Of a stretch of 43,863 nt of DNA, positions 1-43,863 are shown one piece after another. This DNA comes from an uncultured Desulfuromonadales bacterium. Its GTDB lineage: Bacteria > Desulfobacterota > Desulfuromonadia > Desulfuromonadales > Trichloromonadaceae. The stretch covers positions 1 to 43,863 of the forward strand of contig CALZIC010000120.1 of assembly GCA_945787285.1 (NCBI GenBank). The letters run 5' to 3'. Below the pieces are notes generated by a model. That model saw nothing but the letters and a program-made list of their open reading frames with translations, was not told the DNA's origin and did not search any database. Position 1 is the stretch's first letter. Every line of letters starts with the position of its first letter. Position numbers and translations under genes: made by a program.

Positions 1-1541
1 TCGAGGTAGTCGACCGTATCTTCCATATGGCGGGCTTTCTCGAGAATCGTCACGTCGCCACGCTCAAAACCGGAGAGGACAAACTGGAGAAACTCCCGGG
101 TCTTGTCACCGATTTCCCTGAGCTCCTCGTCGCCGGACTCGGAGAAGGTGATCTTCTGGTTGGCTTTGCGCTGGCCGAGACGCCAGAGGTTTTCACAATG
201 ATCGCCCACCCTCTCGAGGTCATTGACCATGTTCATCAACGAGCCGATGATTTTTGAGGTTTCCTGGGAAATCGATTTCTGCGACAAAGCAACCAAAAAA
301 TCGAGAATTTCCCGCTGCAGCAGATCGACGGTTTCTTCCTTTTTCTCCAGGGCGTCTATGCGCTTTTCATTGCCGTCTCGAAGATAGGCAAGGGTCTCTT
401 CCACCATTTCGTGCGCAATTTGCCCCATCCGCTTGGTTTCGGAGCGGGCCTGGCCGACGGCGATCGGCGGCGTGTTGAGAACCCGGTTGTCGATGAACTT
501 GAGGTGGAACTCCTGGTCCTCCTCACGACCGCGGATGATCATGGTGGTGAGCTTGGCCAGAATGCCGACCAGGGGCAGAAAGACCAGGGTGTTGACGACA
601 TTGAACAACGAGTGGGTATTGGCGATATGCCGCGCGATGTAAGGCTTGTCCCCGACCGTGACCCCCAAAGCTTGAGCCTGCTGATCGCTCTGCACAATAA
701 GGTCGGCGTTGCCGGGGGTGATACTGTCGACAAAGCCCATGAACACAGGAAGCAGCAACAGCATAAGGGCGGTGCCCAAAAAGTTAAACAGAAAGTGGGC
801 GAAGGCGGTTCGCCTGGCCGCGAGGTTGGTCCCGATTGCCGCCAGGTTTGCGGTAATGGTGGTACCGATATTCTCCCCCATGATCAGGGCGACCGCCGCC
901 GGAAAGGAAAGGAGCCCGCTGGTAGCCAGCGCGATGGTGATACCGATGGTCGCGCTACTGCTCTGTACAATGACGGTCAGAATCGCACCGATCGCCACGC
1001 CGAGCAGGGGGTTTTCGCCGACCAGGTAAAAGATATCGCGGAATTCAGTGCTGGCCTTGACCGGATCGAAGGCATGCTTCATGGTCGACAGACCATAGAA
1101 AAGGATACCGAAGCCGAGCACGATCTCACCGACATAGGTCCACTTCTTGCCCCGGGCGAAAAGTTTGAGAGCGGCACCGATGCCGATGGCAGGCAGTGCA
1201 TACTTGGTAATCTTGAACGCGATCAACTGGGCGGTTATCGTGGTGCCGATATTAGCCCCGAGGATAACCCCGATCGACTGCACCAGGGACATCAGCCCGG
1301 CATTGACGAAACCGACGACCATGACGGTGGTAGCGCTGGACGACTGAATGATAGCGGTAACGGCGAGGCCAACCAGCATGCCGATAAAGCGGTTGTTGGT
1401 GAGGGCGGCCAGAATTCTGCGCATCCGATCGCCAGCAATCTTCTGCAATCCCTCGGACATGATCTTCATACCGAAGAGGAAGAGACCAAGCCCCCCGACC
1501 AGACCGAAAATCACCTTCTCATTCAACAAAACGTCTAACAT
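1..1541 (-). CDS. Na+/phosphate cotransporter family protein (NptA/YjbB-like) with C-terminal PhoU-like domain; partial, C-terminus beyond window start
   Basis: Hand translation of minus strand from ATG at 1541: MLDVLLNEKVIFGLVGGLGLFLFGMKIMSEGLQKIAGDRMRRILAALTNNRFIGMLVGLAVTAIIQSSSATTVMVVGF..., typical Na/Pi-cotransporter II-related signature. The frame stays open to position 1, where it encodes the PhoU-like motif ERGDVTILEKARHMEDTVDYLE. Absent from the ORF track only because no stop codon lies inside the window. Confidence 0.8.
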   Translation of the reverse strand, partial: MLDVLLNEKVIFGLVGGLGLFLFGMKIMSEGLQKIAGDRMRRILAALTNNRFIGMLVGLAVTAIIQSSSATTVMVVGFVNAGLMSLVQSIGVILGANIGTTITAQLIAFKITKYALPAIGIGAALKLFARGKKWTYVGEIVLGFGILFYGLSTMKHAFDPVKASTEFRDIFYLVGENPLLGVAIGAILTVIVQSSSATIGITIALATSGLLSFPAAVALIMGENIGTTITANLAAIGTNLAARRTAFAHFLFNFLGTALMLLLLPVFMGFVDSITPGNADLIVQSDQQAQALGVTVGDKPYIARHIANTHSLFNVVNTLVFLPLVGILAKLTTMIIRGREEDQEFHLKFIDNRVLNTPPIAVGQARSETKRMGQIAHEMVEETLAYLRDGNEKRIDALEKKEETVDLLQREILDFLVALSQKSISQETSKIIGSLMNMVNDLERVGDHCENLWRLGQRKANQKITFSESGDEELREIGDKTREFLQFVLSGFERGDVTILEKARHMEDTVDYL

Positions 1542-1812
1542 CAAAATCAGGCCTGCGTCACCGACAAGGCCCCTGCCCCGGAACTACTGCAACAGATTGG
1601 TATAACTTCACTTTTTTGAGAATCCAGCATGCAGGATAGAGCCACAGCGGTCCTCCCCCTTTAACGGGGGGGACTATAACTGATGGGTGGTGCTTTTTCA
1701 ATGGAAAAGGGGAGATAAAAGATGACAGGCGATGGACGCGGGGAGATGTCTTGCCTTTGCTAATCGGCAGGTTGCCGAAGAATTTTAATAAGAAGGGAAT
1801 TCGGGAGGATAT

Positions 1813-2316
1813 TCAGCTATCAGAAGAACGGTCCAGAGCCCAGATCAGCATCTCACGATACTCTTCGTTATTCTCACGAATGCGCTGACTGAAAATCCGG
1901 ATAATGTTGCGCATCAGCTTCAGGGCAAGTGATGGATTTTTATCGCAAAGGTCCTCAAAATCACTTTTTTTGACACTGAGCAGAGTAGCTTCCTCAAGCA
2001 CCCGGGCCGTGGCGGAACGCGGGGCCCCATCCAGAACGGCCATTTCTCCAAAAGAGTCTTCAGCCCCTAGCACGACCAGGGTCTGCTCGTCCCCCTCGGC
2101 AATCATTTTGGAAATTTGCACCGCCCCACGCCGGACCAGGTAAAGCGACTCCCCCGGCATGTTCTCGATAAACACGGTGGTGCCGGCGCCCATTTTTTTT
2201 TCCTGGAAGATTTCGGTCAGTACGTCGATTTCCGAATCCGCCATGAGGTTAAAAAGGGCACTCTCTTTCAGGTTTTTCAGATCGGCTCCAGCCATACGGT
2301 TCCCATTCAAAACCAC
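1813..2316 (-). CDS. cyclic nucleotide-binding domain protein
   Basis: 167 aa; cNMP-binding motifs FGEMAVL and RSATARV; no HTH. Confidence 0.8.
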   Translation of the reverse strand: MVLNGNRMAGADLKNLKESALFNLMADSEIDVLTEIFQEKKMGAGTTVFIENMPGESLYLVRRGAVQISKMIAEGDEQTLVVLGAEDSFGEMAVLDGAPRSATARVLEEATLLSVKKSDFEDLCDKNPSLALKLMRNIIRIFSQRIRENNEEYREMLIWALDRSSDS

Positions 2317-2352
2317 TTTGCAAGTCTTAAAAAAAGTGCGCCGAAGGGCGCC

Positions 2353-3006
2353 TTAGCGAACGGTTCGAGCAGGCCTGAGAACCAGAATTTCGAGGCGCCG
2401 GTTGCGGCTGCGTCCTTCCGCGGTGCGGTTGCTCTCGATCGGCTCTTTTTCCCCGACCCCTTTGACAAAAAGGAGCCCAGGCGATATGCCGTTGCGCAAA
2501 CTCAGGTGGATTCCGGCGGCCACTGCACGTTCACGGGCCAGTTTCTCGTTGTAGCTGTCAGACCCCTGGTTGTCGGTATGGCCGTCAATGCGAAGGAGAT
2601 ATTCTGCAGGCCCCTTTCGCAGCGCATCGGCGATGAGAAAAAGGTCCTCCTCCCCCTGCGGGGAAAGATGATGCGGGTCCTCGCCGAACGTCGATTCCGG
2701 GAGCCGGAATTGTCTGACCACCACGGCAGAGACAGGCCGATTGATCACGGGAGTTTTACGACCTGCGACAAAGGGTGCGATGGCGATGGCTTCCCTCTTC
2801 ATGTCCCCGGGAATCTCGAGGCGCTGCAGGGGATCAACGACAACCTCGTCCCCCTGGGGCGAAACCGCCACCTCCAGCAAGGCCAACCGCGGTTCAGTTG
2901 CAGAAAAATCGCCTGCCGCCTGAGACGCCGGAGTCTCCGAGGCAGAGAGCAGCGTCAACCCGCCCGCCAACCAGGCTGCCACCACGAGACAGAAGCACCT
3001 TTTCAT
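2353..3006 (-). CDS. OmpA family protein (OmpA/MotB C-terminal peptidoglycan-binding domain) with N-terminal signal peptide
   Basis: IDGHTDNQGSDSYNEKLARERAVAA motif. The ORF extends to 3117, but the start is more likely Met at 3006 (MKRCFCLVVAAWLAGGLTLLSA signal peptide). Confidence 0.75.
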   Translation of the reverse strand: MKRCFCLVVAAWLAGGLTLLSASETPASQAAGDFSATEPRLALLEVAVSPQGDEVVVDPLQRLEIPGDMKREAIAIAPFVAGRKTPVINRPVSAVVVRQFRLPESTFGEDPHHLSPQGEEDLFLIADALRKGPAEYLLRIDGHTDNQGSDSYNEKLARERAVAAGIHLSLRNGISPGLLFVKGVGEKEPIESNRTAEGRSRNRRLEILVLRPARTVR

Positions 3007-3113
3007 GAAACACCTTTTGACATCATCATAAATCTGGCTCCTGCGCCAATGCTTTACAAATAACATTTCGAACTGTCGCAAATCAACCCGTAACCACGCA
3101 GCAAACAATCGAC

Positions 3114-3632
3114 TCACTCGCCCTGCGGATCAAGATAATCCTGCATGTAGCCGAGGTAATTCAGGGCCGACTGCTTCAGGTGCGCCACCTCCTGATCGGA
3201 AAGCGATCGCTTTATCCGCGCGGGCGCTCCAATGGCCAGACTGCGCGGAGGAATCCGGGTGCCCGGCGCCACCACCGCCCCTGCAGCGACCATCGAGTCC
3301 TCACCGACAACGACACCATCGAGCACGACCGCGCCCATTCCGATAAGACAGCGATTCTCGATGGTACACCCATGCAGCGTCACATTGTGCCCAATGGTCA
3401 CATCGTCTCCGATGAAAGTCGGGTGGGTATCGTGGGTGACATGAATCACCGACCCATCCTGCACGTTGGTACGATTGCCGATACGGATATAATTGACATC
3501 GCCGCGAATGACGACATTAAACCAGACGCTCGACTCTTCGCCGATCTTAACATCGCCGATGACAGCGGCACTCTGCTGGATGTAGGCCGACTCTGCAATT
3601 TCTGGAAAACGGTTGCGGTGAGGAATCAGCAT
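3114..3632 (-). CDS. gamma-carbonic anhydrase family / hexapeptide-repeat protein (YrdA/PaaY-like)
   Basis: 172 aa left-handed beta-helix hexapeptide repeats; histidines typical of gamma-CA family. Confidence 0.85.
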   Translation of the reverse strand: MLIPHRNRFPEIAESAYIQQSAAVIGDVKIGEESSVWFNVVIRGDVNYIRIGNRTNVQDGSVIHVTHDTHPTFIGDDVTIGHNVTLHGCTIENRCLIGMGAVVLDGVVVGEDSMVAAGAVVAPGTRIPPRSLAIGAPARIKRSLSDQEVAHLKQSALNYLGYMQDYLDPQGE

Positions 3633-3751
3633 GAAAGCTCCGGATAGACAGGAAGAGGTTCATTGGGCTGGTCCGGCGACACAAAGGACTGTACTCAACA
3701 CAGAGCGGGCCGGCGCTTCGGAAATAGAACGAAAGGCCCATCCAAAACGAA

Positions 3752-3778
3752 TGCCCGGAAACGACGGCGCGTTCCGGG
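3752..3778 (-). terminator. putative rho-independent terminator downstream of IHF/HU gene
   Basis: gcccggaa-N11-ttccgggc hairpin followed on the minus strand by attcgttttgg. Confidence 0.35.
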
Positions 3779-3819
3779 CGTACGAAAAATAAAATGTATA
3801 AGTTCGGATGAAATAGAGT

Positions 3820-4095
3820 TTACGAGTCGACCCGCTCGCGTAGTTCTTTGCCGACTTTGAAAAAGGGCAGCTTTTTGGGTTTGACCTCGATAACCTCCCC
3901 GGTTTTGGGGTTGCGCCCCATGTAAGCCTTGTAATCCTTGACGACAAAACTGCCGAAGCCCCGAATCTCGATGCGCCCTCCTTCAACCAGCGTATCGGTC
4001 ATGGAGTCGAAGATTATATTGACAATTTCTTCCGACTTCTTGTAGGTCAAACTCTTGGATTCGGCCAGGCTTTCCACCAGTTCTGACTTATTCAT
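3820..4095 (-). CDS. ihfB: integration host factor / HU family DNA-binding protein (IHF beta-like)
   Basis: 91 aa MNKSELVESLAE...IEIRGFGSFVVKDYKAYMGRNPKTGEVIEVKPKKLPFFKVGKELRERV; classic HU/IHF fold signature. Confidence 0.8.
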   Translation of the reverse strand: MNKSELVESLAESKSLTYKKSEEIVNIIFDSMTDTLVEGGRIEIRGFGSFVVKDYKAYMGRNPKTGEVIEVKPKKLPFFKVGKELRERVDS

Positions 4096-4216
4096 AGGGC
4101 CTCCCTGTGGTCACATACGACAATGTTCCTCAAAGCGGGGAATTTCATTGACCTATTTACGGGTAGAGTATACTTCCGTTAGCCCAACTGTCAAGGGTAA
4201 GCACATGAGTTTTCAG

Positions 4217-5119
4217 CTACTTAGTACAAGAATCAAGAAGAAGCCGCGCTTCTTCCCCATAATGCGGATCAAGTTCGGGATGATCGACGACTGTTTTCAG
4301 CATCGGAAGGCCCTCTTTCTTCCAGCCCAGTGCGAGATAGGCCTGGGCGATGCGAAAGACCCAGTACGGGTTGCCTGGCTCTTTACGACAGGCCCCTTTG
4401 AAGGCCTCCAGGGCTTTGGCGACCGATTTATCGTGGCGAAGCCAGAATTCGGCCAAAGCAATATTGGCCGAACCGGAACAACCCGACCCGGACAGAGCAC
4501 CCAGCTGCCTTTCTGCCCCCTCGAGATCCCCTTGCTGCTCAAGCAGGGAGGCCAAAAGAACCCGTATTTCGGGGGCCGCCGAGCCGGAGGCGATGGCGCG
4601 TTCACAGTGCGCAAGCGATTTGTCCGCCAGGCCGCGAGTAGCATAGAGTGCTGCCAGTTCGCCATGGCAATAGCCCGGATTTATTCCAAGATCAAGCATC
4701 CCCTGAAGACGCTTTTCAGCGGCATCGAGCTTCTTTTCAGCACGATCGAGCATCACAAGGCTTTCCAGGGCAGGAAAAAACGGGCCATTGGCCACCGCGG
4801 CCTTTTCCAGGTCACGACGGCCTGCAGCGGCTTTCTGCGTGCGTACCAGCAGCGAACCGCGCTCGAAGAAGTAAAGCTCGTCTCTCTCGCTGTTGTCGAC
4901 CCGGTCAAATGCCGCCAGCGCCTCCTTGTCGTTCCCGTCGTGGGCATGGAGAAAAGCGGTGCGGAAGGTCTCGCTTTTTTGTGCATAAAGGTCAGCGAGC
5001 TGTTCAGGGTATGTGGCAAGCAAAAGCTCAAGCCGCGATTCGGCATCCAGCCCCTCGGAGGCCCCTTCGTCAGCCACCTGCTCTGCTGAACACCCGGAGG
5101 CACAACACCCCGAAGCCAA
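4217..5119 (-). CDS. tetratricopeptide repeat protein, main body; appears frame-disrupted from its N-terminal part (5120-5433)
   Basis: 300-aa ORF with TPR-like helical repeats. It begins at TTG immediately where the coding-looking part of the overlapping ORF 4753..5433 stops making sense. Confidence 0.6.
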   Translation of the reverse strand: MASGCCASGCSAEQVADEGASEGLDAESRLELLLATYPEQLADLYAQKSETFRTAFLHAHDGNDKEALAAFDRVDNSERDELYFFERGSLLVRTQKAAAGRRDLEKAAVANGPFFPALESLVMLDRAEKKLDAAEKRLQGMLDLGINPGYCHGELAALYATRGLADKSLAHCERAIASGSAAPEIRVLLASLLEQQGDLEGAERQLGALSGSGCSGSANIALAEFWLRHDKSVAKALEAFKGACRKEPGNPYWVFRIAQAYLALGWKKEGLPMLKTVVDHPELDPHYGEEARLLLDSCTK

Positions 5120-5433
5120 GCGAGGCCTGAATGGGCCCGCTGCTTGAGATCCTCATCGCAGGCATGGGTGGCCGCAAGAGCGAAATGCTCATGGGCCCTT
5201 GCCGTATCGCCGCCCCTCAAGCAGGCCTCCCCCTCTGAAATGTTCATCTCAGCCAGCGAGTCGCCGGCCTGAACAAGGAGCTGCTGCAATTCCTCGAGGA
5301 GTTCGGAAGTAAGAGAGCTGCGGTCAATACACTCTCCGGAGACTAGGGCTTCGGCCCAGCGGCTCTGGGCCACCAACCGCCTGACGGAATCGAGCGGATG
5401 CTTACTGCCAAAAATGCGCTTCAGAAGACTCAT
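5103..5433 (-). pseudogene. N-terminal segment of the TPR protein in a different frame (frameshift near 5100-5125)
   Basis: ORF 4753..5433 reads plausibly for about 105 aa (MSLLKRIFGSKHPLDSVRRL...AHSGLAWLRG), then becomes P/W-rich junk exactly where ORF 4217..5119 starts. A C4/G4 run lies at 5108-5111. Confidence 0.45.
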
Positions 5434-5450
5434 AAAGAATAGAAAGTTCT

Positions 5451-6017
5451 CTAAATAGTGGTGAAAGGGGAAAGGGTCCAGATCACCTTGGCATCGCCCT
5501 CACCGACATTGTCCCAGCGGTGCGGAAGATGCGACTTGAAAGAGATGCTGTCGCCCGGGCTAAGGGAATGCTTTTCACCGGCGATTGTAACCTCTATCTG
5601 CCCCTCAAGTACATAGATAAGTTCATCCCCGGGGTGATACATATTTTTAACACCGCTGGTCCCCCCTTTGGGCACGGTACAGTAAAACGACATGAACTGG
5701 GGGTCACGCAGGCCCGAGGTGAAAGACTCGGTGTGCATATTGCTCTCATCATCGTAGACCGTTTGGTCGCGGGTACCCGGGGTGCTGAACACGACCTCAT
5801 GGGTGGTGCTCACCTCTTCGACGAAATAATTGATGCTCTTGTCAAAAACCCCGGCGAGCTTCAACAGGATCTCCACCGAGGGAATCGTCAGACCACGCTC
5901 GATGCGGGAAATCATGTTAGATGACACCTTGGACCTCTTCGCCAGGTCTTGGATGGTCATATCCTTTTTAAGACGGATCGCCTTGAGTTTTTTGCCAACG
6001 ATTTTTTTGGTCTTCAT
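5451..6017 (-). CDS. XRE-family HTH transcriptional regulator with C-terminal cupin domain
   Basis: 188 aa; HTH TIQDLAKRSKVSSNMISRIERG; cupin motif G-x5-H-x-H...GD. Confidence 0.85.
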   Translation of the reverse strand: MKTKKIVGKKLKAIRLKKDMTIQDLAKRSKVSSNMISRIERGLTIPSVEILLKLAGVFDKSINYFVEEVSTTHEVVFSTPGTRDQTVYDDESNMHTESFTSGLRDPQFMSFYCTVPKGGTSGVKNMYHPGDELIYVLEGQIEVTIAGEKHSLSPGDSISFKSHLPHRWDNVGEGDAKVIWTLSPFTTI

Positions 6018-6070
6018 TCAACTTCTCCAGGGAACAACCAGGAAGACTTCAATTCCAAGTGCGACAACGA

Positions 6071-6646
6071 CTATTGGGCCAGGTTAGGGGCCGGGGATAC
6101 GACCCACATAACGACCGTCTTCCCGTCATGGACATTCTTCCAGGTATGCGGAATCGACGCCTTGAAAATCAGCGAGTCCCCCTGGCCAAGCACATGATGT
6201 TCGTTGTTGACATTGAACTCTAGTCGTCCTTCGAGCACCAGGGCGAACTCTTCGCCGGTATGAACCATGCCCCCCTCTCCGCTGCTGCACCCCTCTTCCA
6301 GGGTGTCGTAAAAGACGGCAAAATTGGGGTCGCGAATCCCCTGGGTCAGGCTGGTGATCTGATGCTTGTCCTCAAAGAAGAATATCGGTTCGCCCTGCCC
6401 TTTTCTGGTCAGGACAACCGTCGAGCCCTTCTCCGCCTCTTCGACGAAATAATTAATGCTCATCCCGAAAGCATTGGCCAACTTCATCAGAATTTCGACC
6501 GAGGGCACGGTGAGCCCCCTTTCGATCCTTGATATCATGTTGGACGAGACCTTTGACCGGTCAGCCAGATCCTGAATGGTCATGTCATTTCGCAACCGGG
6601 TTGACTTAAGCTTCTTTCCTACCAACTGTTTAATCATGCCTGCCAT
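6071..6646 (-). CDS. XRE-family HTH + cupin transcriptional regulator (tandem paralog of 5451..6017)
   Basis: 191 aa; near-identical N-terminal HTH TIQDLADRSKVSSNMISRIERG; same architecture; 53-bp gap to the paralog. Confidence 0.85.
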   Translation of the reverse strand: MAGMIKQLVGKKLKSTRLRNDMTIQDLADRSKVSSNMISRIERGLTVPSVEILMKLANAFGMSINYFVEEAEKGSTVVLTRKGQGEPIFFFEDKHQITSLTQGIRDPNFAVFYDTLEEGCSSGEGGMVHTGEEFALVLEGRLEFNVNNEHHVLGQGDSLIFKASIPHTWKNVHDGKTVVMWVVSPAPNLAQ

Positions 6647-6787
6647 CCTGATAAATAATAGAAATAAAATGGTGTTTTATCACTGTAAATCTAATCTGTC
6701 AATACGATATGTAAAATCCTTACCCATTTTTGATATTTTAGCCTATTTTCCAGAGACATCAATTGTGAACCTCCAACCCTAAACAGG

Positions 6788-6815
6788 TTGACAATCAGAC
6801 AGAAACCCTTATAAT
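6788..6815 (+). promoter_or_regulatory. consensus sigma70 promoter for bioB (TTGACA-16 bp-TATAAT)
   Basis: TTGACA at 6788-6793, TATAAT at 6810-6815, about 40 bp upstream of the bioB ATG. Confidence 0.6.
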
Positions 6816-6855
6816 CCCGTCTTGTTCCCATGAAAAAAACGACAGGAGACCAACA

Positions 6856-7842
6856 ATGACCCCAACGACCATGACCCTGATAGAAAAAGCCCGAACAGGT
6901 GAGGCCCCGACACAGGAAGAAGCCCTTGCCATCCTCCAGGCCAGGGGCGCCGATCTCAACTTTATCCTGGCGGGAGCCAGTTTGCTGCGGGAAAAGACAT
7001 TTGGCAACGCAATAGAATTGTGTTCCATTATCAATGCCAAATCGGGGCGTTGTGCCGAGAACTGCGCGTTCTGCGCCCAGTCGACCCACCACCAGACCGA
7101 CGCTCCGGTATACCCCCTGCGCTCGTATGAAGAGATTGTCGCCGGTGCGCGCCAGGCCCAGGAAGAAGGGTCTCACTGCTACGGAATCGTGACCAGCGGC
7201 ACCCGGATCCGCGCCGGCGAAGAGCTCGACTCTGTTTTGGCCGCCATCCGCGAGATCCGGGGCACCACCAGCATCGCCCCCTCGGCGTCGCTCGGCATCC
7301 TGGATGAAGCCACGGCGCAGGCCCTGTACGATGCAGGATGCGTCACCTACCACCACAACCTTGAAACGGCCCGCTCCTTCTTTCCCAACATTTGCAGTAC
7401 CCATGCCTACGATGAGGATGTCGACACGGTCAAGCTGGCCAAGAAAATCGGCATGAAAGTCTGCTGCGGCGGCATCTTCGGCCTCGGCGAATCGCTCGAG
7501 CAACGGGTCGAGATGGCCTTCACCCTCAGGGAACTGAACGTCGACTCGGTGCCGCTCAACTTCCTCAACCCGATTCCAGGCACCCCCCTCGAGGGGGCAA
7601 ACGATCTTAAACCGCTCGACTGCATCCGCATTATCGCCTTGTTCCGCTACCTCCTTCCGCAAAAGCGCATCAGCGTCTGCGGCGGCCGGGAGCAAAATCT
7701 GAAAGATTACCAGTCGTGGATGTTCATGGCCGGTGCCAGCGGCACCATGGTGGGGAACTACCTGACGACCTGCGGCCGCAATCGCGAGGATGACCTGCAG
7801 ATGTTCCGGGATGGCGAGGTGGAAATCAATGGCTGCTGCTGA
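6856..7842 (+). CDS. bioB: biotin synthase (radical SAM)
   Basis: 328 aa; CxxxCxxC radical-SAM cluster (GRCAENCAFCAQS); full-length BioB similarity. Confidence 0.95.
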   Translation: MTPTTMTLIEKARTGEAPTQEEALAILQARGADLNFILAGASLLREKTFGNAIELCSIINAKSGRCAENCAFCAQSTHHQTDAPVYPLRSYEEIVAGARQAQEEGSHCYGIVTSGTRIRAGEELDSVLAAIREIRGTTSIAPSASLGILDEATAQALYDAGCVTYHHNLETARSFFPNICSTHAYDEDVDTVKLAKKIGMKVCCGGIFGLGESLEQRVEMAFTLRELNVDSVPLNFLNPIPGTPLEGANDLKPLDCIRIIALFRYLLPQKRISVCGGREQNLKDYQSWMFMAGASGTMVGNYLTTCGRNREDDLQMFRDGEVEINGCC

Positions 7843-8554
7843 TCGCCCCAGGGGGATTTTCGTTACCGGGACCGACACCGGAGTCGGCAAAACCCTTTTT
7901 GCCGCTGCCCTGGCCCGGTTTCTGCGCGAGAGGGGCATCGACGCAGGGGTCATGAAACCGGTCGAGTCGGGGGTTGAAAACCCGTCCGAACTCGGCCCCG
8001 ACGGGCGCCTTCTGAAATGGGCCTCCGGGACGACCGACGACGATGCGCTCATCTGTCCCTATCGACTGCGTGCTCCGCTGGCGCCTTCAGAGGCCGCCCG
8101 ACGCGAGTCGGTTCATATCGATTTCGGCCATCTCGGCCAGATCGCCCGCCAACTCGCAAGCCAGCATGAGTTTCTGATCGTCGAAGGGGCCGGCGGACTG
8201 ATGGTCCCCCTGGCCGGCGGCCTGCTGGTGGCAGACCTGGCCCGCGATATCGGACTGCCCCTGCTGACCGTATGTCGGCCCGGCCTGGGGACGATCAACC
8301 ACACGCTGCTGACCCTTTTTGCGGCACGGACGATGGAGATCCCCCTGGCCGGCTTCATGATCAACAACATGCCCAAAGAGCCGAATGACGCCGAAAAAGG
8401 GGCGCCCCATGCCCTGGCCTCGCTGGCCTCGGCCGACCTTCTTGGCGTACTCGACCACGTTTCGGCTTCGCCCGAGGAACAGGTTGAGGCACTGGCCGCC
8501 CAACTCAACGCCCTTCCGTCCCTCCCCTGGCTGCTGGCAGCCCTGGGAATTTAA
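7829..8554 (+). CDS. bioD: dethiobiotin synthetase
   Basis: P-loop GTDTGVGKT and overall BioD similarity. Start chosen at ATG 7829 (MAAADRPRGIFVTG), overlapping the bioB end by 14 nt; the ORF-track start at 7790 is probably too far upstream. Confidence 0.88.
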   Translation: MAAADRPRGIFVTGTDTGVGKTLFAAALARFLRERGIDAGVMKPVESGVENPSELGPDGRLLKWASGTTDDDALICPYRLRAPLAPSEAARRESVHIDFGHLGQIARQLASQHEFLIVEGAGGLMVPLAGGLLVADLARDIGLPLLTVCRPGLGTINHTLLTLFAARTMEIPLAGFMINNMPKEPNDAEKGAPHALASLASADLLGVLDHVSASPEEQVEALAAQLNALPSLPWLLAALGI

Positions 8555-8571
8555 CTTATTACGGTGTACCC

Positions 8572-9921
8572 ATGACCTCCGAAGAGATCCAGAGACTCGA
8601 CCGCAAACACGTCTGGCACCCCTGCACCCAGGAAAAAGACCTGGAATCGATGCCGCCGATCCCCATCAGCCACGCAGACGGGGTCTATCTTTACGACAGC
8701 GACGGCCGCAGTTATATCGACGGCGTATCCTCCTGGTGGGTCAACATCTTCGGACACAACCACCCGCGCTTGAACAGGGCACTGATCGACCAGGCCGGCA
8801 AGGTGTCGCACCATATCTTTGCAGGGTTTACCCATGAGCCTGGAGTCGAGCTTGCCCGCAGGCTCGCGGAGCTGACTCCCGGAGATCTCTGCAAGGTCTT
8901 TTTTACCGACAACGGCTCCTCGGCCGTCGAAGCGGCCCTGAAAATGAGCTTCCAGTACTGGCAACAGGTGGGAAAACCCCAAAAAACCCGCTTTGTTTCG
9001 ATCACCGAAGCCTATCATGGCGAAACCATCGGCTGCCTGTCGGTCAGCGGGTGCGATCTCTATCGGGAAATCTACCGGCCCATGCTCCTGGAGGAGTACC
9101 AGGTGCAAGGGCCGGACTGCTATCGCTGCCCTTACGGACTGACCCGCGAAGGCTGCAACGCCGAATGTTTCGAAAAGATGGAAACCCTGGTGGCCCGCGA
9201 GCATGAAAACATCGCCGGCATCATCATCGAGCCGCTGATTCAGGGGGCGGCCGGCATGCGCATCTACTCTGCCGAATACCTGAAGAAACTCAGGGCATTG
9301 TGCGACCGCTACCAGGTACACTATATTGCCGATGAAATCGCCGTCGGATTCGGCCGCACCGGGCGCCTGTTCGCCAACGAACATGCCGGGGTCGCGCCCG
9401 ACATCATGTGCCTGTCGAAAGGGATCACCGGGGGCTACATGCCGCTTGCCGTCGTGCTGACCCACCAGGCGATCTACGACGCTTTTTACGACGACTACCA
9501 GACGATGAAGGCCTTTCTGCACAGCCATTCCTACTCGGGCAATCCGCTGGCGTGCGCATTGGCGGTCGAAGTGCTGAAAATTTTCGAGGAAGAAAAGATC
9601 CTCGACCAGCTCCCGCCCAAAATGAATCTCCTGGATGCCGGCGCAGAGCGTTTTGAACAGCTCGACACGGTGGGCGAATTTCGCCGTTGCGGCATGGTGG
9701 CAGCCGTCGAACTGGTACAGGACAAAAAGAGCAAAACCCCCTTCCCGTGGCAACAGAGAAGGGGGCTTGAAGTGTTCAAAAAGGCGCTGCAAAAAGGGGC
9801 GCTGCTGCGCCCCCTGGGAAATGTCGTCTATTTCATGCCCCCCCTGACCATCGACGAACAGGCCCTGCAAGACCTTCTGGATGCGGCCTACGACTCGATT
9901 GTCGAGGTAACGCAAACCTGA
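8572..9921 (+). CDS. bioA: adenosylmethionine-8-amino-7-oxononanoate aminotransferase
   Basis: 449 aa class-III PLP aminotransferase with BioA-specific N-terminus (HVWHPCTQ) and PLP-lysine region SKGITGGYMPLAVV. Confidence 0.95.
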   Translation: MTSEEIQRLDRKHVWHPCTQEKDLESMPPIPISHADGVYLYDSDGRSYIDGVSSWWVNIFGHNHPRLNRALIDQAGKVSHHIFAGFTHEPGVELARRLAELTPGDLCKVFFTDNGSSAVEAALKMSFQYWQQVGKPQKTRFVSITEAYHGETIGCLSVSGCDLYREIYRPMLLEEYQVQGPDCYRCPYGLTREGCNAECFEKMETLVAREHENIAGIIIEPLIQGAAGMRIYSAEYLKKLRALCDRYQVHYIADEIAVGFGRTGRLFANEHAGVAPDIMCLSKGITGGYMPLAVVLTHQAIYDAFYDDYQTMKAFLHSHSYSGNPLACALAVEVLKIFEEEKILDQLPPKMNLLDAGAERFEQLDTVGEFRRCGMVAAVELVQDKKSKTPFPWQQRRGLEVFKKALQKGALLRPLGNVVYFMPPLTIDEQALQDLLDAAYDSIVEVTQT

Positions 9922-9933
9922 CAAATCTGCGGC

Positions 9934-10344
9934 CTACGCTCCGCGGCGAAGCGCCCCGATAAGTACGGCGGCAAAAACCAGCCCGGCTCCCACGCCGTTG
10001 GCGACGAAGTCGCCGAATTCGCTGAAGCGGCCCGTGCCGGCAACGGCCTGACAGCCCTCCATGACCGCGCCGTACACCACCGAACAGCCCAGGGCCCACG
10101 CCCACCCCCGAACCGGATGAGGGGTCAGCAGTACAAAAAACCGCCCCCCCGCAAGGGTGAGAACGGCATAGGCCGCAGCATGCTTGATCTTGTCCGAAGC
10201 GGACCAGATATCATCGATCTGATCCGTGTCCGGGGTGAGGGACAGCCACGCAATCGCCGCGGCAACCCCCACAAAAAGCGCCAATCGACACCAGAAATCT
10301 CTGTTCTTGAATCGCATCTCCGTCATATTGCTTGCAAAACCCAT
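9934..10344 (-). CDS. VanZ-like family membrane protein (start may be at internal Met about 10326)
   Basis: 136 aa; 3-4 TM segments; KIKHAAAYAVL resembles the VanZ-family conserved motif. Confidence 0.5.
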   Translation of the reverse strand: MGFASNMTEMRFKNRDFWCRLALFVGVAAAIAWLSLTPDTDQIDDIWSASDKIKHAAAYAVLTLAGGRFFVLLTPHPVRGWAWALGCSVVYGAVMEGCQAVAGTGRFSEFGDFVANGVGAGLVFAAVLIGALRRGA

Positions 10345-10435
10345 TCGATCCCGGTTATAAAAAACTGCTCATCCACCTTCCACTGTAAATGTTACCAAAC
10401 ATAGCAGAAACCATCCACGCACGACAGAGGTAGTT

Positions 10436-11074
10436 TTGAATACATCATTGTTAAGACGCATCTGGGTCACCTTTTCCGCCTACGTCATCGGGTTTTACGC
10501 TTCACTACTGAATCGTTTTCAAACGATTGGCTGGCAGAACATTCCTGAAAACGGCGGGACACTGCTGGCCTCCAACCACATATCGGAATTCGAGACCGTC
10601 TTTTTACCCTGGGCCCTGATCCGGCACCGGCCCCTGCAGATGGTCTGGGCTCCGGCCAAGGAAGAACTTTTTCGCAACCGCTTCCTGGGAGCTCTCTTTA
10701 GGTCCTGGGGCGCCTTTCCTGTGAAACGGGGAAGGGATGTGCGAGCGGGAAAAACCCTCAATGAACTTCTGAAAACTGAAAAAGTGATGCTTTTTCCTGA
10801 GGGGACCCGCAACAGGGATGGAAAACTCGGACGCGGCAACCGCGGGGTCGGCAAACTGATTTACGATGTACGTCCGCACGTCATTCCGACCGCAATGAGC
10901 GGCCTCAACACCTGGAAAGCGTTCAATTGGGGTCAACAGGGCAAAGTCACCTTCGGTGCCCCGATTGACTTTTCAGACCTCTTTGAGCTCGAAGACTGCA
11001 AAGAAACGCACATCCTGATCGTCGATCGGGTAATGACCTCGATCGGCCTGCTGCTGAGCGAGCCCGAGCAATAA
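10436..11074 (+). CDS. plsC: 1-acyl-sn-glycerol-3-phosphate acyltransferase family (PlsC-like lysophospholipid acyltransferase)
   Basis: 212 aa; NHISEFE (HX4D-type) and FPEGTRN acyltransferase motifs. Confidence 0.8.
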   Translation: MNTSLLRRIWVTFSAYVIGFYASLLNRFQTIGWQNIPENGGTLLASNHISEFETVFLPWALIRHRPLQMVWAPAKEELFRNRFLGALFRSWGAFPVKRGRDVRAGKTLNELLKTEKVMLFPEGTRNRDGKLGRGNRGVGKLIYDVRPHVIPTAMSGLNTWKAFNWGQQGKVTFGAPIDFSDLFELEDCKETHILIVDRVMTSIGLLLSEPEQ

Positions 11075-11107
11075 ATCCCGATCATTTTTTCGGACAGACA
11101 GCCTACT

Positions 11108-11147
11108 AAAAAAGCCCTCCCGGACCGGGAGGGCTTTTTGGTTTTTA
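11108..11147. terminator. bidirectional rho-independent terminator between convergent plsC and hydrolase genes
   Basis: aaaaaa-GCCCTCCCGG-ac-CCGGGAGGGC-tttttggttttt; perfect 10-bp stem flanked by A-run and T-run. Confidence 0.8.
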
Positions 11148-11960
11148 AGCGACCTTGCTCAATCTGCCAGCCCCGTGCCTCTGCACCCTGACCTGGTTGA
11201 GGAATTCGAGCAGATAACCATTGAACTCTTCAGGTTTTTCATAATTGATCAGTTTCCCGCCACCTTCAACTTCAACGATCGCACTCCCGGGCAGAGGCAT
11301 TGAGTGAAGTCGCAACGTATCGGCACTTCCCTGCACGACCAGGCAAGGAGGGATCTCCAGAAGACAAGTCGTCGCGCCAAAGTCTTTGCGGTCACGCACG
11401 GCCCTCAGACCATTAACCAGGGCCGTATAGTCTGCCGACCATATCATGCCGCTGATCAATGCCTTTTCCTCAGCAGAAATCGTCGCCTCCTCTGGAAACA
11501 ACGAGGCCAACTGCCCCTCGACAAGGTCATTCAAGTGGCCGGCTTCTGCCATCCAGATCAACTCATTGCACCGGGTCTTTTCCGCCTGATCGGCCCCCTT
11601 AATCGAAGTAGAGACCAGGCAGGCCCCGGCCACCCGCTGAGAAAACCGCTCAAGAATGTGCAAAACGACCGTACCGCCCATGGAGGATCCGCAGAAAACG
11701 GCCCTGCCGATCCCCAGGTAATTCAAAAGGTCAAGGACATCCCCAGCCATCGACTGCAGGGTCCAGGGGGTCTTGGACGTCGAACTGTCGCCGAACCCTC
11801 GCAGATCAGGCATGACCACGCGGTAGCCGGCCTTCACCAGCGGATCCACCTGGTGGGTCCACATCTGGCGGTTGAGCGGAAAACCGTGAATCAGAACAAT
11901 GGCGGGACCGCATCCATAATCATCATACGCCAGGGATTTACCATTAATCATAGCCCTCAT
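11145..11960 (-). CDS. alpha/beta hydrolase fold protein
   Basis: GSSMGG nucleophile-elbow motif with HGFPLN upstream. Start placed at MRAMINGK (ATG 11960); the longer ORF to 12275 overlaps the upstream satP gene. Confidence 0.8.
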   Translation of the reverse strand: MRAMINGKSLAYDDYGCGPAIVLIHGFPLNRQMWTHQVDPLVKAGYRVVMPDLRGFGDSSTSKTPWTLQSMAGDVLDLLNYLGIGRAVFCGSSMGGTVVLHILERFSQRVAGACLVSTSIKGADQAEKTRCNELIWMAEAGHLNDLVEGQLASLFPEEATISAEEKALISGMIWSADYTALVNGLRAVRDRKDFGATTCLLEIPPCLVVQGSADTLRLHSMPLPGSAIVEVEGGGKLINYEKPEEFNGYLLEFLNQVRVQRHGAGRLSKVA

Positions 11961-11977
11961 AATCAACCGCTCAGTAA

Positions 11978-12577
11978 CTACCCAAGGGGGAGGATGGGCC
12001 TTCCGCAAAGCTCGCGCAGACGAAGTGCCAATCCGGTATAAAGGGCGACACCCCCGACGCAGACCGAGGCGCCCCCTGTTATCAGGCTGAAATTTGCCGT
12101 CCCTGCCATCAGACTGCTTGACCACAGGGCAAAAAAGAGCACCAGGCTCGCGAAAAAAATACGCAGTGCGCGGCAGAGTTTGACTGAAGAAACCATCAGC
12201 AGCACGCTGAACATACCCCACAAAAACAGATAGGAGGCTAGGGTTTCGGCTTGGGGATGCTCGCCGAATCCGCACTTGGGCAGCAGCACCATCCCGAGCA
12301 GCGACAACCAGAAGAGCCCAAAGGCCACGAAGACGACCGAACCAAAGAGATTTCCGCGTTGACGCTCTATGAACCCTATGACCACCTGCCCGACTCCACC
12401 GTAAAAAATACCCATGGCCAGAACAATGCCGCTCACGGGAATCAGACCGGTGTAGCTCAACCCAAGAAGAATGGCCGTCAGCCCGAATGAGAAAAATCCG
12501 AGCGGAATAAAGTCTGATGAGATCTCGCTCGAGTTTATTTCGGCAGGTTTTGTCTGCGGAACCGCCAGTTTGACCAT
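11978..12577 (-). CDS. satP: GPR1/FUN34/YaaH family acetate/succinate uptake transporter
   Basis: ILAMGIFYGG motif and overall similarity to E. coli SatP (YaaH). Start at MVKLAVPQ (ATG 12577) preceded by an aaggagg RBS. Confidence 0.85.
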   Translation of the reverse strand: MVKLAVPQTKPAEINSSEISSDFIPLGFFSFGLTAILLGLSYTGLIPVSGIVLAMGIFYGGVGQVVIGFIERQRGNLFGSVVFVAFGLFWLSLLGMVLLPKCGFGEHPQAETLASYLFLWGMFSVLLMVSSVKLCRALRIFFASLVLFFALWSSSLMAGTANFSLITGGASVCVGGVALYTGLALRLRELCGRPILPLG

Positions 12578-12882
12578 TTTACCCTCCTTGTAATGGCTGC
12601 AAGCTTTTTCAATAAACACTACCAGCAACATTTATACCAGCGTTCTACGAAGTCGAAATCTTTTCAAACTTCTCTATCTTTTCGGTCACTTACCTTATCA
12701 TTTCAAGCAAGCCGCAATCGCTTCGAACGACCGCATGGTTTGCAGATCTGCAAACCAATAAGAAGCAATTTTATCCACATATGACCGTAGGAACTGTCAT
12801 CACCCGTCCTGAATTCATAAAAAACTTGTATTTTCGGTATATTCTCTTGCTTCACCCGCCAATCGGGCGAAGGACTGCCGCA

Positions 12883-12909
12883 ATGCAAAACGTAATTCTA
12901 TTTTTGCAT
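12883..12909. promoter_or_regulatory. perfect 8-bp inverted repeat ATGCAAAA-N11-TTTTGCAT in the satP/yhbY divergent intergenic region; possible operator
   Basis: seen directly in sequence; about 160 bp upstream of yhbY. Confidence 0.3.
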
Positions 12910-13067
12910 TTTTGCGAATTTACCAGCCCCCTCCACAAAGGCAAAACAGACGGTTGTCGCCGCCACGGCGGAAAAGATCCACCTCCTGACGGAAACTAGT
13001 TACAGGCACGATGTAAAAGGGTATAGTGGAGTGTTAATACGAACCTGTAGAAAGGAATTTTGATTAA

Positions 13068-13361
13068 ATGCAAGAACTCACCGGAAAACAGGTGCGTCAC
13101 CTCAGAGGACTGGGGCACCACCTGAAACCTGTCGTCATGATAGGAAAAGAAGAAATAGCGCCAGCCGTGCTGGCTTCGATCGAAGAGGCGCTGAACACCC
13201 ACGAACTGATAAAGGTAAAAATCCAGGAAGGGTGTATCATGGACCGCAAGGACGTGGCCTCGGCCCTCAGTACGGAAACGGGTGCAGCGATCGTTCAGAT
13301 TCTTGGCAAAACCATCCTGCTGTTTCGCCGCAGCGACGACCCGAAGATCAAACTTTCATAG
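13068..13361 (+). CDS. yhbY: ribosome assembly RNA-binding protein YhbY (CRS1/YhbY domain)
   Basis: 97 aa; GKQVRHLRGLGHHLKPVVMIGKEEI, typical CRM domain. Confidence 0.85.
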   Translation: MQELTGKQVRHLRGLGHHLKPVVMIGKEEIAPAVLASIEEALNTHELIKVKIQEGCIMDRKDVASALSTETGAAIVQILGKTILLFRRSDDPKIKLS

Positions 13362-13402
13362 ATTTTTCGGCGCAGCTTAACGGCAGATGGAACTCTGGGC
13401 AT

Positions 13403-13437
13403 AAAAAAAGAGAGGCGAAATCGCCTCTCTTTTTTTA
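13403..13437 (+). terminator. rho-independent terminator after yhbY
   Basis: aaaaaaagAGAGGCGaaatCGCCTCTCttttttt. Confidence 0.75.
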
Positions 13438-13576
13438 TGCTGCATCGGTTTAAGTGAATAACCTTATGTGACCTGACCGGCCAGCGGTGAGGCCGAGAAG
13501 TCTGTTGCCCTATTTCCAGGCCTGCCGGTATTGAGGGCAATTCTCTGGCCGACTGCCCCCCACACAGAAAGGAGCC

Positions 13577-14707
13577 TCAAACCCTTTCGTAGGGATCGAA
13601 CAGCCGATTATATTCATCCATCGCAAAACGATCGGTCATCCCGGCGATGTAGTCACAGACCACCCTTTCCTTGCCGAACAGCTCAAACTTGACCTGAACG
13701 GCGTTGGGCAAAAGGGATGGCGTTTTAATATAATTCTCAAAAAGGTGCTGCAAAATGCGCTCAGCCTTGACCCTCATGCGCTCGACCTTGTAATGCCGGT
13801 ACAGGTTGGTATGCAGAAACTCTTTCAGCTCCCTGCTCCTATGCGTCATGTCTTCCCCCAGGGCGACCAGGCGCCTGGGATGACTGCGGACGGCCTCAAG
13901 ACTCTCAATCCCGTTGCTTTTCAGATTCTTCTCCGTTGTCGCAACCAGGTCTTCGACCAGAGCGCCGATCAGGTGGCTGATCGTCTGGTAGAGGTGGCGT
14001 TCCTGGTTGATGCCGGGGAATTTGCCGGCGACCCGGTCGAAGGTCTCTTTCCAGATTTTCACTTCTGAAAGTTCTTCAAGACGGATATATCCGGACTTGA
14101 GCCCGTCATCGATATCGTGATTGTTGTAGGCGATCTCATCGGCCAGATCGATAAGCTGGGCTTCCATGCCGGGACGCTCTGAAGGCGCATATTCAGCGAC
14201 ATCGTCATCTTCCCCGAGATGGTCGCAGGAATGCTTGACGATTCCCTCGCGGGTTTCCCAGGTAAGATTGAGGCCGGGAAAGCCCGGATACCGCTCCTCG
14301 AGCACCTCAACAGTTCGCAGCGATTGCCGGTTGTGGTCGAAGCCGCCATACTCGGACATCAGGCGATTGAGCACATCTTCGCCGGTATGGCCAAAAGGGG
14401 TATGCCCCAAATCGTGAGCCAGGGACAGCGCCTCCACCAGGTCTTCGTTGAGCCTCAGGCAGCGGGCGATCCCCCGGGCAATCTGCGCCACCTCAAGAGA
14501 ATGGGTCAACCGCGTGCGGTAGTAGTCTCCCTCATGGTTGACGAATACCTGGGTTTTGTACTCCAGACGCCTGAATGCGGCGCAATGAATGATACGGTCG
14601 CGATCCCGTTCGAAAGCAGGGCGGTCGTCTTTAAAGGGTTCGGCATGACGGCGACCGCGGCTGGCACTGCTGAGAGTGGCGTAGGGGGCGAGATCGGGGC
14701 GTTCCAT
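13577..14707 (-). CDS. dgt: deoxyguanosinetriphosphate triphosphohydrolase-like protein (HD domain)
   Basis: HD-domain motifs RLTHSLEVAQIARG and HDLGHTPFGHTGE. Start at MERPDLAPYA (ATG 14707). Confidence 0.85.
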   Translation of the reverse strand: MERPDLAPYATLSSASRGRRHAEPFKDDRPAFERDRDRIIHCAAFRRLEYKTQVFVNHEGDYYRTRLTHSLEVAQIARGIARCLRLNEDLVEALSLAHDLGHTPFGHTGEDVLNRLMSEYGGFDHNRQSLRTVEVLEERYPGFPGLNLTWETREGIVKHSCDHLGEDDDVAEYAPSERPGMEAQLIDLADEIAYNNHDIDDGLKSGYIRLEELSEVKIWKETFDRVAGKFPGINQERHLYQTISHLIGALVEDLVATTEKNLKSNGIESLEAVRSHPRRLVALGEDMTHRSRELKEFLHTNLYRHYKVERMRVKAERILQHLFENYIKTPSLLPNAVQVKFELFGKERVVCDYIAGMTDRFAMDEYNRLFDPYERV

Positions 14708-14904
14708 AAGGGCCTCCACAAAAATACAAATGATAACCAAGGCGACACACGAGACGGAGCTGAACCATTAAACCTTCCGACCTACTCTATGTCAACAGCC
14801 AAGGAAGCTAAACCGTTGACCTTACAAGGCTCTTGTGATAGCTTCGCCCTCAAGTCGGTCCCCTTTCGGGACCGGTAAAAACATAATAAACAAAGGGCTT
14901 CAGG

Positions 14905-15477
14905 TTGCGAATAATCAGTGGCAGCGCCAGGGGAAAACGCCTGGAAACGTTTAAGGGAACGGACATTCGCCCCACACCGGATCGCGTCAGGGGCGCTATA
15001 TTCAGTATGCTGTTCAGCCGCCTGGGATCCTTTCAGGGCAAAACCGTCCTTGACCTGTACGCCGGCACCGGCGCCATGGCCATAGAGGCCCTCAGCCGCG
15101 GAGCATCGAAAGCCTGGCTGGTAGACCAGGGGCCCCAGTCTGCGCAGGTCATCGGCAAAAACCTGGAAAACTGCAGGGTCGCCGAGCGGGCGGTTTATTG
15201 CCGCTCGTCCGTGACCAGAGCTCTGGAACAGCTCGGAGGACAAAAACCGTTCGACCTGATTTTTCTCGACCCTCCCTACAAAAAAGAGCTTGCCACGCAA
15301 ACCCTTCGCCTCCTTGCCGACAAAGGGTTTGTGTCGAAAGACGGCGTCATCTGCGCCGAAGCCGACCGGTCAGAAGAAATCCCGTCAGAATTCGGCAATC
15401 TGACCCGCATTGACCGCCGCGACTACGGCACGACCTCCATCCACCTCTTTGCCCCAATCGACACCGACGAGGCCTGA
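14905..15477 (+). CDS. rsmD: 16S rRNA (guanine966-N2)-methyltransferase
   Basis: 190 aa; MRIISGSARGKRL start (TTG), DLYAGTGAMAIEALSRGA SAM motif, DPPY motif. Confidence 0.85.
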   Translation: MRIISGSARGKRLETFKGTDIRPTPDRVRGAIFSMLFSRLGSFQGKTVLDLYAGTGAMAIEALSRGASKAWLVDQGPQSAQVIGKNLENCRVAERAVYCRSSVTRALEQLGGQKPFDLIFLDPPYKKELATQTLRLLADKGFVSKDGVICAEADRSEEIPSEFGNLTRIDRRDYGTTSIHLFAPIDTDEA

Positions 15478-15480
15478 ACC

Positions 15481-15969
15481 ATGAGAAAACGCATCGCCGT
15501 CTATCCCGGCTCTTTCGATCCGATCACCAACGGTCATCTCGATATCATCAAGCGAGGTCTCGAGGTTTTCGACACAGTCATCGTTGCCGTCGCCAGAAAT
15601 TCCGAAAAATCCGGTCTGTTTACCACCGACGAACGGATCGAGATGATACAGGAAACGGTGGGAGACAACCCCCGCCTGAAGGTCGACACATTTAATGGAC
15701 TGCTGGTCGATTATGTGTCAGCGCAGGGAGCGAGGGTCATTTTACGCGGACTGCGTGCCGTATCCGACTTCGAGTACGAATTCCAGATCGCCCAGATGAA
15801 CCGTTCGGTCAACGAGGACATCGAGACTCTCTTCATGATGACCTCGGTCCCTTATGGCTACCTGAGCTCTTCCATCGTCAAGGAGGTGGCCTCACTCAAA
15901 GGCTCCATCGACACCTTTGTCCCCCCTCCCGTAAAAGCGGCTCTTGAACGAAAATTCAGAAAAGACTAG
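15481..15969 (+). CDS. coaD: phosphopantetheine adenylyltransferase
   Basis: 162 aa; [16 protein letters not shown] signature; conserved rsmD-coaD pairing. Confidence 0.95.
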
Positions 15970-15979
15970 GAGGTCTTCG

Positions 15980-16174
15980 ATGATTACCAAGGACATGACC
16001 ATCGGCGATGTCATGAGGGAGCACCCGGAAACGATTGCGGTTTTCAAGCGATTCGGCCTCAACTGCCATGACTGCCAGATCGCTGACATTGAAGAAGTCG
16101 AGCACGGTGCCGGGGTTCACCAGGTCGACATCGATCAGCTCCTTGGCGAGCTGAACAAAGCCATCGAAGAGTAA
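15980..16174 (+). CDS. DUF1858 domain small redox-disulfide-type protein
   Basis: MITKDMTIGDVMREHPETIAVFKRFGLNCHDCQIA...; taggagg RBS before ATG 15980. Confidence 0.65.
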   Translation: MITKDMTIGDVMREHPETIAVFKRFGLNCHDCQIADIEEVEHGAGVHQVDIDQLLGELNKAIEE

Positions 16175-17003
16175 CCCCGGGAGCCTGTAGGACTTGACGG
16201 ACCGTAACGAGAAATTGGATGTTCGAGACCAGATTTTCGAGAATTTGAGAGCGAATAGCAGGGCTATTTGTCGAAAATTGTCGAGGATACTCCATTTGCT
16301 CAAGCTGGGTGACCAATCGGTCCAAAGCATCGACCACCAGGGCCTCGAGTTGCGCCCCCTTTTCGGCGGTGGCCCGGGTCGGGTCGCCCCAAACCCCGCC
16401 AGGCCAGAAACGGCGCTTGTTTCTCACCAGAATGCCGCTCGGAAAGGACGGAAACTCCCGCCTCCCCTCCCCCTTTACCAGATGCGGGTGCGAGTTGAGA
16501 ATCCGTGAGGTTTCGATCTCGCCGGCGTGCGAATCGCCTTCGGTCTCGATGAGACCGCGCCCCTCCCTTGCCGCCAGCATGTACTCGGTCAAAACGGCGA
16601 TGCCGATATCTTCGAAGCGCTCAAGCAGTTCTTCCCCGGCGTCGATCAGGGCCGAGGTATGGGTCCCGCCGGCATGACCGGTGATCAAAACGAAATTGCG
16701 CAGCCCCTGGCGCCTCAGAGAGGTCACGATGTCGATGGCCAGAGCTCTGATCGTTGACGTGGTGATGCTGATGGTGCCGGGATGTTCGGCGGTGGACCGG
16801 CAGACCCCGTACGGAATCGGCGGGGCGATGAAGATCGGACGTTTCTCTGCGAGACGGCGGCCGACCTCCACGGCATGCAGGGTATCGGTCGAAAGGGGCA
16901 GATGATCGCCGTGCTGCTCGGTCGCCCCGAAGGGGATCAACACCGTGCGGGTCTTTTCGAGCCCATCGGCAAACTCGCACATGGTCATCTCTTCAATAAT
17001 CAT
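16059..17003 (-). CDS. creatininase (creatinine amidohydrolase) family protein; C-terminal ~35 aa are translated from the dispersed repeat
   Basis: Motifs EQHGDHLPLSTD, HAGGTHT, GHAGEIETS. The ORF has no stop until 16059, so it runs through repeat copy A and overlaps the convergent DUF1858 gene. Confidence 0.7.
   Translation of the reverse strand: MIIEEMTMCEFADGLEKTRTVLIPFGATEQHGDHLPLSTDTLHAVEVGRRLAEKRPIFIAPPIPYGVCRSTAEHPGTISITTSTIRALAIDIVTSLRRQGLRNFVLITGHAGGTHTSALIDAGEELLERFEDIGIAVLTEYMLAAREGRGLIETEGDSHAGEIETSRILNSHPHLVKGEGRREFPSFPSGILVRNKRRFWPGGVWGDPTRATAEKGAQLEALVVDALDRLVTQLEQMEYPRQFSTNSPAIRSQILENLVSNIQFLVTVRQVLQAPGVTLRWLCSARQGADRCRPGEPRHRARLLQCQRSGSHGS
16194..16289 (+). repeat. dispersed repeat copy A (~95 bp, about 90 percent identical to 25524-25618)
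   Basis: direct comparison: GACCGtAACGAGAAATTGGATGTTCGAGaCCAG...AATTTGAGAGCGAATAGCAGGGCTATTTGTCGAAAATTGTCGAGGATA. Confidence 0.85.
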
Positions 17004-17014
17004 GCAACCCGCCT

Positions 17015-17776
17015 TTACAGAATATCCATAAACCTGTGGGTCTGGGGAATCACCCGCACCAGGGGGTGTATCCCGGCTAGACGCCCCTGAAAATCGAGGA
17101 GCTTTTGCCCCGAAACGGCGATCCCGCGATCACCGGTGTAAGCCTGCAGAATAATCGTGACTTCGGGCGCTTCTTTTGCCACCAGGCCGGCCACCTTTTC
17201 GAGTTCAGAGACCGAGGTCTCCTCCCCCGCAATAACCTTCACCTGCAGCGAAGTCTTTCGTCCCGCCCGCAGAAATTTCCGATGCGCATCCCAGGGGGTG
17301 GGCACCCCCGTCATCGACTCCAACTTGATGTCCATGGCCACGTTATCGAGCCACGGCAAAACCTTTTCGAGAGCGGCAGGCAGGGTGCCGTTGGTTTCGA
17401 GGTGAACTGGCAGCAGCTTCTGCAGCGAGGGAAGCCACGCGGCCAGAGCATCGGCGTGAACCAGGGGCTCCCCCCCGGTGAGAGAAATCGAGTGATGCGC
17501 CCCGGGAAGAACCTTCAGCCACTGGCAGAGGGTATCGTGAACCAGGTCGAGAGAAACGGGGTTGCGCACCCCGACAAAGACCCCGGACCCGGGAGCGTCC
17601 TCAATACGGCAGGCGTCTTGGGGCTCGAAAGGGGTGTCGCAGTAGCGGCAGGCAAGGTTGCACCCGGCAAAGCGGATGAACACCTGCCGGCAGCCGACCA
17701 GCATCCCCTCCCCCTGGATGGAGGAGAAGACCTCCAGCAGCTGTGCGTCAGTCTTTGCTGTAGCTGGCACAGGCAT
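17015..17776 (-). CDS. queE: 7-carboxy-7-deazaguanine synthase (radical SAM)
   Basis: 253 aa; CNLACRYCDT cluster motif and QueE-like N-terminus (EVFSSIQGEG). Confidence 0.9.
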   Translation of the reverse strand: MPVPATAKTDAQLLEVFSSIQGEGMLVGCRQVFIRFAGCNLACRYCDTPFEPQDACRIEDAPGSGVFVGVRNPVSLDLVHDTLCQWLKVLPGAHHSISLTGGEPLVHADALAAWLPSLQKLLPVHLETNGTLPAALEKVLPWLDNVAMDIKLESMTGVPTPWDAHRKFLRAGRKTSLQVKVIAGEETSVSELEKVAGLVAKEAPEVTIILQAYTGDRGIAVSGQKLLDFQGRLAGIHPLVRVIPQTHRFMDIL

Positions 17777-18119
17777 GGTCCGACTCCCAGACGTTGACCT
17801 TTTCGACCGTGATATTGTCGCTGTTTAAGCGATCGGAAAGCTTATCAAAGAGAAACCGGGCGATATTTTCCGATGACGGACTGAGCTCCCGGAACGGTTC
17901 AAGATCGTTCAAATACTTGTGGTCGAGCAGATCGAGCATGGTGTTGGTTTCCTTTTTGAGGATCTTGAAATCGATCCCCAGGCCAGCCTTGTCCAACTCC
18001 CTGGCGGCAACCGTCACTTCAACCTTCCAGTTGTGCCCATGAAGATTTTCGCAGTCCCCCTGGTAATTCATCAGGTTGTGAGCTGCAGCAAAGTGCGTAT
18101 GAATTGTGAGACGATACAT
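17748..18119 (-). CDS. queD: 6-carboxy-5,6,7,8-tetrahydropterin synthase
   Basis: 123 aa; CENLHGHNWKVEV zinc-binding motif of PTPS/QueD. Confidence 0.9.
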   Translation of the reverse strand: MYRLTIHTHFAAAHNLMNYQGDCENLHGHNWKVEVTVAARELDKAGLGIDFKILKKETNTMLDLLDHKYLNDLEPFRELSPSSENIARFLFDKLSDRLNSDNITVEKVNVWESDHACASYSKD

Positions 18120-18150
18120 CTATAAACTCCTTAAAAGGGTAAAAAGCCAA

Positions 18151-18336
18151 TCAGTCGTACTGCTCTTCGGAAGGGGCGTCTTCTGCGGGAACACGATATT
18201 CCTCCTCCGCCCAGCGGCCAAGATCGATAAGCCGGCACTTCTCGGAACAGAATGGACGATGGGGGTTCCCTTCCCAGCTGACCCTTTCGCCGCAGCGGGG
18301 ACAGCGTACTTTTACCAGTTTTACGTTTCCTGCCAT
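18151..18336 (-). CDS. yacG: DNA gyrase inhibitor YacG (zinc-ribbon)
   Basis: 61 aa; CPRCGERVSWEGNPHRPFCSEKCRLIDLGRWAEEEY. Confidence 0.85.
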   Translation of the reverse strand: MAGNVKLVKVRCPRCGERVSWEGNPHRPFCSEKCRLIDLGRWAEEEYRVPAEDAPSEEQYD

Positions 18337-18416
18337 GAATCTACCTTGTTATTTCTGAATACAACTTTAGCGTACCCGGATTAGCAGGAAAAACCAACCC
18401 CTTGCAGACCCGGACA

Positions 18417-18462
18417 TGAAAAAAGCCCTGACACCGGAAGCATGAGGTCGGGGCTTCTATTT
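18417..18462. terminator. putative bidirectional terminator hairpin
   Basis: gaaaaaaGCCCTGAC-N15-GTCGGGGCttctatttt; A-run before and T-run after. Confidence 0.35.
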
Positions 18463-18793
18463 TATGAAGGAGTCGGCAGACGACCATCAACATAAAAGCT
18501 TAAAAAACAAACAGCGCGGAATATACCTTGAGGGAAGATCCAAGGCAAATGAAAAATCCTGTCCCCCGCTAAGGAATTAATTGGGGATGTATGCGTGTCG
18601 TAACCTTTCGGATGAATGGGGTCGTTATCAAAAGTGGACACCATAGAGGGGGCCGCCATCCGCAAGGCGAGCGAACCATTTTTGAACTATTTGTCAACTA
18701 TTTGCAGTATGACAAAGCTGTTTAACAAAGAAGCTGGACGCAGCTTTCAATTTACTCTAAGGAACGACTCTCCTTTTCCCCAGGCTCTTTTGA

Positions 18794-19114
18794 CTATTGG
18801 ACAGGGCCCTGTTGGCCACAGCGAGTGTCTGCGGCTTGGCCCAAACACTCGAAGCAGTTTCTCAGGGTGCAAAGCCCACAGGAGTGATACATATAAACAG
18901 GGACACCTTGTTTTTTGGCGCTATCAACGGCTTTGTTACGCGCCCCGTGCGAAACCTTGTTGGTGAAAAGAACTACCGCATCGGCGGCTTTAATGCTTTT
19001 GGCGATTTTTGAATTTTCAGTGGAATATATGGTGATTTGATGGCCGTGCTTTTTGGCTTCTCGGCGATAGTGCTGCGCCAGGCGATCCATCCCTCCGATC
19101 AATACTATACTCAT
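18794..19114 (-). CDS. DUF2325 domain protein
   Basis: 106 aa; MSIVLIGGMDRL...AADAVVLFTNKVSHGARNKAVDSAKKQGVPV pattern recalled for DUF2325. Confidence 0.55.
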   Translation of the reverse strand: MSIVLIGGMDRLAQHYRREAKKHGHQITIYSTENSKIAKSIKAADAVVLFTNKVSHGARNKAVDSAKKQGVPVYMYHSCGLCTLRNCFECLGQAADTRCGQQGPVQ

Positions 19115-19494
19115 ATTCCCTTCCTTCCCGTTAAGGTTAAACTCGATACCTAAATGAAAATGATTTTCACCTTCCCTGTCAACCGGGTATAGGACAAAGT
19201 CGGGTTCGACCTAAGCCAGGTGTTCCCTCCAAAAAACCTTTAGTTTTGCTTCCTTCTATATACTTTTGACGACGTCTTGGGAGACTCTCCGAAGGGATCT
19301 CTATTCAATTTCTCGGCACCCTTTTACAAATTATCTTCACCTGGGTACAAAGGTCACTGCATCTATCCGGAGGCAAATGGAAAGAGTCCCAGACAAGGTT
19401 TTTTTGTAATTGATGCATTTTTTTTGTTTTAGGGGTTGATTGTTTCTAAGTGTAACTGTATAAGTTTTTATATATAAACTTTAAAGGAGAAATT

Positions 19495-19932
19495 ATGTCC
19501 ACTTTACTTGAAATGGCTACCGACCTCGTCTCTGCACACGCTTCCACCTCAAAAATGACCAAGGAAGAACTTCTGGCTGAACTCAATGAGGTATACGGGG
19601 TTCTCCAGAAGATGGAGAAGGGTGAAGAGATTGTTACAGAGGGCGCAACCACTGAGGAAGAGGCTGGCCCTGCTGTTTCAATGCGAAAGGCGTTTGGAAA
19701 GAAGCAGGTATTCTGCATGATTTGCGGCAAAGGTTTTACGACTCTTGCTCGTCATCTCAACACTGCCCACGACATGAAGCCTGGAGAGTACAGAAAGCAG
19801 TTCGGTATCCCCAGAACCCAGTCTCTGGCTGCTAAAGACTACTCTGAAAGCAGACGCCAGATGGCTATTGAGAAAGATCTCGGCGCAGGGCTTGCCAAGG
19901 CCCGTGAAGCCAGAGCTAAAAAGAAAAAGTAA
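19495..19932 (+). CDS. MucR/Ros family transcriptional regulator (C2H2-type zinc finger)
   Basis: 145 aa; C-x2-C...H-x4-H zinc finger (FCMICGKGFTTLARHLNTAHDMKPGEYRKQFGIP) typical of Ros/MucR; aaaggag RBS; sits at the start of an AT-rich island. Confidence 0.8.
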   Translation: MSTLLEMATDLVSAHASTSKMTKEELLAELNEVYGVLQKMEKGEEIVTEGATTEEEAGPAVSMRKAFGKKQVFCMICGKGFTTLARHLNTAHDMKPGEYRKQFGIPRTQSLAAKDYSESRRQMAIEKDLGAGLAKAREARAKKKK

Positions 19933-20086
19933 TTCGTTTCTATTTGGAAACAATGGAAAGCCCCCTGGTCCTGATGGATTTGGGGGCTTTTTGTTTTTGG
20001 GTTGCCTGCAGTCTTTCAATTCTATCCATTGAAATTTTTTCAAGAATGGATAAAGTTAGTAAGATTTTTAAAACAGGAGGATCGGC

Positions 20087-20923
20087 CTTGAAATTTATAT
20101 TTTTAATAATTTTATGCCATTTGACTTTATGTTTTTCCGTTTCAGCCGAAACGTCTTTGTGGGTGGTAAATACGGACAATTCCGTCACATATATCGGAGG
20201 CACCAGTCATGTGCTTCGCCCCATTGATTATCCTTTGCCTCATGAATTTGAGGTGGCCTACGCAAACTCCGATTCTATCGTTTTGGAAGCTAATCCCAGC
20301 ACCTTTGCCAGTCCAGCAATTCAGCAACAACTCCTAAGGAGTTCTATTTACAATCTCCTAAAACGTTCAACCTCCTAAGGCAGTATTGCGAAAGTTCGGG
20401 TATTCCAGTTGCCAATTTAATTAAGTTCAAGCCTTCCATGGTAGCCATGGTATTAGTGGTCTTTGAGCTTCAGAAACTTGGCAGTGCCGAAAGTGGGGTG
20501 GATTTTCACTTCCACGCTAGAGCCACTACGGATAAAAAACTTATCGGAGAACTGGAAACGGCTGAGCAACAGCTGGGATTCCTCCTGTCAATGGGCGAAG
20601 GCAACGAGGACCAATTTATAAAGCATACGATTGCGGACCTAAAAAATACCAGGGAGTTTTTTGAAAATTTTATTTTGGCCTGGCGAAATGGAAATGAATC
20701 AGAACTGGAGAACCTTCTTATTACTGCAACAAAAGAGACCTCTCCGGATATCTACAAAACCCTTTTCAAGGACCGTAATGCCGCCTGGCTTCCCATGTTT
20801 GAAAAATACATCGAGTCACAAGAAACGGAGTTCATTTTAGTTGGTGTGGGCCATCTGGTGGGCGAAGACGGCCTGATCGAAACCTTGAGAACTCGCGGGT
20901 TTGATGTGCAAAAGATGAAATAA
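20087..20923 (+). pseudogene. TraB/GumN family protein gene disrupted by a 40-bp insertion (frame break about 20340-20379)
   Basis: N-terminal part in the frame of ORF 19944..20378 (signal peptide then SLWVVNTDNSVTYIGGTSHVLRPIDYPLP). C-terminal part in the frame of ORF 20438..20923, whose coding frame is open back to 20339. Removing 20340-20379 joins ...AIQQQLLR to QYCESSGIPVANLIKFKPSMVAMV... in one frame; the junctions carry a ctcctaagg direct repeat. Confidence 0.6.
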
Positions 20924-20979
20924 TATTTAACATTGTACTTATCAATGTCTGTTGAGCGCTTGCATATTGGTCTAATCCT

Positions 20980-21540
20980 ATGAAAGTACCATTTTTTCAC
21001 TACATTAGATTTTGGGCCTACAATTCCTTCCTCGCCTTTGGGACTGGTTTTGTCATAGGATACCTGTTTCAGAATTTCTTTTTCTTTTTGCTTTCCCCCA
21101 TTACATTTCCCTTCGCCTTTCTTTTTGTTTACCAATATTTCATAGCATCATTTTTCTGGGGTGATCGCAGGGGGGCTTTTGAGTTTTCCTACCTTGAAAG
21201 AGTTGCCTCTACAAATAAGTTCAATCCTGCTTTAGCCACCGTTTTCAAAGAGGTCAAGCAAGAGTACAAGTTGGGAGATCCTCAATCTGCTCTGCAGAAG
21301 CTTCAAAAGGCTGCAAGCTACTATTCATCCAGCTTTGCGGTTCAATTTAAGCTTGCCATTGCGTGTGAGAAACTTGGGCTGGGTGATGAGGCAATTACCG
21401 CATATAAAAACGCATTAGCGGTAGTGCCAAATAATGCACCCAAATTACTTCAACACGTCATAAGACAAATTGAGCATGTTCGCACTAAGGGGCCTCGCAG
21501 AAAGTCGAGTGCCCCAGGGTTGCAAATGGTAATTTATTGA
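20980..21540 (+). CDS. hypothetical membrane protein with C-terminal TPR-like segment
   Basis: 186 aa; hydrophobic N-terminus, AT-rich codon usage like the surrounding island; no recognised domain. Confidence 0.4.
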   Translation: MKVPFFHYIRFWAYNSFLAFGTGFVIGYLFQNFFFFLLSPITFPFAFLFVYQYFIASFFWGDRRGAFEFSYLERVASTNKFNPALATVFKEVKQEYKLGDPQSALQKLQKAASYYSSSFAVQFKLAIACEKLGLGDEAITAYKNALAVVPNNAPKLLQHVIRQIEHVRTKGPRRKSSAPGLQMVIY

Positions 21541-21602
21541 AAAACACCCCAGTGCCGGGGAATTCCTCAAAAGGCATATTTCCTCAACCACCAGGGAGAA
21601 TC

Positions 21603-21998
21603 ATGCAAGTATCTTATCCAACAATTCTAAGAAGATATATGTCAACTTTTATCGATGGGGCTTTCGTCGTCTCGACATTTATTGCGCTTTCATATGTATT
21701 TCAAGAGGATTCTCAACTGGAAAACAATATCCGAATTGCGGTATTTTTTACCATGTTCTTCATATATGAGCCAATATGCACAAGTCTGTTTTGTACTATG
21801 GGCCAAAGGCTTACCGGCATAAGGGTCAGGAAGTTCAACAGTAAAGACAGGATATCGATACCTGCCGCCTACTTACGCATAATTGTGAAGATTGTTCTGG
21901 GCTTTATCTCTCTCCTCACGATCCCTTTCACAAATGGCCGGAGAGCAATTCACGATTTTACGGTTAATTCTGTTGTTATAATGGAAAAAAAAGACTGA
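21603..21998 (+). CDS. RDD family membrane protein
   Basis: RDD-domain pattern (RRYMSTFIDGAFV ... GQRLTGIRV ... RAIHDFTVNSVVI). Start at MQVSYPTIL with gggag RBS; ORF-track start 21537 is probably too far upstream. Confidence 0.6.
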   Translation: MQVSYPTILRRYMSTFIDGAFVVSTFIALSYVFQEDSQLENNIRIAVFFTMFFIYEPICTSLFCTMGQRLTGIRVRKFNSKDRISIPAAYLRIIVKIVLGFISLLTIPFTNGRRAIHDFTVNSVVIMEKKD

Positions 21999-22092
21999 CT
22001 ACTGCCCGTGAGAGTACCCGTACTAAAGAGTCCTGAGGACCCGCATTCTGCCCTGCCGGTGCTGCGTAACGGTTGAAAAGGTCTCCTGATAA

Positions 22093-23043
22093 ATGAACCA
22101 AATTTCCTTCGCAAACTTTCTCCAAAGCTCCCCCTGCATCCTCGGCGAGGGGGCGGTCATCGAGCGCCTTCGACGCAACTGCGACCTGGAACTCGACCCC
22201 TACCTGGTCAATTCGGCCTTTATCTATGAAGATGCAAAACGTGCGGCCCTTGAGGCCATCTATCGGCAGTACCTGGACATCGGTCGCGCGTTCGGCTTGC
22301 CGCTTCTCATGTCCACCCCGACCTGGCGGGCAAGCCGGGAACGGATCGAGGCGGCCGGTTACGCCGGAGCCGATGTGAACGGCGACAATGTCAGGGTTTT
22401 TGATGCTGTGCGAAAGAGTTACGGTGAGTACGCTGAGAACGTTGTTGTCTGCGGTTTGATGAGCTGCCGCGGGGATGCCTACAGCCCTGCTGACGCGCTG
22501 GAAATTGACGAGGCGCTGGAGTTTCACGCCTGGCAGGCTGAGAAGCTGGCGGAGGCAGGAGTTGACTTCCTCCTCGCGGCAACTCTTCCAGCCTTCAGCG
22601 AGGCAACCGGCCTTGCCTTGGCACTTGCCGCCACCGGTAGGTCGTACGTCCTTAGTTTTGTTGTTCGCCCTGAGGGGACACTGCTGGATGGCGCGCCACT
22701 GAAAGAGGTCATCGCTGCCATCGATGCCGCCGTGACTCCACGGCCCTTGGCCTATCTGGTCAACTGCACCCATGCCTCCATTGCCAGGGCCGCGCTGACC
22801 CACGAAGTAAATTCTTCATCCCTGGTCCGGCAACGGATCATCGGCCTGCTGGCCAATACTGCCGCCCTAAGCCCCGAGGAGCTTAACGAGAGCACCAATC
22901 TGGTGGAGGAAGATCCGGAAACCTTTGGCCAAACTGTGGCCGGGCTGCACCGGGATCTGGGCTTGAAGATTCTGGGGGGCTGCTGTGGAACCGACGACCG
23001 GCATATTCGGTCTTTGGCCGCACAGCTTACAACAGGCGGCTAA
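22093..23043 (+). CDS. homocysteine S-methyltransferase family protein (MmuM/BHMT-like)
   Basis: 316 aa; GGCCGT zinc-binding motif near the C-terminus, homocysteine-binding domain layout. Confidence 0.8.
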   Translation: MNQISFANFLQSSPCILGEGAVIERLRRNCDLELDPYLVNSAFIYEDAKRAALEAIYRQYLDIGRAFGLPLLMSTPTWRASRERIEAAGYAGADVNGDNVRVFDAVRKSYGEYAENVVVCGLMSCRGDAYSPADALEIDEALEFHAWQAEKLAEAGVDFLLAATLPAFSEATGLALALAATGRSYVLSFVVRPEGTLLDGAPLKEVIAAIDAAVTPRPLAYLVNCTHASIARAALTHEVNSSSLVRQRIIGLLANTAALSPEELNESTNLVEEDPETFGQTVAGLHRDLGLKILGGCCGTDDRHIRSLAAQLTTGG

Positions 23044-23104
23044 TCGTGCCCTTTAACAGCGAGGTCGAAACCTCAACAGCTCTTTGCCCTCGAATTCCTG
23101 AACA

Positions 23105-23145
23105 ACAAAAGAGCCGGACTGAATTATCAGCCCGGCTCTTTTGAC
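23105..23145. terminator. bidirectional rho-independent terminator between convergent methyltransferase and rtcB
   Basis: aacaacaaaAGAGCCGGactgaattatcagCCCGGCTCTtttg. Confidence 0.75.
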
Positions 23146-23161
23146 TCCAATCTACTTCATT

Positions 23162-24395
23162 TCACTCTGACGCCATCTTCACCAGTCTCGGGTCGAACCG
23201 GGCCACCGTTTCCACCAGATCGGTCTGGGCCGCCATGACCTCATCGATATCCTTGTAGGCCATCGGCACCTCGTCCAGTCCGGCGGAGAGCAGGGTCACT
23301 CCGCGCTCATCGAGAAAAGCGCGTGCCTGCTTCCAGGTGAAATTCTGCCTGGCAGCCTTGCGGCTCATTTTTCGACCGGCACCATGGGAGGCGGAGCAGA
23401 GAGAGTCGGGGTGGCCCTTGCCGCGAACCACGTACCCTGACGTCCCCATGGAACCCGGGATGATGCCGAGAACGCCCATTCCTGCCGGGGTCGCCCCTTT
23501 TCGGTGAACCACCACCTGCTCACCGTTGTGAACCTCATTCCAGGCGAAGTTGTGATGATTCTCCACATCGAGAAGGACCTCGGCCCCGAGATGGTCGGCG
23601 ATGTCACGGTGGATCAGGGCATGATTGGCCGCTGAGTAAAGGCCCATCAGTTCCATGGCATTCCAGTACCCCTGCCCTTCTTCGCTCTGCAGATCGAGCC
23701 AGGCCAGCGGCTGAAGCTGGTTCGGGAGCTCGGGATGCAGCTCACGAGCAACACGGCTGTAGTGTTCAGCGATCGAACCGCCGGTCCCCCTGCTGCCGCT
23801 GTGGCTGAGCAGGGCCAGGTAAGTGCCGGCCTCCAGCCCCAGGTCAGACTGCAAAAGGGTCAGTTCACCAAACTCTACAAAGTGGTTGCCGCTGCCGCTG
23901 GTGCCCAGCTGCTTCCAGGCCTTGTCCTTTAGGCCGCGGGTCAGGCGGGTTATGCTCCAATCTGCATCCATGACATCGTGCTCTTTGCGGTGTGAAAAGG
24001 TGGCCCCGACACCAAAAGAGGTCGATCGGCAGCCCGTACCCCTGATGCGCATCGGGCATCAGCGCGCCGGAGACCGAAACCGGCAACCTGCAGGCGTTTT
24101 CCATCTGCTCTACCGCACTCTGTTCAAGGTCGGTCCCCCAGCGGCAATAGGGAGCAGGATCCTGCCGATGATCGAAGCGGGCCCGGAACTCCTTGACCTC
24201 CTGGTAGGTGAGCGCAAAGGAGCCGAACAGCTCATGCTCAAGATAGTCCTGCGGATTATCAACGACCGCGGACATCATCGCCCGGATCGACTGTTTATCC
24301 TGGCCCGCCCTGGCCGCCTGAGCGGTGGCCTGCTGAGCCAGTTTCATCAGGGAGCCCTTGGGGACCCCGAGATTTGTCAATTCTCTGTTTTTCAT
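23162..24395 (-). pseudogene. rtcB: RNA-splicing ligase RtcB, split into two overlapping ORFs by a frameshift at an A4/T4 run (about 24014-24020)
   Basis: ORF 23865..24395 carries the N-terminal part ending MPDAHQGYGLPI. ORF 23162..24052 carries the rest: GSGNHF, HHNFAWNE, RKGATPAGMGVLGIIPGSMGTSGYVVRGKG, SHGAGRKMSR, MAYKDIDEVMAAQTDLVE. The frames switch right after the metal-binding PDAHQGYG motif. Confidence 0.85.
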
Positions 24396-25462
24396 TGTTG
24401 ATCTCCTTCCTTGCCCGTGATCCGGATCTCCCAGACCTTAGGCGCAACCTTCACCATGTCCACCCAGACCTTAGGCGCAACCTTCACCATGTCCACCTCG
24501 ATATCCAGGAACTCTTTGAGTACTTCGATATTGGTCGTGGTATGGCGACTGGGCGCCAGGGTCCGAAATGCCCCGCCACCGGCCAGGGCCATCGGCAGCA
24601 GCAGCTGGTCGGCCAGGTGCTGCCCCACCGGGACCCCTGCGGCCAGATAGTCCTGAACCTGCTTGACGGTCTGGCTCGCCACCTTTTCGGCCCGCACACG
24701 CCATTCGCCGAAACCGGTGAAGATCTCGGTCAGGTTTTCGCTGGCCACCTCAAGGGTGAGGATATTGCCCGGACCTTGCGATTCAGCGACTTCTTCCACC
24801 TGCAGAGATTCCGCTGGCCAGGAGAGCTTGTTGCGCACCACTCGGATTTCACGCTCGCCGATGCTACGTGGCAGCCTGGCGACCATGGCACTGGCCCGAC
24901 GCCCGACGATATCGCCCCGTTCGAGCAGGCTGATCCTCGAGAAACGGGACACCGGTTCAATATGAACGAAAAACCTTCCGCCACCGGCCGGGTAAAAACC
25001 TGGCCGTTCCAGGGTTGCGGACACCTTGGGCCCCATGCGCTGCAGCAGGGGGAGAAAGGACCGGGCCAGAAAATCGAATGGGGGCGCATGAGGGTTATGG
25101 GTTCCCCCTTCCAGAACCAGTTCCGAAGCCCCTTCCGCCAGGCAAAGGGCCGGCAGAACAGTCTGCAGCACCAGGGTGCAGCTCCCGGCCGTGCCTATGG
25201 AGAAATGATACTGCCCCGCCTCGATGGCCTTGGGAATAAAGACCAGGTCTTGAGAACCGATCCGATTCCCTTCAACCTCGGCAGCACCGACCTCCACTGC
25301 GGCATTCACCGCGGTAAGGTGTTGCCTCATCAGCCCGGGCTTGTTGCGCCGAGCGCGGATTTTTTCGATTCGAAATGGTTTTCCGGTCACCAGGGAGAGG
25401 GCCAGCGAGCTGCGCAGAATCTGTCCGCCTCCTTCGCCTTGGGACCCGTCAATGGTAATCAT
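24392..25462 (-). CDS. rtcA: RNA 3'-terminal phosphate cyclase
   Basis: 356 aa; MITIDGSQGEGGGQILRSSLALSLVTGKPFRI N-terminus and RtcA-wide similarity; 4-bp overlap with rtcB start. Contains an in-frame 33-bp tandem duplication near the 3' end (24432-24497). Confidence 0.9.
   Translation of the reverse strand: MITIDGSQGEGGGQILRSSLALSLVTGKPFRIEKIRARRNKPGLMRQHLTAVNAAVEVGAAEVEGNRIGSQDLVFIPKAIEAGQYHFSIGTAGSCTLVLQTVLPALCLAEGASELVLEGGTHNPHAPPFDFLARSFLPLLQRMGPKVSATLERPGFYPAGGGRFFVHIEPVSRFSRISLLERGDIVGRRASAMVARLPRSIGEREIRVVRNKLSWPAESLQVEEVAESQGPGNILTLEVASENLTEIFTGFGEWRVRAEKVASQTVKQVQDYLAAGVPVGQHLADQLLLPMALAGGGAFRTLAPSRHTTTNIEVLKEFLDIEVDMVKVAPKVWVDMVKVAPKVWEIRITGKEGDQQ
24432..24497 (-). repeat. 33-bp perfect tandem duplication (x2) inside rtcA 3' end, in frame (VDMVKVAPKVW x2)
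   Basis: cagaccttaggcgcaaccttcaccatgtccacc repeated twice in direct sequence. Confidence 0.9.
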
Positions 25463-25523
25463 GGGTTGACTCCTTGCATTTCAGTATTCATGGAATGAGG
25501 CTTACCCAGGAGGCTGTCGGGCT

Positions 25524-25690
25524 TGCCGGACCGAAACGAGAAATTGGATGTTCGAGGCCAGTTTTTCTTGAATTTGAGAGCGAATAGCAGGGCTATTTGT
25601 CGAAAATTGTCGAGGATATGGGCCGATCAGCCTATTTCGGGCTATTTGTCGAAAATTGTCGAGGATATGGGCCGATCAGCCGATTTCGCA
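25524..25690 (+). repeat. dispersed repeat copy B with internal 49-bp tandem duplication (25591-25639 and 25640-25688)
   Basis: the first ~95 bp match 16194-16289; the unit ggctatttgtcgaaaattgtcgaggatatgggccgatcagccNatttcg is repeated twice in tandem with 1 mismatch. Confidence 0.85.
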
Positions 25691-25732
25691 GTCGGTTTCT
25701 GGTAAGTCCGAGAGCCTCCTAGCATACAGCGG

Positions 25733-26839
25733 TCAAAGAAGATTGACCACCCGCTCGGCAAGACCTTTTTCGCCAAGAACGACATTCATTTTGGAACTGC
25801 CGGCCACCTTCTCCAGCACTTCGAGTTCGCGCAGTCGCATGAGGGTCGGGTTGTTCTCCAGCAGGCGGGCCGTATTGGCCTGGCTGCGCATGGCGGCCGT
25901 CTCTTCGCGGCGCACGATGAGGTTGGCCTCCGCGGCCTTGCGTGCCTGGATGACCTGGTTGAGCAGGTCTTTCATCTCCCCCGGCAGGATCAGATCACGG
26001 ATGCCGAGGCGGATGATTTCTATACCGAAACTGCCTGAGCGCTGGCGCAAATTCCCCTCGAGTTCGCCAGCCACCCGGTCCTTTTCACTGAGCAGGGCAT
26101 CGAGGCTGCAAGTTCCGATGATCTCCCGCAGGGCCAGCTGGGCCTCGCGGTAAAGCGCCTGCTCGATGTTTTCAACGGCCTTCACCGCCCGGTGCGGGTC
26201 GGTAACCCGGTAGACGGCCTGGGCGTTGAGACGCAGGGTGACGTTGTCTGCGGTCATGATCTCCTGGCCCGAGATGTCGAGGACCGTCTCACGCAGGTCG
26301 ACCTGCTGAATCCGCAGCCGTCCGGCATTCTTCCAGAACATGTAGCGCCCCGGACCGAAGGTCTTTACGTATTCTCCGTCTTTGAAGAAAACCGCGGCAA
26401 AACCATCTTCGACAACAACACTCTCCAATTTTTCATCGGCCCCCGTCGACAAAAGAATTGCGCTCATCTCCTTGTGCTCAAACCGCACCTGACGTGCATC
26501 AACGATTTCAATCTTGATATCGCGAAGTCCTGTCCAAAGGGCATAGATCCCAGGGCCAACAACCTTGGCAAAACGCCCTTCGATCCAGACCAGGGCTCGC
26601 TGGCTATCCTTAAGGTCGAGCACCACGGCCTCTTCCCCGAGAACGCCCGCCTTGACAATCAGATCAAGCTTGTCGTGCACCAGCCAGGGATCACGCTGGG
26701 AGACTACATCGACCCGGATTTTGTTCAACGGATCGGTAAACCAGTGACGACCGGTGCCCAGAAGACCCTCGAACTCCTTATCTTTGAACAACAGACCCTT
26801 TTCGTGTGAGCGGACTTTTACGCTGCCGATTCCAATCAT
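25733..26839 (-). CDS. SPFH/Band 7 domain protein (stomatin/prohibitin-like) with C-terminal coiled coil
   Basis: SPFH-like core with coiled-coil tail (ARKAAEANLIVRREETAAMRSQANTARLL). Start at MIGIGSVKV (ATG 26839) with ggaggagaaggag RBS. Confidence 0.75.
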   Translation of the reverse strand: MIGIGSVKVRSHEKGLLFKDKEFEGLLGTGRHWFTDPLNKIRVDVVSQRDPWLVHDKLDLIVKAGVLGEEAVVLDLKDSQRALVWIEGRFAKVVGPGIYALWTGLRDIKIEIVDARQVRFEHKEMSAILLSTGADEKLESVVVEDGFAAVFFKDGEYVKTFGPGRYMFWKNAGRLRIQQVDLRETVLDISGQEIMTADNVTLRLNAQAVYRVTDPHRAVKAVENIEQALYREAQLALREIIGTCSLDALLSEKDRVAGELEGNLRQRSGSFGIEIIRLGIRDLILPGEMKDLLNQVIQARKAAEANLIVRREETAAMRSQANTARLLENNPTLMRLRELEVLEKVAGSSKMNVVLGEKGLAERVVNLL

Positions 26840-27036
26840 CTCCTTCTCCTCCTGTTGTCTCCATCCACCCTGGAAATAGGTGGCCCTCGGGGGGCGAGAC
26901 TTCCTCACGTTAGCCACATCGCCGATGCGGAGTGTCGTTTAAGAATATGCGCCCGGTTGTTTTCAGCAGGGGTCGCGGCCATCGGTTCGACTTTTGTTGC
27001 CGCCGAAGGCCGGGTGGCTCTGATCGCTGCCGTCTG

Positions 27037-27050
27037 CTACCGGTCTGCCC
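27037..27050 (-). promoter_or_regulatory. weak candidate sigma54 -24/-12 element (GGCAG-N7-AGCA) upstream of the SPFH gene
   Basis: the reverse complement reads tGGGCAGaccggtAGCAg with correct GG-N10-GC spacing but 2 mismatches to TGGCAC-N5-TTGCA; speculative. Confidence 0.2.
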
Positions 27051-27193
27051 AAACGGAATCCACGCACTGCATAGCATCTGACCGATGTTGTCCTCGACCG
27101 GACCGGGTCCAATCGATTCGGCTGACGGGAAGCCTCTCCCCCCTCAGGCCGGGTTGGTGACCGCCTGCGCGGTCAAGACGGGTTAATAGCCCG

Positions 27194-27264
27194 TTGTTGG
27201 TGCAGGACTCGAACCTGCGACTCCCGTGGGGTACACGGTGCTCTACCGACTGAGCTAACCAGAG
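27194..27264 (-). pseudogene. tRNA-like element / probable degenerate tRNA (intact D-arm and T-arm; 5-nt anticodon loop; acceptor stem only 4 of 7 bp)
   Basis: minus strand reads CTCTGGT-TA-GCTC-AGTCGGTA-GAGC-A-CCGTG-TACCC-CACGG-GAGTC-GCAGG-TTCGAGT-CCTGC-ACCAACA-A. Canonical GCTCAGTCGGTAGAGC D-arm and GGTTCGAGTCC T-arm. Anticodon loop has 5 nt instead of 7. No CCA. Confidence 0.5.
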
Positions 27265-27478
27265 ACTGCTACCGGCCTTCGTTAGAACCCATTTCGGAAC
27301 ACACAGCTCTGACCGCATCGTGCGTAGCGCTGTGAGCCGATGGCCCGGCGGTATCAGCCGCTTGTGTCTTTGGATATTTCAATGGTTGTGCCAAAGGAAT
27401 TCCAAAACCCTGACAATCTCATACTGGCATGTATTTACACTATTTTTACGGTTTAAAGAACAGCTCGTGGATGTTTGC

Positions 27479-27508
27479 TTGACATAACCATTCGGAATTT
27501 TCTATAAA
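27479..27508 (+). promoter_or_regulatory. sigma70-type promoter for rtcR (TTGACA-18 bp-TATAAA)
   Basis: TTGACA 27479-27484, TATAAA 27503-27508, 28 bp before the rtcR ATG. Confidence 0.45.
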
Positions 27509-27535
27509 TGCCTATACTTTTCTATAGGATTTTAT

Positions 27536-29146
27536 ATGAAAAAATCAGTCGCCATCGGCCTGCTCGGACCGGTTCTGGATAACGGCAAAGGCGCTAAGCG
27601 CTGGGAGCGCTGGCGCCCCTCGGTCGCACTCTGTCAACACGAGGAGCTGCTCGTTGACCGTTTCGTCCTGCTCTACCAGCGGCGCTACGCCAGCCTTCTG
27701 GAACGCATTGTCGAAGACATTCGCCAGGTCTCCCCGGAAACGGAAGTCGTCCCTCAGCTCATGGAGTTCGACGACCCGTGGGATTTCGAAAACGTCTTTG
27801 GAGCCCTGCACGACTTCGCCCGTGAATATCCGTTTGATCCCGACCAGGAGGACTACCTGGTACATATCACGACAGGCACCCATGTGGCCCAGATCTGCCT
27901 GTTTCTGCTGACCGAGGCGCATTATTTCCCGGCCCGCCTGATCCAGACCAGCCCCTCGCGCAAAGCGGACCAGCTTGCCTCGGGCACCTATTCCATCATC
28001 GACCTCGACCTTTCGCGCTACGACCGCATTGCCACCCGTTTCAGCCAGGAACAGCGGGATGATATCTCGTTTCTCAAATCAGGCATTGAAACCCGCAATG
28101 CCCGATTCAACCATTTGATCGCGCAGATCGAGCAGGTGGCGATCCGGTCGGTGGACCCGATTTTGATTACCGGCCCAACAGGTGCAGGCAAGTCAAAACT
28201 GGCCCGACGGATATTCGAACTGAAAAAGGCGCGGCGCCAAATCCCAGGGAACTTCGTCGAGGTCAATTGCGCCACCCTGCGTGGCGACGCCGCCATGTCC
28301 GCCCTCTTCGGCCATCGCCGCGGGGCGTTCACCGGCGCTTTGCAGGACCGTCAGGGGCTGCTGCGTGCTGCCGACGGCGGGATTCTCTTTCTCGATGAAG
28401 TGGGGGAGTTGGGACGGGATGAGCAGACCATGCTGCTGCGCGCCGTCGAGGAGAAGCGTTTTATGCCCCTGGGCTCGGATGCTGAAACAGAGAGCGATTT
28501 CCAACTTCTATGCGGTACCAATCGGGACCTTTACCAGGATGTGGACAAGGGGCGCTTCCGTGAAGACCTGCTGGCCCGGATAAACCTCTGGACCTTCGCT
28601 CTGCCGGGGCTGGCCGATCGCCCCGAGGATATCGAACCCAATCTCGATTACGAGCTCGACCGGTTCACGAGCCGCACCGGTGCCCGCATCACCATCAACA
28701 AAGAGGCGCGCCAGCATCTGCTCCGTTTCGCCACCTCCGCCGAGGCCACCTGGCCAGCCAATTTCCGCGATCTCAACGGCGCGGTCACGCGCATGGCCAC
28801 CCTCGCCCCGACCGGCCGCATCACCACCGAAACCGTAAAGGAAGAGGTTGCGCGTCTTCACCATGCCTGGCGGTCGCGAGGTGGAAATATAAAGGAGGAA
28901 ATTCTTCTGGAAGTACTCGGGCAGGGTGGGATTGAAAAACTCGACCTGTTCGACCGGGCCCAACTGGCCGAGGTGTTGCGCGTCTGCCGCGCCTCAAAAA
29001 ACCTTTCGGAGGCGGGCCGCACCCTGTTTGCCGTGTCGCGCCAGGAGAAAAAGCAGGCCAACGACGCCGACCGACTGCGCAAGTATCTCGCCCGGTTTGA
29101 CCTGAACTGGGAAAGCGTCCGAAGCACGGGGTCCACACCTCATTAA
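27536..29146 (+). CDS. rtcR: sigma54-dependent transcriptional regulator RtcR (N-terminal CARF domain, AAA+ sigma54-interaction domain)
   Basis: 536 aa; collinear with E. coli RtcR as recalled (MKKSVAIGLLGPVLDNGKGAKRWERWRPSVALCQHEEL..., DYLVHITTGTHVAQICLFLL, ARLIQTSPSRK, GPTGAGKS Walker A, GAFTGA, FREDLLARINLWTF). Confidence 0.9.
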   Translation: MKKSVAIGLLGPVLDNGKGAKRWERWRPSVALCQHEELLVDRFVLLYQRRYASLLERIVEDIRQVSPETEVVPQLMEFDDPWDFENVFGALHDFAREYPFDPDQEDYLVHITTGTHVAQICLFLLTEAHYFPARLIQTSPSRKADQLASGTYSIIDLDLSRYDRIATRFSQEQRDDISFLKSGIETRNARFNHLIAQIEQVAIRSVDPILITGPTGAGKSKLARRIFELKKARRQIPGNFVEVNCATLRGDAAMSALFGHRRGAFTGALQDRQGLLRAADGGILFLDEVGELGRDEQTMLLRAVEEKRFMPLGSDAETESDFQLLCGTNRDLYQDVDKGRFREDLLARINLWTFALPGLADRPEDIEPNLDYELDRFTSRTGARITINKEARQHLLRFATSAEATWPANFRDLNGAVTRMATLAPTGRITTETVKEEVARLHHAWRSRGGNIKEEILLEVLGQGGIEKLDLFDRAQLAEVLRVCRASKNLSEAGRTLFAVSRQEKKQANDADRLRKYLARFDLNWESVRSTGSTPH

Positions 29147-29206
29147 TCACTGGGGCGGAGAGGCACCTGCCATTTCACGTCCATGTGTTTTACCTGGTGA
29201 AATTTT

Positions 29207-29896
29207 ATGCTCAAAGTGATCTTCGCCATATTTATCCTGCTGACGAGCCCAGCCTCCCTCCTTTCTGCCGAGGAGGGAAGCATATGCTATGGGACGACCA
29301 GCAAAGGGCGACTGGAGGGAGGGGTTTCTTTTCCGACATCCGGCAACAACTATAAAAGCTACAGCACTCTGGGCAACCTGCTTGGCCGGACGTATGTTCA
29401 CAGCAGCGTTCAGAAAGTCGTTCTCAATGCTTTCACAACCCTTGAGAAAAGCTATCCCGATAGAGTCTTTATGTACGGTGAAACGGGCTGGAAAAGCGGC
29501 GGTCGATTCAAACCGCACAAAACACATCAGAACGGGCTTTCCGTTGACTTTATGGTTCCGGTATTGAACAGCGACAAACAGTCAGTTTATCTGCCGACCA
29601 GTCCGTTCAATAAATTCGGTTATGACATCGAATTCAATGATCGAGGACAATACGAAAATTACACCATCGATTTTGAGGCAATAGCCGCCCACCTCGTCGA
29701 ACTTCACAAAGAAGCAAGGAGCTCCAGTATTGATATCTGGCGGGTTATTTTTGCCCCCAAGCTACAGCCACAGCTGTTCAGCACCAAGCATGGTACCTAT
29801 CTGAAAAAGAATCTGGAATTTTCCAAACGGCCATCCTGGGTTCGCCACGATGACCATTACCATGTTGACTTCAAGCTCCCATGTGAAAAACTCTAG
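29207..29896 (+). CDS. mepA: penicillin-insensitive murein endopeptidase (peptidase M74, MepA-like) with signal peptide
   Basis: 229 aa; signal peptide; LAS-type zinc motifs HKTHQNGLSVDF and HDDHYHVDF matching MepA's HASHQNGLDVD and HRAHMHVRL. Confidence 0.7.
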   Translation: MLKVIFAIFILLTSPASLLSAEEGSICYGTTSKGRLEGGVSFPTSGNNYKSYSTLGNLLGRTYVHSSVQKVVLNAFTTLEKSYPDRVFMYGETGWKSGGRFKPHKTHQNGLSVDFMVPVLNSDKQSVYLPTSPFNKFGYDIEFNDRGQYENYTIDFEAIAAHLVELHKEARSSSIDIWRVIFAPKLQPQLFSTKHGTYLKKNLEFSKRPSWVRHDDHYHVDFKLPCEKL

Positions 29897-29986
29897 TGGC
29901 CTGTTTGGTTAATCGCGTCGATTAATTCTGAGGCATTTTTGACCCTGTCAAGGCGCACCGACGCAGCCCTAGCTGAGCTTAAGTCA
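29892..29986 (+). repeat. ~95-bp direct repeat R1 (about 85 percent identical to R2 at 31545-31640), immediately after the mepA stop
   Basis: ctagtggcctgtttggttaatcgcgtcgattaattctgaggcatttttgaccctgtcaaggcgcaccgacgcagccctagctgagcttaagtca aligned against R2. Confidence 0.8.
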
Positions 29987-30053
29987 TTTCCGGCTGAGGC
30001 TACCCCCCCCAAAAAAAAATTACAAATGGGTTTATAACCCTAAATAAGGTTCT

Positions 30054-30142
30054 TACCACAGAGGCACAGAGCCACAGAGCAAGGCAGAGATTTTGCCTTT
30101 ATTAATCGATTTTTCCTCTGTGACTCAGTGTCTCTGTGGTTG
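30054..30142. repeat. long imperfect inverted repeat built from tandem SCACAGAG octamers (arms ~26 bp, 3 mismatches, ~30-nt spacer)
   Basis: accacagaggcacagagccacagagc ... (rc) accacagagacactgagtcacagagg; preceded by a C8A9 homopolymer tract at 30003-30019. Confidence 0.7.
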
Positions 30143-30177
30143 CTTTGATATTTTCGGCCTCAACCTTCTTTTGGGTT

Positions 30178-30220
30178 ATAAAACCGAAAACAAAAGCCAC
30201 AGGAGTTATCTGTGGCTTTT
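30178..30220 (-). terminator. rho-independent terminator downstream of the 402-aa ORF
   Basis: AAAGCCACAGgagttatCTGTGGCTTT hairpin followed on the minus strand by ttgttttcggtttt. Confidence 0.6.
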
Positions 30221-30262
30221 GAAATGCTGATCAAAATAGGGTTTGGCTATAGTCGCATCAAA

Positions 30263-31471
30263 TTAAACCTTAACCGCACGCTCCCGAAGATACTCAACCT
30301 GTTCTGGTAAAAGCGGATCCATCACTTTGTACCTGGCAGGTATTTCATCCTCCACCGCTGAAATGTAGTCAGGACCCAGACAAGCGTTAAACACCGACCA
30401 GCCCACATTACCTAGAATTTCCTCATTTTCATGATCATAAAGAGAGACTTCGTCAGTCAACGGCAAATATGTAGGAATGTTCAAAGTGTAAACCGAAAAG
30501 GTCATGATTCCAGCCTCGCTATTAGTCGCCTGGAATTTCGAAACAAAAACCTCCTCTCCTACTTGCGCCTGCAGATGCTCTTTCTGCTCATCATATTGCG
30601 TAAAAGCTTCTTTCACACGTTGGAGGGACGCAGCTTGTCGACCAGGTTCACCCTCAAGCGGCAACCATTGCTTCCAAAGCCCATCGTTACTTTTTTGCCA
30701 GAAACTTTGGCTAAAGGGCCTGTGATTTTCAGAGAACTTTTCCCCAATCGCGATCATTCTCAATAAAGTTTCATCCGTCCCCTGGTCTGTGACCAAGCAA
30801 ATAGAATGGGACGGTGCAAAAAATATCGGATTCCCATCAAAAGGAATACGGACATTATCGTCAGCCGCAACGATCCGCGCAAAATCATAGTCATCTTGAT
30901 ATGTTGACATCCAAATGTGCGGCTCCACCTGTTCCCACTGATCTAACCCAGTGGCTCTTACCAAGGCAGCACCAGCTATCCGAAGGCCTTCTTCTTTTGT
31001 AATCCCAGCTTTTTCTATATCTTCATTTTTGACGGTGGATATGGATTCTTCGTTGTCGGAAATCAGCTCCAATAACGCCTCGCCAATTCTAAATAGTGAT
31101 AAATCTGTCTGCTCATACCCTTTTGAGGCCATCATTTTTTTTCTCAAAGAGATTTCAAAATCGGTGCGTACTCGTATTGCAAGTGAGTTCATGAAATCGT
31201 CTGGGTCAAACACACGGGGAGAGAGCAGTTCGTTAAGAAGCCGCTCAATAGATGGAGCTCTCTCTTTTCTTCCAAGCTCTTTCATTTTCATGAAAATGTT
31301 GCCCAGGAAAATGCTGGTGGGGGCCTTGTCCCGACCTCTCTCCTCGACCGACAGAGTCACTTCGCGGGCCTCAGGCTTATATTCAATCACCAATGAAGGA
31401 TCAATATACTTGGCAATACGACCAATATCTTTGGCTAGCTTCTTCTCGGTATATCGAAACATTTTAGTCAT
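30263..31471 (-). CDS. hypothetical protein, 402 aa, no recognised domain; low-GC gene flanked by direct repeats R1/R2
   Basis: long ORF with coherent codon usage, terminator downstream, AT-rich relative to flanks; no family recognised from sequence. Confidence 0.6.
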   Translation of the reverse strand: MTKMFRYTEKKLAKDIGRIAKYIDPSLVIEYKPEAREVTLSVEERGRDKAPTSIFLGNIFMKMKELGRKERAPSIERLLNELLSPRVFDPDDFMNSLAIRVRTDFEISLRKKMMASKGYEQTDLSLFRIGEALLELISDNEESISTVKNEDIEKAGITKEEGLRIAGAALVRATGLDQWEQVEPHIWMSTYQDDYDFARIVAADDNVRIPFDGNPIFFAPSHSICLVTDQGTDETLLRMIAIGEKFSENHRPFSQSFWQKSNDGLWKQWLPLEGEPGRQAASLQRVKEAFTQYDEQKEHLQAQVGEEVFVSKFQATNSEAGIMTFSVYTLNIPTYLPLTDEVSLYDHENEEILGNVGWSVFNACLGPDYISAVEDEIPARYKVMDPLLPEQVEYLRERAVKV

Positions 31472-31517
31472 TTCCTCACGTATTAAATCGCTATTCCATT
31501 GTTTATAACTAATCTAA

Positions 31518-31543
31518 AATCCGTGACCTATCACGGATTTGAA
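31518..31543. promoter_or_regulatory. perfect 10-bp inverted repeat AAATCCGTGA-cctat-TCACGGATTT just upstream of the 402-aa ORF start; candidate operator
   Basis: seen directly; 47 bp upstream of ATG 31471 on the minus strand. Confidence 0.4.
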
Positions 31544-31544
31544 A

Positions 31545-31640
31545 GCTAGTGGGCTGTTTGGTTATTCGTGTCAGTTAATTCTGAGTCATTTTGGTTGCTG
31601 TCAAGGCGCGCCGACGCAGGCCTAGCCTTGCGTTAAGTCA
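31545..31640 (+). repeat. ~95-bp direct repeat R2 (pair of R1)
   Basis: ctagtgggctgtttggttattcgtgtcagttaattctgagtcattttggttgctgtcaaggcgcgccgacgcaggcctagccttgcgttaagtca. Confidence 0.8.
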
Positions 31641-31847
31641 AGGAGGCGCAACGAAGACAGCGGCGGTACTCTCAACGTAATTGACCGCACGGTCCACATC
31701 CTCCTCGCTGAAGGTGATGTGCTTGTGGCAATTCGGACACTTGCAGGATTTTCCCGGAACGATGTCCTTCAACTGGTTTTTGACAACTCCTCTACAGTAG
31801 GGGCATTCAAGGCGAATCGAAAAATCCACTCCTTTTACTCCTCTCAT
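31638..31847 (-). CDS. small zinc-ribbon protein (two CxxC pairs), hypothetical
   Basis: MRGVKGVDFSIRLECPYCRGVVKNQLKDIVPGKSCKCPNCHKHITFSEEDV...; start chosen at internal Met; its stop lies inside R2. Confidence 0.45.
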   Translation of the reverse strand: MRGVKGVDFSIRLECPYCRGVVKNQLKDIVPGKSCKCPNCHKHITFSEEDVDRAVNYVESTAAVFVAPP

Positions 31848-31961
31848 CTCTAATTGGGCAAATTGATTTCTGCGCGCAATCTTCTGTGAGTCCAAAATAA
31901 AAAAGGCGAAACCACATGGTCCCGCCTTTTTTACAATGGGAGGGCACATCAGGGCCTACGG

Positions 31962-32321
31962 TTATTTCACTTCGGCCGCAGGTGTCATGATCGCGGCGTA
32001 CTCAGCGGCATCCAGGTTACCGTCCTGATTAGCGTCGGCTGATTCAAAACTCAGCTGCAGCGCATCACTGGCGCCAGCTTCTTCCTTGCTGATAGTGCTG
32101 TTCTGGTCAACATCCAGGGCTTCAAAGATCGCATTCCGCTCCTCAGCCACGCCCTGCTCCTCAGCCACGCCCTGCTCCTCAGCCACGTTCTGCTCCTCAG
32201 CCACGTTCTGCTCCTCAGCCACGTTCTGCTCCTTAGCCACACCCTGCTCTTGGGTTGGGGCACAAGCGGCACAAGTAAGCATCAGGGCAGCAAGAAGAGT
32301 CAAAATTACATTTTTGTTCAT
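31962..32321 (-). CDS. lipoprotein with seven 6-aa tandem repeats (VAEEQN) and two EF-hand-like Ca-binding loops
   Basis: Start at MNKNVILTLLAALMLTCAACA (lipobox LTC, aaggag RBS). Then 7 x VA(K/E)E(Q/R)(N/G) encoded by 18-bp tandem repeats at about 32115-32240. Then DVDQNSTISKEE and DANQDGNLDAAE EF-hand loops. ORF-track start 32546 is likely too far upstream. Confidence 0.65.
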   Translation of the reverse strand: MNKNVILTLLAALMLTCAACAPTQEQGVAKEQNVAEEQNVAEEQNVAEEQGVAEEQGVAEERNAIFEALDVDQNSTISKEEAGASDALQLSFESADANQDGNLDAAEYAAIMTPAAEVK

Positions 32322-32628
32322 TTTTTTAGCTCCTTCTAAAGGGTCTGTTGAAATGCCATATTGGCTGTCTATTCTACCCTTCAGCAACCGCTGTGCCATG
32401 ATAGTTTTATCTACAAAAAACGATGCCTTACATTGACCCGCCAGAATTTCTGCCTTGCTTGGGGAAAATTTCTGTTCGCCGGCTGCGACAGATAGAAGGG
32501 GTCGGCCATAAAAGGGGCGCAAAAACAACAAGTTCGTTTGTCTCAAAATAGCGACCGCTCATGGTAGTGCATGAATCTTCAAGGGGAATGTGATCCGGAT
32601 TACGATCCCTATAATTTTCACTTTTTCC

Positions 32629-33942
32629 CACTACTGTCCGGTTAAAAAAGTTTGTACGTCCGTAACCTCTTGATTCTTTTTGTTCTTTGACATAACTGTT
32701 CTTTTTTCGATTTGAATTTGAGTATGCTGGCACCTTCCCGCGACTTGAGGAGGGGACCAATGAATTCTGGCAAAACCGTTTTCAGGCAGCTACTCGAGAT
32801 TCTCCCACGACATGAATTCAACGTTTGCGTGCGTCGCTATCGCGGTGAGTATCGGGCCAAGACTTTTTCCACCTTCGATCAGTTCCTCTGTCTTGCCTAT
32901 GCACAACTGACCGGGCGTGAAAGTCTGCGTGACATTGAAACCTGCCTAAACTCCCAAAGGGAGAAGCTTTACCATGTTGGGTTTCGAGGTAGCGTGTCTC
33001 GGGCAACGCTTGCCGATGCCAATGAGCGAAGGGACTACCGCATTTTTCAGGATTTTGGACACGTCCTGATCGGCATTGCGCAACGTCTGTACCAAAACGA
33101 GCCCCTTGCTATCGAATTGAAGCAGCCCCTTTATGCCTTCGATTCCTCAACCATCGACCTTTGTCTTTCTCTGTTTCCATGGGCTGAATTCCGAAAGACG
33201 AAGGCGGCGGTTAAAATGCACACTCTGATTGACCTACGTGGCTCAATTCCGACGTTCGTGGCCATCACAACAGGCAAGGTTCATGATGTCAGAATGCTGG
33301 ACGAGGTTCCGATCCATGAGGATGCTGTTTATACAATGGATCGAGGGTACATCGATTATGCTCGGCTCTATGCAATTCATAAGCAGTCAGCATTCTTCGT
33401 GATACGGGCCAAGGCCAATCTGCGTTACCAGCGACTGTACTCGCAACCGAAGGACAAGGCCGCGGGGATCCGGGCTGATCAGGTCATAACCCTGGGGACG
33501 CAGAAATCGAAAGAAGGCTATCCCGAACGACTTCGACGGGTCAGTTATGTTGACAAAGAGCGGAACAAGCGGCTGGTTTTCCTCACCAACCACTTCGATA
33601 TTTCAGCACGCACAGTTGCCGATATCTATAAGCAGCGCTGGCAGGTGGAGCTCTTCTTCAAATGGATAAAACAGCATCTGCGGATCAAGTCGTTCTACGG
33701 TACGTCGATCAACGCCGTTAAGAGCCAGATCTGGGTTGCCCTGTGCATTTACCTGCTGGTGGCTATAACCAAGAAGACGCTTGGCATACCTTGCAAGCTC
33801 TACACTTTTCTACAGATTATTGAGGTCAATTTGTTTGAGAAAAAGCCCATTTCATCGCTGGTTGCAGAGGCACTTAAACAAACCACAGACAGCCTCGAAT
33901 GTAACCAGCCGAATTTATTCACAAGTTAACCGGACAGTAGTG
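32629..33942 (+). mobile_element. IS4-family insertion sequence (1314 bp) with perfect 17-bp terminal inverted repeats CACTACTGTCCGGTTAA
   Basis: IRL 32629-32645 and IRR 33926-33942 (reverse complement identical); single DDE transposase ORF inside; flanks share only a tttttc motif, no clean target-site duplication. Confidence 0.8.
32760..33929 (+). CDS. IS4-family DDE transposase
   Basis: YKQRWQVELFFKWIKQHLRIKSF motif typical of IS4/IS5-superfamily DDE_Tnp_1; start at MNSGKTVFRQLL with gaggagg RBS. Confidence 0.85.
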   Translation: MNSGKTVFRQLLEILPRHEFNVCVRRYRGEYRAKTFSTFDQFLCLAYAQLTGRESLRDIETCLNSQREKLYHVGFRGSVSRATLADANERRDYRIFQDFGHVLIGIAQRLYQNEPLAIELKQPLYAFDSSTIDLCLSLFPWAEFRKTKAAVKMHTLIDLRGSIPTFVAITTGKVHDVRMLDEVPIHEDAVYTMDRGYIDYARLYAIHKQSAFFVIRAKANLRYQRLYSQPKDKAAGIRADQVITLGTQKSKEGYPERLRRVSYVDKERNKRLVFLTNHFDISARTVADIYKQRWQVELFFKWIKQHLRIKSFYGTSINAVKSQIWVALCIYLLVAITKKTLGIPCKLYTFLQIIEVNLFEKKPISSLVAEALKQTTDSLECNQPNLFTS

Positions 33943-33947
33943 ATTTT

Positions 33948-34730
33948 TCAAACCTTTCCGACCGGTGCTAGATAGATGGTGAATTCGTTTTCACCGTCGA
34001 CGCCGAGGAGTTGGTCCATTTTGTCCTGGTGGAAGGCGGCGATGGCGCAGGCCCCGGCGGAAATAGCCTGGCAAGCCAGGTAGAGGTTCTGGCAGACGTG
34101 CCCGGCGTCGATGGCGATGACCCGGTGGGCCGCGGTGTGGTAGCGCCATTCCATACGGTAGGGGATGACCGCCCAAATGAAGGTGACCGGGGCGGTGGCG
34201 ATGAAGTCCTGGTTCAGGGTTGCCCGGGAGAGTTCTGGCTGAAGGTGCTCCCGTTCATGTTCGAAAACCAGGGCATGTTCCACGGCAAGGTAGCGGTAAA
34301 TGCCGGGCGGCAGTCCCTCGACGTTCGACACCGCCAAGTAGGTTTCAAAGGCGTGGCGGCATCCTGCCGAAGGAACCACCCGAAAGGCGCATCCGGGGTG
34401 TACTACTTCCCGGATGCCCTGGGTGGCCCACAGCAGAAAAGAGAGTTCGGGCAGGGTCAGGGGGGCGTCTGTGAACTTTCGGTGGCTGCTGCGGTTTCTG
34501 ATCGCGTCGACCAGGTCGGTTCCGGCAAAGGTGCTCCAGGAAGGGCGATCAAGGGTTGATTTTTCTTTGCCGGTTTTTGAATCGGGGGTGGGGGCACTCC
34601 CTTGTTCTGGTCGGTCTGACGGAAGTCGATTTCCAGGCGCAGGGAGTCTTTCAGAAAGTCCCTGCAGGTATGAATCGCGTTCTTTCCCATCGATATCTCC
34701 TTGTAGTGAAAAACAGTCCATCAACAGCAC
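33948..34730 (-). CDS. SagB-type dehydrogenase / nitroreductase-family protein
   Basis: RNRSSHRKFTDAPLTLPELSFLLWATQGI nitroreductase-like FMN-binding motif; 5' end uncertain. Confidence 0.65.
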   Translation of the reverse strand: MLLMDCFSLQGDIDGKERDSYLQGLSERLPAPGNRLPSDRPEQGSAPTPDSKTGKEKSTLDRPSWSTFAGTDLVDAIRNRSSHRKFTDAPLTLPELSFLLWATQGIREVVHPGCAFRVVPSAGCRHAFETYLAVSNVEGLPPGIYRYLAVEHALVFEHEREHLQPELSRATLNQDFIATAPVTFIWAVIPYRMEWRYHTAAHRVIAIDAGHVCQNLYLACQAISAGACAIAAFHQDKMDQLLGVDGENEFTIYLAPVGKV

Positions 34731-34745
34731 CTTGTGCTCCGCCGA

Positions 34746-37277
34746 TTACTCTCCCCTCAAATAGACCGCCGGTTTCTGACCCAGAGCCTTCCAGGTTCCT
34801 GCCAGCCCCAGCAGCAGGGTCAGCCCGATGCCTGCAGCCAGGGTGCCGAGCACCACGAGGGGGTGGAGGGTGAAAGGGGTGTCCATGAATCCTTGCAGAA
34901 TGCCGAACGCGGCCAGGCTGCCGGCCAGGGCGGCAATCGCTCCTGCGGCCAGGCCGAGAATGGCGAATTCCATGGAGAAGGCGGTGACGATGTCGCCCCG
35001 GGTGGCGCCGCACACCTTGAAGATTACCGCATCGTGAATGCGCCGGTGCTGATCGGCTGAAACCGCACCGGCCAGAACCAGAAAGCCGGTCAGCAAAACG
35101 ACGGTTGCCATCGCTTTGAAGGCGCCTCCGATGCGTTTGAGGGTACGCGAGACGTTGCTGAGGACCTCCCGGGTGCCGATCGCCGAGATATTGGGGAAGG
35201 TGCCGGTCACGGCGCGGAACACCGCCTCTTCAGAGGCCTGGGGAACGTAGATGGTGGCGATGTGGGTCTGCGGGGCGTTTTCGAGAACACCCGGAGCGAA
35301 CAGCACCGCGAAGTTCAGTTCAAGGGTCGACCAATCGACGATGCGCAGGTTGGCGATCCGGGCCGTGATGTCGCGCCCGAGGACGTTCACCGTGAGGGTA
35401 TCGCCCACCTGAACCCCGAACCCGCGGGCGACATCCGCCGTCAAGGAGACTTGCGGGGCTCCGCTGTAGGCCGAAGGCCACCACTGGCCGGCACTTAGGG
35501 TGGTCCCCTGGGGCGGGTCCTGGGCATAACTGAGAAAACGGTCCCCCCGTACCGCCCAGCGAACCTCGGGGGCAATCGCCGCTTTTTCAACCGGAACGCC
35601 GTCGATCCGGGTGATGCGGCCGCGCAGGGTCGGGTAGCGCTCGACCCTGGGGGGTGCCGGCAGGGCGCTGAGGGTCTGCTCAAGGGCGGCAACCTGGCCG
35701 GGTTGTATATCGAGCAGGAAAAAGGCCGGAGCCTGATCGGGAACCTGTTCCTCGACCAGATCGTTGAGGTTGGCCTGCACCAGGGCGATCATGACCAGCG
35801 CGGTTAGGCCGAGCCCGAGCGAAAAGAGAACGCTTGCCGCGGGAGAGCCACGTCGGTGAATGTTGGAGAGCCCGAGGCGCAGGCGCGGATCGGCGGGTCG
35901 GGGAAGGCGGCGGGCCAGGTGAATGACCAGGGCGGCCAGCAGGCGGAACAGCAAAAAGCACCCTCCAGCCCCCACAATGAACCAAAGAGCCAGGCGACGG
36001 TCTCCGCTGGTCAGCACGGCCAGTGAACAGAGGAGCAGGGCGGCCAGGGCGATGGCCGTCCAGATGGCTTTACCCGGGCTACGCCTGCCGCTGTCGGTAT
36101 AACTGCGAAACAGGAGGCCCGGGGGAATGCGGCGGGCCAAGCCAAGTTCCTTGAGGGAAAAGAGCAGGGCGATAATCAAACCGAATAGGGCGGCGGTGAC
36201 CAGGACCTTCGGGTGGATGCCCGGCGACAGGGGAATGGGCAGGATGTCTCCGATGATCCAGGCGGCCAGGTAGGGGAGAGCGGCCCCGGCCAGCAGGCCC
36301 GCGACGGTGCCGATGAGCCCGAGAATGAGAATCTGCAGCCGGTAGGCGATGAAGATGACCCGGCCGGTGGCGCCAAGGCACTTCATGGCGGCGATGTGCA
36401 TGATTTTACCGGACAGGTAGCCCCGCACCGCCCCCGATACGCCGAGTCCGCCGACCAGCAGGGCGCAGAGGCCGACAAGGGTCAGGTTGGTGTTCATGCG
36501 GTCGAGAAAAAAACGCACTCTCGGCGCCGCCTGGCGCCAGGTTGTCAGGCGCCAGCCTGCCTCCGGAAAGGCGGCCTGCATCGCGTCTTTGAGGGCTTCG
36601 GTCTGCTCCCGGTCGGGCAGGCGCAGGCGGTACCCATAGGTGACCAGGCTGCCCGGCTGCACAAGCCCGGTTGCGGCGAGTCCCTCCCTGCTCATCATCA
36701 GTCGAGGCCCCAGGGTGAAGGCCCTTACGGTTCGATCCGGTTCGGTCGTCAGCACCCCGCTGATGCGAAACAGGGCGTCGCCGACCTCGACCGTCTCTCC
36801 GACATGGAGGTCGAAGCGCTGCATAAACGCCTCTTCGGCTAGAGCCCCGTAGGCGTTGCCGACACGGCCGAAGGCCTCCCTCAGCCCCAGAGCCGGCCGG
36901 GTCGAAAGGTGTCCATAGAGGGGGTAGCGGTCATCGACCGCTTTTACTTCCACCAGGGCCCGTCGCGAGCCGTCGTGCGCGGCGGCCATGGTCCTCATCT
37001 GGATGACTTCGGAAAGGGTCCCGCGCTCCTCCAGAAAGGATCGTTGTGCCGAAGTCAGCTCCCGCTGGGCCAGGCGGACCTCCAAATCTCCCCCGAGCAG
37101 GGCGCCGGCGTCAGCCAGTAGCCCCGACCGGGCCGATGCCGAAAAACTGCCGATCGCGCTGATGGCGAAGACCCCGAGAAAGAGGCAGGCAAGAAACACC
37201 CCGAAGCCGCCCACGCCGGAGCGTATTTCACGCCGCACCAGGATGATGGCCTGGTCCAGGCTCGAGAGGCGTTTCAC
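34746..37277 (-). CDS. ybbP: ABC transporter permease, FtsX-family, YbbP-like (two FtsX domains, about 10 TM)
   Basis: 843 aa; architecture and start ([18 protein letters not shown]) match E. coli YbbP; 4-bp overlap with the ATPase gene. Confidence 0.85.
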   Translation of the reverse strand: MKRLSSLDQAIILVRREIRSGVGGFGVFLACLFLGVFAISAIGSFSASARSGLLADAGALLGGDLEVRLAQRELTSAQRSFLEERGTLSEVIQMRTMAAAHDGSRRALVEVKAVDDRYPLYGHLSTRPALGLREAFGRVGNAYGALAEEAFMQRFDLHVGETVEVGDALFRISGVLTTEPDRTVRAFTLGPRLMMSREGLAATGLVQPGSLVTYGYRLRLPDREQTEALKDAMQAAFPEAGWRLTTWRQAAPRVRFFLDRMNTNLTLVGLCALLVGGLGVSGAVRGYLSGKIMHIAAMKCLGATGRVIFIAYRLQILILGLIGTVAGLLAGAALPYLAAWIIGDILPIPLSPGIHPKVLVTAALFGLIIALLFSLKELGLARRIPPGLLFRSYTDSGRRSPGKAIWTAIALAALLLCSLAVLTSGDRRLALWFIVGAGGCFLLFRLLAALVIHLARRLPRPADPRLRLGLSNIHRRGSPAASVLFSLGLGLTALVMIALVQANLNDLVEEQVPDQAPAFFLLDIQPGQVAALEQTLSALPAPPRVERYPTLRGRITRIDGVPVEKAAIAPEVRWAVRGDRFLSYAQDPPQGTTLSAGQWWPSAYSGAPQVSLTADVARGFGVQVGDTLTVNVLGRDITARIANLRIVDWSTLELNFAVLFAPGVLENAPQTHIATIYVPQASEEAVFRAVTGTFPNISAIGTREVLSNVSRTLKRIGGAFKAMATVVLLTGFLVLAGAVSADQHRRIHDAVIFKVCGATRGDIVTAFSMEFAILGLAAGAIAALAGSLAAFGILQGFMDTPFTLHPLVVLGTLAAGIGLTLLLGLAGTWKALGQKPAVYLRGE

Positions 37278-37963
37278 GCGGGGGCTCCCGCTGGGGGGAC
37301 AAGAACGCCGTCTGCCATCTCGATTGTGCTGCCGCAGCGGCTGGCCAGCCGTTCGTCATGGGTTACCAGGATCAAGGTGGTTCCTTGTTGGCGCTGCAGG
37401 TTGAAGAGCAGATCCATCACCCTCTGACCGGTTTCCCGGTCGAGGTTTCCGGTCGGTTCATCGGCCAGAATCAGCGAGGGGTTGGCGACAAAGGCCCTGG
37501 CCAGGGCCACCCGCTGCTGTTCTCCGCCGGAGAGTTCGCCCGGAAAATGCTCGAGCCGGTCGGCCAGGCCGGTGGCCGAAAGGGCTGCTTCCGCCCGCTT
37601 CAGGGCATCGGTCGCGCCGGCGAATTCCAGGGGCAGCGCAACGTTTTCCAGGGCGGTCATGGTCGGCACCAGGTGAAAGGACTGAAAGACGATGCCGATG
37701 TGTTGTCGGCGAAAGCGGGCCAGTCCGTCCTCGTCGATTTCGCCAAGATCGATGTCGGCCACGCATATCCGCCCGGAGGTGGGACGTTCCAGACCCGAAA
37801 GGGCCATCAGCAGGGTTGTTTTGCCGGCTCCGGAAGGGCCGACGATGCTCATCGTTTCTCCTCGCTCGACGCGCAGATCGACCCCCCGCAGAATGTTGAC
37901 CGGGCCCCCGCCCCCCGCTAGACTTAAATGCAGGTTCTCAATGCAAACAATCGGTGGTGACAT
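37274..37963 (-). CDS. ybbA: ABC transporter ATP-binding protein YbbA-like
   Basis: Walker [24 protein letters not shown] signature, Walker [13 protein letters not shown]. Start chosen at [11 protein letters not shown] (ATG 37963), which aligns with the E. coli YbbA N-terminus; the ORF-track start 38041 overlaps tesA. Confidence 0.85.
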
Positions 37964-38621
37964 GAATGCTCCAAGCGTATGGCTTCTGACGACCCTGCTC
38001 GCCCTTTTGCTATTCCCGGCAAGCGGCATCTGCAACGGCACAACGCCGCCGACATGGCGTATAGCAGTGCTCGGTGATAGCCTGGTTGCCGGTTACGGGC
38101 TCCCCGCCGAGCAGGCCTTCCCGGCACGTTTGCAGGAGGCCCTGCTCGAAAGAGGGCACCGGGTGGTGGTGCAAAATGCCGGCGTCTCCGGCGACACCAC
38201 GGCCGGAGGCCTGGCGCGGCTGGAGTGGACCCTGGCTGAGCGTCCCGACCTGGTGATCGTCGAACTCGGCGGCAATGACGCCCTGCGGGGGCTCGACCCT
38301 CAACAGACCCGAGAAAATGTCGATGCCATTCTCTCCCGCCTGCACACCGCGGGCGTCCGGGCGCTGCTGGCCGGCATGCGGGCCCCGCGCAACCTCGGCA
38401 GTGACTATTATACCAAGTTTGACCGTATCTACCCCGATCTCGCCATCAGGCATGCGGTGCCGCTCTATCCCTTTTTCCTCGAAGGAGTGGCAGGGCATCC
38501 GGAGCTCAACCTGCAGGACGGCATCCATCCCAATGTCGACGGAGTCGCGGTTATCGTATGCGGCATTCTGCCGCAGGTGGAGGAGGCGCTGGGCAGGTTG
38601 GAAAAGATCGTGTCCGATTGA
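37962..38621 (+). CDS. tesA: arylesterase / acyl-CoA thioesterase I (SGNH/GDSL hydrolase) with signal peptide
   Basis: Start at MNAPSVWLL (ATG 37962); GDSLVAGYG (GDS motif), GGNDALRG, DGIHPN. Divergent from ybbA as in E. coli. Confidence 0.8.
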   Translation: MNAPSVWLLTTLLALLLFPASGICNGTTPPTWRIAVLGDSLVAGYGLPAEQAFPARLQEALLERGHRVVVQNAGVSGDTTAGGLARLEWTLAERPDLVIVELGGNDALRGLDPQQTRENVDAILSRLHTAGVRALLAGMRAPRNLGSDYYTKFDRIYPDLAIRHAVPLYPFFLEGVAGHPELNLQDGIHPNVDGVAVIVCGILPQVEEALGRLEKIVSD

Positions 38622-38735
38622 TGTTTTCTCGAAAAAACACCGGAGTTGCATTTCATTCCGCGGGTATTAGTCTTGTAGGCAGGACGCAAACCGAAAGCAC
38701 ACGTTCGAGAAGACACTTATCAGAGGGAGGCTTTT

Positions 38736-39386
38736 ATGGGATGTGTCAGGTTCAAGGTGTTTATCCTACAGATTGTTCTGCTCTTCAGCCTGCCGGCGCT
38801 CTCTTTTGCCGAGCAGCCTGCGGCAGTTCAGACAGTAGCTACATCGCCCGACGCTATCTGTCCGCTGCTGATCGGCAGCCCGGTTCCGGACCTTACCGTC
38901 AAGACGGTCGCGGGCGAGTCGTTTGACCTGAAAGCCGCCATTCGCTCGAAACCAACGGTTCTGATCTTTTATCGGGGCGGCTGGTGACCGTACTGTAATC
39001 TCCAGTTGGGAGAACTGATTAAAATCGAACCGGAACTTCTCAAAATCGGCTACCAGGTCATCGCCCTCAGTGCCGACAAGCCGGAATATCTGCAGAAAAG
39101 CCAGTTGAAGCACAAGCCGAACTACCTGCTTCTCTCGGACAGCACCATGGAGGCCGCCATGGCCTTTGGGGTCGCCTTTAAAGTGGATGCGCAAACGGTA
39201 GAGAAGTATAAGGAGTTCGGGGCCGATTTAGAGCAAGCCTCAGGAAAAACCCACCATCTGCTGCCGGTGCCTGCCGCCTTCGTGATCGGCTCGGATGGGG
39301 TCGTCAAATTTTCCTACGTCAATCCAGACTTCAAGACCAGGGTGAGTTCCGATGTGCTGCTGGCAGCGGCGAAATCTGCCTTGTAA
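38736..39386 (+). CDS. predicted selenoprotein: secreted Prx-like/redoxin-family thiol-disulfide oxidoreductase with in-frame TGA (Sec) at 38985-38987 in a W-U-PYCN active site
   Basis: ORF-track pieces 38736..38987 and 39006..39386 share one frame. The only interruption is TGA, exactly where Cys sits in the redoxin F-Y-R-G-x-W-C-P-x-C motif (FYRGGW-TGA-PYCNLQ). Signal peptide at the N-terminus. A 5-bp stem-loop TCTCC-aguug-GGAGA starts 11 nt after the UGA, which matches bacterial SECIS geometry. Confidence 0.7.
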
Positions 39387-39451
39387 CTGATCCTGTGAGT
39401 TTTGCCCGGTCAGAACTCGCGGAAGCAGGATCATGAGAGAAGGGGAGTGCC

Positions 39452-40099
39452 ATGGGGTTGAAATCCAGGCTAGAGGCCATGAAGTCCGACTTCATCCGTA
39501 ACGCCGATCCGGTCATACTTGAGAAAATGCAGCATGCAACCCGGGTTCTCGAAGAACCCGACCATCTGGCCTTTGTCCTGAATGTGGGGGAGCGAGCTCC
39601 GGAATTCAGCCTGAATGACGCCCGGGGACAGGCCGTCAGCAGCCAGGATCTGCTGCTGAAAGGACGGCTTCTGGTTGCCTTTTATCGAGGGGTGTGGTGA
39701 CCGTATTGCAACGCGGAGCTGGAGGCTCTGCAGGAAATCTGGCAGGAAATCGAGAAGACGAAAACCACCCTGGTTGCCATTTCTCCCATGCAGGATAAAT
39801 ACGCTCCCCAACTGGTTCAGAAACTTCAGCTGAGCTTTCCGGTTCTCAGTGATCCGGGCAATCGGGTGGCGGAGCAGTTCGGTGTCGTCTATACCCTGTC
39901 CAACGGAATGAAAGAGATCTACAAAGATCTCGGTATTGACCTGGAGCGCTTCAACGGCGATACCAACTTGCGGCTGCCGATGCCGGGACGCATCATTATC
40001 GATGGCGGGGGGATAATTCGCGACGTCGATATCCACCCCGATCACACCACCCGTCCCGAGCCGGAAGAGACCCTGGCCATTCTGAGATCACTGAAATAA
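39452..40099 (+). CDS. predicted selenoprotein: cytoplasmic Prx-like/redoxin paralog with in-frame TGA (Sec) at 39698-39700 in a W-U-PYCN active site
   Basis: ORF-track pieces 39452..39700 and 39788..40099 share one frame (FYRGVW-TGA-PYCNAELEALQEIWQ...), checked by hand translation of 39701-39790. Hairpin GCGGAGC-uggag-GCUCUGC starts 12 nt after the UGA. Confidence 0.7.
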
Positions 40100-40101
40100 A
40101 A

Positions 40102-40135
40102 AGCCGGATGCCCCCTGGGGGGAATCCGGCTTTGG
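40102..40135. terminator. bidirectional rho-independent terminator between the second selenoprotein gene and the GGDEF gene
   Basis: aaaaaGCCGGATgccccctggggggaATCCGGCtttgg. Confidence 0.7.
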
Positions 40136-40169
40136 ATTGTCAGCAATTGGGTCGGGGAAAAGGGTTGTT

Positions 40170-40916
40170 TCACTCCTGCGGGGGATCCTCCTCAAGGCCC
40201 TTGCCGCTGAAGAGGTTGAACAGAACCTCTTTTTCATCATGGCTGACGCTGCTGATATCCTCAATGTGTTTGAAGGGTGCGTGGCAGGTGCGGTTGCGCC
40301 CTTCACTTTTCGCCTGGTAAAGGTATTGGTCGGCTTTCTTGACCAGGTCCTCGGCGGTGTCGGCCTGCCCGGCGTAATGGACCTGGATTCCGAGGCTGGC
40401 CGTCATGATAAGGTCCTTATCTCCCACCGTCAGCGGGGAGGCCTCGATAATCTTGCGCATCCGTTCCGCCAGTACAATGCTTCCGGCCAGGTCGGTCCCA
40501 GGCAGGATGATGCCGAACTCTTCTCCCCCGTAGCGACAGGGGATATCAAACGTTCGTACCGACTGGCGCATCAGCTGGGCGATATGGATAAGCGCCTTGT
40601 TGCCGACCTCGTGTCCCCAGGAATCGTTGATTTTTTTGAAAAAATCGAGATCTACCATGACCAGCGCCATCGGCTGGCCGCTGCGCCGGGTGCGTTCCAT
40701 TTCCTGCCCGAGGGCCTGAATGAAGTAGCGGAAGTTGGCTATTCCCGTAAGCGTGTCCGTGTGAACCAGTTCGGACAATTGGGCGATCTTTTCGCGCAAT
40801 TCGGCGGCCTCGGAAAGAAAGGCACAATTGGCCTCTCCGAGAGGACAGTCCTTTGGGGAAGAGTGGTCGTCAGCCATATCTATCGGTCGTTTTTGTCGGT
40901 CGTTTGTTGTTTTCAT
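40170..40916 (-). CDS. diguanylate cyclase (GGDEF domain protein)
   Basis: RYGGEEF active-site motif and GGDEF-domain layout; start chosen at MKTTNDRQKRP (ATG 40916). Confidence 0.8.
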   Translation of the reverse strand: MKTTNDRQKRPIDMADDHSSPKDCPLGEANCAFLSEAAELREKIAQLSELVHTDTLTGIANFRYFIQALGQEMERTRRSGQPMALVMVDLDFFKKINDSWGHEVGNKALIHIAQLMRQSVRTFDIPCRYGGEEFGIILPGTDLAGSIVLAERMRKIIEASPLTVGDKDLIMTASLGIQVHYAGQADTAEDLVKKADQYLYQAKSEGRNRTCHAPFKHIEDISSVSHDEKEVLFNLFSGKGLEEDPPQE

Positions 40917-41012
40917 TTTCGTATGTCTTGCCACAGAGTATGGAACAAACAGCAGCGGGCCAAGCCGCAACGTTCACCAAGGCCTCTGTATTAGAATAAT
41001 CCAGTCACTTTT

Positions 41013-41172
41013 TTGACAAGTCCCCCTTCATACCATAAAAAAATGAAAAAAAGTAATTAAAGGTGCAAGTTTTGCGTATCGTGCCTGTGGATGGCAGAGG
41101 CCGCCGGCATTCCCGGTCCCAAATAGCAAGCCGGATTTTCCCCAAAGGGAAGCTCCGGCTTGCTTTTTGTTT
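41013..41172 (+). ncRNA. candidate small RNA: sigma70-like promoter (TTGACA 41013-41018, TAAAAA 41036-41041) to a strong intrinsic terminator (41126-41172)
   Basis: perfect 10-bp stem GCAAGCCGGA...TCCGGCTTGC followed by tttttgttt on the + strand. No + strand protein gene upstream; lies between GGDEF and kinase genes, both on the minus strand. Confidence 0.3.
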
Positions 41173-41222
41173 GGAATTTGACGGCTTGTGTACCGTGCGG
41201 GTAGTCGTGTCAAATTATTCGC

Positions 41223-42598
41223 TCAGCCCGACAGAACGATCTCCACGATCAGTCCTCCATCTGTCGCATTGCGTGCCGTGACCGACCCGCCGTGTCGCCG
41301 GGCGGCCCGCTCGACAATGGCCAGGCCGATACCGGTACCGCCGCTCTTGCGGTCGCGGGCCACGGCGGTGCGGTAGAATGGCTCGAATATTTTCTGCAGC
41401 TCTTCATCCGGCACTCCCGGCCCATGGTCGCGTACGCGTATCGTCACCAGCCCCGACGCTTCATCCCTTGCCAGATCGACCTCTACGGAAGTCCCCTCGT
41501 CGGTGTAGTTCACCGCGTTGCGAACCACGTTTTCGCCAATCCTGCGCAGCAGGTCCACCGAGCCTTTGATGAAAATGTCGTCGCTCTGGTGCAATTGGAC
41601 CGTGCGGTTGCGGCTGCGGGCCTCGAAATCGGCGTCGGAGACGATGTCGCGCACCAGGCCGGAGAGGTCGACCTCCTGCTGTGGAGCTTGACGGGTGCCG
41701 GTTTCGAGCAGGTTCAGACTGAGAAGCTGGCCGATCATCTCGTTCATGCGATCGGTTTCCCGTTCGATGCGGTCCAGGGACGCCCTGGCTTCTTCACCCG
41801 AACGTTGCCGGGCCAGTTCGAGAGCGACGTTGAGGCGGGCGAGGGGAGAGCGCAGTTCGTGGGAGATGTCCCGTTGCAGGCGTTTCTGCGAATCGATCAG
41901 GTCCTCGATGCGTTCGGCCATCCGGTCGAAATCGCGGGCCAGGTTGCCGATTTCGTTTTTTGGCTGACCCGGGTTGAAAGGTCGCCGTCGGCAAACTGGC
42001 GGGTCGCTTCGCTCAATTTGCGGATCGGCTTGGTCAAAGAGCGGGTCAGGACGAAGCAGACGATTCCCCCGACCACCAGCAAAGCGCTGAGACCGACCCC
42101 CTGGCCAGGTAAATAGTCCCGGTGTCGCGGGGGGCGACGAATTTTCCCTGTCCGTGCGGAAGATACTTTCAGCTCGATGACCAGCACCGAGTGGGGCAGG
42201 TCAGGCAGGGGCAGGGGGCGGCCGAAGTAAAAGTAGGGGTAAGCGCGGAGGGCCTTGACGCTCCGCTCGGCAAAAATCAGATCCGCCAGTCGGGTGGCAA
42301 GCTTCGGGGCCCTTTGGCCCGTGAGGGTCCTGTCCTTTTCGGTAAAGAGGAAGGGGCGTGGAGATTCCGGGTCCAGATCGTCGAGGTACTGGCTCCAGCC
42401 CTCGGTTCCACCCCTTGCAAGAGCTTCGGCCGCCTCACGGGCATAGCCGTCGAGTCCTTTGGAGGCGAACTGAAGCTGGTTTTCGAGAATCGGCCGTTCC
42501 TCCGGGCGGTTCAGGTAGCTGATCACGTGGACGGTCGCTCCGGTCAGGGTGACCGTCAGCCAGAAGCTGAGGAAGATTTTGACGAACAGGCTACGCAT
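41223..42598 (-). pseudogene. two-component sensor histidine kinase (periplasmic sensor-TM-HAMP-HisKA-HATPase; CpxA/EnvZ-like), split by a frameshift in an A6/T6 run at about 41957-41962
   Basis: ORF 41897..42706 carries TM1, the sensor, TM2 and HAMP, ending in out-of-frame junk. ORF 41223..41921 carries the HisKA H-box (SHELRSPL) and HATPase (G-box GGTGIGLAIV). Adding one A to the A6 run restores ...RVSQKNEIGNLARDFDRMAERIEDL.... Start at MRSLFVKIF (ATG 42598) overlaps the end of the regulator gene. Confidence 0.8.
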
Positions 42599-43310
42599 GG
42601 GGTTCCTCGCTGCTGTCGGCATACAGGTAGCCGACACCGCGGACTGTCTTGATCCGCTCGCTGTCGCCGATACGGTTGCCGAGTTTTTTGCGCAGGCTGC
42701 TGACATGTACGTCGATGCTGCGGTCGTAGGGGGAGAGGCGCCGTCCCAACACCTTGCGGACCAGTTCTTCCCGTTCGATCACCTTTCCCGCCGAGCGCAT
42801 CAGCACTTCGAGCAGGGTGAACTCCACCGCAGTCAGTTCGATGGCCTCCCCGTTGCGTCTGACTTCCCGGGTGCCGCCGTTGAGCTCGAGATCACCGATT
42901 AAAAGGCGTGGGACGCTCTCTGCGGTTGATTCCTCCTTTTCAACAGGAGCTTCGGCCCGGCGCTGGATGGCTCGGATACGAGCAACCAGTTCGCGTGGAT
43001 TGAAGGGCTTGGGCAGGTAATCGTCGGCGCCCATCTCCAGACCGACGATGCGGTCGATATCGTCGCCTCGGGCAGTCAGCATGATCACCGGCACTTTCGA
43101 TTTTTCACGGATGTGACGCAGCACGTCGAAGCCGCTCATCCCCGGCAGCATCACGTCGAGCACCACCAGACCGTATTCTACGGCAAGAGCCTTTTCGACC
43201 CCGGCGTGGGCTTCGTTGACCGTTTCGATCTCGAACCCCTCGGGGGTCAGGTAGTCGCAAAGGAGTTCGCAGAGTTCGGTGTCGTCGTCGATAACGAGAA
43301 TGCGGTTCAT
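42591..43310 (-). CDS. OmpR-family response regulator (CpxR-like), receiver plus winged-helix
   Basis: 239 aa; MNRILVIDDDTELCELL...VLDVMLPGMSGFDVL receiver domain; C-terminal TVRGVGY winged helix. Confidence 0.9.
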   Translation of the reverse strand: MNRILVIDDDTELCELLCDYLTPEGFEIETVNEAHAGVEKALAVEYGLVVLDVMLPGMSGFDVLRHIREKSKVPVIMLTARGDDIDRIVGLEMGADDYLPKPFNPRELVARIRAIQRRAEAPVEKEESTAESVPRLLIGDLELNGGTREVRRNGEAIELTAVEFTLLEVLMRSAGKVIEREELVRKVLGRRLSPYDRSIDVHVSSLRKKLGNRIGDSERIKTVRGVGYLYADSSEEPHA

Positions 43311-43479
43311 GGTCGGCTCCTGGGTTCATTGGTGATTTCATCTTATCTCAATCCGTATTGGTGCGCTGTAAAGAAATGTAAAGAGAGGGCTTTTTCCATT
43401 TACAAAACTTTACCCGGGTTTCCCGACTCTTAACACTCTGTTCAGGTTGGGTTCTGTATGATCTGGCCATACGAATTAA

Positions 43480-43863
43480 ACGGATATTTTATGTCCATAG
43501 AAGGTTTCATATTTGATTTTTGGATGTCACCCCTTTCAGTGCCGCCGAACGGAGGTGTTTTTAATCTGGATGGTTGTGGACGACTGTTCGAGCGTAGCGA
43601 GTTTTCGTCCACGTCCAGATTAAAAATGCCGGAGCGAGGGTCCCCCGCAGGGGCAAACGGTGGGGCGGCCTTCTTTGGGTTACCTTTCTTGGCCGTCAAG
43701 AAAGGTAACTCGCCTGGCGGGGCGAGTCCCGCATGTTTTTTCCAGATCAGTGAATTGTTGAAAACAAAACCGAGGGGTTGCGCCCCCTCACGGCGCCTTA
43801 CTCTTTTTGCTTGCCCTAAAAGAGTAAGCAGAAAAAGGGCACCCCGCTCCTTGCCCTTCGGGT
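43480..43863. other. hairpin-dense GC-rich intergenic region at the window edge (several perfect stem-loops); possible structured RNA/leader or palindromic-repeat cluster
   Basis: e.g. GTTACCTTTCTTG-gccgtc-CAAGAAAGGTAAC, CTCGCC-tggcgg-GGCGAG, CTTACTCTTTTT-gcttgcccta-AAAAGAGTAAG; no convincing ORF. Confidence 0.3.

Follow-up and report, generated by a model that had tools for sequence, protein, structure and literature searches.

Two adjacent redoxin genes of a Desulfuromonadales bacterium with in-frame UGA codons are very probably selenoprotein genes of the Prx-like UxxC family

Background

Does an in-frame TGA in the active-site motif of each of two neighbouring redoxin genes end the gene, or does it encode selenocysteine (Sec)? 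This question is raised by a locus in the window (the whole stretch of DNA that was analysed, a contig of 43.9 kb), where ordinary ORF calling yields four pieces of 83, 126, 82 and 103 aa. A preliminary description had read these pieces as two tandem UxxC selenoprotein genes with an AhpC/TSA-redoxin fold, and had stated that such Prx-like selenoproteins are known in deltaproteobacteria. The literature bears this out: the Prx-like UxxC family entered the catalogue of predicted selenoprotein families in 2004, is frequent in Geobacter and related bacteria (PMC1794560, PMC1088965, PMC13188914), and was rated 'predicted with high confidence' in a review (PMC13188914). By sequence comparison, the contig is assigned to a Desulfuromonadales bacterium (its BioA is 74-76% identical to that of Desulfuromonas), and both Sec use and the Prx-like selenoprotein family have been documented in Desulfuromonadales (PMC1794560).

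Results

Anatomy of the two genes

The in-frame TGA codons are located at 38985-38987 (gene 1) and 39698-39700 (gene 2), both in the context ...TAT CGN GGN NNN TGG TGA CCG TAY TGY AAY..., and when they are read through, the products are 216 aa and 215 aa, respectively. As had been proposed, the reading frame is open on either side of each TGA, with coding sequence conserved on both sides, and a single AhpC-TSA/Redoxin domain extends across the TGA in gene 1 (residues 46-192, E 5e-24) and in gene 2 (residues 45-191, E 4e-25). The scores of the two proteins with PF00578 (AhpC-TSA) were 85.1 and 88.6 bits (cutoff 26). The proteins are 26% identical to each other and represent distant subfamilies. 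The features of the locus are as follows.

38723..38730, plus strand: Shine-Dalgarno-like GAGGGAGG, 5 nt 5' of the gene 1 ATG, read from the sequence
38736..39386, plus strand: gene 1, Prx-like UxxC selenoprotein of 216 aa with Sec84, predicted to be exported (continuous frame, domain, Cys homologs, Sec-form orthologs)
38736..38810, plus strand: predicted Sec-type signal peptide of gene 1, MGCVRFKVFILQIVLLFSLPALSFA, with cleavage after SFA, read from the sequence
38985..38987, plus strand: UGA of gene 1, Sec84 (W-U-P-Y-C-N), aligned with the first Cys of WCPYC and kept in contig L122
38999..39013, plus strand: gene 1 SECIS candidate A, UCUCC-AGUUG-GGAGA, -6.2 kcal/mol, the hairpin of the preliminary description
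39003..39017, plus strand: gene 1 SECIS candidate B, CAGUU-GGGAG-AACUG, -4.6 kcal/mol, in the register of the ortholog hairpin
39440..39447, plus strand: Shine-Dalgarno-like AAGGGGAG, 5' of the gene 2 ATG and inside the intergenic gap, read from the sequence
39452..40099, plus strand: gene 2, Prx-like UxxC selenoprotein of 215 aa with Sec83 and an N-terminal two-helix extension, predicted to be cytoplasmic (frame, domain, homologs)
39698..39700, plus strand: UGA of gene 2, Sec83 (W-U-P-Y-C-N), aligned with the invariant first Cys of WCPYC and kept in contig L122
39713..39731, plus strand: SECIS of gene 2, 8-bp stem GCGGAGCU/GGCUCUGC with apical loop GGA (energy, covariation, synonymous-codon constraint)
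40102..40135, plus strand: intrinsic terminator AGCCGGAU...AUCCGGCU followed by UUUGG, just 3' of the gene 2 stop, read from the sequence

The N-terminus of the gene 1 product consists of a basic n-region (MGCVRFK), a hydrophobic core (VFILQIVLLFSLPAL) and a c-region in which SFA precedes EQ, with small residues at -3 and -1, and a hydrophobic N-terminus is likewise found in the gene 1 orthologs and Cys homologs. Export of this product by the Sec pathway is predicted, in line with the earlier reading that one gene of the pair carries a signal peptide and the other does not. The two N-terminal helices of gene 2 are taken from an AlphaFold model (pLDDT 94) of a Cys homolog with 51% identity. A terminator scan matched the inner part of the terminator after gene 2 (40115-40129) and found no terminator in the 65-nt gap between the genes; the two genes are probably co-transcribed, and the terminator probably ends the two-gene transcript. 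Scanning the window for in-frame TGAs with long open flanks gave no further convincing case.

An independently assembled public contig of the same species (L122, GCA_945787475.1) is 98.7% identical to the present one. Both TGAs and the gene 1 hairpin are unchanged in it, and only one codon of gene 1 differs past codon 45. The public record of L122 calls exactly the four fragments, as had been anticipated for standard annotation. The pair had also been regarded as forming a neat unit with tesA-ybbAP; outside the window this linkage is present only in L122, of the same species, and 120 other genomic loci showed neither tesA/ybbA/ybbP synteny (there were only generic ABC ATPase matches) nor a tandem pair.

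Cys and TGA forms of the homologs

When the conceptual translations were aligned with full-length Cys homologs (43-63% identity overall, 50-63% for gene 1), U was opposite the first Cys of W-C-P-Y-C. This Cys stands opposite the TGA in 116 full-length homologs of the gene 2 type and in 112 of the gene 1 type, the latter being all those that bear the motif, and the aligned position in these 228 homologs is never Trp or Gly. For gene 2, 718 homologs were found with a query coverage of 99-100%; they are about 224 aa long and bear the name 'peroxiredoxin-like family protein'.

The TGA itself is also widely conserved. Sec-form orthologs of gene 1 occur at four loci (L055, L041, L027 and L105), the first of which is 60.6% identical to gene 1 over residues 37-216, that is, past the TGA. 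Sec-form orthologs of gene 2 (49-51% identity) were found in a Malonomonas rubra MAG, Desulfoluna limicola and a Geobacteraceae MAG. A scan with the pattern YRG-x-W-TGA-P-[YF]-C, which sets a lower bound, gave at least 120 loci from different species, and in 119 of these the frame remains open for about 100 aa or more past the TGA, or to the end of the fetched stretch. Among the 80 closest metagenomic relatives of gene 2, 52 have TGA and 28 have TGY. In all, more than 170 homologs from many phyla and unrelated projects share the in-frame TGA, and the codon at the stop position is always TGA, never TAA or TAG. The groups in which this family was seen include Acidobacteriota, Desulfobacterota, Rubrobacterales, Chloroflexota, Dormibacterota and others.

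The hairpin of gene 2

The published model of the bacterial SECIS element has an apical loop of 3-9 nt with a G within its first two positions, a stem of 4-16 bp, a distance of 16-37 nt from the UGA to the loop, and an MFE <= -7.5 kcal/mol (PMC13188914, Fig. 2 legend). The preliminary description had placed a hairpin of the kind required of bacterial SECIS elements 11-12 nt past each UGA. Both hairpins exist; the one in gene 2 agrees with all four criteria of the model, whereas candidate A of gene 1 falls short in energy. The gene 2 hairpin, GCGGAGCU-GGA-GGCUCUGC (39713-39731), starts 12 nt past the UGA, has its apical loop 20 nt from the UGA, and has an energy of -12.5 to -15.1 kcal/mol.

In an alignment of 68 sequences, 90.8% of the cells were paired, compared with 36-45% in slid registers, and none of 500 shuffles was as high. 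Two pairs of the hairpin show compensatory changes: at pair 16-34, 31 sequences have G-C and 13 have C-G, and at pair 17-33, 24 have C-G, 23 have U-G and 10 have U-A. A third clade shows a perfect double compensation (UCC..GGA versus CUC..GAG).

Within the gene 2 clade, only the TGA forms show the synonymous-site constraint on this RNA: in them codon 7 is GAG (44/44), codon 8 is CTG (43/44) and codon 10 is GCT (44/44), while adjacent codons are unconstrained (AAT/AAC 22/22). In the Cys forms, GAG and GAA occur 9 and 14 times and GCT in only 4 of 28 sequences (Fisher p = 2.6e-15), a contrast that is phylogenetically near a single comparison because the 28 Cys forms make up one clade in a quick neighbour-joining tree. 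The local folding energy also differs (-9.5 kcal/mol in TGA forms versus -4.8 in Cys forms, p = 1.5e-9). Note that, in single-sequence tests, neither hairpin folded better than shuffled sequence (z +0.20 for gene 1, -0.51 for gene 2), and that an Rfam search with gathering thresholds and with E <= 10 gave no SECIS match; the significance of the hairpins comes from the cross-genome comparison rather than from the folding energy.

The hairpins of gene 1

The gene 1 hairpin is weak and ambiguous. Candidate A starts 11 nt past the UGA, has a 5-bp stem and the loop AGUUG 16 nt from the UGA, and is the minimum-energy fold of both the 45-nt and the 50-nt stretches 3' of the UGA. Its energy (-6.2 kcal/mol; -7.4 in the 50-nt fold) is the sole SECIS criterion that it misses, the threshold being -7.5. 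Its register and loop sequence are those of the covariation-supported SECIS of a 38-member, mainly acidobacterial clade. Candidate B, which is mutually exclusive with candidate A and also lies above the threshold, occupies the same register as the hairpin CAGYUG-GGU-CARCUG found in the gene 1 orthologs, where U-A/C-G and G-C/C-G swaps are seen. Compared with its four orthologs, gene 1 has the loop GGA in place of GGU and has lost the G24-C28 pair. As CAG is the reverse complement of CTG, Cys forms of the gene 1 clade with QLGQL fold into a very similar hairpin, and in this clade the hairpin alone fails to separate Sec from Cys forms (2/3 of the Cys forms fold similarly). The third loop base is U in 4/4 Sec forms and G in 3/3 Cys forms, in a very small sample.

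These observations bear on an explanation that we consider unlikely, namely that only gene 2 is a functional selenoprotein gene and that gene 1 is a poorly decoded or decaying copy whose SECIS has drifted. The energy of its best hairpin (-6.2 kcal/mol, with -12.5 in gene 2), which is short of the threshold, would fit such a drift, as would the altered loop and the lost pair. The frame of gene 1, however, is intact across 216 codons, its TGA and hairpin are identical in L122, candidate A shares position and the AGUUG loop with the supported SECIS of a related clade, and some genuine bacterial SECIS elements fall outside the consensus model (PMC13188914).

The two genes may also form a redox module that is transcribed jointly and depends on selenium, its two enzymes being separated by the inner membrane. 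Gene 1 may in addition exemplify in-place SECIS turnover, in which the ortholog-type hairpin has weakened and a new one has been gained 4 nt upstream, with the AGUUG loop and the geometry found in the distant, mainly acidobacterial clade of the Prx-like family. We offer this combined reading tentatively, as a possibility on the doubtful side. The hairpin encoded by QLGQL in Cys forms could be a pre-adaptation that eases the conversion of Cys to Sec.

Other readings of the TGA codons

The contig apparently comes from a metagenome assembly, and it has apparently broken genes elsewhere, for RtcB and a histidine kinase. None of selA, selB, selC (tRNA-Sec) and selD is located on the 43.9-kb contig.

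It is very improbable that the TGAs are real stops, either of four short genes or of two redoxin genes with nonsense mutations. The four ORFs given by gene callers, the broken genes elsewhere and a contig devoid of Sec machinery are in keeping with this reading. But nonsense mutations would then have had to fall on the codon of the catalytic Cys not only in both genes but also in more than 170 homologs, producing TGA every time; the downstream halves are conserved as protein, as the comparison with L055 shows, and the C-terminal pieces, without a CxxC of their own, would be half a thioredoxin fold. Moreover, the TGA is followed by an RNA hairpin under synonymous-site constraint.

Slightly less likely still is that UGA is recoded to Trp, Gly or Cys, whether by a variant genetic code or by near-cognate read-through. 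Termination at UGA is leaky when the next base is C, and some public gene calls have Trp at the homologous TGA (WWP[YF]C in P0002, P0003 and P0015). These calls are code-4 gene-calling artefacts, however, and the DNA of P0002 reads TGA. The genetic code of the contig is standard, because TGA ends at least a dozen Pfam-supported genes, among them BioA, which stops at TGA with 449 aa, the same length as its homologs. The homologs have Cys here, never Trp or Gly, and a structured element under selection just 3' of the codon is the mark of SelB-dependent decoding.

Sequencing or assembly errors for TGC or TGT are extremely improbable: such errors would suit an apparent metagenome contig with two probable frameshifts elsewhere, but both TGAs recur in the independent L122, and the same TGA in more than 170 further sequences from unrelated projects.

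Active site and related systems

In both genes, alignment shows Sec in the place of the thioredoxin-type nucleophile. Its counterpart in ResA is the N-terminal Cys of CxxC and in peroxiredoxins the Ser/Thr of T/SxxC (Ser in the SxxC of Bcp), and the residue that matches the peroxiredoxin peroxidatic Cys is the downstream Cys of UxxC. The earlier assignment of Sec to the resolving or peroxidatic Cys is ruled out by this alignment.

By sequence, both genes are assigned to a known family of predicted selenoproteins, the Prx-like thiol:disulfide oxidoreductases (PF00578, UxxC/UxxU; Kryukov & Gladyshev 2004; 'Prx-like 1/3' in the GOS survey), and their W-U-P-Y-C fits the motif definition of PMC1088965. 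Like this family, they have the AhpC-TSA/Redoxin domain, UxxC instead of the peroxiredoxin TxxU, a SECIS hairpin right after the UGA, abundant Cys homologs, and an occurrence in Geobacter, Desulfuromonadales and other Deltaproteobacteria. In essentials the two genes do not differ from the family. For its representative, WP_010940744.1 of Geobacter sulfurreducens, the closest stand-in was a pair of Geobacteraceae MAG orthologs, 49-51% identical to gene 2. The present locus has two distant subfamilies in tandem, one of them with predicted export, and neither point is mentioned in the cited papers on the family.

Sec-containing peroxiredoxin (TxxU; NCBIfam PrxU) has the same fold, belongs to the same Pfam family and is a selenoprotein. 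In that enzyme, however, Sec replaces the peroxidatic Cys, whereas here it takes the place of the Thr, three residues upstream, and a Cys occupies the peroxidatic position. Of the canonical peroxiredoxin motif PxxxT/SxxC only the Cys is kept; the Pro is Arg (FYRGxWUPYC) and the Thr is Sec. The PrxU model gave only 17-27 bits (cutoff 270), the Bcp, PrxQ and AhpC models were likewise far under their cutoffs, and no NCBIfam model reached its cutoff for either protein.

The best sequence matches among solved structures were extracytoplasmic oxidoreductases of the ResA/TlpA/CcmG type, in which W-C-x-x-C opens helix 1 and its two Cys stand opposite U and C; export, predicted for gene 1, would be a further likeness. 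Identity to these proteins is only about 20%, the ResA and DsbE models of NCBIfam were far under cutoff, both proteins have an extra insertion, and gene 2 adds an N-terminal helical hairpin. Structurally, the nearest chains were BCP/PrxQ and AhpE (TM-score 0.86-0.91, normalised by target length, for the model of the 51%-identical Cys homolog). The eukaryotic SelL and NCBIfam NF040769 ('SelL-related redox protein') share the Prx-like fold and have their redox motif at the equivalent site, but the motif of SelL is UxxU rather than UxxC, and the match to NF040769, though full-length, was weak (38-44 bits, under the 120-bit cutoff).

As in the E. coli fdhF-type SECIS and the bSECISearch model, the hairpins lie within the coding region, with a stem from 11-12 nt past the UGA and a small apical loop, G then G or U, at 16-20 nt. 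They have no sequence similarity to the fdhF SECIS, and the gene 1 element falls short of the energy threshold of the model.

Discussion

Having demonstrated the gene anatomy, the Sec/Cys homology and the conservation of the TGA and the RNA hairpin, we consider it highly probable that genes 1 and 2, which are probably co-transcribed, both encode true selenoproteins and belong to the Prx-like thiol:disulfide oxidoreductase (UxxC) family. By analogy with the standard bacterial mechanism, once the ribosome is at the UGA (codon 84 in gene 1 and 83 in gene 2), SelB with Sec-tRNA(Sec) would bind the hairpin, the apical loop of which is about 16-20 nt further on; Sec would be inserted, and translation would proceed to the true stops. 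Judging from sequence features, the gene 1 product would be exported via its N-terminal signal peptide, and that of gene 2, with its two-helix extension, would stay in the cytoplasm. The fold and the alignment suggest that Sec, at the N-terminus of the first helix of the thioredoxin/peroxiredoxin fold, occupies the position of the attacking Cys of CxxC. The target of this Sec may be a disulfide of the substrate, or possibly a hydroperoxide; the intermediate would be resolved to an intramolecular selenenylsulfide by the Cys that follows three residues later, and re-reduction could be by a thioredoxin-type system in the cytoplasm or a DsbD/CcdA-type system in the periplasm.

The UGAs almost certainly encode Sec and are unlikely to act as stops, and the result is a sound annotation fix rather than a discovery, the enzyme family having been predicted since 2004. 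Nothing in the existing knowledge of selenoproteins is changed. The main value is practical: because the L122 record splits the genes and drops the catalytic residue, this Desulfuromonadales lineage is credited with less redox capacity and less selenium dependence than it has. The comparative data also provide clade-specific SECIS consensus hairpins for a very widespread family, and a family-specific SECIS model built from these hairpins could rescue many similarly split genes.

Two redoxin genes interrupted by in-frame TGA codons

The window takes in a complete NCBI contig, two tandem genes of which each contain a single in-frame TGA.

38736-39386, forward strand: gene 1, predicted exported UxxC redoxin (Sec84), in-frame TGA at 38985-38987
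39452-40099, forward strand: gene 2, predicted cytoplasmic UxxC redoxin (Sec83), in-frame TGA at 39698-39700

The context of the two TGAs is nearly identical (TAT CGN GGN NNN TGG TGA CCG TAY TGY AAY, that is, Y-R-G-x-W-U-P-Y-C-N). Mechanical ORF calling breaks the genes into four pieces of 83, 126, 82 and 103 aa, but when the TGA is read through, one AhpC-TSA/Redoxin domain extends across each of them (E 5e-24 for gene 1 and 4e-25 for gene 2); the open frames and the single spanning domains bear out the preliminary description of two tandem genes split at an in-frame UGA. A scan of the whole window gave no other credible case of an in-frame TGA between long open frames, and many Pfam-supported genes on the contig end normally at TGA. 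No sel genes or tRNA-Sec were found on the contig (43,863 nt). From the results in this and the following sections, we consider gene 2 to be almost certainly a genuine selenoprotein gene, and gene 1 is very probably one as well.

Sequencing error as the source of the TGAs was ruled out, because both are kept in the sibling contig CALZHZ010000235.1 (L122, assembly GCA_945787475.1), which matches the window at 98.7% identity across an alignment that includes both genes and likewise has a GDSL lipase gene, then gene 1 and gene 2, and then GGDEF. As had been expected of standard annotation, the public annotation of L122 gives four genes of 83, 126, 82 and 103 aa, and the 126-aa C-terminal fragment of gene 1 has a public protein record (P0125). 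Between the window (38739-38795) and L122 (1109-1165), signal-peptide codons 2-20 account for 12 of gene 1's 13 amino-acid changes, and two residues differ in the mature protein, which points to local divergence or recombination of the 5' end.

Upstream of the pair are genes for an FtsX/MacB-type permease, an ABC ATPase and a GDSL lipase (ybbP, ybbA and tesA-like), and downstream are a GGDEF protein gene and then a two-component system. Since the terminator scan found none in the 65-nt gap between the genes, the gap contains the Shine-Dalgarno-like AAGGGGAG, and a strong terminator lies 3' of gene 2, we infer that the two genes are likely co-transcribed. The other 120 genomic loci listed neither share this synteny nor have a second family member nearby, and the window's two proteins are only 26% identical and are members of different subfamilies; thus, their pairing is specific to this lineage. 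The lack of synteny in these loci also leaves the suggested functional unit with tesA-ybbAP unsupported. BioA encoded on the contig shares 74-76% identity with Desulfuromonas proteins, which puts the source organism in Desulfuromonadales.

Fold and active site

The best solved-structure matches by sequence were ResA-type thiol-disulfide oxidoreductases and BCP/PrxQ peroxiredoxins (about 20% identity). A 51%-identical Cys homolog, modelled with AlphaFold (pLDDT 94), has a two-helix N-terminal extension ahead of a Prx/Trx fold with the CxxC at the start of helix 84-95, and the nearest solved chains were BcpB, Bcp4 and AhpE (TM-score 0.86-0.91, target-length normalised; 13-23% identity). All NCBIfam models scored far under their cutoffs for both proteins, the highest being Bcp (46-61 bits, cutoff 140) and a SelL-related model (38-44 bits, cutoff 120).

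The domain matches, together with the alignment of U and C to the two Cys of the ResA CxxC, agree with the proposed AhpC/TSA-redoxin fold with UxxC. The proposed location of Sec at the "resolving/peroxidatic Cys position" was wrong: Sec aligns with the first Cys of the ResA motif, and FFPAAFSPVC of Aeropyrum Bcp aligns with FYRGGWCPYC, so that Sec occupies the Ser/Thr position and the downstream Cys the peroxidatic position, while the Pro of the peroxiredoxin PxxxTxxC is replaced by Arg. Judged from these alignments, Sec is predicted to be the thioredoxin-type attacking residue.

Homologs and distribution of the TGA form

Database searches gave 718 relatives of gene 2, of which the best 120 were full-length (about 224 aa, 43-51% identity, 99-100% of gene 2 covered) and named "peroxiredoxin-like family protein" in the source databases. 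The first Cys of their invariant W-C-P-Y-C aligns with the TGA, confirming the expected conserved Cys at this position. The relatives of gene 1 number in the thousands (50-63% identity, about 215-230 aa); they have hydrophobic N-termini and the motif FYRGGWCPYCN. Three homologs from the gene 2 search (P0002, P0003 and P0015; WWP[YF]C) have Trp at the TGA position, and since the DNA of P0002 (locus L001, 58-741) has TGA at that codon, they are evidently Sec forms whose genes were called with TGA as Trp; such public entries mask selenoproteins as seemingly complete proteins.

A scan with the pattern TAYMGNGGNNNNTGGTGACCNTWYTGYAA over one genome per species (185,579 species) gave at least 120 loci, and in 119 of the 120 listed the frame stays open past the TGA, over at least some 100 aa or as far as the fetched sequence reaches. 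Hosts among the matches listed include Acidobacteriota, Desulfobacterota (a Malonomonas rubra MAG, Desulfoluna and Geobacteraceae), Rubrobacterales, Chloroflexota, Dormibacterota and others. Among these matches, the closest Sec-form orthologs of gene 1 were L055 (60.6%), L041 (47%), L027 (45%) and L105 (35%), and those of gene 2 were L057 from the Malonomonas rubra MAG (49.5%), L113 from Desulfoluna limicola (50%) and L003/L115 from a Geobacteraceae MAG (49-51%). Gene 2's nearest 80 metagenomic relatives comprise 52 with TGA and 28 with TGY.

Predicted SECIS element of gene 2

39713-39731, forward strand: gene 2 hairpin, 8/8 pairs formed, -12.5 to -15.1 kcal/mol

Numbering from the U of UGA, Sec forms of the gene 2 type have NNN GAG CUG GAA GCU CUG, in which 16-23 pair with 27-34 around the loop G24-G25-A26. 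When 44 motif-matched TGA forms were compared with 28 Cys forms, synonymous positions at the hairpin were frozen only in the TGA forms. Codon 7 is GAG in 44/44 TGA forms (Cys forms: GAG 9, GAA 14), codon 8 is CTG in 43/44 (Cys forms: CTG, TTG, CTC and CTT mixed), and codon 10 is GCT in 44/44 against 4/28 (Fisher p = 2.6e-15). The neighbouring codon 5 varies in both (AAT 22, AAC 22 in TGA forms; AAT 10, AAC 18 in Cys forms). A quick neighbour-joining tree puts all 28 Cys forms in one clade within the Sec forms, so that the Sec/Cys contrast amounts to little more than one phylogenetic comparison. The Sec forms have diverged at least as much as the Cys forms, yet without synonymous variation at the hairpin sites. 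The mean local folding energy was -9.5 kcal/mol in TGA forms and -4.8 in Cys forms (p = 1.5e-9).

Across 68 distinct Sec-form sequences, standard pairs fill 90.8% of cells (36-45% in slid registers), with compensatory changes at pairs 16-34 (G-C 31, C-G 13) and 17-33 (C-G 24, U-G 23, U-A 10); none of 500 shuffles matched the observed pairing score. The bacterial SECIS model (loop 3-9 nt, stem 4-16 bp, G in the first two loop positions, UGA-to-loop 16-37 nt, MFE <= -7.5 kcal/mol; PMC13188914) accepts the gene 2 hairpin on every criterion.

Candidate SECIS element of gene 1

38999-39013, forward strand: hairpin A, UCUCC-AGUUG-GGAGA, -6.2 kcal/mol
39003-39017, forward strand: hairpin B, 5-bp version and sole remnant of the ortholog hairpin, -4.6 kcal/mol

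Four Sec-form orthologs of gene 1 share CAG YUG GGU CAR CUG, a 6-8-bp stem with a GGU loop and U-A/C-G and G-C/C-G swaps. In part, this hairpin simply follows from encoding the peptide QLGQL, since CAG is the reverse complement of CUG; a similar fold occurs in two of three Cys homologs encoding QLGQL or QMGQL, which differ mainly in having the loop GGG, not GGU. Among the Cys homologs L203, L204 and L205, forms with QLGQL coding already fold into the hairpin that serves the Sec forms as SECIS; this may make Cys/Sec interconversion in the subfamily easier, or it may be what is left of a lost SECIS.

The window has CUC CAG UUG GGA GAA CUG here, allowing the mutually exclusive hairpins A and B. 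Hairpin A, the stem-loop noted previously, is the minimum-energy fold whether 45 nt or 50 nt following the UGA are taken. Its position and loop sequence are exactly those of the SECIS of a third UxxC clade (38 loci, mostly Acidobacteriota, within L002-L121, for example L008, L019, L050 and L065). That SECIS alternates between ACUCCG-AGUUR-CGGAGU and ACCUCG-AGUUA-CGAGGU with zero mismatch at two covarying pairs, and its compensating changes include the amino-acid changes Ser to Leu and Ser to Gly. From this exact match, a gene 1 element, with either A or B as the exact stem, is plausible. The proposal of a SECIS after each UGA thus holds for gene 2 by all model criteria and covariation, whereas the gene 1 candidate falls short of the energy criterion.

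Other features of the contig

23162-24395, reverse strand: RtcB, apparently broken
27198-27261, reverse strand: tRNA-like element
32712-33929, forward strand: IS4-type DDE transposase (DDE_Tnp_1 + DUF4372)
41223-42706, reverse strand: histidine kinase, apparently split in two overlapping frames

In RtcB, ORF 23162-24052 covers just positions 133-423 of the Pfam profile, and the N-terminal motif ALMPDAHQGYGLPI sits in another frame (ORF 23865-24395); the break, near 24110, reflects a frameshift, decay to a pseudogene or a fault in the assembly. The tRNA-like element lies between rtcR (27536-29146, forward strand) and the SPFH-rtcA-rtcB genes (reverse strand). It was called tRNA-Gly(ACC) by ARAGORN (Rfam tRNA, 39 bits) and has canonical-looking D and T arms, but it is probably not a working tRNA because its "anticodon loop" is only 5 nt (UACCC); by analogy with Y-RNA/YrlA RNAs, it could mimic a tRNA and be linked to the RNA-repair operon. 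The transposase gene adjoins a nitroreductase gene and precedes the redoxin pair by about 5 kb. In the histidine kinase, ORF 41897-42706 stops within the HAMP domain (profile positions 1-30 of 53) and ORF 41223-41921 has HisKA and HATPase_c, a probable second frameshift on the contig.

Relation to known selenoproteins

As stated in the preliminary description, Prx-like UxxC selenoproteins are known in deltaproteobacteria: a "Prx-like thiol:disulfide oxidoreductase" was reported for Geobacter sulfurreducens, G. metallireducens, G. uraniumreducens, Desulfotalea psychrophila and Syntrophus aciditrophicus (PMC1794560). The GOS survey counted 225 Sec and 2,740 Cys sequences of "Prx-like 1" (pfam00578, UxxC; PMC2398784). 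A 2026 review still places the family (PF00578, UxxC/UxxU, WP_010940744.1) among those "predicted with high confidence" rather than those verified by experiment, and notes that some selenoprotein genes cluster operon-like (PMC13188914). Gene 1 and gene 2 are thus additional members of a known family, and their value lies not in new biology but in the correction of annotation and in a clade-specific SECIS consensus.
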